From assembly GCF_009914755.1 (NCBI RefSeq), contig NC_060933.1: DNA of 64,000 nucleotides, one strand, 5' to 3'. Positions 1 through 64,000 of this stretch are shown one piece after another. The notes under the pieces were generated by a model. That model saw only the letters and a list, made by a program, of their open reading frames with translations. It did not search any database and was not told the DNA's origin. Source of the stretch: the human T2T-CHM13v2.0 reference genome, Homo sapiens. Both the position numbers and the translations under genes were made by a program. Position 1 is the stretch's first letter, and each line of letters opens with the position of its first letter.

Positions 1-519
1 TACATCATTTCTGGAGGACAGTGTATACTATATACACTATATGTAAGTACATATATATAAGACATGCTCTTTGGTTCTGTCAACTTAAATTCTACTTTAT
101 ATTAAGGAAATAATCAGATTCAGACTGCCTGGGTTTGAATCCCAGGTACACTACTTACTTTTTGACTTTGGGTAAGTAAACCTCACCATACCTTAGTTTT
201 TTCATCTATAAAATGATAGATTATTATGAGGACCTAGATTATTATGAGGATTAAATGAGTTAATACATTAAAATGCTTAAAACTAGGCCTGACACATAGT
301 TATCATTCAATAAATGTCAGTAGTTGTCATCGAAAGTATTATTATAAACACATAGTTGTGCTCAAATGAAGTTTATGTTAATATTGTTTACATTAAAGAA
401 ACATTGGAAATGTAGTATGACCTTCTTTATGTAATACATACGTAATACAGAAATCGATATACATGTACGTCATATCGTGTATTTACATAAGCATAAGCAA
501 ATATGCTTATATATGTTTA

Positions 520-786
<267 letters not shown>

Positions 787-1334
787 TTAATCTGCATTTT
801 CCTATACATCTAACATGTATATATTACAATTATAAAAACTTCATAAGCAATTTTGTACAAGAACAACATTTATTCCAGTATTTTATAGAATACTGAAATA
901 TTGGAAATAGTCTAAATAGTCAACAATAAGGGGTTGACATAATAAGTTGCTGTATCTGTAAGGAGGAATTTATATAACCATTAAAAATTAATATTGCCAT
1001 AGAAAATACTGTTTTTAAAAACTTGTTACTAAGCTAAATCTGTTATTATAATATACAATAAGACCCTGATTTGGTTTTACTCATATTTTCTAAAGGAAAT
1101 ACAATAAATTTCCATAGAGGTTTTCTCTATACTGTTAACATTATACCACTTTCAATTTTCTTCTTTGTATAATGTAAAATTTTAATAATAAGCACAATTT
1201 GCTCATAATTTTGCTTTTTTAAAAATCAAGGGAAAATATAGTAGGAAATCATAAAATTTGGGTCTTGTCTTGATTGTGCCTCTAGCTGTTTTACTTCAGT
1301 ACTTCCGTTTTCCAGCCTTCTATTTCTTCATCTA

Positions 1335-1808
<474 letters not shown>

Positions 1809-1867
1809 TTATTTCTTATTTGTTAAGGCCATATTTTTTAGAAGCTACTTGTGGTTTATTTCTGCAG

Positions 1868-1954
1868 TTCATGTTCTTTGGTGGAATGAGAGTGCAGATA
1901 GTCGTGCAGCTGGGAGACATAAGTCCCATGAGGATCCCAGAGTTGTGGCAGCTG
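1868..1954 (+). CDS. NIPSNAP3A: NIPSNAP3A penultimate coding exon (exon 5, 87 nt)
   Basis: ctgcag|TTCATG...GCAGCTG|gtaagc; encodes (V)HVLWWNESADSRAAGRHKSHEDPRVVAA; near-identical to NIPSNAP3B exon at 15601-15687; lies upstream of NIPSNAP3B in tandem. Confidence 0.93.
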
Positions 1955-2044
1955 GTAAGCTGTTTGACTAGGCATGAATTATTTTTAGAACAAATGTGTT
2001 TCAGTCAGTAACTCTATATGCCTTTCTATGAAATGTTTTTCCAG

Positions 2045-2121
2045 TTCGGGAAAGTGTCAACTACCTAGTATCTCAGCAGAATATGCTTCTGATTCCTACA
2101 TCGTTTTCACCACTGAAATAG
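2045..2121 (+). CDS. NIPSNAP3A: NIPSNAP3A last coding exon (exon 6, CDS part)
   Basis: ttccag|TTCGGGAAAGT; (V)RESVNYLVSQQNMLLIPTSFSPLK*, TAG at 2119-2121. Confidence 0.93.
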
Positions 2122-2884
2122 TTTTCTACTGAAATACAAAACATTTCATTAACTGCTATAGGATCTGTCTGCTAATGGTGCTTAAATTCTCCCAAGAGGT
2201 TCTCACTTTTATTTGAAGGAGGTGGTAAGTTAATTTGCTATGTTTCTTGCATTATGAAGGCTACATCTGTGCTTTGTAAGTACCACTTCAAAAAATAGTT
2301 CTGTTTACTTTCTGCATGGTATTTCAGTGTCTGTCATACATTAAAAATACTTGTCACTGTTTTAAGATCTTGACTCTTCATTTGTTTCAGAATAGCTCTT
2401 CTACTGTATTCTGACAACTCTTTGCTTTATAGCATTTTGTTGTATTCAAATGATAATGGTAGCATTTCCATGCTTGTGACAGCATTTTTAAGTTATTAAT
2501 ATATTTTATCAACCTTTCCATCATGTCTGTTTTCCTGGTTTTTTTTGGTTGTTTTTTGACCAGTAAAATTTATTTTGTAATACCAAATAGGATTTAAGAA
2601 AATTAACGTATTTCTTTACTATGGAAAACCACATTGTCATTTGTGACATCATCTATATTAAATATGGTTTTCACATTAGTTATTTGTCACTTACTTGGAA
2701 AATGATGCTGTTAGGTCCTGGTATTAAAAATCTAGAAAAGACTTGTTGGTTTATGTGCTGAAATGTCTTTATTTATAATTAATTTTAACTACTATTTACT
2801 TCATTTCGGATCCTGTTTAACAAAGATACTTGAGACATCCATTTGTTTTAATGAAATCTGTATGGATATGGAAATGCTTGCCCT

Positions 2885-2890
2885 AATAAA
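2885..2890 (+). terminator. NIPSNAP3A: Polyadenylation signal AATAAA of NIPSNAP3A
   Basis: AATAAA followed by U/GU-rich sequence; same context (gcttgccctaataaaa) as the NIPSNAP3B signal at 16602. Confidence 0.75.
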
Positions 2891-4209
2891 AGCCTACATA
2901 TACCTTCTGGTTCTTTTTGTTGAGTTTTATATATTTATCTTTTCTGAAGCTATTGCTGTATTGCTATAAGGTAATGAGACAATACCAATTTACCGTCTTT
3001 ACTGTAAATATTAAGTTACCTCAAGAAAATTGTATCCCACTAACCCCAGAATCAGAGTTTCTTTAGTACTGTCACAGATGTGGTAGTGTTTTCCTACAAA
3101 CAACTTTAATTTTTAATTGAGTGCTTCCTATTAAAGTAGATTTGGTACTTCCAAGACTATGAAATCTATATTTACAGCTATGTTATTTTTACATTTCTAT
3201 GTTATTTTATATTTTTATTTTACACTGCTATTACATATAGCAAAGATAGTAAATTATGAATTAGCCATCTGAGGGAAATTGGAAAAGCAGAAAGTATAGT
3301 AACCCCTCATTTATCTAGCTCCCAGGGATTCAAAGGACAGATGAGTTTCCTACTAAGGCAAAGAAGACCCAACACTGGAGGTAAAAACTTATCACGGAAG
3401 TTAGAGGCATTGGCTCTGAGTTTTGTCTAAGAGTCTTCCATCTCAATGTTTATTTGGAAAGTTTTCACTCAGGAAATTTAAGCATCTAGAGTTTACATGT
3501 ACAACTGCTGTCCTCCTACCCAGTTGGGCCAGCACTGGATACACCTCTCCTGCTTTTGCATGAGCCTGACCTTTAAAAAAAAAAAAAAACATGCAAGAAC
3601 ATCATCAAGTAGATTGTTCCCTTTGCCCACTTCTTGTAATTCCCACCATCCTTCAGCTAATACTTATTTGTTATGAGAGGTGTAAAAATGCATCTTCACA
3701 CTCATCAGATCAGATGGGCAATAATAAGAAATTGGTCAGGAAAACCTCATACACTGCTATTAAGAATATACATTTATAGAACAGTTTGGCACGATTTAAT
3801 AAAGATGAATATATACATAACTTATGACCCAGCAATTCCATTCCTAATTATATACTCTAGAGTAGTGGTTTGTAACCTCTAGTACACAAATCCTGAAGGA
3901 TAGAATTCAGAGTCTGATAACTTGGATAGGTAAAAGTTCCATCTTTATTGGCACCAACTTCTAAGCATTTCCTTTGTTTGTGAAGGTAGGCAACAAACCA
4001 CAATATTATTAGCAGGACCTGCAACTTTTTAGTCAGTAAAAATCACAGATACTGTCAAATTCTATTTATAGTTGTTGCAAATACAGAAAATTTATTTTAC
4101 CTTCATCACTACTTCAAAATTATTATACCTCTTACACCTACCATTAGATATTGTTATTTAATATCTTATAAAGAATAGGTCTATTTCTTTATCAAGAATT
4201 TGCTTTTAG

Positions 4210-5610
4210 CAGTCCTAAGCAAAAAGAACAAAGCTAGAGGCATCACACTACCAGCCTTCAAAATATACTATAAGCTATAGTAACCAAAACAACATGGTAC
4301 TGGGATAGAAACAGAAACAGACCAATGGAACAGAATATATAACCCAGAAATTAATCCATACATCTACAGCCAACTGGTTTTTGACAAAGGTGCCAAGAAC
4401 ATACACTGGGGAAAAGACAGTCTCTTCAATAAATAGTGCCAGGAAAACTGGATATCAATATGCAGAAGAGTGAAACTAGACCCCCACCTCTCACTCTATA
4501 CAAAAATTCAGTTCAATGGGTCAAAGAGCTAAGTGTAAGACCTGAAACTAAAAGTACTAGAAGAAAATATAAGGGAAATGCTTCCGGACATTGTCTGGGA
4601 AAAAGTTTTATGAATAAGATTTCAAAAGCACAGACAACAAAAGCAAAAATAGATTATGTCAAACTAAAAAGCTTCTGCACAGCAAATGAAAAAATCAACA
4701 GAGTGAAAAAACCACCTATAGAATGGGAAAAAATAATTGCAAACTATTCATCTGACAGGGATTCATATCCAGAATATACAAGAAACTCAAACATCTCACC
4801 AGCAATAAAAACCAAACAAATCAATTTAAGAATGGGCAAATGATCTGAACAGACATTTCTCCAAAGGAGACATACAAATAGCTCACAAATATATGAAAAA
4901 TGTTCAACATCACTCATCATCAGGGAAGTGAGGTATTATCTCACCCCAGTTAGGCTATTATCAAAAAGTCAAAAAACAAAGCTGATGAGGATGCAGAGAA
5001 AAGGAAAATCGTATACACTGTTGGGAATGTAAACTCTTAGAACTACTATGGAGAACACTATGGAGTTTCCTCAAGAAACTACAAATAACCCACTACTGAG
5101 CATTATCCAAAGGAAAAGAAATCAGTATATCAGAAAGACATCTTCCCTCCCCCATGTTTATTGCAGCACTGTTCACAATAGCCAAGATACAGAATCAGCC
5201 TAGGTGTCCAGCAAGATTAATGGATAAAGAAAGTATGTTATATATACACAATGGAATACTATTCAGCAGTAAAAAGGAATGAAATCCTGTCCTTCACAGC
5301 AACATGGCTGGAACTGGTGGATATTATGTTAAGTGAAATATGCCAACAAGAGAAAGTTGCACACCACATGTTCTCATTAATGTATAAGCTTTAAAAAAAG
5401 TTGATTTCAGAAATAAAAAGTATAACAGGATTCTAGAGGATGGGAAAGATTAGGAGGAAGACAAGGATGGGAGAGATTTGTTAAACAAAATTATAGCTAG
5501 ATAGGAGGAATAGGTTCTAGTGCTCTATACCACTTCAGGATAACTATAGTTAATAATATATAGTTTCAAATTGCTAGGAGGATATTGAATGTTCTCAACA
5601 CAAATGATAA
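4210..5610 (+). mobile_element. 5'-truncated old LINE-1 (ORF2 C-terminus remnant + 3'UTR)
   Basis: L1 ORF2-like peptide KLKSFCTA..INRVK...EWEKI.ANY.SD with frameshifts, followed by L1 3'UTR motifs. Confidence 0.9.
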
Positions 5611-5733
5611 GCCCCCGGGGGAGTGGCTTCTGTGAGACCTAAATCCTCATCTGCCACAGAAGGAAGTCAACACATACTCTCCATAACTGAAAATGCAAGA
5701 AATAGCAGAAAATGACTATTATTTAAAAATACG

Positions 5734-6045
<312 letters not shown>

Positions 6046-6340
6046 TTAGAAGAACAGCTTAAAATGTTGAAGGTGGTTAGTCTGGGGACCAGTACTCTGG
6101 GACTGGGAGGACTAGACCAGAGGTCGGCTGTTTTGCTCTTAAGGCTTACAGAACGATCTAGTTTCAAACTATCTATGTTTAACTTCGACTTTTTCCTATC
6201 AGGCTCGGTGCTGCTATTCCACTGAGCTCATGGAAAATTAAATCTTTATTAGGAGCCTTCCAAGATCACAGTGGGGTGGCAATGGGGACAGATAATGCAG
6301 AAAAGCGAAGGCTCACTGGTCTACAAATACACGTCTATCA

Positions 6341-6601
<261 letters not shown>

Positions 6602-6669
6602 TTAAATGCAAAGCACTGCACATGCACACGCTGAACACCTCCCCTTCCTTCTCCAGGGGCAACACAAGC

Positions 6670-7300
6670 ACAACCGCCGCACATTTACGAATCTACACAA
6701 CTGCGCATCGGAGCGAATGAGGTCAGGGCCCAGAAAGGTGGGGCAGGAACGATCCCAGCCTTCAGCTAATTCTGTCACCTCTAACGTCTGGGGCAAGAAC
6801 GTTTCAGGAAACCAAGGGGGACCGAGGCTCAGCGCCGAAGAGAAAGACGCCAACTGCGGGACCTGTCGCGCCTCCCGCGCCGGGGTGGAGCTGACCCCGC
6901 CGAGTCCCGCCCCTGCCTGAGTTCGCCAGTGGTCCAGGAGCCGCTTTTTTCCACTCGGGAAGACTTCAGAGAAGTCTCACAAAGGACTCGGCTGGCTGCT
7001 TTTCTCAGTGCCGAAGCCGCGCCATGCTCGTTCTCAGAAGCGGCCTGACCAAGGCGCTTGCCTCACGGACGCTCGCGCCTCAGGTACTGGCCGCGGGGGC
7101 GCGCCCGAGCCCTGGCCGGAAGGGAGGGGAGGGGCGGGGGGTATTTCTGAAGCGTGCGAGCCACGCTCAGGCGCTCCCAGACCTGGGGCCCCGCGCCGCC
7201 GCCGAAGTTCTAACGCGGTCTCTGGAGCCGTCTGGCGCGCAAGGAGGAGGCTACAGGCCGGGGTCGTCTCGCTGGCAGTCGCTGTCAGAGGGGTTTTCTA
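6670..7300 (+). promoter_or_regulatory. NIPSNAP3B: CpG-island promoter / exon 1 of NIPSNAP3B
   Basis: GC- and CpG-dense; GC boxes near 6895-6912 and 7131-7139; Kozak-like gcgccATG at 7024. Confidence 0.85.
7024..7083 (+). CDS. NIPSNAP3B: NIPSNAP3B exon 1 CDS (mitochondrial presequence-like N-terminus)
   Basis: MLVLRSGLTKALASRTLAPQ|gtactg; rich in Arg/Ser/Leu/Ala, no acidic residues. Confidence 0.93.
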
Positions 7301-7323
7301 ACTGGATGCCAGTGTTTTTGTGA

Positions 7324-7628
<305 letters not shown>

Positions 7629-9107
7629 TGATGCCAGCTGTTTCTAGCCTAAATGCCACAACTCCCGGGACACCCCCGTGGCGCCAGCTGTTGCGTTTTT
7701 TTAGGATAACATCTCCAGATACAAATCTCCGAAAATCAACTTTAAAAGCAGTTATTAGAAATACCTCATTGGCCCATTTTCCGAGATAATAATATTTTTA
7801 AACTGTAGATACTAAGCAGTTTTTTATTTTCAGAATTTGATTAAACTGACCCAAAAAGAATGGCCATCAAAAGAAAGGATAGTTGCAGGTATTTTTTGGT
7901 ATGAAGAAGGGTTTTCTAAGAAAACTAAGACACTTGGGCAATAAGGGCATAACTCATACTGGAGATGAATGAACTCAAGATAGACAATTATAATTAAGAC
8001 GTTATGCACACAAACTACATAGACATTTGCATGTTGTAACCAAAAATATGTCAGTGAAAGATGCCTACTGAAACTGTTGCGATAGATTATTCTGGGTAGT
8101 GAGCCTCAGGAAATTGTCACATGCTAACCATGCCTAAATGAATGGATTTGTAAACTAGAATGCCACGGGAGTGGTCTGTGTATACACGTGTGTTTACATA
8201 AATATTTGCATGTACGTACATACAGACAGACTGGATAATTTCTGACAGGGCATTTGCTACTGAACATTAAGCTCACTCAGGCTCAGAGGGCCAGATTAGG
8301 ACAGAAAATTTACCCATTGGGCATATGACTATTACAAAGGGTGGTTCTTAAAGGATAGTTCCATAAACTTGGTATAATTGAGTGCACTAAATGTACATAC
8401 TTCTTGATATTGCATCTATAATTAGAAACAATGATGGAGACAATTCTCATTTGTTGAGTTTTTTTCCTTTTCAGCCTTTATGCAGTATACACCCATAGTA
8501 CAATGCAATTGGATAAGTTATAGCTTCCTTTTATATTAGTTACATTCCAGTCCTGTTTTTGACCGGTAGTCTTCATCAGTAGATTCAGGAAATACTTTGA
8601 CCTGAATAGCCCTTCCTGTTTTTTTAGGAACCTTTTAAAAACAAGAGTTTTTTGTTAGTAAACGTATTTTTGGGCCTGCCAAAAGGCATGTGTACTTAAT
8701 AAATTTTTTTCAATGTGTGGAACTAATACATATGGTATTGAGTAAGATGGAATATTGGCTAAACAGGGGAAAACCCTTTGTAAATTAAAGAGACTAAGTC
8801 TTAAATGTAGTTCTTCGGTAAAGGAGTATCATTATGATCCCACAGCCTTCTTGTGAGCAAATTCTCGTGAAAAAATGGCTAGAGGTAGACCCCTGCTAGG
8901 AAACAGTTGCTATATATTCATCAGAATTAAGAGTAGTTATCTTTATTGACATCTCTATGTAAACAAGTGTATATGGAGAATTGACAACAAAAGTAAACAA
9001 TGGATAATGAGTCTATGTGTGTTCCTTGTACCAGACTCAGATTTGGTTGTAACCAAATCTGTAATTGTACCTTCCCAAGATATTTACATTTGTCTTACCT
9101 CCTTCAG

Positions 9108-9318
9108 GTGTGTTCATCTTTTGCTACGGGCCCTAGACAATACGATGGAACGTTCTATGAATTTCGTACTTATTACCTTAAACCTTCAAATATGAATGCG
9201 TTCATGGAAAATCTTAAGAAAAACATTCATCTTCGGACCTCTTACTCTGAATTGGTTGGATTCTGGAGTGTAGAATTTGGAGGCAGAACGAATAAAGTGT
9301 TTCATATTTGGAAGTATG
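9108..9318 (+). CDS. NIPSNAP3B: NIPSNAP3B exon 2 (211 nt)
   Basis: ttcag|GTGTGT...AAGTATG|gtaaag; VCSSFATGPRQYDGTFYEFRTYYLKP...VFHIWKY (NIPSNAP domain). Confidence 0.95.
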
Positions 9319-10655
9319 GTAAAGAGTCATCCAGTTTTAGTATTCAGTATAGATTTTCATTCTGTTAAATGTAACATAAGACTTAGTTCTTGGATCTATA
9401 TTACCATAGATACATACAGGTTAAGTAAGACTTTTTAAAAGCAATACCAAAAAAATAAATTTAGCAGATCTTCTTCCCAGTGGTACACCTCTAACCACCC
9501 CTTGCTTGAACTCTTATGTTATCATAAATGAGAAAACATGCAGTCTCATATATCAAACCATAAAATTGTGAATTAGACTTTAATCCTCAGAAAAATGTTA
9601 GAATCGTTTGCTATAAAGATAGCTCATGAAAAATTTAAAGCAGTAATTGTAAATGTTCAAGTGGGTTAAGATCACCGTTGGGCCTGCCAAAAGACATGTA
9701 TATTTAATAAAAATGTTTTAAATGTGTAACTAATGTATATGGTATTGACGAAGATGGAATACTGGCTAAATAAGGGAGAAAGCTTTGTAAATTTATGAGA
9801 CTCCTAATTGCAGTTCTTGGGTAAAGGAGTGTCATTAGGATAAGATAATTTTTTTTTTTCTTATTATTGTTACAGCTAGGGCTGGATATCAGCATTTTTG
9901 CAGAAATAATTCATCCATTTGGGAGCTTTATAAAAATGGAGGTTTTTAAAGGATGATAGTTAACTTTTAAGCGTCACCCAACTCTGAGATTTAATAATTC
10001 TGTTATGTTTAGAGACCACTTCTTTTTTCATTTCTGTACCCCAGAGTTTCAAGGAATTCTTTCATACTACCCTAGGGAGGTAAGGAAAAGGAATGAGAGA
10101 CAGTCCTTCCCATATTGAAGCTGACCTACCCCTGGTTTAGTAGAGGAAAGAGAACAAGTAACAAGAATCCCCAGAATGTTTGTTACTTCCATGTCTGTTC
10201 TTAACAGTCCACATCAGGACTTGAGGATACCTAAAGAACTTTTAATAATTTCATTTACTGTTTAGTGATCAGTGTCCAAAGTTAATAGTCATAAAGTAAT
10301 TTAATATGAAAAGTGTTCATTCTATGCTTGACGTAACTCTTTAGTTTTTCCCTGTTATAATAAAACAGACCCTATTAAAACATAATTTATGCTTTAGATA
10401 AACCACAAGTTGAAACATGTCCCATTGAAAAAACTGCTAATAAAGTGTTTATAATTCATTTATATGCTTTAGATAAACCACATATATAATCCACTTATGT
10501 GCGTTAGGTGAGCCACAAGTTTAATTGTGTCCCATTAAACTGCTCGTAAAGTCTTTACAATTCACTTGTAAGATAGGTGTTATTCCTTATCCTCAGCATA
10601 AATCATATAATTCATTTACTATTAGTCTTAGGAGGCCCTAAAAGTAAATATACTA

Positions 10656-10952
10656 TAGTTGTCCCTCTGTATTTGCAGGAGGTTGCAGGAGGTTGGTACC
10701 AGGAACCCCTGTAGATACCAGATTCAGCTCAAGTCCATTATATGAAACAGCATACTGTTTCCATCAAACCCACACACATCCTTCCATATACTTTAAAGCA
10801 TCTCTAGATTATTTTTAATCCCTAATACAATATAGATACTATGTAAGTAGTTGTTATACTATATTATTTCACTTGTATTTTTAAAAAATATTTTTAATCT
10901 GCAGTTGGTTGAATCCACAGATGCAGAACCTGTGGAGAGGGAGGGCTGACTA
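10656..10952. mobile_element. MER2 (Tigger-derived DNA transposon relic)
   Basis: Terminal inverted repeats tagttgtccctc / gagggctgacta, TA target duplication, internal catctctagatta..taatacaat motif. Confidence 0.8.
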
Positions 10953-11646
10953 TACTAGGCCCATATCTTGGTAAATGTATATACCTGTTTGGGTAACTTA
11001 GAAAGAAGAGAAATAAGTTGTAGAGAAAAAGAATTACTGACAAGAAATAAAAGAATCAGCACTATTTCATTGGGAGCTGTTGTTCAAAAAAGAGGCTTAA
11101 AAAGTGCATCTTAATTTCATTTATGTTAACTTTGATTCAAAGTGTACCTTGACCTAATCACCCACCACCAAGGAAAAATAGTCTTTCTCTATAAATCAAA
11201 TGCTTCCATTGATAAGAATCGTTAACATATACTGAGTACTAACTAAGGTGCCAAACACCATTCTAAGCTCTTTTCATGTACTAATTCATTTAATCCTCAC
11301 AACAACACTGGAGGTAGATGTTATACTATTTTCTTCACAGAATAAGAAACTGAGGCACAGAAAGATTGAATAACGAACCTAATTCACACAACTTCCTAAG
11401 AAAGTCTTAGAGCCTATAAAGCCCATTCTATGTCAATTAAGTTAGTTTTTTACATTTCAACTCCCCTTTTAGACCATGAGTAACTTGAGAGCAGTTGTCA
11501 CATATATTTATGTTGGCATCTCCAGCGACATAATAACATGGGGTTCCCATATGGCCTTGCACGTTTGCTGAACTGAGTAAAATTCAAGTAAAAATATGGG
11601 CGATTTTAAATAAAAAAACATTTTCTTAACTATTTTCCTCCCATAG

Positions 11647-11805
11647 ATAATTTTGCTCATCGAGCTGAAGTTCGGAAAGCCTTAGCCAACTGTAAGGAAT
11701 GGCAAGAACAATCTATCATTCCAAATTTGGCTCGCATTGATAAACAAGAGACGGAAATTACTTACCTGATACCATGGTCCAAATTAGAAAAGCCTCCAAA
11801 AGAAG
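11647..11805 (+). CDS. NIPSNAP3B: NIPSNAP3B exon 3 (159 nt)
   Basis: ccatag|ATAATT...AAGAAG|gtgagt; DNFAHRAEVRKALANCKEWQEQ...WSKLEKPPKE. Confidence 0.95.
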
Positions 11806-11954
11806 GTGAGTTCTTCCCTCTTAGACTATGAGTTTTAATGAGTAAAATACTAAAGACCTAAAGCTATAAAGAGTAAAGTTCTATAGGAAAAAAATATATA
11901 ATTCTTTGTTTTATATAATAATATATGATGAGTCTGGAGATAAAAATGAATTAG

Positions 11955-12259
11955 AGACTGGGCGCGGTGGCTCACGCCTATAATCTCAGCACTTTGGAAG
12001 GCCGAGGCGGGCGAATCACTTGAGGTCAAGAATTCAAGATCCGCCTGGTCAACGTAGTGAAGCCCCATCTCTACCAAAAATACAAAAATTAGCTGGGTGT
12101 GGTGGTGCATGCCTGTAGTCCCAGCTACTAGGGAGGCTGAGGCAGGGGAATGGCGTGAACTCAGAAGGCGGAGCTTCCAGTGAGCCGAGATCTCGCCACT
12201 GCACTCCAGCCTGGGCGACAGAGCGAGACTCCGTCTCAAAAAAAAAAAAAAAAAAAAAA
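11955..12259 (+). mobile_element. Alu in NIPSNAP3B intron 3
   Basis: Dimeric Alu, poly(A), TSD gaattagag. Confidence 0.95.
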
Positions 12260-13636
12260 GAGAATTAGAGTTCTAGAGCTCTTTGCTTATCCTTAAAACA
12301 TTGAGCTTATCCTTAAACATTGCTTATCCTTAAAACAAAAAATGAAGTATTTTTCCATATTGAAATCTAACGGATGCCTAACAAAAGTTGACATGGTCAA
12401 TACAGGTGAAAAAGTGGGGCTTGGGAGCTAGGAAAACAGGTGTAGGTAGATGAGTCGTAGTTTATGAAATTTTGTCACAGTTTTAAAATGTATAAACTTT
12501 TAAATATAAAAGTATTTTTTCCACAAAGTCAGCTAATCTTAAATCATTAAGTACATCTTTGCTTGTAAACTGACTGTTTTGGGGGAATGAATTAACTTAC
12601 ACTGCTAAGCTACATTATTGTAGTTTAACTTTTGTGTCTTCCTCTTTCTTGTTTCTCAGTTTGAAAAGATTTGTCTTCTTCCTGATTTCACTTCTTGCTC
12701 ACTAAAGGAAATAATTACCTCTATCTAATTTTAAACAGAGGTCAGATTCGAAAAGCATAAACTAATTTAAATTTCATTTTATGTCTCCCATAAACTCAAC
12801 TTTGTATTTTATTTTAGATTATAAGAGATTTGAAAAGTCTTGTTTGGATTCTAATGTACTTAAAACTCCCCTTAACTTTCAGCACTAAGTAAAACAGTTG
12901 GCTTCTCAGTGTCAAGTCTTATTAATAGTTCGCTTCCTCTATGTTGTTCATAATTCTTTAGTAACTTTGTATTTCTTTCCTTTTTCTTGTCCAATCTACC
13001 TTGTCCTCTAGTTTCTTTCTCTCCACCCATCTTATACTTCTGGCCAGAAGGTAGAATGGTTTTTAAGCATTTACCTGGATATTTAGGAAGAATAAAACCA
13101 TCTCCTTGAGGGTTTTCTTTTTTTCCTTAAAGGCTCAGACATGACTTCGGGTCAACTAGAAATAGAATCCTACCGGAGAAAATTATACAAAGGAAAAAGT
13201 TATTTCCTCTCAAAATTGAAAAGGAGAAGGAAATGTAGGATATCAGAAAGTACTTCTCTTATGCATTTCTTTTTTAAAAAGTGTAGACAGGCAGCTTGAA
13301 AATTCTGCTTCATTATACATTCTCAGTATCTGTTTTCCTGACAAATTTTATAGATTAAAAATATTTCAGAGTGTAGTTTATATATAGCTTCCAGTCCTTT
13401 TTCTTTATTTTCTTTATGATTAATTTTAACAACTGACCCTTAAACATGGACAAAGACTTTCTAAACATAAAAGCAAAGAAAAATAATGCAGAGAATCAAT
13501 AAATGTGACTGCATATGTATGTATACATGGATTATCCTCTAACTTCATTGGTTAGCCTTCTAATGAAATCAGGAAAACCTGGTTAGAAATTGTTTGAATG
13601 TCTTCTGTGAAATAATTATTTTTCTCCCTATTCTAG

Positions 13637-13786
13637 GAGTCTATGAACTAGCTGTTTTTCAGATGAAACCTGGTGGGCCAGCTCTGTGGGGTGATGCATT
13701 TGAAAGAGCAATTAATGCCCATGTCAATTTAGGCTACACAAAAGTAGTTGGTGTTTTCCACACAGAATATGGAGAACTCAACAGAG
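13637..13786 (+). CDS. NIPSNAP3B: NIPSNAP3B exon 4 (150 nt)
   Basis: ttctag|GAGTCT...ACAGAG|gtacag; GVYELAVFQMKPGGPALWGDAF...TEYGELNR. Confidence 0.95.
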
Positions 13787-13999
13787 GTACAGTTGTCCAT
13801 TTGTTCTATGAAGTTGCCATGTGTATTAGATCAGTTCGTCTCTCTTTTTCATTTTGGTACCTGTTTTAATTTTTATCTCCAAATTTTTAGAGTTTGTTGT
13901 TTATAGGATTGAAAAAATCTATAAGCATCTTATTTTACATCTTATTTTTTTAGAATGTTAATACTTTATGGAGCCTTTTTCAAATGCTGAACTGGTGTT

Positions 14000-15090
14000 T
14001 GTTTTTTAACTTTTATTTTAGGTTCACGGGGTACATGTGAAGATTTGTTACTTAGGTAAACCCATGTCATGGGGGTTTGTTGTACAGATTATTTAATCAC
14101 TCAGGTATTAAGCCCAGTACCCAATTGTTATCTTTTCTAATCCTCTCCCTCCTCCCATCTTCCATTCTCAAGTAGACCCCAGTGTCTGTTGTTTCCTTCT
14201 TTGTGTTCATAAATTCTCATCATTTAGCTCCCATTTATAAGTGAGAACATGTGGTATCTGGTTTTCTTTTCCTCTGTTGGTTTGCTGAGGATAATAGCCT
14301 CTAGCTACATCCATGTTCCCACAAAAGTTATAATCTGGTTCTTTTTTATGGCTGCATGGTATTCCATGGTGTGTATGTACCACATTTTCTTTATCCAATC
14401 TGTTGTTGGTGGAAATATAGGTTTTCATGAAAAGATTCCAAGTTTTTGCTATTGTGAATAGTGCTGCAGTGAACATTCACGTGCACATGTCTTTATGGTA
14501 AAATGATTTATATTTCTCTGGGTATATATCCAGTAATGGGATTGTTGGGTCGAATGGCAGTTCTGCTTTTAGCTCTTTGAGGAATCACCATACTGCTTTC
14601 CATAATGGTTGAACTAATTTACACTCCCACCAACAGGGTGTAAGTGTTCCCTTTTTTTCACAACCTCACCAGCATCTGTTATTTTTTGACTTTTTAGTAA
14701 CAGGCATTCTGACTGGTGTGAGATGGTATCTAATTGTGGTTTATATTTGCATTCTCTAATGATCAGTGATATTGAGCATTTTCTCATAAGTTTGTTGGTC
14801 TCATATATGTCTTCTTTAGAAAAGTGACTATTCATGCCCTTTACCTACTTTTTAATGGGATTCTTTTTTTCTCTTATAAACTTGTTTAAGTTCCTTATAG
14901 AGGCTGGATATTAGGCCTTTGTCAGATGCGTAGTTTGCAAAAATTTTCTCCCATTCTGGAGGTTGTCTGTTTACTCTGTTGACAGTTTTTTTTTTGTTTT
15001 TTTTTTTGCTGTGCAGAAGCTCTTAAGTGTAATTAGATACCATTTGTCAATTTTTGTTTTTATCATGATTGTTTTTGGTGTCTTTGTCAT
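14000..15090 (-). mobile_element. 5'-truncated primate LINE-1 (L1PA/PB-like 3' end), antisense, in NIPSNAP3B intron 4
   Basis: Reverse L1 3'UTR and ORF2 remnants (MFTAALFTIAKTWN; HFSKEDIY). Confidence 0.9.
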
Positions 15091-15600
15091 TCAAAATTGA
15101 CATAGAAAATTCTCACATTGTTGCAGCATTTTAAAAAATCTGTTACTAAGTATAATATACACTAAGACCCTAATTTGGTTTACTAATTTTTTTTAAAGGA
15201 AACACACCATATGTTGATAAAGGTTTATCTAGGCAGTTAAGATTATACTAACTTTTATTTTTTCTTTGTATCACCTAAATTTTCCACAGTAAACAATTTT
15301 TTATAATCTGCTTTTTTTAAAAAATAAAACATAGTAGGAAGTCATTAAACTCGGGTCTAGTCTTAATTGTGCCTTAAGCTGTGTTTCTTTGCATTCTCTC
15401 TTCGGCCTTATGTTTCCAGTTTAACTTATAAATTTATCTTCCAAATTTCTGATCCCTCTGAAATCTTATAACTAACATATTTAGTTTTACCTTTTGATTT
15501 TGATTTAAAGAATAAGACAACATTTCTGATTCACTTTTTCAATATTTCTTATTTGCTATTGCCATATATTTCAGAAACTACTTGTGGTTTATTTCTGCAG

Positions 15601-15687
15601 TTCATGTTCTTTGGTGGAATGAGAGTGCAGATAGTCGTGCAGCTGGGAGACATAAGTCCCATGAGGATCCCAGAGTTGTGGCGGCTG
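15601..15687 (+). CDS. NIPSNAP3B: NIPSNAP3B exon 5 (87 nt)
   Basis: ctgcag|TTCATG...GCGGCTG|gtaagc. Confidence 0.95.
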
Positions 15688-15775
15688 GTAAGCTGTTTCA
15701 CTAAGCACGAATTATTTTTAGAACAAATGTGATTCAACCAATAACTGTATGCCTTCTTATGAAATGTTTTTCCAG

Positions 15776-15852
15776 TTCGGGAAAGTGTCAACTACCTAGT
15801 TTCTCAGCAGAATATGCTTCTGATTCCTGCATCATTTTCACCATTGAAATAG
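15776..15852 (+). CDS. NIPSNAP3B: NIPSNAP3B exon 6 CDS part
   Basis: (V)RESVNYLVSQQNMLLIPASFSPLK*; six exons sum 60+211+159+150+87+77=744 nt (247 aa + stop). Confidence 0.95.
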
Positions 15853-16601
15853 TTTTCTACTGAAATACAAAACATTTCATTAACTGCTCTAAGATGTGTC
15901 TGCTAATGGTGCTTAAATTCTCCCAAGAGGTTCTCGCTTTTATTTGAAGGAGGTGGTAAGTTAATTAGTTAATTTGCTGTGCTTCTTGCATTTTTGAAAG
16001 TTACATATTCTCCACTGCTTTAAGAAATAATTCAGTTCACTTTCACCTTGGCATTTCAGTATCTGTTACACATTAGAAGTAGTTGTCACTATTTCATCAT
16101 CTTGGTTTTTCATTTGTTTTAGAATACCTCTTCTGTATTTTGATAACTCATTGCTTTATAGCATTTTCTTTTACTCAAATAAGGATTTTACATTTCCTTG
16201 CCTGACAGTATTTTTGAATTATTTATATAAAATATCTATCTTTTCATCATGTCTATAGTTCCTGAGATTTTAAAAAAATTTGCTTAGTAAAGGTTATTTT
16301 GTGATATAAAATGGGATTTATAAAAATATTAGATTGTTTATTTCTTTACTGTGGAAAAGTAGAATGTCATCTGTATTAATTATTGCTTTTACATTCATTG
16401 ATTATTAGTCATTCTAACTTGGAAAATAATGCAATTGGGTCACAGTGTTAAAAATCTAGAAAAGACTTGTTGGTTTATATGCTGAAATTGTTCATTTATA
16501 ATTAATTTTACTAATTTCTACTTAGTTTGGATCACTAACAGAGATCTTGGGACATTTATTTGTTTTAAAGAAATATTTATGGTTATGGAAACGCTTGCCC
16601 T

Positions 16602-16607
16602 AATAAA
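16602..16607 (+). terminator. NIPSNAP3B: Proximal poly(A) signal of NIPSNAP3B (second AATAAA at 16738-16743)
   Basis: AATAAA homologous to NIPSNAP3A 2885-2890. Confidence 0.65.
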
Positions 16608-19600
16608 AATCCTGCATATTCATTGTTTTTTTAAATTCACATTTTATACTTATATGATCTCTAAAGCTCTTGCTATGTTGCTATAAGACAGTAATATAGT
16701 GATAATTTACCAACTTTATTGAAAATGTTGTTACATCAATAAAATAGCATGCTGGGAACCTGAGAAGGAAGGTTTCTTTAGTACTGCCACAGATGTCCTG
16801 GAGTTTTCCTTGAAACATCTTTCATTTCCATTTTACTTGATGCCTCTACCTACTAAAACTAGATTTGGTACTTCCGATAGTGTATATTTACAGCTATATT
16901 ATATTTACATTTTTACAGACTATCTTCTGATAATCTGTATTTACAGCTATGTTATTTTATATTTTTAAAATCTTACAGCTATAAAATAGTAAATTGTGAA
17001 TTAGCTGTCCAAGGGCAATTTGGAAAACAAACTGTACAGTTTCCTCTCATTTATCAGGCTCTAAGCGATCTGCAGTTTATCTGGGCTATTATGCAATGTG
17101 AGATATTATTTATGAGAGGCAGGCAGTGGCAGCTTAAACAGACATACCTCCTCAGCATTCTTTTCCATGCAGAGTTCAAAGAGGCCTAAGACATCTCACA
17201 TTTATGTGAAATAGTTGAGGCACAAGTATGTGGTTAACTACACATAAATTACCAATAAAATTAAAAGTTAACTAAAATACTACAGAAGACATTTAATATT
17301 TTGCTTCAGACTGTTATAGTACCTTAGGGTTATGAACATCAATTACCTTTGAGCCTTACTATATTTAAAGGGAAGGGGAAGCTGACATTTTTGTCTTTTT
17401 TAATGGGTACACTCTACGTTACCTTAAAGGCTTCCCCGGTTTAAGCAAAAATAGAATTATGTGGTTTAAATCATATACCTTATTCTTCATACTTAGCTCC
17501 AAGTAGATTATGACTTTTCCTAAAACTTAACATGACAGAGATTTGCCTTCCAGGGGGTCTAATTTGAAGAGGAAAGTAATTTAAATGTATAGGTTTATAT
17601 AATAGCATTGTATTTTTCTCTATTTTATTCATTCTTTCATTCTCTTCGATGACTCCCAGCACCTGCGCGTCCATCTTCATTCTTAGCCAATGACCTTTCC
17701 TTTTACTTAACAGAGAAAATAACAATCAGAAGAGTCTTCATAAGTTCCCACCCCGTCTGCCCGCTTTCTACAGCCAACCCCACATGCCCTGCCTTCTCTC
17801 CTTTCACTGTGGATGAACCGCCCGTGCCCCAAGCAAAGACAAACCCTCCACTTGAACACTCACTTGCTGAAGGATGTGGCTTAGGCAGTTTTCCTGTCTC
17901 CTGAAGCCACAGTATTCCCCTTCAACTGGATTCTTCTCCTCAGCATATAAATATACTTTTTTTTCCTATCTTTAAAAAAAAAAAAGAGTAAAATCACCCC
18001 ATTTTTTTCCTTTACAATATGACTCAAAAGAGTAGTTCATACTTCCTGCCTCCATTTTCTTCCCTCACATTATCTCTTAAACATTCTCTGATCACGCCAG
18101 CCAAATTGCTCTTGTCAACTCATTTCCCAGTTCTCATTTCACTTGACTTGTTAGCAGTTGACCTCTCCTTTCTTCTGGAAAGTTTCTTCGTTTCTCCGAA
18201 ACACTCACTGCACAAGCCTTCATATCTCCTAGTCTCCATCTTGTCTCTTTGACCTCTGATGTAAGGACTGAGTCCTTGGACCACTTCTCTTTTCTATTTA
18301 TACTTACTCCCTGCGTCATCACCCCCAGTCTTGTGGCTTCAAATGCTATCTGTGTGTGGATAGCTCCTCCAGTCCACACCTCTTTTCTGAATCTTTTTTC
18401 AAATTCACACATGTGAATTTGAATTCCAGGCTCATCACATCCAGGTGTGTTCCCCACACCTCCACCTGAATGTCTATTAGAAATCTCACACCCCTCTTGT
18501 CCAAAACTGAGCTCTTGATCTTTAACCAGAAACTTTATCTCAGCTATTGGCAACTCCAGGTTTCTGTTTTGCTCAGGCCACAGACTTCAGAGTCATTCTC
18601 ACACTGCCTTTTCTCTCATACACCATTATGTACCTGTCAGCAGGTCCCAAATATCTAGAATTTGATTGCTTCACATCCCTATAGCAACTCTCCTGGTTCA
18701 AGCCCATCATCATCTGGATTTTTGGGAAGTGGTCTTAACTGGTGTGCTGCCCTTCCCCTCTGCTCTCAACCCTATTTTCAACATAGCAGTCAGAATAATC
18801 TAAAATATAAACCAGATCATATCACTCCTCTGCTCAACACCCCCTCCCAATACCTTCATGTCATCCTCAGAGTTATTGTCCAAGCCTCTAACTGTGGTCT
18901 ACAAGTCTTTACATGATCTGTCCTGTTACATTTTCCACTCTCGCTCCAGACCTGACCTAAGAGGCTTTTCTCTGAACTTGCTAAACATGCTCTTACCTGA
19001 GGGTCCATTCCCACTGCCTCTGCCTGGAATGCTCTTCCCCAGACATGCATCTGCGTGGATCATTTCCATGCCTCCTCAGGTCTTTGCCCTCATGAAGCCT
19101 TCCCTGACAACCCTATTTAAGATTGTAATCCCCTCCCACAGTGGCCCCTATCTGCTAGAGACTGAATGTTTTTGTCCCCCCCAAAATTCCTATGTTGAAG
19201 CCTTAATCTCAACATAGGAGGTTTGGCCTTTGTGAGTTAGTTTTAGATGAGGTCATGTGGGTAATAGAATTAGTGCATTTATAAGGGCGTGAAGAGCCCT
19301 CACTGTGAGGAAACCAGAATGTAAGCCTTCACCAGAACTTCTTCATGCTGGCACCCTGGTCTTAGACTTCCCAGCCACTAGATCTGTGAGAAAGAAATGT
19401 TTGTTGTTTAAGCCACCCTGTCTATGGTACTCTTGTTACAGCAACCTGAACTAAGACACTATCCCTCTCCCCTGCTTTCTTTTTCTGTTATCACCATAAT
19501 TAATGTTTTACTTATATATGATTTGTTAATGTATGTCTCTTCCCACTAGAAACCGAATTCTATGACAGCAAGGGTTTTTGTTTTCATTATTGTCATATTA

Positions 19601-20524
19601 CCTGTGCCTGGCATGTGATAAGCCCTAAGTACTTGTTGACTGAATTAACATATGAGATCTGTGAGTCTGAAAAAAGAAGTACATCATTCCTTCACATGTC
19701 ATTTTGAGCCACTGTTAACAGATTACATAACTGTTATTGGAAGTGCCTCACTACTCCATTTGGAAAGTATTCCTGGAATACACGATGAATGACTCAGTAG
19801 AAGTTCTGGCTATGGGGGAGTGCCATCAATAAATAAAAATAATACCATTGCCTGTTGGTTATAAGTTGCTGTCACAGACTATGAAGGTATTTGAATTGTA
19901 TTTTCAGGAAGAGAAACAGATATGCAACCAATCTGATTTGGTTCCACACCCTGCCACAGAAGTCCCAAAGGAGAAGCAAATGCCACTTGTAGACTCAAAC
20001 TCTGGACTTCATTCTCAGCACCATCTCTTAACCTACTGAGTAAATCCTATGAACCTGACTAGGGTGGCAACTGAAGTTGTAGTACTTTCTGTCTTCAAAG
20101 GAGGGTGAACCTGGAGTATGTTGGAAGAAGTGTTAGGTTCATTAGAGACACCTCTTTCATAACTGCTGTCACCTAGAATGTCTATTCTCTAAGCACCTTC
20201 TTGAAAGAAGCACATTCCCCCAGGAGGAGGAAATGGTTTGTTTTCTTTAGTGACAGTTGGCCCAGGATCCTAAGGTAAAGGAGTATGGGCACTAGACAAA
20301 ATGAGTTTTATAATAGTCGATTGGAAGGAATGGAAGTTTTTGAATCACAGGCTTCTGCCTTGAAAGGGCAAGTCCGTGGTGGTCATGAACCACCCAGAGT
20401 GTGTACAAGGCTCCTGCCAGAAGAAATGCCTGTAGGATTAAAAGCAAAACAGCAGAATCAAAAAGGAAGGGCACGATGATGCCCAGGTGCAGCCTATATT
20501 ATTAACAGACAAGGAAAGAATCCA

Positions 20525-20530
20525 AATAAA
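20525..20530 (+). terminator. NIPSNAP3B: Candidate distal poly(A) signal for extended NIPSNAP3B transcripts
   Basis: AATAAA followed about 20 nt later by GU/U-rich tgttgtcctgttttctgttt. Confidence 0.5.
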
Positions 20531-20969
20531 AGTTCTGTAAACCAGCTGTTGTCCTGTTTTCTGTTTCCCTTCAAAGCAAAAATATAGATTTGCATTATAT
20601 TTGCAGTCTCCCCTTCCTTGCCTCTCAGTCTTCCCTGAAAATCTATTCCAGTTAGGTCTGCATCCTTGTCATGCTGAAATGACTCTTATGAAGGTCACCA
20701 AGGACCTCTGTCTTAACAAATTCAATAGCCATTCCTGCCTTTACTCATTTACATTCCTTACTCATCTTCTCAGCAATGTTGGATATAATTGACAACTTCT
20801 GCCTTCCTGAAACAATAATTCTCTGAGCTTCAACATATGGCATTATACTCTTCAGATTTTACTCTCTCTCACTGGCCAGTCCCTCTCAATTTCCCTGGCT
20901 AGCTTCTCTTCTAAATGTTATAGGATCTCAGGCTCAAGAATGTTCCCTATCTTCATTCTCTCTAGGTAA

Positions 20970-21307
<338 letters not shown>

Positions 21308-22528
21308 AACTTGCACACATTTATCTTATTTTCCATCATTGCCCCTGAGCTTCAGACTGAAATACCCACTGCATTTTTAACACAACCATCTACCTAGTTC
21401 AGGTCACAAACTAGAAGTCACCTTGCTAGCTCTCTTTCCCTCAGCCCTTACATGCAGTCTGTCAGCAAGTCCTGCTGGATCTATCTCCAAAGTGGATACT
21501 GAACATTACCATAGCTCCCTATCTGTTGCTACCATCTTAGTTCAATCCACCATTATCTATTAGTCTTCCTACTGTCCTTTCTTCCCATAGTAGCCAGTGT
21601 TCTTTCTGAAACAGTAGGTCACACCACTACTGTTTAAAACTCTCCAGTGGCTCCTTGTTGCACTAACAATAAAATCCAAATACCTTAAAAAGGCTGGCGA
21701 GATCCTGTGAGATGTGGTCCCTGCTATCTCTCCAGTTCCACCCCCTGCCACTCTTGTCCTTGCTAACTCAGTACAAGAGACATTAGTACAGATAGCTCTT
21801 TTACCACCTCAGCTTGCCAAGCTTTTTCCCACTGGGGCTTTTGCAACACTTATTCTTTCTTCCGGGAATATCCTTCGCACCCACCTTGAAAGGCTGCTCC
21901 TGCTCTTTTTATTCGATTCTGAGCATGTCACTCCTCAGAAAAGGCCATCTCTGACTTCTCTCCATTGTTATCCAATTACCATGTCTTATTTTCTTCTTAG
22001 CACCCATTGCTGTCAAAATACATTAGATGTGTTTGTCCACACATCATCTTTCACCACTGAAATATAAATTCATTAGAGCAGGAATTCTATTTTCTTCTAC
22101 ATTGTACCCCCTAGTACCTAGAGAAGTATCTGGCATACAGTAAAGTTCAATAAATATTTGTTAAATTAATGTATATTGATGCTGATGTGATTTTACAAGG
22201 TCAATTTTAACTGATACCTAACTTCAACAAAAAGAACCCTCTGCCACTTGACTGAACCTGTACCTTTGGACGAGTTTCTTATCCACTGAGCTGTAATTTA
22301 CTCATATGTAAAATGGTACTTTTTACCTCACAGGGCAGGTGTTGAGAATTAAATGAAGTGCATGACAACACAGTAAACACTTGAAAACTGAAGCTAAGTG
22401 GGTTTTTTTTTTTTTTTTTTACTTAATGTAAACATTACCATTACAAAGTGCCAAGTTTTTTGAATCTGGAAAAGTTCTTTTGGGCTTTTCTACAGATAGA
22501 AGAATGTTTTAGTCAAGGCTCATGGGTA

Positions 22529-22840
22529 GGGCCAGGCAAGGTGGCTCATGCCTGTAATCCCAGCACTTTGGGAGCCCAAGGCAGAAGGATCACCTTAGGT
22601 CAGGAGTTTGAGACCAGCCTGGCCAACGTATAGTGAAACCCCATCTCTACTAAAAATACAAAAATTAGCTGGTTGTGGTGGCGCATGCCTGTAGTACCAG
22701 CTACTTGGGAAGCTGAGGAGAATCGCTTGAACCCGGGAGGCGGAGGTTGCAGTGAGCCAAGATCATGCCGCTGCACTCCAGCCTGGACGACAGAGCGAGA
22801 TTCTGTTTCTCAAAAACAAAAACAAAAAGCAAAAACAAAA
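22529..22840 (+). mobile_element. AluS
   Basis: Dimeric Alu; TSD ctcatgggta. Confidence 0.95.
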
Positions 22841-23813
22841 CCTCATGGGTAACATATTTTCATCTAAATTACCTGCCTTTTTATTTTTCAATAAAGTTTT
22901 TTCCTCTCCCTCGTCATTGTTCACGAAGAAACAGTGTTCTATGATTTCATTAAAGTCACTATAACATGAACTTCAAGATAGGAGGATGAAGTTGTGATGC
23001 TGATGCTCAGGGGGCATCTTGGCTCACTTGAAGCCAAGATTTTTCTGCACACAAAGTTCAGATCTGTGCCACAGGAAAAGGACTGCTCACGACACTGTCA
23101 CAGCCATTCCTGAGGTCACAAATAGAGACAGCCTCTTGTACTTCCTCAAAAGGACTGTTTGACAGGGATTCTTCAAGTAGCAAAATAAGCAGACATCTCT
23201 TTCTGAAACTGATTCTTAATGAGCTATGAAAAATACATTTACATTTATCAGCACTGCTCATATGTTGTCTGCACAGCACTTATTACAGGAAAAAAGGAAG
23301 GAATCACCGATATTAGTATCATTTCTGTTTCCATATCTACTTCGCCTTCCTGCTCACCATTGCCACCACCCCCAGCACCTTCCCAGTATAACTGCTACAT
23401 TGTGTCCTTATATTTTTGGTTGAATAAACAAAAGGACACTGAAGGCTGCCTTTGTAGCTTCCCCTATACCAAGTGAACATTTATTAAATAAGCTCAGCTA
23501 CAGAGCATTTTCAGAAATCTCAGTGCAGCTTCATAATCATTAAGCAGAATATTTATCTAAAAACCTCTAACACTTAATACCAGTTACTCAGTATCTTAAC
23601 CAACATGAAAATACAAAACAACCTTTTATTTTCAAGTAGTCCCCTCAGTTCTCTTTTATGATTAAGGGAACATCTGAATCTTTTCTAAAGTTTTTCCTTT
23701 TGATCCAAATCACTTCCCCTCTACTTTTCTAATGGCTTTATAACCCTTCAACAGTAGGTGGTGCCACAAATGCACAAAAGTAAATTTCTGTAGACCAACA
23801 GAACTGTCACAGC

Positions 23814-23819
23814 TTTATT
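23814..23819 (-). terminator. ABCA1: ABCA1 polyadenylation signal AATAAA
   Basis: tttatt on + strand; U-rich element downstream on - strand. Confidence 0.85.
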
Positions 23820-25615
23820 TTGTGACTCATTATATTACAACATAGAAATATGCATTTTAATACTTCATATAAAGTTATTGACATACAAAATTTTTTTTCT
23901 TTTTTCCTTTTAATGAAAATGATTTAACTTAGAAATCTGTTGTGAAACTTTTGTCTAGTTTTGCAATTCTCAGATATTCCAGTGCAAAAATAGATCCCAT
24001 TACAGACAGCGTAAAGTGCTTGGAATGAGGGCCAATGATGAACAAAGAGCACAAAAACAGCTTCATCTTAGGGTATAAGAAGGGATAATAGCATACCTAA
24101 ATCCTTATGGAAATAGAAACATTCTAAGGGGGATGCAACAATTTTGAAAAGAATTAGAGCAATATTTCTACAGTATTACATTATTACTAGTAGATAATAA
24201 CAAGGGTACAAATTAATGTCTCAATATCAAAGTGGTTCAGTATTACATGACACATGGCTCTTTGGAAAATATTTTACCTGATATATACAACCACAAGAAG
24301 AAAACACAGACAAATGGCTTTAGTCAATGATTACTATACAGTGAATGAATGATGTGCAACATTTAATAGTCACAAAGCATTTGCTTTCAGTACAGATAAT
24401 GAAATACAGTAGTGTGAGGTTTGGTTGTTTTTTAACAATGAATTGTGCTGGGCATTTATGTATAGAGGGCTTATTATTTTCTTCTGTATTTCTCATATTC
24501 ACAGTTGTTAATAAGTTTTCTGAGGTGTCCCAAAGATGCAAAAGCAGAAATTTTTGAACACGTATTTTGAGAATTTCTGAAACTCACATAGGTACATTCC
24601 ACAGGGAATATACAGAAATTTTGCTTGATTGAGTATAGAGTTGGTAAAAATTTCTACCACAATTAGGTTTACACAGGAAAATGTAAAAAATTACTATTTT
24701 AAAAGGTAACACAGTATTAATGAAGATGTATAACTATAGATTGTTTCTAGCTTCAGAAGAGGTCCTTTCAATCTGTATTAAAATGTTGTGTTTTCTTCAA
24801 AATAGTTCACAGTGCCTTTTGATTTTTTAAAATATGGCCTTGAAATCAGAGGAACCGAAGTAAGGAGTTGCTCATAGATTTACTATAATGAAGAATTAGA
24901 ATACGATTTTAGTAAAATGAGGAAACCATAACTTTGATTTTGAAAAATATTAAATGAGGAGAAATTATTCTATAAATTCTGTATTTTTGAAGATACTGTA
25001 AAATGCAACGATGCCATATCACTAGTTATTGGAAATATGCCTTCATTACTTATATTTAAAATCAATATTGACTTTAACTTCTAAAACAATCATTTTTTTC
25101 TTTTTCAGCAGTGGGTTATATAATATTCTGTAAATTTAAAAAATATAGAAAGATTAATTTGAAATCTGAAGTCTTACACCTTTAGCGTTAATATTCAAAT
25201 TTTGGAAAAAGTGGAAGAAGTTAGTAATGATATTGAAAGATCACTTGAACTTCCCCAAACAATAGTTCTCTCATATTTTTCTTTTCTCTCAAGACAGTTA
25301 ACAGTAAGTATTAGTGAAACAGTATTTTTACAAATGTTTACTGACTAGAAAAATAAGACTGGGTTAGAAAACTCTGAAAAATGCTCCATATGGAAGTATT
25401 TGTTGTTTTTATATTTTTCTTGACTAGTGATTGAAGAGATGAAAAATTTGAGACTGTCAGATTTAATGGGGTATCCAATATCTGCAAAGCCAATTATTTG
25501 AAGGTACTAAATGCCATAAACACAAGTTGTGTTTTTCAGCAAGTTTTCAAGCTAGCTGTTTTCCCTGTTGAAGAATTCATTGTTTAGACTTGTGACCCTT
25601 ATACTTTCTTGGCTT

Positions 25616-25623
25616 TTGCATTG
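25616..25623 (-). promoter_or_regulatory. Fourth (distal) miR-33 8mer site
   Basis: ttgcattg about 1475 nt into the 3'UTR. Confidence 0.85.
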
Positions 25624-26940
25624 TTGCAATTAAAAAAAAAAAAAAAAAGGCTGCCCAGTATTGTTACAGTGGGCTCCTACAACCACAAGACAACCTATAT
25701 TTGTAAACCAGTGAGCTGAATAACATGGCACAGGAAGTGTACTGAGACTTAATATCTCTCTAGTCTTATACGTACGTACATACTCTTTCAGCTACAGCAT
25801 ACACTCAAAAAATATTTGATTGATGAAGTGAGATTAAGAGTATCCTAAATGATCTGAAAGAAACTCAAATATAATGTCATGAGATCCTGACCATCACATT
25901 GCTTTCTAGGCACTAGTCATGACTGATATGCAAACTTACATAAGAAAATAAAAATAGTGGGGCAGTGGCCATACTCCTCTATACCACAGGGTTCTACAAA
26001 GAGGCCATTCTAAGGATTCAGAAGTCACTGATAGAACTTAAAATTCCAAATAACATTAAAAAGTACAAACATTTTTGTCAAAATACAACTCCATCTTTTC
26101 ATTTTCTAGATTAATTCAAAAAGCCAGAAATAATACACTTGTGTCAGATAAACATCTTGAGATGCAGTGTACCATGTTAGCAGACAGTCAGGACAAATGG
26201 GCACAGGCTTCCCTAGGTTTGAACGCACAATCTCTTTAATCCCATGCCCTGGCTTCAGCAGCTTGCAGCCCCAGCAGTTTGGCTGTTGATTCTTTGCCTC
26301 TTACCAGGATCTAAGTATATTTAAGAGTCTCATAAGGATGACCCTGTAGACCCATGGCTCGAAGCATAGGACAATATAACAATGGAACCAAGTTTCCCGT
26401 GCCTGGAGACACCCACATTTTTGTTGCATGTTACTGCCACCAGAACAGCTTATCAGAGGGAATCAAAGCAGGATGTTAGCCACGCATGGCACCATTCTGT
26501 CAACTGATATTCAATGTTGATAGACTCTGAGCAGAGCAGCTTTCACAAAAGTGAGCATGACACACCATGGTGCTTCAAACTTTCTGAAAAACTTGGCACT
26601 AATAACTCTGGCACACTCATTGCCAGCAATGGATGTGTCACCGGGAAACCAGTCTCCTGGGCATGGCATGGCTTAGTGAATGAGGATGTGCATTACCTTT
26701 TGATTTTGATCAATAATCGCTGGCCATGATTACTTGATGAATTATTGTTGCAACCCCAATGAGAATACACAGGAACAAAAAAAAAAAAAAAAGTGTGAGT
26801 TCAAACCCATATGTCCATTGGGTTCCATAATAGAGTTTCACATAGGTATAGGTAAAAAACTAAATTCAAGTCTTTCACTTGAGAGCCATACAAGACATAG
26901 GCTACAAAGGCACTGCCCCTGTAATGGAATTTTGTTTTCA

Positions 26941-26963
26941 TTGCATTGAATTGCATTGCATTG
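26941..26963 (-). promoter_or_regulatory. Three clustered miR-33a/b 8mer sites (CAAUGCAA)
   Basis: ttgcattg at 26941-48, 26951-58, 26956-63; miR-33 repression of ABCA1 is established. Confidence 0.95.
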
Positions 26964-27097
26964 AATAGTATCAGTACAGTATCCAGTTTACTTCTTCCCA
27001 CATCAACTTCTGGCTCTTTTCTCCACAACACTTCACATGGTGCAAAGGAAAGTCTAGTTCCTCTTTACTTTCAGCCACCCCGTATGAACAGGATTCT

Positions 27098-27241
<144 letters not shown>

Positions 27242-27268
27242 TTAAAAGATTAAGATGGACCTTTATAA

Positions 27269-27726
<458 letters not shown>

Positions 27727-28178
27727 AAAAATTGACTTTCTATATCGCCCCCCACCCCTACATCACCAACTGCTCAGTCATCCATTTACTTTGGCACATA
27801 CGGTCTTGATTAAAGGGAAGAGGGAAGAAAATATTTACTGAGTACTTCTTAAGTGTCAGGACCTATTTGGTACTTTTTTATCTAATTTAAATAGGATTAG
27901 GCACCAAGTAAAATGCCTGGCCCATGGTAGGTGCTCACTAAATGGTAGTTTTTATGGTTATTATTACAGTAAATTCTCACAATAATCCTATAGAGTACAT
28001 AGGCATCATCTCCCTTTTCAGGTTCAGAGAGGTTTAGTAAAAAGCATAGCTAGGAATAGTAGATCAGGAATTCAAGCACCAATTCAAGATACAAACTGCT
28101 CTTGGACCTATGGGCGGGAGTGTCGGGGCAGGAATCCACACCCTGAGAAGTAAATCTGTTTTGACACTCAAAGCTTAC

Positions 28179-28422
28179 TTGGTCAAGTGTTGTCTGAGAA
28201 ACAGAGTAGTCTTCTATGTGGAGTCGCTTTTTGCTCTGGGAGAGGATGCTGAATATCCTGGCCAGAGAAGATAATGAAGATGGAAGCTGGTATTGTAGCA
28301 TGTTCCGGTGTTTCTCTTTTAGAACACTTCCAGGAAATGCAAGTCCAAAGAAATCCTGGACAGGCTTCAGGTCCGGGTTGGACCCTGCTATTCGTACAAC
28401 TATTGTATAACCATCTCCAAAC
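28179..28422 (-). CDS. ABCA1: ABCA1 exon 49 (244 nt)
   Basis: [21 protein letters not shown]...[13 protein letters not shown]; AG/GT ends. Confidence 0.97.
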
Positions 28423-29079
28423 CTGAAAGCAGGAAAAAATACCCAAATGGAGGATCTCCAGAAAACTATTTAAAAGAATACTGAACCCTGGGAACCCAAC
28501 TTGTGCCATGAAAAAGGGCGGCCCCTGGCAGGCCCAGAAATAAGTTTCTGAGAGAAGGAACCAGTTATCATTTACTAAATACTTATTTTATGTGAAGCAC
28601 CATGCCATGTGCTGTAAATACATGATCTCCTTTAATCCTCACCTGGACCCATGAAGTCTGACAGATGTTACAGAGAAACTGAGGCCCAGGGAGTTAGTCA
28701 CTTGCCCATGGCTCAGAGCTCATAATTGGTAGGGCCAGGATGCAAACCCATATGTGTTTGACTCCAAAGCTTGCGCTCTCACCAGTACTGGCACATGTAA
28801 ATTTTTTTCATTTCATCTATAGCACAAAGCTAGGAGGTAGATCTTCCAGGGAAACTAACTCTTACAGTAGTTAAGTAACTTGCCCAAGAGTCACAGAACC
28901 AGTAAATGGTAAAGACAGAATTTGAATGCAGTTCGGACTTCAAAGCCCTCATTCTTTCCACTATACTGTTTTGCTCAGTTTTATTTCCCTTTATTTTAGA
29001 GGCACCATTTATATACTCACAAAAGAATAAATATCAAGCCTTCTCACTAGGCACTATCCCAAAGAAATTATCTTTATTA

Positions 29080-29196
<117 letters not shown>

Positions 29197-29615
29197 TTAG
29201 TTTTAGAGAGATTCTCTGTAACCATGAGAACATCACCATGACTTCCAGCATTCCAGCTTCCTAGGGAATTGTATTCTGTTACAAGTACATGTGGATATAG
29301 GGATGATGCTGTTCAGTGTAGTGGTGTTTACAATTGTGAACAAGTTGGAAATAATCCAAATGTCTACAAAAGGGGGAATAGTTAAATAAGAGTATATCCT
29401 AATGGAATACTATCCAGCTATAAGAAATGACACCTAAATGCACTGACTTGGAATAATGTTTACAATATATTAAGTGAAAAAGAGCAGTATTTATACTGGG
29501 CTTGCATTTTTGTAAGAATATGCATATATAATTTCAGGTAATAATTGTTTTACTCTTTGCTTTTCTGTATTTTCTAATTTTTACAAAATGATCGCATATT
29601 CTACTTGGAAAGTTA

Positions 29616-29765
<150 letters not shown>

Positions 29766-30651
29766 TTAGAATAAAATAAGTCTTATTTGCTGGGGGGAAA
29801 AAAAATCAAAGATAAATTTGTTTTTAAATGCAGAAGCATCTTTGAAACAGCTTAAATTTTAACTTGCCATTCTAGTTATTTCTTGATGAATCAAAGAATT
29901 AGAGTAACTTTCAAATTCATTTGTAAACAAGGTCATTATTATAAATGTCTTATTGATGCAGGAAACTCAAATATTCTGAGTACTTTTTTATGTAATTAAA
30001 TTTCTCCAAATAAATAGGGAAGGAAAAAGGCCATTTAGTTGTAATTATCTTTTCATGACTGATAAGTATATACAAAACAACTTTTTGTCTGAAACCTCTA
30101 TTGAAGTCAGTATAAGATTGGGGTGAAATTCCTTTTTTTTTTTAATTCCAGCTCACTCAGATTACCCTAGTATATTGCAACTGTTAGCCTTACAGAAACA
30201 AATTCCAGACCGAGGTGGAATACATAAAAGCCTCAAAGGCTTCTTCCCGTAATAACATCAATGCTCTTATCTACAGAAGAAAAAAGGTCAAGGGCCACTT
30301 CCCAGTCTGATCTGTTTTTCATCTATCCATGTGTAAGGAACTATGACCTAGTTGCTACCTTGGGGATTTTAAAGCTGTGTCCACACTCTTCATTTTCAGG
30401 GAATGAACACAAAGATGATTAGAAAGAATGTTCCAGAGAAAGATCAAATCACATATCCAGCCTCAATCACGCTAAGAAACAAAGTGCTTGGAGTGCCTCT
30501 ATTTGGGAGCATCTGCAGGCATGGTACAGCCACCCCAGTGTGTGCCAAGGGAGAAGCTTCCCTCTGCTTTTCCAAGGTTGCTCTGCTGTCCCTGGGGGAA
30601 GACAAGCCAATCATACAACAGCCCTGGACATATAGGACTTTTGAACAGTCA

Positions 30652-30837
<186 letters not shown>

Positions 30838-31130
30838 CTACAGTGATAAAAAGCACCTTGACTTTGGTCTGGCTTGGGAATTTTATCATGCTGTCCTACA
30901 CATACATGTATGAAAGTTCTTTCACTGAGTAGGACTAGATTCTATAATCATAACCTGACAACTGGTGAGGAGCCAAAGCAGGGAGAAGGGACTCGTGTGG
31001 TGGGAGCAGCACTCCCTCTCTGCCCACCCAGCCCTGCCCCACCACCGTTACAGGTTTCCACCCTGAAAGCAGATACAAAGAACCAGCATTTTGTGCTGCT
31101 GCATTCATGAGGAAAAACAGCCTGAAGTCA

Positions 31131-31379
<249 letters not shown>

Positions 31380-32569
31380 TTAAGCAGGTAGAGATACTCT
31401 GGTTAGACAATCTGGCCTAATGTTCCTGTAAAGTATGCTTCTCCATTACAAAGATACCAATACATCTGCTGCTACTTGAAAGCACAGCCTTTCTGCCCCC
31501 AGGATGCTAGCTCTTCCTGGCAGGCAGGGTTCCTGCCTCTACCCTCCCCAGTCCTTGCACCTCCCTGGCTCTCTGAACACTTCAGTCTGCAGGTGCAGTC
31601 CCATTTCAGAATTTCTGAGGTCATGCCAACCACTGCACATTCTTTACCAACAATCTCAGTCACACTACCCCAGGGCTTTAATGCTAAGGCCCCATCCTAG
31701 ACTTCACTCATATGCACCATTCACATGCACCAAATGAGAAGGCCCAGAAATTTTGAGTGTGAGCAACACAGAACCTAGAGACACAATTTATGTGGTGGTG
31801 GGGTGGCTTTGGGGTTCTATGAAGCCAGTCAAGTGAAGAATCACATGTGAGAGAAGTTCAGTGTTCACGTTCCAGACTGATGACTGCACCTCAGCCACAG
31901 CGGCATTGCCATGAACTTGGCCTTCTGGCAGCATTCATTCCTCTCTGTGTATCTAATTAGCACCCCCAGGGTCAGCCTTTTTCAGAATTAGGATTGAGGC
32001 ACACGTGGACACCGTGCCAGGCCCTCACAGCTATACCAACCAAATCAGTTCTTACAACCAGTCCCTGTGACAAACCTTACTATGGGCTGGTTATTACTGC
32101 CACTGCTATATGCGTCAGGAGCTTGGTACTAGGAGCAAGCCTAGGAAAGCAGTTGTGCAGCGCTAGGCCTGCTATTCCCAGAATGTCTGTTCTCTTAGGA
32201 TTCCTTTACATTGCTACTGCAAAAATGTAAGAGACAGGAGAGGAGATCATGAATACATTAATTTCCTTGCTCTTTTCAATTTTATTGGCTATCCCCCTGT
32301 CCAGTGTGTTCAAATTGTGAGTCATTGTTCATTAGTGGTTTGGGAAATAAATTTAGTGGGTCATGACCAGCACTTTTTTAATGACGCAGTATAAGGTAGA
32401 ATAAGAAATAGCAGAGTGCACTACAATTAGTAACAGTAGGTACTGCTTTATGAAACTTTAGGTTATACATGTGTCTACATGTCTGTGTGTACATACTAGG
32501 TTGAGATATAAAATGTATTTCCCACAACGGTCATGGTCAAAAAACTCTGAAAGCCACTGCCTTGTACTA

Positions 32570-32891
<322 letters not shown>

Positions 32892-33704
32892 GCCCAGAGA
32901 AGCCCCACATATTTAAAGTACTTAGAGTAACATTATCTAAGAAGCCTATAAAATGTAGCTGTATTCCCAAAGATCAGATTGCTTTGTGACCTGTGCAGTC
33001 TCAGAAAATGGCCTAACGGTGGCTCAGTCAATTTGTATGCTCTTTAGAGAGGGCAATTTACTTTGTAGGAATTGTTCCTGAGGAAATAATAAAAGATGTA
33101 TACAGGGACATATTTACATAGTGAAAAATGGAAACTAATGTGTCCAACATTTATAAGGAATTTATTAAATAAATTATAGGTACATGTACATAGGGGGATT
33201 TTATGTAGCAATGTAAAATTCCACATCTTAGGAAATGTAACCCACTGGGAAATATTCATAATACACTCATTAACAATAAAAACTAATTTTAAATTCTACA
33301 TACAGTATGATCTCAATTGTATGGCACATTTATATGTGTATATAAGACAGATGTGGGGTGATGGAAAAGTTCTAAAACTGGATTGTGGTGATGGTTGCAA
33401 AACTCTCAATTTACCAAAAATCACTAAATTATACTCTTAAAAAACAAGCAAATTATATTGTATGTAAATTATACCTGAATAAAGCTGTTAAAAGAAGAGA
33501 ATGAGACTGAAAGGAAATGTAAATTGTGATTATCTCTAGATATTGAAATCATGGATGATTTTATGTGCTTCTTTACCCTTTACTATATTTCAACATTTTT
33601 ATGAACTCTAAAAATACCACTGTAATCAAAAATAACAACCTATTTCTTTAAATAAATTAAAAACAAAGTCTTTGCAGCAAAATACAAGCCACTTCTTTTC
33701 TCAC

Positions 33705-33811
33705 CTATTTTTGTTAAGGAAAGCATCTCCTCTGGTAACAGTGGTATCTCCTGTTAACATCTTGAAAGTTGATGATTTTCCAGCCCCATTAACTCCCAGG
33801 AGCCCAAAGCA
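33705..33811 (-). CDS. ABCA1: ABCA1 exon 44 (107 nt), NBD2 Walker A
   Basis: [35 protein letters not shown]. Confidence 0.96.
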
Positions 33812-34218
33812 CTGAAAAGGAAAGATTAAGTTGTATAAGCAAACTCTAAAAACATGAATATAAATGCCCCTAACACGTAACTACCTCAAACCTTCAATTC
33901 TTAAATATCAGAGAAGAATCAAATATTTTCTTGGTTTTAACACATCGTATAGATATTTAAATATGTATTTCATAATGGGACCATTTTAAGTGTGGCTGTA
34001 TTTATAAATATTATTTGAGTTGTCAAGTTGAGGCCAAAGTTAATGTGTGAAAAACAGTAATGAAAGCCAGCTAGCCAAATTGCACCACCTACTCTGGCAA
34101 AAGGGCATAAAAGAACACAAACGGAAACCAGAAAGGAGAAAATCTATTTTTAAAAAACTATTTGAATGTCATCACCATCCCAAATGGATCACAAAAGCAT
34201 GTTTTAGATGTGCGTGCT

Positions 34219-34506
34219 TTTTCTGTTTTTGTTGTTGACATGAGTCTCACTCTGTCACCAGGCTGGAGTGCAGCAGCGCAATCTGGGCAACCTCCCCCTC
34301 CTAGGTTCAAGCAATTCTCCTGCCTCAGCCTCCCGAGTAGCTGGGACTACAGGAATGCACTACTATGCCCAGCTAATTTTTGTATTTATAGTAGAGATGG
34401 GGTTTCACCATGTTGGCCAGGATGGTCTCAATCTCCTGACCTCGTGATCCGCCCACCTCGGCCTCCCAAAGTGCTGGGATTACAGGAGTGAATCACTGCG
34501 CCCAGC
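34219..34506 (-). mobile_element. AluS in ABCA1 intron 43
   Basis: Reverse Alu, flanking tgcttttt. Confidence 0.93.
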
Positions 34507-34682
34507 CCCATGCTTTTTCTTAAATTGTATTGGATTCTCTGAAATCATTCTCTTGACATACAGGGTCCCTCTCTTCTCGATGACTAATTGCTCCATCCTG
34601 GCATAAATACAGAAGCCTTTAAAATCCACTTTTACCTCTTAACGAGCATCGTTGCTTGATTGGGTAGAGATAGTCTGAACTA

Positions 34683-34805
<123 letters not shown>

Positions 34806-35547
34806 TCATAAGCCTCAGTGACTCACAGCTCTCCCAAGCAACTGTGGAAGGCAGGACTATAAACCACATACACTGCAACATAAGACTTGTCAATAACCCT
34901 AAGCCATAGGCATATTTGATGTGCCAAGAGCCTTGGTCTGCGTTTGTGGCGACTGGCTTCTGAATGATTCTGAAGCTCAAAATAAAAGTGAACTTACTTT
35001 TTAACCTGTCTTTTTAGAACCGTATCATTCATTATCATCTACATAATTTTTCATCTATTCAACATATATATGTATTGCAGGTATTTTAAAAATTAAATTC
35101 CACAGAGTAGAAATTTGTAATAAAAATATTGCAAATACTGTACAGATTCCAAAAAAGTAAAATTTGGAGATGCTGGCATCTAGAGGGCTGATATAGACCC
35201 TCTTGAACACAGGCAATATATCAGCTTTTTGGACTATGAAACTCAAACTCAAAATCAACCATTTATTCTCTCTACCTCAGTTTTGACTAGATATACAATA
35301 TTAGTATGTTTTAATAACTAACACATAAATGTAAGCATATAAAACCAATGTATTCGAGAATGGGAATTCATATCACAAAAGAATTCTCAGTAAGAATTCT
35401 TTAAGAAGTCTCCATGGTGTTTTTAAAATAAAATTGACAGAACCTTGGTATAGATGTACATTTTGGGAACACATGCCCTTTTATTAAGCAAGTCAGCAAA
35501 CTGCTGGGTTACAGCACATAAAGCTGAAAAAAACTGAAGATGAGCTA

Positions 35548-35745
<198 letters not shown>

Positions 35746-35952
35746 TCAGTCTCTAACGTAGTATTATAAAACCTACTTGCCACAGTCTCCAGGATGGGCA
35801 GGGAGGGGGCTGCGGGATGCCCACATCAGGAAAATCAGTTTTATCACATATTTTGAGTTCAGTTCAATGCAACCCCCATTGGTGAGTGTTTCCCTGTGCG
35901 CCTCCTCTGTGACCCTCAACCAGGTGCTCCACGGGTTCTAAGAAAAAGCTCA

Positions 35953-36123
<171 letters not shown>

Positions 36124-37164
36124 TCAAAAACCATGGCCCTTCCTCAAATTTGGGCCTATGTTCCTTAAAATTCACCGATCTTCCAATAAACACAAATGGC
36201 TATCACCCATGACAAGGAAAAAAGAGTAACAAGAGAGTGATCACTTTCCAAGTCTGATTTGGGAAAACTTTTTATGACCCAGTATCAATCAGAATTTCAG
36301 AGCCAATGTGTATTCGATTTGTAACTTCACTGAAGATATCTAGTATTTCTTTTTTTAATGAGACATGCCAAAAATCCTTTTAAAAAGGCAAACGACCCAA
36401 GTAATTTTCACAGTCAGTATTTTTAATAAATTCTAAGTTTTAGTAATAATAAATATCAGAAAGCACTTTAAGCAGATTCCCCTTTCAGTAGCATATATCC
36501 TAGTGAATCAATTAAACCACTAGATTCAATTAAATCTAGTTCCATGTAACCATTCCTTAAATTCCTTACATATCTCCTTTGTAGCCCAAGTTGCAAAAAG
36601 CCCCTCTTCTATGAACAGTAAATAACATGGCCCATTTGACTATATTATCTAATGGATGAATAATAATCATATGGCTACCGGAGAAATATTTTTAACCATT
36701 CTAAAGGTAGAAAAAGATGTAATACATTATAATTTTATAGACTGTGTAAAAGATAATAAATGACCTCATCTGCAGGCACATGATTCGCCTAAAAGAGCCA
36801 AAGTTTGCATCTTTCCTTCTGATTCCCTGATCACCTAATTCTCAAAGTTATGGTTTGACTTTTCCAGTGCTTCTAACCAACCCAGACAGTGGCATGAGCC
36901 AGTGGATCCAAGCAAATAACACTATTTTCCTTACCTTCAAAACTGCCCTTTCACTTTTCTCAATGCTATCAGAGACACAGACAAATGGTTGTGTCACAAA
37001 ACCCATGCCACAACCAGCTGTGTTGGCATGAGCCCTGTCACTGGGCATGGGGGTGGGGGAACATCCTGTGCTTAGTCACCTGCTTCTTTCCAAAACAAAG
37101 TTCAGGGTACCAAGGCCTATGCAGAGTGCCATCTCCATTAAAGCATCCTACAGCCACTGCTTCA

Positions 37165-37293
<129 letters not shown>

Positions 37294-38805
37294 CTAAAAA
37301 AAAAAAAAAAAAAAAATGGGAGGGAAGGGAGGGTGAGGGAGAAGAAACGGGTGTCATTCATGGTTTATCCTAAAAATGTATCAAGTTCTGAAATATGGGA
37401 GTGAAGAAAAAATTTGATTCTCTAGGGACAAACCAGACCTTTTAATTCAGATACCAATTAAATAGCAGCAGGCATAGCTGATGATATGTAGCAATAAAAT
37501 TCTATTCTTTAGAAAATCTGGAGAAATGCTCTGAGTATGGAGAAATAATGAATAAAGCTTAGAAACAGGCTAGATTTAATTAAAGCAAATCCATTAAAAA
37601 TCCCTTAGCATTTGAAAAGCAAATTGCTCATGTCTGGGTCAATATTTGAGTTTCAGGATTTTGTCAGAATTTTAGAAATTCTTCTCAAATACATCAGAAC
37701 TTATGATCCCACAAGGCAACAGTGGCCAAATATCTACCAACTGAATAAGGGGCTATACGCTGGATGCACTGTGCTAGGGCATGGGAGAGGCAAAATTATT
37801 AAGAAACAGACTCCACTCCGAGTAGGAAAAGTATGTAAACAGGAAATTACCATGTAAGTGGATGTACGTTGTACTGGAGGCATGGACTAAGGACTCTGAG
37901 AGCACAGAGAAAAGAGAGAACACCTCCCAGCAGGTAAGGAAAGCTTCACATTTTAGCTAAATCTTGAAGGGCAAGGGATATACTACCAGACCCTGTGACA
38001 GAAGAAGGGCATTTCAAGCCAGGCCTACAGGAGCATGGTGGTTGGAGGCAACTCATCTGAAGCTTACAGCTGGGAAAGGGTGTGGTGGGTATGGACAGGA
38101 AGAGTTGTGCAACTGTAAAAGGCCTTGTGTGCTGTGTTTGGACAAAGGCAATGACAACCGGAATGGAGAGGAAGCCTTATTTTAGAGGTCCATACCTGGA
38201 AGAACTGACAACATAACCAGTTGAATGTGGGAAATCTGCAACAGCAAAGCAAGCATCTAGGATAACTCTAAGAGCCAGCTTGGGCAACCGAGTGGATGGT
38301 AGTGCCACTGAGTGTGACAGGGATGGCAAGAAAAGCATTAAGTTCCAAGGGGAAAGAAAACTAGGACATGTCCAGGTTGGGGTATCTATATACTATCTAA
38401 ATGGAGCAATCCACTAGGCAAGTGAGAATTTGAGATTAGAGTTCAAGGTTATGATCAAGGCTAAAGGCATTGATCTTAGAGATGACAATAAAAACACCAA
38501 GAGAGGTGATGGTAAAAGCCTTAGGACTGAATGGCGTCGCCCAGCTCTCATGTGTAAAGTGGAAGGCAGAGGAGCTACTCTTGGTAAGAGCAACATTGAA
38601 AAAAGAAAGAAGTAAAAAAAACTGTCAAAAGAAACTGAAAGGCTTGACCAGCAAAATGTAAGGCACAGCAAGAAAGAAAGGTGCTTTGCCTTCTCAGGGA
38701 AGACAGACTCTGAAGACAGGACAAGGCAGTCAGCAGTGTCAATACCACTGACAAGTGGAATAAGATCACAATTAAACACTGTCCTCTGGCTCCCAGAGAT
38801 GCTCA

Positions 38806-39009
<204 letters not shown>

Positions 39010-39093
39010 CTACTGAGAGTCCCTGCCCTCCTTCTGACACTGGGCACCAAATGCCTTATCCACTGTGCAGCTCCCTCACTCAGAGGTGACTTA

Positions 39094-39210
<117 letters not shown>

Positions 39211-39769
39211 CTAAAAGTGAAAACAAAGACATCCAGTTCACCCCTAAATCAAATATACAATGCATCACACAAGTTTTCACCATTATCAGACAAGAAAGGG
39301 CAGATAAACATATTGGAGAGTAACTCTGAATTAATGAAGCCACATAAACTATTAATCAAAATACCCGACAATACATTTTGACAAGCATTTTCCCCTTGGC
39401 TGATTTTATAAACTACATGCCCTTTCTGTCTTTCCAACAGTCAAGCCAAGGTGTCACACTCAGTAAACTTACTGAACGATGGATTCCCAGTCAGAGTAAT
39501 TTTAATTTCACAGGCAGCAAATAAGCCTCTATTCTTCTTCCCGAAGATGACTGTGTCTGTTTCATCATTAATGCTATATTATAGTCTGCCCAAGTTCAAT
39601 CTCACATGTAATCTATTTATGAGGTAACTGCTCATAACATGAATGTCAGAATTGTTTCATCGCACTGAGAATAATTTTAAAGTCTGTCCTGACAGTGTAT
39701 CAAGCAGTAAAATGCAGAAATAAAGACTTGACGATAGGACAATTATGAGAATTCACAGCTGGCAGAGCA

Positions 39770-40900
39770 AAGCACCAGCAGGGAAGTGATAGTGGGGCTT
39801 GTCAGCCGCTAGAAGAACTGCAGCTTCAGACTACAGGGCTCTGCCTCAGTCCAATCCTACTTGATGTGTTTATCAACAACTTAGATGAAGACATGCTTCT
39901 AGCAAATTTCAGGAGCTCTAAAGCAGGGAGGGACAGATAATACCCAGGAAGACAAGAGATGGGTTCAGGGACTTGACCTTTCATCTCTGAATCACCTATG
40001 CCTGGCATAAGTCAGACACACAGCACTCAGTCTGTGTTTACTGAAAGGAGTAATTACTGAATCAAGATAAAACAAAAATAAAACCCATGTAATTTAATAT
40101 GGATAAATATAAAGTTTAGTTTCAAAAAAATCAAATGAATTTGTATAGAATGAAGGAGACCCGAATTTCACAATCATTTGTGTGAAATGGAGGTTTTGGT
40201 TTACCACTAAGTTGCCAGTAAGACGGTGCTCCTTCCAAAATGCAAAATCTTTGTGCTGCAGTAATAGAAGTGTGAGCTAAAGATCAACTCCCTCTGGACC
40301 CATAACCATTCAGACCACAGCCTGAACACAAGGTTAATTCTTGGCTTTGCTTTTGAAAACGGGACATTCACAATATACAGCATGGCCATACAAGGACAAC
40401 CGGATCAGAAGAGTGACACAGTCTAAGGGGCTTGGTATAAACAGCAAAGATCTCATCATCATCTCCACCATCATTGCTCACATTTGTACAGTGCTTCGGA
40501 GGTTACAAGGTGTATTCTCATATATCATCTTATCTGGGTAATACTCAGGTTAAATGAGAGTATGAGAGTTATTTTTAAATATCCAGGGACTTGTTCGGTG
40601 GGAGAAGAATTAGATTTGCTCTGTGTAGCTTATAATTAATAGAAGTTACAGGGAGATATATTTCAGGGAGATATTGTAAAGTAGAGTTGAAATATAATTA
40701 GAACTTCAGAATTCCTTCAAATCCCCCATATTGGTCCAAATAGAAGCAATATATTGTGGCTGGCACAAAAACATATTTGCAATGGATGGATAAGCTGCTG
40801 ATAAAATGTACAGAGTTTTCAAATGACAGATGGCTTTCCTAGTAAGGCAAAGAACATTCTGACTCTGGAGGTTAAAACCCATCAGAGAAGTTAGAGGCAT
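39770..40900 (+). mobile_element. Fragmented ancient CR1/L3-like LINE with later insertions
   Basis: Degenerate CR1-like motifs (gggctctgcctcagtcca..tttatcaacaacttagatga; aatttaatatggataaat; gaattagatttgctctgtgtagct); boundaries approximate. Confidence 0.5.
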
Positions 40901-41156
40901 TGACTTGGAGTTTTGACTTGTATCTCTCTGATTCTTGGGAAAGTTGTCACATAGGAACTTAAGTGGTAGTGGTATTAATTTTCATCATTGTGTACAGAAT
41001 TTTCCCTCTGGTGTGACATGAACTCTGGTACCCAATGCTGTGTTTGGTGTCATGAAAGTGATCACCTGCCTCTGGCTATTTCTTTTTCATACATCTTTAG
41101 AGTAGCTGGAACATTTCCTGATGATAGCCAGAGCTCTTTCTTTCTTATCCATATCA

Positions 41157-41441
<285 letters not shown>

Positions 41442-42179
41442 TCAGTGAGGACATGGACACACAGACAAACACACACGTACACACACACAGAGATATCTGA
41501 GGCACAGCCCAAGGAAAAACATCTGTTCACCAGACACATTTTATTCAGGGTTAAGATGATCATTTTTAAGTCTAAAAATATGACAATGTAAATGCCAAAC
41601 TGGTATTACTGAGGTCAAAAGAGTCCACTGTCACAATAAAACTAATGAAGGAAGTCAGAGTGGTTAATGGCATTCACTTTGGTCCACTGTTCATGACCTT
41701 GTAAGAGCAGTAAGTTGTAAATTTTCACACACAAAGGACTAGTGGGGCTTGAAAACTAAATGAGAGCAGAAATATTACTCTGTAACTACTCAAATAAATT
41801 AATATTTCTGGCTGTAAATCAACTTGAAAATAACAGTATGCAGCCTATTGATCTAACACATACAAAAATTCTGTCAGATTTTTATAAGAAGAATGGTCTC
41901 ATAAGCCCATTACATGGGGTCTTGGTATAAAGATCCTAGTGTCCTATATTAGTATCCTGTAGGAGTAAAGCAGAAACAGGAACTGCCATGCTCCACATAC
42001 AGGAAAGGTATCTAATGTGTGTGAAATATCAACTCTGTGCTGAGTGCTGGGCTTGGCAATTTACATGAACTGCCTCATTTAATATCATACATCTATAAAG
42101 TTTAGAGACCAGATTCAAACCCAGATCTGTATGACTCCAAAGGCTGCATACTTTAAACTAGCTCATCCTGGCTTTAAAC

Positions 42180-42181
<2 letters not shown>

Positions 42182-42229
<48 letters not shown>
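42182..42229 (+). repeat. (CA)24 microsatellite, ABCA1 intron 36
   Basis: Perfect dinucleotide run. Confidence 0.97.
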
Positions 42230-42230
<1 letters not shown>

Positions 42231-42610
42231 CTTAATTTAGGAATTAAAGATACAAGCTAATAAAAACATATTCCACCAAATTTAAAACAGTGGTTTTTAA
42301 ACAAATCAAACTGATTAAACACTTATAATTAAATTATAATTTAATTAACAATTTTTGAACTCACTTTATATGAATTCACTAAATGTTACGATTTTTACAT
42401 ATCAGTGTCATTTTCTCTTCTGCAGTTCAAGAAGCCCAACCAGCCAATTCGTAAACTTATCACTTCTGCCCAGAGCCTGGATCAATCCAGATTTATCATA
42501 ATATAACGGTCTCTGCAGCTGTTCCCCTACAATGAGATTCACATTTTTCTCCCCTTCTCCATAACCCTCTCCCTTGCCCCACTCCATCTATACAGACACA
42601 GCCACACTTA

Positions 42611-42886
<276 letters not shown>

Positions 42887-43224
42887 TCACATACCAAGGC
42901 AAAACACTATGATCAGAGAATATGGCGAAGTAATTACAGTGTTCAGGACATAGTGATCACTGACTATGTGGGCAGGCGCTGTGGTGAGGACCTTATACCT
43001 TTAACTCATTGAATTCTCACAACAGTTTGGAAATAGCTATGATTACTGTCTCCATTTCACAGATGAGGAAACTGAGGTTTAGATAGGTTAAGTAACTTAG
43101 TCAAGGTTACCTGGTATGTCTGGTGGCAAAGCAAATTCTCTGAATCACTACACTACACCGTACTGCCTCACTGGTAAAGTTAATAGTTTGCTCTTTTCTG
43201 TTGTGAATGCCCCTGCCAACTTTA

Positions 43225-43413
<189 letters not shown>

Positions 43414-43951
43414 TCACATAGATAAGGGGCAACAGTCAATCTGGAACCTGTGGACAACAGGACGGCCCTGTGAAGAGCAATGCCACTACCTTGTTCACTG
43501 AAATTAAATGTGAAGCCATTAAATAAACGGCTCCTGAGAACCAAGTGACTAGAAATCTACAGCAGTGATGCTGCCATGATGCCACAAGTCTAGAAGGAAT
43601 CACAGAGAAATCCTGGGATGCAAAGCCCCAAGATTTTAATGTCTGGTTATCACGGTGGGGTGAGGACTCCTCAAAGTGCTCCACCGGCATCATCTGAAGA
43701 GCCAGAACCACGCTCTGCCTGCAGATGTGCCAGATACATGGGCCCATCACTCAAAAGCAGACTTGTGGACTCTAGGACTACCACTGCTGTCCACAATCCT
43801 AGGGTCTGTTTTATCAGAGCCCCTTAATTCTCACCTAAAAATGGGAAACCTGAGACACAGAGAAATGAAGTGAGTACTTATCAGGTCCTACAGACCAGCT
43901 TGCCAGCTTAAAAAAAAAAAAAAAAAGATTCATTTCCTATTTAGTCAGTGA

Positions 43952-44684
<733 letters not shown>

Positions 44685-44836
44685 TAATTCAGTTTTGTCT
44701 GGCTCAAATCGCTAAATGCCAAAGACGGCTCTGTATGCCAACATATTCAGAACAATGAGCTGCCAGGTGATCCGTTTAACCTGCCAACTACTCCTATATC
44801 CCAGCAGCTACATGCCCATTTTTCTGATACATCTTA

Positions 44837-45073
<237 letters not shown>

Positions 45074-46079
45074 CTAAATTTTGCCTCAGAAGTTACACGT
45101 CAGCTTCCTCTAATAAATGTTGGCAATCTCTTAACTCCCATGGTTTCTGCCCAGCAGGGAGGACCTGGCCTGATTACACACACAGTTAGATAGCTGAGAC
45201 ATTGAGGAAAGAATGGTGTTTCATCTCACAGATGCTCCTCCAACCCAGTGGCTCGGGTGTGAATGTGGGTCTGGAGGCAAGCAGATGGGGAGTTGGGAGA
45301 GTGGGAACCCTGCACTGTCCAGAGTAGGCTGCGCTGGCCTTATACACAGGCTCCGGCTCCCTTCTAGCATGAGGGCTATTATAGGGGCCTGCGTCTGCTC
45401 TGCCCAGAGATCCAGGGGTCCTGGCCCTTGGGGAAAAGGCAGAGAGAAAAGACGGAAATCAGTAACAAGGAGCCTTCGGGCCCCCTGACGTAGCCACATC
45501 ACCTATCTCATTTTCCATGATGGACAAACTGGCTTCAAGAACTCTTCTGTCCCCAGTCCCACCTGTTCCTTCAAAACCCAGAAGGACAAATGGGTTGAAA
45601 TACAGTGCAAAGAGATGGTTTTGGCGCTTCTTATTTCCTCTAAGACCTTTTTAGTCCCGTGCTAAATGCCTAGAAATTGTCCTTGAGTCCTTAAGAAGCC
45701 TCGGGAATCTGGTTTGGGGGGAAAGTACAAGTAGGTATTCCCCTCACAACACTACTTACTTGAAATCCCTAGACACCTGCAGGAGATTTCTGATTCTCCT
45801 CAAGGAAATCAGTATATCAAATATTTCAGAGGCCTCTGGAGGGGCTGCTGGGCACTGAGCCATGATGCTCTAGGCAGAAACTCTATAAAGCAGGCCTAAT
45901 CTAAATCTGTCTGTGCCCCTGTGTGCTCCACATGTTCACAGGGCTTCTGTCCTCCTCACAGTGAGATGGCACCCACAAGTGTGTGAGTGACAAACAATCC
46001 CCAAGGCTTTCTTCAATCCAAGACACCTACAACACCATCCTCCCCCTGAGCTAAACGTGCCAGAAAGACAGCAACTTAC

Positions 46080-46112
46080 CTAAACTCATTCACCCAGATC
46101 TTGTTCTTTAAG
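46080..46112 (-). CDS. ABCA1: ABCA1 exon 33 (33 nt)
   Basis: ctgcag|CTTAAAGAACAAGATCTGGGTGAATGAGTTTAG|gtaagt; LKNKIWVNEF. Confidence 0.93.
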
Positions 46113-46206
46113 CTGCAGAGACAAAGAAACAAAAAATCAGTTCAAAGAAAGCACTGAGCCTATTCCTAATGATGCAAAAGGAGTAAATATCCACCTGAGG
46201 ATATAA

Positions 46207-46701
<495 letters not shown>

Positions 46702-47420
46702 CTAGAAGCTTTTTCAATTAACAATAATATTTCAATTGTGGATGACATATGGAGAAATTATGCTTCTTTCTTAGAAACTCATGGTCACTATCACTCCAGC
46801 ATGCCCATGCCATTTAAAGTCACTGAGATACTCCTAACTGAAAGACCCCAACTGACCAAGTTGATGGGAAGGAAACGAGAACAAACATTTGCTGAGCCAA
46901 GCATTCAACACTAGGCTGCCATGTCCTGGGAAGCTAGAAGGCTCTCCCAAGGCTGCAGAGCCAAGGCAGGCTCCTAAACCTTCCCAGAGCTCCCTCCATG
47001 AGACCACAAATTATCATGGAGTCCCCCATCAGAGAGTACCCAAGGCACTCTATGTACACCATTTAATTTAGTCCTCATGACAAACTTATAAGAGCAACAT
47101 TAATATCACAATTTAGATAAACTAAGGCTTTAAAAGGATAACCAGTTACCTGGTCAAGTTGCTACTAAGTGGCAAAATTTGACGTTGAATCCATTTCTAT
47201 TTTCATTCTAGACCAGGCTGCCTCAGCCTTGAAGCTGACAACTGAATGTTCACAGTCCCTCTCGTCATCTTTTCTAGTTTGGGATAATATCCTAAACTTC
47301 CAATAGACAGAATCAGGCCATAATCTGGCATTTCCCCCACTGTTTCAGTCTGTTATTTGTAGGTCTTTAATTCCTCTAATTAGTAATAATAAGGCAGGGG
47401 CCAAGTTTAGTAAAAAGTCA

Positions 47421-47519
<99 letters not shown>

Positions 47520-47862
47520 TCATCACATGAAAACCAAGCATACGGGTCTTTATAGACAAGAATTGAAACAGAAAACAAATCAAGGACAACAGTGACCATG
47601 TCCACAGTGTGACCGGAAACCTGACTACAGGTCCCAGACACTGCCCTCAGTCAACCAGCACTGAGACTTGGTTCACCCTGCCCTCGGCACTGGTAATTCA
47701 CTTACACCAAGCCAAGGTCTTTCCCAAGAATTTATTCTGAACATCTAAACAATAAACATTGAAATGAGATTCTTTGTAGTCAAGAGATTTTTAGGAAGCA
47801 CCATCATTCACTATGCCTAATAAATCTTCTGTTCACTGGAGTTATACTGATGACTAGATTAG

Positions 47863-48210
<348 letters not shown>

Positions 48211-48617
48211 TAGTTCCTGTACTCATTTAGAATTGCTTGTCCTCATCCTGCAATTTGGTTGCTGATAAAAGCAGCAGAGAGCTATCATAAGCACTCCTCT
48301 TCCTGAAATTCTCAAGAAAAAAAAAATGGCTCAGGACTCCTTCCCAAACAGAGTCTCTAAGAATACCAGAGTTGACAAGATCCACAGGAGTTTTCTGGTC
48401 CAGCCTCCCTAATTCAGAGGTGAAGAAACAGGCCCAGGCCTGTCAAAGGCTACCAGCTCATTTGTTGCAGAGCCAAGATTGGAAGCCAGGCCTGCCACAG
48501 TCTGTCCTGTGACTTTACTGCTGTGGGACAGGCATGGGCACAGTGTGGTCCAAACCTTCTCCCCTCAAAACTCACATGCTTTTTCTTATGACAAGAAGCG
48601 AGTTAAAGACTGAAACA

Positions 48618-49285
<668 letters not shown>

Positions 49286-50329
49286 TCAGGAGCACAGGAT
49301 CATTCCGTAACAACCACAAACATGCATCTATTCCCTCACCATTTGGAAAAGACAAGCATGATCTCATTTGATTGCTTGATCCCACAACAGCCTTGTACAC
49401 TGTGACATCATTTATATCATCATTATGTATCATTTTATACATAAGTAAAATAGAATGCAAAGAGGCCCTAAATATTTACATACTGAACTCAGTTCAATCC
49501 AATCAACCAACCATTTGCTCACACAACAAACATTCGTTGAGCATCTACTACGTGCCAGATGCTGTCCAGTATATTCGAGGGCCTAAGGTGAAAATACCTG
49601 CCTTCATGGAGGTGTATGCCCATGGAGGAGACGAACAACAAATACACTAATAAGATAACCTTAGATGGCCCAAAATAAAGCAAAATAAAAAGACAGTGAC
49701 TGGGGAGAATGAACCTACTAAGAGAAGACATTTCAGCCAAAACATAACAATGATGGAGAACAAGCTGGGCAAAAGCTTGGCAAAAAGAACATTCTGAGCA
49801 AAAGCGATGGCAAGTGCAGGTACAAAGGCCCTAGGAAGAAATGCATTTCTACTTTTTAGGAATAATAGGAAGACAGCATGGCTGGAGTAGGATAAGCTAC
49901 GAAGAAGAGTAATGATAAAGGAGGAGGAGAGGAGCCAGATGAGAGAGGCCTGGGAAAGAGTCTGGATCTTATGCTCGATGTGCTGAAAAATGAGTAGAGA
50001 CTGGCAAGATCCAATTTATGTTCTCAAATGAGTAGAGAATTGGGGGATGACTGGGGTGAGAATGCTCGTCACATAAAGAGCTACGCTGTCTACAAATTTT
50101 CCCTGGAGATAAGACACAAAGCCTTCAACCTCATCTCCAGCTCTGAATTACTGTGGGACATCAGCAGGTCCCCTGCTCTTTTGGGGGCTTATTTTTTCCA
50201 CTGGCAAAATAAAAGTTTAAAATGATTTGATTCAACAAGTCATTTCCAGTTCCCTTCCAGTTTCAGAATTCCACAATTTAAAGTAAAGTTACAGCAATTA
50301 TTTCCTTATTATTAAATATTAAATATAAT

Positions 50330-50703
<374 letters not shown>

Positions 50704-52256
50704 TTATTGTTTTCTTATGTATTAAAAATTCAAATGAAGTTTTCCAGATTGATCTCTAATTGTCTCCTTAAAGCACCTGAACTGACCAGAAAAGTCACAC
50801 TAAGACGCGCTGCCCTCCTGAAGCTTACACTCTGAACATTCAAAAGGGGATTGGCTGAGACAAATTTAAATACAGCTGAGACATGCTCCTGTCAAATTTC
50901 CTTCAGGTCCACCATTTTTTTGCAAAACCTAAAAATTTGAATTTCAGTAAGAATTGTAAGGATAAAGGCTCTTCCTTCCAACCACCTCCGGCAGACTGTA
51001 GGTGGGGCTCAGACATCATGTTTGAACCCTCTGATGTCAGGGCCGGGCCTCTTTTGTCTCTATGGGCTGGCTCTCAGCCCAGTTCTGGCTCCTACAGAGC
51101 CTTCCTAAGCTAGCATCAATCCATGAGTTCATATGGTTCAGCTGGCCAGTGATGAATCCAGATAACTATATTATCATCTCATCTCATGCTTCTATCTTCC
51201 CTACACAACCTTCATGTGGAAAATCAAAGGCACCATGAAATCCAGATAGGCCGTGTCTGTGTCCTTCTCTATCCTTGTCATCTGGTTATTTGGGAACCAA
51301 TATTAGCTGCTAGGATTTACCACCCATTATGTACTAAGTACTAACAAGTATTTAGTAACTATCCAATACTAATTAAGAACAAACAAGCACACAGTAGCTA
51401 TCCATTTAGAAATCTGCTCTAGAACCTTGTATAAACAGGTTATCATGCTCACTGTTCTGTGGTGTGCAGAGTCACCTATCTTCCCATTGAAACTTGAAAG
51501 TCAAGTTTGCCCCCTCTCCAATTCTCCAGCACCTTCCCACCTTGCCATAATTTTTCAGAGATCACTGTTGTTTCATGACCTCAGCTGAGATTCTGCCTAA
51601 ACCTGGAAACACTAACCCACCTCTACCAGCCTTGAGCACGGCCTCATAAGATCCTCACCTCTCCACCATCTTCACTCACAGTGATCTGGTGACCTCCCTT
51701 CCCCTACACTCACTTAAGAGTCATATGGATGCTTCACTGAATTTATTTATCTACTGCTTACTTTTTAAAAGGGGGTTTTGAAGGAAAGTACAATAAAAAT
51801 ATACAATTTGAGAAGAAGAAAGTGTCCCTTTTTATAAAAATTCATATGCCATCTTTTCAGATTATAAAAGCGAAGAAGCTGATAAACAAAACCTAAAAAT
51901 CATATATAATGAGAGCCTATTGAAGCACTTAAGTACAGGGGCTGGGAGAGAAAGAAAGGAAAAGCATTTCATCAGTAAGTGTAAAGTGCTATTTAAATTA
52001 AATATTAAGGTTCTAAATCAGTAAACAAATGTCTGTAATGACGTGCTTTGCACGGTGTTAGAAGACTCTCCAAACGTTTGTTCCTAGATAATTTAGTTCG
52101 GTTACTACCTTCGCTTTTTGTAAATAAAACATAATAATAATTCAAAGGGCAAATGCTGGCGGTCACAATGTGGCATGCAGTTGATAAATGCAGCATATTA
52201 GAAATCAAACCAGGCAACAAGCACAAGAAGCCTGCTTATGGCTAAAGTGGCACTCA

Positions 52257-52382
<126 letters not shown>

Positions 52383-52933
52383 TTAGTAATTCATTAAAAC
52401 CAGTAATCGAGAGATAAAAATGTTTTTATAAATTAAACATTTTAGGAAGCATTTCTCTGTGACAGGCTCTTAAAACAGAAATGAACAAAACACAGAAACC
52501 ACCCAGAAGGATCTCAGACTCTGGCCCTGTATTCGGCATCAGGGTGACGTAGAGCACTCCAAAGTGGAGCTTGTTTTAAATGGGCTGTATGTATAAAGGT
52601 GTGTATGTGTACACACATGTACATACACATATACATTTATATATTTTTTTTAATTTGAAGAAAATCAACTCATTAAGTATTTCAAAAGTGCTTTCACAAT
52701 TATCCCTTTGGCACAGACAAGCAGGATTTTCCAAGAAAGGGCAAGAAAACTTTGTACTCTTTGCATGCACAACTAGAAAGCACAAAAATAACAGGCACAG
52801 GTCACAAACACATGCTATGTTCCACAACTACGGGCAATACAGGGTCAGCAGCCGGAAAGGAAAAAATAAAGTAAACCTGAACTATGTAAGAAGAAAATGT
52901 GGGCTTAGAGAAAAAGAGGCCAATTCACATTAC

Positions 52934-52960
52934 ATATATATATATATATATATATATATA
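52934..52960. repeat. (AT)n microsatellite followed by a poly(T) run
   Basis: Direct reading. Confidence 0.9.
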
Positions 52961-53560
52961 CTTTTTTTTTTTTAAATGCTTCCCTTTTGTATCACTGACA
53001 CAGTTCCCCCATCTACAGGTCTACAAATCTTTCAGGACTGAAGAAAGCTCCTGCTAACAAGACCCAGAAAAATCCTTTGTCCTTTTCTTTGATTTAATGT
53101 ATTGTTACAGAGTGGGGGATATTTTTATCTAAAGAACAAACACTACCTAACATCCCAAATATAACAGAATAGATAATAATTACATGAATTATACTTTGCA
53201 GAAAACAAGTCTCTGGAGGTTCTATGCTTTGACAGTGTGCCCTGTGACTCAGTTACAGAATTAAAACACAGCTCCACAAATCCAAATATTTTATAACTTA
53301 ATCATGGATTTTTGCAAGGGTGGATTATTTCACCTAAAACACATGTGGCTGTTCCTGACAACAGTAGGATGAAGAGGAGAGAGGCTGAAAGGCTCAACAG
53401 AAGACTGGCCTATTATTCAGGGTTAGTTCGCTGCTGTTCTATGCATGCAGTATTAGCTTATACAGGGACCTGAGCCGCAGCAGTAAAATTCATTCCACCG
53501 TGTAATTCTGAAGTCCATTCCCTTGGCCCTCGTAAACATCTTTGGTCTGCTCGAATCTTA

Positions 53561-53941
<381 letters not shown>

Positions 53942-55308
53942 TTATGGCCACCTGGCAGAGGCACTAAGCCAAGAAGTTCACGAAGTAAATAGTGCTCACA
54001 TTCAGGGTGACTCAGAACACTGGGTCCTGCCCTTCCTCCTCCTGAAGACTGAGAAAGACTACATTGGGCCATGAACCCAGGACCAGGAGCCAGAAGTCCT
54101 GAATCCTGGTTCTGTCTCTAGCACAAGTGTACCCATGTGAAGTCACGCTCCCCACTGGCCTCAGTTTTCTCATTTTAATCTGAGGTCTGAGAACACATGG
54201 CCCATTCAAATCCTACACTATAATAAAACCAACTCTACAGCAACGGCTCCAATCATGGACAACCATAGTCATTATCTCCCATGATAGTCTCAGAAAGAAT
54301 AAATATCCAATTCCTTCTTCAACCTCCTAAGACTTTCTACCATATCTTCTCTGAAAAAAAAATGACTTGGGTATACTTTATAAGTTAACCCAAAACTCCT
54401 TCCATTTATTGCTGAGAAATGTATTCCTTATAACCTTAAAGATTCAAATAATGCCCCCAATTCTAATGTTCTGGGATTTCAATGCAGAAAATTAACATTG
54501 AGTGAATAATTCTGTATAACAACTACTATAATGAGAACTATCTCTATGTTGTCATTATTTATGGTTGTGTTATCAATGGTCATCATCAACAAACAAAGGT
54601 AACTGAGGATCAGAGAGACTAAGCAGCTTGCCCAAGGTCATATAGCCAATAAGTAGCAAAGTCAGGATTCAACTTGAGCTCTGTATGCTCCAAACTCCCG
54701 CTCTTAACAATATCCACATCATCAAATGAAAGACTCTCTGCAGACCTTTTCTCTATATTTCTTGATTTTATAGAGTGAAAAAATTTAACCTTTCTAACTA
54801 AGCAAGTTAGCATGCAAACACTGACATGCAGACAATAGTCTAACAAGTCTTCTCTGTTGGCCAACTATATTCTGACCTATCTTTTCTATCAGTTTGAGTT
54901 AAACATCAACTCAGAGAAAAATCATGTTTCTAATAAATTCACATGTCAAGTGCATCTGGGCATAACAACTCTCATGTTATGACAGCTGAATACACCCAAC
55001 CAGTTTTTCTACACTTTGTCCTTTTTATGTTCTCCTCCAAAATAAAAATAACATATACACACACAAAACTAAGCACTTACTAATGTCAGGCCCCATTCTA
55101 AGCACCTATTCATTTTTATTTTCGTAACAACCCTGTATTGCAGGTAATATTATTATCCCCATTTTACAGATGAGGAGATTGAGGCATAGAGAAGTAACTT
55201 GCCAGCGGATACACAACTGGCAAGGAATAGAACTGGGATTGAAATACAGATAAATCTGGCTCCGGCATCCATATCTTGACCAGGATGCTATCCTGCCTTC
55301 ACTGGTCA

Positions 55309-55623
<315 letters not shown>

Positions 55624-56202
55624 CTAGAAGTTTCTCAGAAGTAAAGGGCTTTCATGACAAAGCTATGTCCAAGGAAAAGCTTGACTCAAAATGTCTAACA
55701 GTAGCAGTCTCTGCCTTTCAGTCCTTGTCTGATAAGTACAGAAAAGAAAGGTGTCTTGAGACAACTGAAAAGAGGTGTTCATGCGTAACCAGGTGTTACA
55801 GCCAGCCATTCGGATGAATCAAGTCATCAATTTCTTATAGACTACTCTATGAAACAGGCCATGTACGTAGCTTGACATATTTGAGAATACACAATGGCAA
55901 TTAGCATCTCAGCTTCTCACCCTATTATATTTTGGTAAAACGTGGACACATTTCAAATGATCTAAGTACTGATACTGTATGAAGTCAGGCAGTTATATAT
56001 AATGTAAGAGCCATACACTCTTTGAGCAGGGGTGAGAGAACTGGAAAGTTTTCTGTTCCTAAAAATTTTCTAGAAATCCTTGTCCTAAACTAATGATACC
56101 TAACTGATGTGCTTTTACATCTTAACAATATTTGTTTGATGTCTTAGCTCTCCTCTCCATCTCAGTTAAACACACAAAGACACACTCATCCAAAATATCT
56201 AA

Positions 56203-56520
<318 letters not shown>

Positions 56521-56772
56521 TAGGGTACAATTAACTCTAACAGCAAATTCCCCTTTCTGACTCTTTCAAAATCACTCATCTACTCGAATGAATATTTGTT
56601 CAACAATTAAACACCTAATGTATACAAGAAACTAGGACCCCGCAGAAAAGATAATAAATACATGGGTTCAGAGGATTGAGGCACCATCTTTATGTCTTTA
56701 AAGGAAGTGATATGGATAGGCTCTTTCAGGTTTGATCACATGCACGATGCTGCAAAGAACAAGTGGCTTTTA

Positions 56773-57057
<285 letters not shown>

Positions 57058-57218
57058 TTATTTACAACAAAACAAACCTTCCCCATCTGCAACAAACCTA
57101 CACTCTACAAATGAGAATGCAATAGAACAATTCAAAGGGAAAGGAACAATACTCGTGCACTGAGAAAGCCAGCAGAAGGCACTATCTTAAGTGTGCCATT
57201 CTCCCTCAAGGCAGTTAC

Positions 57219-57267
57219 CTGAGGTCTCAGCATCCACCCCACTCTCTTCGGCCACCTTGAGGAATAT
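57219..57267 (-). CDS. ABCA1: ABCA1 exon 26 (49 nt)
   Basis: IFLKVAEESGVDAETS. Confidence 0.94.
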
Positions 57268-57505
57268 CTGGAAAATGAGAGAGATGAGAACATTATAAGC
57301 ACCAACATTACGAGAGTAGTCACCACTGCCACGATTATTATATTACTGAGTGGCATGTTAGCCCCGTAAGACAGAGAAAGTAGAAGCCACATTTCTTAAT
57401 AACACTTTCTCAGAGTTACCTGGGAGAGAAGCCGTTTTTGCCAGAGAACATTTCCTCAGTGGTGAGAGCTATCAAGCTAGACAATCATTTTCAAATTAAA
57501 GTTAT

Positions 57506-57869
<364 letters not shown>

Positions 57870-58928
57870 TCAAGTGGCTTCTTTCAGGACTGTGGCTCTA
57901 AATCTTTGAGTAGGCTAGTACTATGATAAGTTATCCAAGACAGAATGAGCAGGAGGAAATAGAGCACTAGAAATATGATGGCAGCAATTCAAACATCAGA
58001 AGAGAATCTGAATGAGCGCAATCATTTCCAAACTCTAGTCTATAGACCACTGTGTCCAAAGTATGCAATAGAAATACAGACTTCAAGGCCTCACCTCCAG
58101 AAATTCTGATTCACAGGCCCTGAAGCCAAACCTTAGTATGTTTATTTTTAATAATATCCCCAGGTGATTCTGCTGCACTGTCAAGCTTGGAGACCACTTG
58201 GCCAGACAGCTTTTATATCCCCTTCAGCCTTCAAGGTCTGTGATGTTGTATCTCTAAGGGGAGGCATTACATGGATAAAGAGAGGATGGACTTTGAAGCC
58301 CCAAACCCCTGATTCTGAATCTCATGTCAGCATTCCTGAGTGTTCATTTTTTCATCTTTTTTTGAGAATTAAATGAGGTCACAGTGATTAAAAAAAAATC
58401 AAAAAACAAAAAACAAATCTCAGCACCTGGCACAAGTAGACTATCCATCCATAAACGTTTGTCATTTCCTATGTATGAGAATCCAGTTGATACCTGGCTG
58501 TGACACAGTCACACCAGAGAATTGCTCCTGATTCTGATTCAGTAGGTCTGAGCTGGGCCCAAGTTGCTGAATTTCTAACAAGTTCCCAAGTGATCCTGAT
58601 GCCGCTGTTCCTCACACTGTACTTAAGTAAAGAGGCTCATTAAAGGGTAAATAAGTGCATAGGAGTTTAAGGTTGGGATGTAAATGTGTTAGGTACCACT
58701 GGTTTCAACACACAAATCTCAGGCATGTACTGTGGTACAGAGGAAAACACTTCTTTCCTGCTATCTCCCACTACCATCTTAAATGGCTCACTGGGGCCAA
58801 CATTAATCAGATGTCGATGACCTAAAAACTCAATGACTAACTCCATGATAATCCTGCTCCCAATGCAGGCTACTGGTCTGGCCTTAGGACATTTGGCCTT
58901 GCTATATATTCCGACAGTCAGCCACTTA

Positions 58929-59168
<240 letters not shown>

Positions 59169-59374
59169 TCAACTCAGAGGGGCTTCGGAGTGAGGGCTGG
59201 CCATCCCCCACCCTCTCATCAGAGGCCTGCCGCTCATACACCACACCTGTTCCAGGTGTTTAGGTCATTCCACATGTTCATCTCTGGTCTGAGGGTTGGG
59301 GGCAAAGGAAAGGACTATGTCTTATTCACCTTTGTATCACCAAAGCCAGGCACATTATAGGTACTCAGTGTAGA

Positions 59375-59464
59375 ATGGGTGGACAGCTGGATGGGTGGAT
59401 GGGTGAATGGGAGGATGGGAGGATGGAAGGATGGGTGGGTGGGTGGGTGGATGGGTGAATGGAT
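59375..59464 (+). repeat. Degenerate (TGGA/TGGG)n simple repeat at the end of an L2-like fragment
   Basis: atgggtggatgggtgaatgggaggatggga... Confidence 0.85.
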
Positions 59465-60123
59465 AACTGAGGCTCAAAGTCTGGTGTCTATTGCCTAAGC
59501 TCTGGGATTCTTCAAAAGAAAACTTGAGTAAAGGAATCTTAAAAGATTCTTCACCCTTTCCTATGCTTATAAAGTAGGTTCCCTCATTTACCTAAATAAA
59601 GGGTTAATCTAACAGTCCATGGAAGCAGAAGCCTTCCTGGGAAAAGCCAGCCATTAGGACTAGGCAGAGATAGCAAGGGTCAAGACTTCTGTTCCACATA
59701 TGCTACTGGTGACACTGGCCTCCTACACACGCTACCCAAGAAAAATCTGGAAGGCTGTTCCTCATCTCCTGGGCTCTCACTCTTCTTATGTACTAAGCTC
59801 AAATCCCACCCTCCTGGCTTGGCCCTCAGCTCCTCATCCCTGGTATTCAGTGTCCACTCCCCTAAGGGATTCCCCAAACCCCAATCATCTCAGCTCTCTG
59901 GGACACTGCCCTGCTAGCTCCCAAACCGAGCCCCAGGCACCCCAGCAAGCATTAGGCCAACCCGCCACCAAGCTGCTCCCACACCCGCAGCCACCCAGCC
60001 CCAGCCCAGCAGCAAACCTTGAGTCAGCGCCACCAGCCTCTGCACCTCTCCTCCTCTGCCTCCACTCTGCCCAGCTGGGGGAAGCTCAGGCACCACCTGA
60101 ATAAGAAACCCCAGAGTCCTTAC

Positions 60124-60196
60124 CGATGGTCAGCGTGTCACTCTCATGGTCGCTGCCCAGGCCAGCATCAGAACTGCTCTGAGAAACACTGTCCTC
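60124..60196 (-). CDS. ABCA1: ABCA1 exon 24 (73 nt)
   Basis: EDSVSQSSSDAGLGSDHESDTLTI. Confidence 0.95.
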
Positions 60197-60515
60197 CTGA
60201 TGGCAAAGAAGGAGGTGAGAACGGGTCAGGGACGGAGCAAGGCAGAGCCACCAGCACCTTCGCCGGGGAGGGCTTCCAAGAAGCTCTGTTGTGTGAGAAC
60301 TAAAGGAAAAAGCTTTCCCTGGGACACATGCACTGGCAGCCGTGGCTTCAGAGGACCCTGTCTGGCATGTGTGTGCCGTGTGAACAGCCTCGCTTCCTGA
60401 GGGTGAAAGGTCAGGAAGCAGAGCTGCCAAAAGAACTGTGGCCTGCCAATGAATGCTGCAATGAGGCCTTTGCCAACCATCTCAGGCAAGGCCTTTACCT
60501 GGCTACATGTCTAGT

Positions 60516-60676
60516 TCAATGCTTCTCATGCTTTAATGTGTGTTCAACCACTCAAGAACCTTGTTAAAATGCACAGATTCTGATTCGGTAGGTCTGAGCT
60601 GGGCCCAGGTTGCTGAATTTCTAACAAGTTCCCAAGTGATCCTGATGCTGCTGGTCCTCAGACTGCACTTGAGTTA
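60516..60676. mobile_element. MER5A-like hAT DNA transposon relic
   Basis: cttgttaaaatgca.gattctgattc.gtaggtctg...tttctaacaagttccca.gtgat.ctgatgctgctggtcc core. Confidence 0.8.
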
Positions 60677-61453
60677 AGAGGCTCATTAAAAGGTAAATAA
60701 GTGGATAGGAGTTTCAGGTTGGGATGTAAATACATTAGGTACCACTGGCTTCAACACACAAATAAATCTCAGGCATGTACTGCGGTACAGAGGAAAACAT
60801 ACCTGGTAATTGGGTCTGGTCCCACCACTGTTATTTACCTGCTGGGTGACCTTGAATCAGCTACCAATTCCCTACAAGCCTCACTTCCCTCATCTGGGAT
60901 AATAAATATAGTTACCTTCTTCCCAGGGTCTCTCTGCACTTTAATTGAGATGATAGAGGTTAAAAAAAAAAAAAGGTTGTAAATGGTAACAACGCTATAT
61001 AAAATTAACTATTATCATTACTTTCTTTCATGCCCAGAGTGTCTCTGGCATGAAATCAGTGCCTAATAAATATTGGCTGTTTTATAGTTTAAAAGTTAAG
61101 GTCAATGAGATTGAAAAGTAATGAGCAGGAACACCAGGTCATTTGTAGCCAAGGCTCTTACCTCTTGACAAGTCTCTTTTCTTTGACATAATAATGTCCT
61201 CTAAGGACCTTCTCCATCACTCTCTGTGCCTCATAGGAAAAGGAAAACGGGATTCAACAGAACTAGCACAATGGGAGCAGAGGGCCCCTTAGCTTTCCAT
61301 GCCTTAAGTATGATATGATTTCAAAGGGGCAACAGAGCAGGGAGATGGTGGTTTCAACATGGCAAAAGGGGTGGAGATGGAGAAATCATTCACAGCCAGC
61401 AAGTCCTGGCTGCCCAGACCCAACACCAGCCCAGCACCAAGACTGCAGCTCAC

Positions 61454-61674
61454 CTTTTTCAGGTATGACACAGTGCTACTACTGTTTCTGCAGGAACTGA
61501 GGGAGGATTCCACATCTTTCTTGACCAAGGTCAGGTAGTAGCCTGTTCCCAGCTGGTTCTTCAGAAACAGGGAGGAGCCCACACAGCACAGCTTCCCATG
61601 GGAGATGATGGCAATCCTGTCCCCCAGGACGTCCGCTTCATCCATGTGGTGTGTAGAGAGAATAATGGTGCGGC
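61454..61674 (-). CDS. ABCA1: ABCA1 exon 23 (221 nt), NBD1 H-loop
   Basis: [52 protein letters not shown]...SYLKK. Confidence 0.97.
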
Positions 61675-62371
61675 CTGCCAGGCACAAACACAAGGATGTG
61701 GGACAGGTGAGGCCTCTCAGTTCTGATTTGTCACAGTGACAGGGACTAGAGAGATATTAGCAGGGGTAAGCACTGGAAGAGACCTGGAAGCCACCTTTCA
61801 CCCTGTATGGCTATGACCCCTAGAATGGCAAAGCTTTGTATATATAGGTACCACATCCTCACAGAGGTAAGAACAGTAGCATTTTATTTGGGAACTTGCT
61901 ATATGCCAGGCATTGTGCTAGGTGGTTTGTGTGCATTCTCATTTAATTTAATCCTCTATGAGGTAAGCACCACTATTATTATCGGCAAAGAAGGTGAGGC
62001 AAGTTGTGACTTTCCCAATGTCTCAGGGCCAGCCAGAGTTGGCTCCAAGCCTGCCTGTGCTCCTCATACTGTACCACATCAGATCTCTAACCAGAGAGCC
62101 CAATCGTCTTCCTGCCCCTCTCCGCTTCCATTCATTTAAGCATCCACCCTTTCAACTAACCATAAATTTAGTGCACCATGTTGGGGACAAAAAGATGAAT
62201 AAAGACACAGCATCTCCTCTCAGGAATCTCAGTCTCAATGCCCTTTATCTCTTCTGTGATAACAGAAGAGTATCCCATGGCTTCACAGAAGCCTAGCCAT
62301 GAGATACAGCCACACTTCTCAAAAGCCCCCCGCTCTCTCTCAGTCCATTTACTCAGAATAAATACACATCA

Positions 62372-62892
<521 letters not shown>

Positions 62893-63752
62893 CTACTGGA
62901 TACCCCAGAATACAGTGTCCCCTGGCCCAGAACAGATGAGAATGGGCATATTTTTCTCTCCCCGTGCTTTTTAAAATAACTTTATCAATTTCTGAAAAAT
63001 AATCTTCAAGATTCAAGGTAGAACAACAGTGAGCAACCACATGAGCTGCTCAGGAAATCAAAGTGAAAGGTGACAGATCGCTTCCAACCTGTTTCCAGCA
63101 GGCCTGGCCACCATGCACCAGGCAGTTACAACTTTCAATTTCAGGGCCCCAAGATGTGGTCTTTAATGGGCTGTCCCCACAGCACGTCCACCAAGAAGTC
63201 AGCTCGGCACTCACCTGGAGCAGCCTTCCTGAGCCTCAGGGGACCTCAGGCTCTGAAAGCGGGGAGGACCCTGCACATGAGCCCCATGTGTTCACTTTAG
63301 ATGAGGAGGGAGCACATGAGCCCCAGCTGTTCACTTTAGATAAGAAGAAACATAAGGGAAAAGCCTTGCCCAAGATTGCAGAGCTCAGGTCTCTCTCTGC
63401 TCCATCACACGGGCTCCCTGGGGGCCTTATGGCTGATGGGACAACCTGAGTGGGAGCAAATGTCTTAAGCAGCAAATATAGGTCCATCATACCAGGGCCC
63501 TGAAGCACTACCAGGTCTGGGAAGTCTGCTCCAGGCCTCAATAAGGAGGGTGGCGGGGGAGAGGATGGGCTAAAGGGCCCTCCAGCATGACAATAATGGG
63601 AAGCAATGTTTCCCAAGCCCCCATCCACTGGCTGGGCTGATGTCACCTCTACAGCTCAACCATTCACCTCCCACTTCTCCTAAAATCAAAGAACAACTAG
63701 GTCTCAAGGTGTTCACGGAGGTGAGCCTGCCATATTCAAAGAAAGTAAAATG

Positions 63753-64000
<248 letters not shown>

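What the first reader, a model, noticed from the sequence alone, without database searches (positions are those of the whole stretch)
26941..26963. ABCA1 miR-33 site pairs with nearly the whole miRNA: candidate trigger for target-directed miR-33 degradation (TDMD)
Seen: + strand 26941-26960 reads TTGCATTG-AA-TTGCATTGCA. Recalled: miR-33a-5p is GUGCAUUG-UAG-UUGCAUUGCA and miR-33b-5p is GUGCAUUG-CUG-UUGCAUUGC. So the mRNA offers an A opposite nt 1, perfect pairing to nt 2-8, only two U's opposite nt 9-11 (central bulge or wobble) and perfect pairing from nt 12 to the 3' end. Seed pairing, a central distortion and full 3' pairing is the established architecture of ZSWIM8-dependent TDMD triggers such as Cyrano/miR-7 and NREP/miR-29b. 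The usual reading as three seed sites follows from miR-33's own internal UGCAUUG repeat. Inference: LXR-induced ABCA1 mRNA could destroy its repressor miR-33 (hosted in SREBF introns), forming a double-negative cholesterol switch. I cannot confirm whether this has been reported.
Basis: partly seen in the sequence, partly recalled or inferred. Interest (0 to 1): 0.85.

Follow-up and report, generated by a model that had tools for sequence, protein, structure and literature searches.

The report
Known miR-33 decay trigger in ABCA1
The ABCA1 message carries a site that pairs with almost the whole of microRNA-33 and can make cells destroy that microRNA; the reading is sound, but it was already published in 2021 and 2026.

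Summary
On the ABCA1 mRNA strand it is a five-unit CAAUG array carrying three 8-mer miR-33 seed sites. With miR-33a/b taken from the MIR33A and MIR33B loci of the same genome, the 3'-most seed site plus the two upstream sites pair with nt 2-8 and nt 12-21. The duplex energy is -26.4 kcal/mol for miR-33a and -23.1 for miR-33b. By the same method NREP:miR-29b gives -26.9 and CYRANO:miR-7 gives -28.6.

The idea is not new. Li et al. 2021 listed ABCA1/miR-33a as an AGO-CLASH TDMD candidate but could not assay it. Rubolino et al. 2026 (EMBO J) report that miR-33a/b-5p are ZSWIM8-sensitive and form chimeras with ABCA1. They also report that miR-33a/b fall when the ABCA1 element is overexpressed, with pri-miR-33 and SREBF1/2 unchanged.

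Still open:
- No endogenous site deletion has been made.
- All 10 bp of 3' pairing come from neighbouring seed sites, so the architecture may be a by-product.
- The central loop is marginal (2 nt on the target side).
- Vertebrate conservation could not be tested here.
- The LXR switch idea is untested and absent from the papers I searched.

The parts
26941..26948 (-). The 3'-most miR-33 8-mer site (7mer-m8 plus A opposite nt 1). It is the seed anchor of the composite, near-full-length site.
   Evidence: (UTR positions 150-157).
26949..26950 (-). Two-nucleotide UU spacer facing miRNA nt 9-11. This is the central loop or bulge.
   Evidence: The open 3x2 loop scores -22.8 kcal/mol and the nt-9 bulge form -26.4 for miR-33a. 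miR-33b keeps nt 9-10 unpaired.
26951..26960 (-). Segment that pairs with miR-33 nt 12-21 (10 contiguous Watson-Crick pairs for miR-33a; 9 for the 20-nt miR-33b).
   Evidence: It consists of the middle 8-mer plus two bases of the 5'-most site.
26951..26958 (-). Middle miR-33 8-mer seed site.
   Evidence: UTR positions 140-147.
26956..26963 (-). The 5'-most miR-33 8-mer seed site. It overlaps the middle site by 3 nt.
   Evidence: UTR positions 135-142.
26939..26963 (.). Pentanucleotide tandem array (CATTG on +, CAATG on -), five units with one substitution in the third unit.
   Evidence: period 5, 5.0 copies, 90% matches.
25616..25623 (-). Fourth, isolated miR-33 8-mer site in the ABCA1 3'UTR. 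It has no extensive 3' pairing (-13.8 kcal/mol).
   Evidence: It matches the 'four binding sites' counted in Rubolino 2026.
23789..27097 (-). ABCA1 3'UTR (3309 nt) that hosts all of the above.
   Evidence: RefSeq annotation given with the finding.

Best explanation
Window 26941-26963 (- strand) is the well-known cluster of three miR-33 8-mer sites, about 135-157 nt into the ABCA1 3'UTR, built from five CAAUG units. miR-33-5p carries the same heptamer at nt 2-8 and at nt 13-19. So an AGO-miR-33 complex that docks its seed on the 3'-most 8-mer (26941-26948) can also pair nt 12-21 with the two upstream sites (26951-26960) across a 2-nt spacer. The cluster therefore does two things. It represses ABCA1, which is established in the miR-33 literature. 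In the composite register it also presents a seed / central loop / full 3' pairing geometry. [quoted passage not shown]

Shown here: the sequence, the register, the energies, and that this is the only such site in the 3'UTR.
Shown in print: AGO-bound ABCA1:miR-33 hybrids, ZSWIM8 sensitivity of miR-33a/b-5p, and loss of mature miR-33a/b (but not pri-miR-33 or SREBF1/2) when the ABCA1 element is overexpressed.
Inferred: that the published element is this site; that endogenous ABCA1 mRNA does this at physiological levels; and that the ABCA1 effect runs through ZSWIM8.
For: The duplex energy is -26.4 kcal/mol (miR-33a) and -23.1 (miR-33b), against -35.2 and -35.6 for perfect complements. By the same method NREP:miR-29b gives -26.9, CYRANO:miR-7 -28.6 and HADHB:miR-33a -22.6. 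Of the 6 seed-bearing sites in the 3'UTR, only this one scores below -16.2. Of 12 CAAUGCA sites on both strands of the window, only this one scores below -15.7. None of 2000 shuffles of the upstream 30 nt reaches -26.4 (mean -13.3). The ratio to an 'optimal TDMD' duplex is 1.00 (miR-33a) and 0.96 (miR-33b), above the published cut-offs of 0.7 and 0.8. The site is not buried: mean unpaired probability is 0.48 against 0.43 for the first 400 nt of the UTR. In print, Li 2021 tested ABCA1/miR-33a as one of 13 AGO-CLASH triggers (criteria). [quoted passage not shown] My scan recovers a TDMD-like site in HADHB, their second trigger. This supports the view that the same logic identifies their ABCA1 element.
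Against: All 10 bp of 3' pairing are supplied by the two neighbouring 8-mer seed sites. With those kept, any spacer of 0-5 nt gave -22 kcal/mol or better in every trial: 100 random fillers per length, and one sequence at length 0. So the architecture could be a by-product of seed clustering combined with miR-33's internal repeat. The target-side loop is only 2 nt and can close to a 1-nt bulge for miR-33a. This fails TDMDfinder's 2-8 nt bulge rule in the thermodynamic optimum. Changed loop length and full complementarity both weakened ZSWIM8 recognition in vitro for CYRANO/miR-7. The published functional test is overexpression with N = 2. The authors state that no deletion clones of the element were made, and miR-33a-5p did not reach their FDR threshold in the 'Common' set. 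In the passages I saw, ZSWIM8 dependence of the ABCA1-element effect itself was not reported. Li 2021 could not detect miR-33a by Northern blot. The main texts of Shi 2023 and Jones 2023 never name miR-33; every 'miR-33' hit is miR-335. The claimed mouse ZSWIM8 sensitivity therefore rests on supplements I could not open. A goose ABCA1 3'UTR reporter did not respond to miR-33. Vertebrate conservation of the spacer could not be tested.
Confidence: 0.65

Rival explanations
1. The cluster is only a repression element. Three 8-mer seed sites were selected to silence ABCA1. The near-full complementarity is an unselected consequence of miR-33's internal heptamer repeat plus close site spacing. At most it adds 3'-supplementary affinity, and endogenous TDMD from ABCA1 mRNA is negligible.
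For: Every base of the 3'-pairing segment belongs to seed site 1 or 2. The spacer scan shows the composite pairing appears at almost any short spacing. The array is a simple (CATTG)5 repeat, and the same motif pair occurs 115 times genome-wide, mostly in microsatellites. No endogenous loss-of-site data exist.
Against: AGO-bound ABCA1:miR-33 hybrids passed TDMD-type filters in CLASH. miR-33a/b-5p rise on ZSWIM8 knockdown, and the ABCA1 element lowers mature miR-33a/b without touching pri-miR-33. The observed 2-nt spacer is within 0.6 kcal/mol of the energetic optimum in the scan.
Confidence: 0.28
2. The site is an AGO2 slicing site. The near-perfect miR-33a duplex (only nt 9 bulged) lets AGO2 cleave ABCA1 mRNA between the bases facing nt 10 and 11, so the extended pairing serves mRNA destruction and not miRNA destruction.
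For: The minimum-energy miR-33a duplex pairs nt 10 and 11 (A-U, G-U) and nt 12-21.
Against: The guide strand has a bulge at nt 9 and a wobble at nt 11, right at the scissile position. miR-33b leaves nt 9-10 unpaired. Contiguous central pairing is the established requirement for slicing; this is general knowledge and was not tested here. The published data show loss of the miRNA.
Confidence: 0.05
3. The site is a chance microsatellite with no miR-33-related function.
For: It is a 5-unit pentanucleotide repeat, and similar arrays are scattered through the genome.
Against: The expected count in the window is 0.01. The three sites are the target region replaced in the mouse Abca1 binding-site-mutant model, which has phenotypic consequences (review passage). 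Physical hybrids and a functional assay are published.
Confidence: 0.02

Closest known systems
ABCA1 element for miR-33a/b-5p as published (Li et al. 2021, Genes Dev; Rubolino et al. 2026, EMBO J)
   Same: Same gene, same miRNA and same proposed mechanism. [quoted passage not shown] That matches my count of four 8-mers, three of them in this cluster. This is the only site in the UTR with TDMD-like pairing.
   Different: I could not see Fig. 3I or Datasets EV2 and EV6, so identity of coordinates is inferred.
CYRANO (OIP5-AS1) : miR-7
   Same: Seed pairing, a central interruption, and pairing through the 3' end. Duplex energy is comparable (-28.6 against -26.4 kcal/mol).
   Different: CYRANO is a lncRNA. 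Its loop is 4 nt on the target side and 2 nt on the miRNA side, against 2 and 3 nt at most in ABCA1. CYRANO is validated by endogenous site disruption (stated in the passage); ABCA1 is not.
NREP : miR-29b
   Same: An mRNA 3'UTR trigger with similar energy (-26.9 kcal/mol; ratio 0.92 against 1.00).
   Different: The NREP optimum has a 3-nt miRNA-side bulge at nt 12-14 and no neighbouring seed sites. The ABCA1 3' pairing is made entirely of further seed sites.
HADHB : miR-33a/b (the second trigger in Rubolino 2026)
   Same: Same miRNA, a 3'UTR site, and a lipid-metabolism target gene. The architecture is TDMD-like (L033 near position 2550; -22.6 kcal/mol; ratio 0.86).
   Different: It is a single seed site with 7 contiguous 3' pairs and two small interruptions, so it is weaker than ABCA1.
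Atp6v1g1 / Lpar4 : miR-335-3p and Plagl1 / Lrrc58 : miR-322/503 (Lin et al. 2026)
   Same: Sites in the 3'UTRs of protein-coding mRNAs that direct miRNA decay. Several sites and transcripts can collaborate on one miRNA, as ABCA1 and HADHB might.
   Different: Those were validated by endogenous deletions in cells and mice. That paper does not mention ABCA1 (0 occurrences).

Membership tests
ZSWIM8-dependent TDMD trigger site | Pairing to the miRNA seed (nt 2-8) | tested here: met
   An 8-mer at 26941-26948.
ZSWIM8-dependent TDMD trigger site | [quoted passage not shown] | tested here: met
   Ten contiguous Watson-Crick pairs (nt 12-21) for miR-33a and 9 (nt 12-20) for miR-33b. Criteria.
ZSWIM8-dependent TDMD trigger site | Central internal loop or bulge (2-8 nt in TDMDfinder; more than 0 and fewer than 7 in Li 2021) that allows the bend recognised by ZSWIM8 | tested here: inconclusive
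   If held open, the loop is 3 nt (miRNA) by 2 nt (target), at -22.8 kcal/mol. The solution optimum for miR-33a is a 1-nt bulge at nt 9 (-26.4). miR-33b keeps nt 9-10 open. This meets Li's rule but is borderline for TDMDfinder's. Loop length matters in vitro. The geometry inside AGO2 was not modelled.
ZSWIM8-dependent TDMD trigger site | Hybridisation energy at least 0.7 (high confidence: 0.8) of an optimal TDMD duplex | tested here: met
   Ratio 1.00 (miR-33a) and 0.96 (miR-33b), from my reimplementation. Criterion.
ZSWIM8-dependent TDMD trigger site | The miRNA rises post-transcriptionally when ZSWIM8 is lost | not testable with these tools
   Published for miR-33a/b-5p in breast cancer lines and, by citation, in K562, HEK293T and mouse (passages). 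The main texts of Shi 2023 and Jones 2023 do not name miR-33.
ZSWIM8-dependent TDMD trigger site | An AGO-bound trigger:miRNA hybrid is observed in cells | not testable with these tools
   Published: AGO-CLASH (Li 2021) and miR-eCLIP chimeras (Rubolino 2026, Fig. 3F legend).
ZSWIM8-dependent TDMD trigger site | Expressing the site lowers the mature miRNA but not the pri-miRNA | not testable with these tools
   Published with N = 2 in two cell lines.
ZSWIM8-dependent TDMD trigger site | Removing the endogenous site raises the miRNA | not tested
   The authors state that no deletion clones of the ABCA1 or HADHB elements were made. The paper on the mouse Abca1 binding-site mutant is not held.
ZSWIM8-dependent TDMD trigger site | Evolutionary conservation of the 3'-pairing segment and its spacing | not testable with these tools
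   No vertebrate genomes are on hand. Indirect evidence: the mouse region holds three sites. ABCA1/miR-33a was one of Li's 11 high-confidence hybrids, which meet at least 4 of 5 criteria, so it met at least one of 'conservation score above 2' or 'seen in both human and mouse' (my inference). A goose reporter did not respond.
Canonical miRNA seed-site cluster | 8-mer matches to nt 2-8 plus A opposite nt 1, within a 3'UTR | tested here: met
   Three 8-mers at 26941-26948, 26951-26958 and 26956-26963, and a fourth at 25616-25623.
AGO2 slicing site | Uninterrupted pairing across the centre of the guide (about nt 9-12) | tested here: not met
   nt 9 is bulged and nt 11 is a G-U wobble for miR-33a. 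nt 9-10 are unpaired for miR-33b.

The most novel reading that the evidence does not exclude
Endogenous ABCA1 mRNA, when strongly induced (for example by LXR in sterol-loaded macrophages or hepatocytes), is the main physiological trigger that clears miR-33a/b-5p through ZSWIM8. The repressor and its best target would then form a mutual-inhibition switch layered on SREBF host-gene transcription. The unusually small loop (2 nt on the target side) would define a minimal-loop class of trigger, to which miR-33b (two unpaired central bases) and miR-33a (one) respond differently. None of my searches found this tested.
Probability: 0.3. Interest if true: 0.6.

Novelty: already known. Interest (0 to 1): 0.3.

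Why it matters
miR-33 and ABCA1 form one of the best-studied microRNA axes in cholesterol efflux and atherosclerosis, and anti-miR-33 has been pursued as a therapy. If the ABCA1 message also destroys miR-33, then ABCA1 induction would de-repress every other miR-33 target, including fatty-acid oxidation genes such as HADHB, CROT and CPT1A. Binding-site-mutant mice and target-site blockers would then have effects beyond ABCA1 itself. That consequence is real but has already been raised in print. What is left is the endogenous, physiological test.

Tried and rejected
Conservation. I looked for vertebrate conservation of the spacer, but the tools hold no vertebrate genomes. Papers that might show alignments or miR-33 levels in site-mutant mice are not held: Price 2019, PMC6417928 and Marquart 2010, PMC2901433. 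Shi 2020, PMC8356967, is not held either. A six-term library search led only to bird papers, which do not show the site. A search for the 25-nt mRNA-sense string found 0 papers.

Genome-wide uniqueness. The loose pattern gave 115 matches against 46 for the backwards control. Of these, 97 were listed and 18 were not. I dropped 15 overlapping microsatellite registers by hand, leaving 82 entries; one overlapping pair on C1 was left in. Of the 82, 22 lie antisense inside a gene, and ABCA1 is the only protein-coding case within 3.2 kb of the gene's 3' end. Exon tables for other chromosomes were not available, so 'intronic' is a guess from distance, and closed regions are not shown.

Fourth site. 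I considered whether the published element might be the fourth site (25616-25623). I rejected this because that site has almost no 3' pairing (-13.8 kcal/mol).

Local folding. The local fold (z = -2.73, 2 of 200 shuffles as stable) shows nothing that hides the site.

Supplements. Supplements are closed. Rubolino Datasets EV1, EV2 and EV6, Li Table S1, and the Shi and Jones tables may bear on the identity of the element and on mouse ZSWIM8 sensitivity.

What I saw of each paper:
- PMC13631368: outline and abstract, passages and section 26.
- Passages only: PMC8653786; PMC13041716 (12 of 19 places shown); PMC10620050; PMC10499020; PMC8103095; PMC8887481; PMC13083262; PMC3953336; PMC4490470; PMC8600252.
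- All other titles: search listings only.

Full report
OBSERVATION. The + strand at 26941-26960 reads TTGCATTGAATTGCATTGCA. On the - strand, the sense of ABCA1 mRNA, the region is CAAUG, CAAUG, CAAUU, CAAUG, CAAUG. Tandem Repeats Finder reports a period-5, 5.0-copy array at 26939-26963. The spaced 20-mer pattern has one exact hit in the 64-kb window, plus two shifted registers of the same array at 2 mismatches. The expected count is 0.01 from 100 shuffles.

THE miRNA. I did not rely on the recalled miRNA strings. I took the MIR33A and MIR33B coordinates from the annotation and fetched both loci from the same genome. I read them and confirmed both as Rfam mir-33 precursors at 81 and 72.4 bits. 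The exact mature ends are recalled from miRBase. A review passage says the mature forms differ at two nucleotides, which agrees with nt 9 and 10 differing.

ANATOMY. The ABCA1 3'UTR (23789-27097, - strand, 3309 nt) holds six matches to the miR-33 6-mer. Four are full 8-mers: three in this cluster (26941-26948, 26951-26958, 26956-26963) and one isolated at 25616-25623. miR-33-5p carries the same heptamer at nt 2-8 and at nt 13-19. With the seed on the 3'-most 8-mer, nt 12-19 therefore fall on the middle 8-mer and nt 20-21 on two bases of the 5'-most site, across a UU spacer. Every base of the '3' pairing' thus belongs to another seed site.

DUPLEX MODELLING. ViennaRNA duplexfold gives -26.4 kcal/mol for miR-33a: nt 2-8 paired, nt 9 bulged, A10-U, G11-U, nt 12-21 paired. 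It gives -23.1 for the 20-nt miR-33b: nt 9-10 unpaired, G11-U, nt 12-20 paired. Perfect complements give -35.2 and -35.6. The other five seed-bearing sites of the UTR score -16.2 to -10.0.

I ran the same procedure on known triggers fetched from this genome. NREP:miR-29b gives -26.9 and CYRANO:miR-7 gives -28.6. HADHB, the second published miR-33 trigger, gives -22.6 for miR-33a. Ratios to a TDMDfinder-style 'optimal' duplex are 1.00 (miR-33a) and 0.96 (miR-33b) for ABCA1, 0.86 and 0.83 for HADHB, 0.92 for NREP and 1.06 for CYRANO.

CONTROLS. None of 2000 shuffles of the 30 nt upstream of the anchoring seed reaches -26.4 (mean -13.3, minimum -24.1). Of 12 CAAUGCA sites on both strands of the window, the next best after this one scores -15.7. 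The site is about as accessible as its surroundings, with unpaired probability 0.48 against 0.43 (local fold).

One control cuts the other way. I kept sites 1 and 2 and varied the spacer with random filler. Every trial at spacers of 0-5 nt stayed at or below -22 kcal/mol, and the 10 pairs persisted at all lengths tested. So the composite architecture follows almost automatically from closely clustered 8-mers for this particular miRNA.

Genome-wide, the loose pattern (seed heptamer, 0-8 nt, complement of nt 13-21) has 115 matches against 46 for a backwards control. Most are (CATTG)n microsatellites, and both MIR33 genes are among the hits. Among the 82 entries I kept from the 97 listed, 22 lie antisense in a gene. 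ABCA1 is the only protein-coding one near the gene's 3' end.

WHAT IS IN PRINT. Li et al. 2021 (passages) screened six AGO-CLASH data sets for hybrids with seed pairing, more than 8 contiguous 3' pairs and a bulge of 1-6 nt. They tested 13 triggers: 11 'high-confidence' plus MTF1 and RARS1. ABCA1/miR-33a was one of four that could not be assessed, because the miRNA was undetectable by Northern blot.

Rubolino et al. 2026 (abstract, passages and one Methods section) list miR-33a-5p and miR-33b-5p among 19 high-confidence ZSWIM8-dependent substrates. They find ABCA1 and HADHB among miR-33 chimeras in miR-eCLIP and predict both with TDMDfinder. They show that overexpressing the ABCA1 or HADHB element lowers miR-33a/b-5p (RT-qPCR and small-RNA-seq, N = 2) without changing pri-miR-33, SREBF1 or SREBF2. 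[quoted passage not shown] That matches my map, and this is the only site in the UTR with the required pairing. I therefore infer that their element is this site, but the figure and datasets were not visible to me.

Five searches found no other paper linking ABCA1 or miR-33a/b with TDMD in substance. The one review I opened mentions the two only separately. 'LXR' does not occur in Rubolino 2026.

RESERVATIONS.
- The main texts of Shi 2023 and Jones 2023 never name miR-33; all hits are miR-335 (my first whole-word query was too narrow).
- The 2026 structural study (passages) shows that the internal loop allows a roughly 40 degree bend. It also shows that changing CYRANO's 4-nt target loop reduces ZSWIM8 binding and ubiquitylation, and that a fully complementary target is only weakly recognised. 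ABCA1's 2-nt target loop, closable to a 1-nt bulge for miR-33a, is at the small end. It meets Li's rule but only marginally meets TDMDfinder's 2-8 nt rule.
The only hints are a review's statement that the mouse region holds three sites, Li's selection criteria, and a negative goose reporter.

VERDICT. The site is at once the classical three-site repression cluster and a near-full-length composite miR-33 site with the hallmarks of a TDMD trigger. That reading is already published as a candidate (2021) and with overexpression evidence (2026), so I rate it 'already known'. What remains open and testable is whether endogenous, sterol- or LXR-induced ABCA1 mRNA materially lowers miR-33 through ZSWIM8, and whether the composite register was selected or is a by-product of seed clustering.

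Noticed in passing
window 30400-34026 (+), with the site lying in the preceding intron: A Gnomon non-coding NIPSNAP3B model (XR_008488039.1) ends in a long exon that runs antisense across the last coding exons of ABCA1. The miR-33 site cluster lies inside this model's last intron on the opposite strand.
   Followed up: no
window 25632-25648 (- strand), just upstream in the mRNA of the fourth miR-33 8-mer at 25616-25623: A run of 17 U in the ABCA1 3'UTR lies 8 nt 5' of the isolated fourth miR-33 site (context printed).
   Followed up: no
G000:C1:147032387-147032455 and other (CATTG)n arrays listed: Any transcript carrying four or more CAAUG units offers miR-33 the same seed-plus-3' pairing as ABCA1. 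One array of about 69 nt lies antisense inside the lncRNA LOC102723321, 14.4 kb from its 3' end. Exon status is unknown.
   Followed up: partly
G000:C15:56362086-56362106: A match to the miR-33 seed-plus-3' pattern lies antisense within LIPC (hepatic lipase, another lipoprotein gene), 9.7 kb from the gene's 3' end. It is probably intronic, but this was not checked.
   Followed up: no
L033 near position 2550 (G000:C2, last 3 kb of HADHB): The single miR-33 seed site in the HADHB 3' end has 7 contiguous pairs to nt 14-20 and scores -22.6 kcal/mol. This is consistent with its publication as the second miR-33 trigger.
   Followed up: partly
window 26850-27050 (- strand): The 201 nt around the site fold more stably than shuffles (z = -2.73; 2 of 200 shuffles as stable). 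A 10-bp stem-loop lies about 18 nt 3' of the cluster in the mRNA, and the cluster itself is only weakly paired.
   Followed up: no
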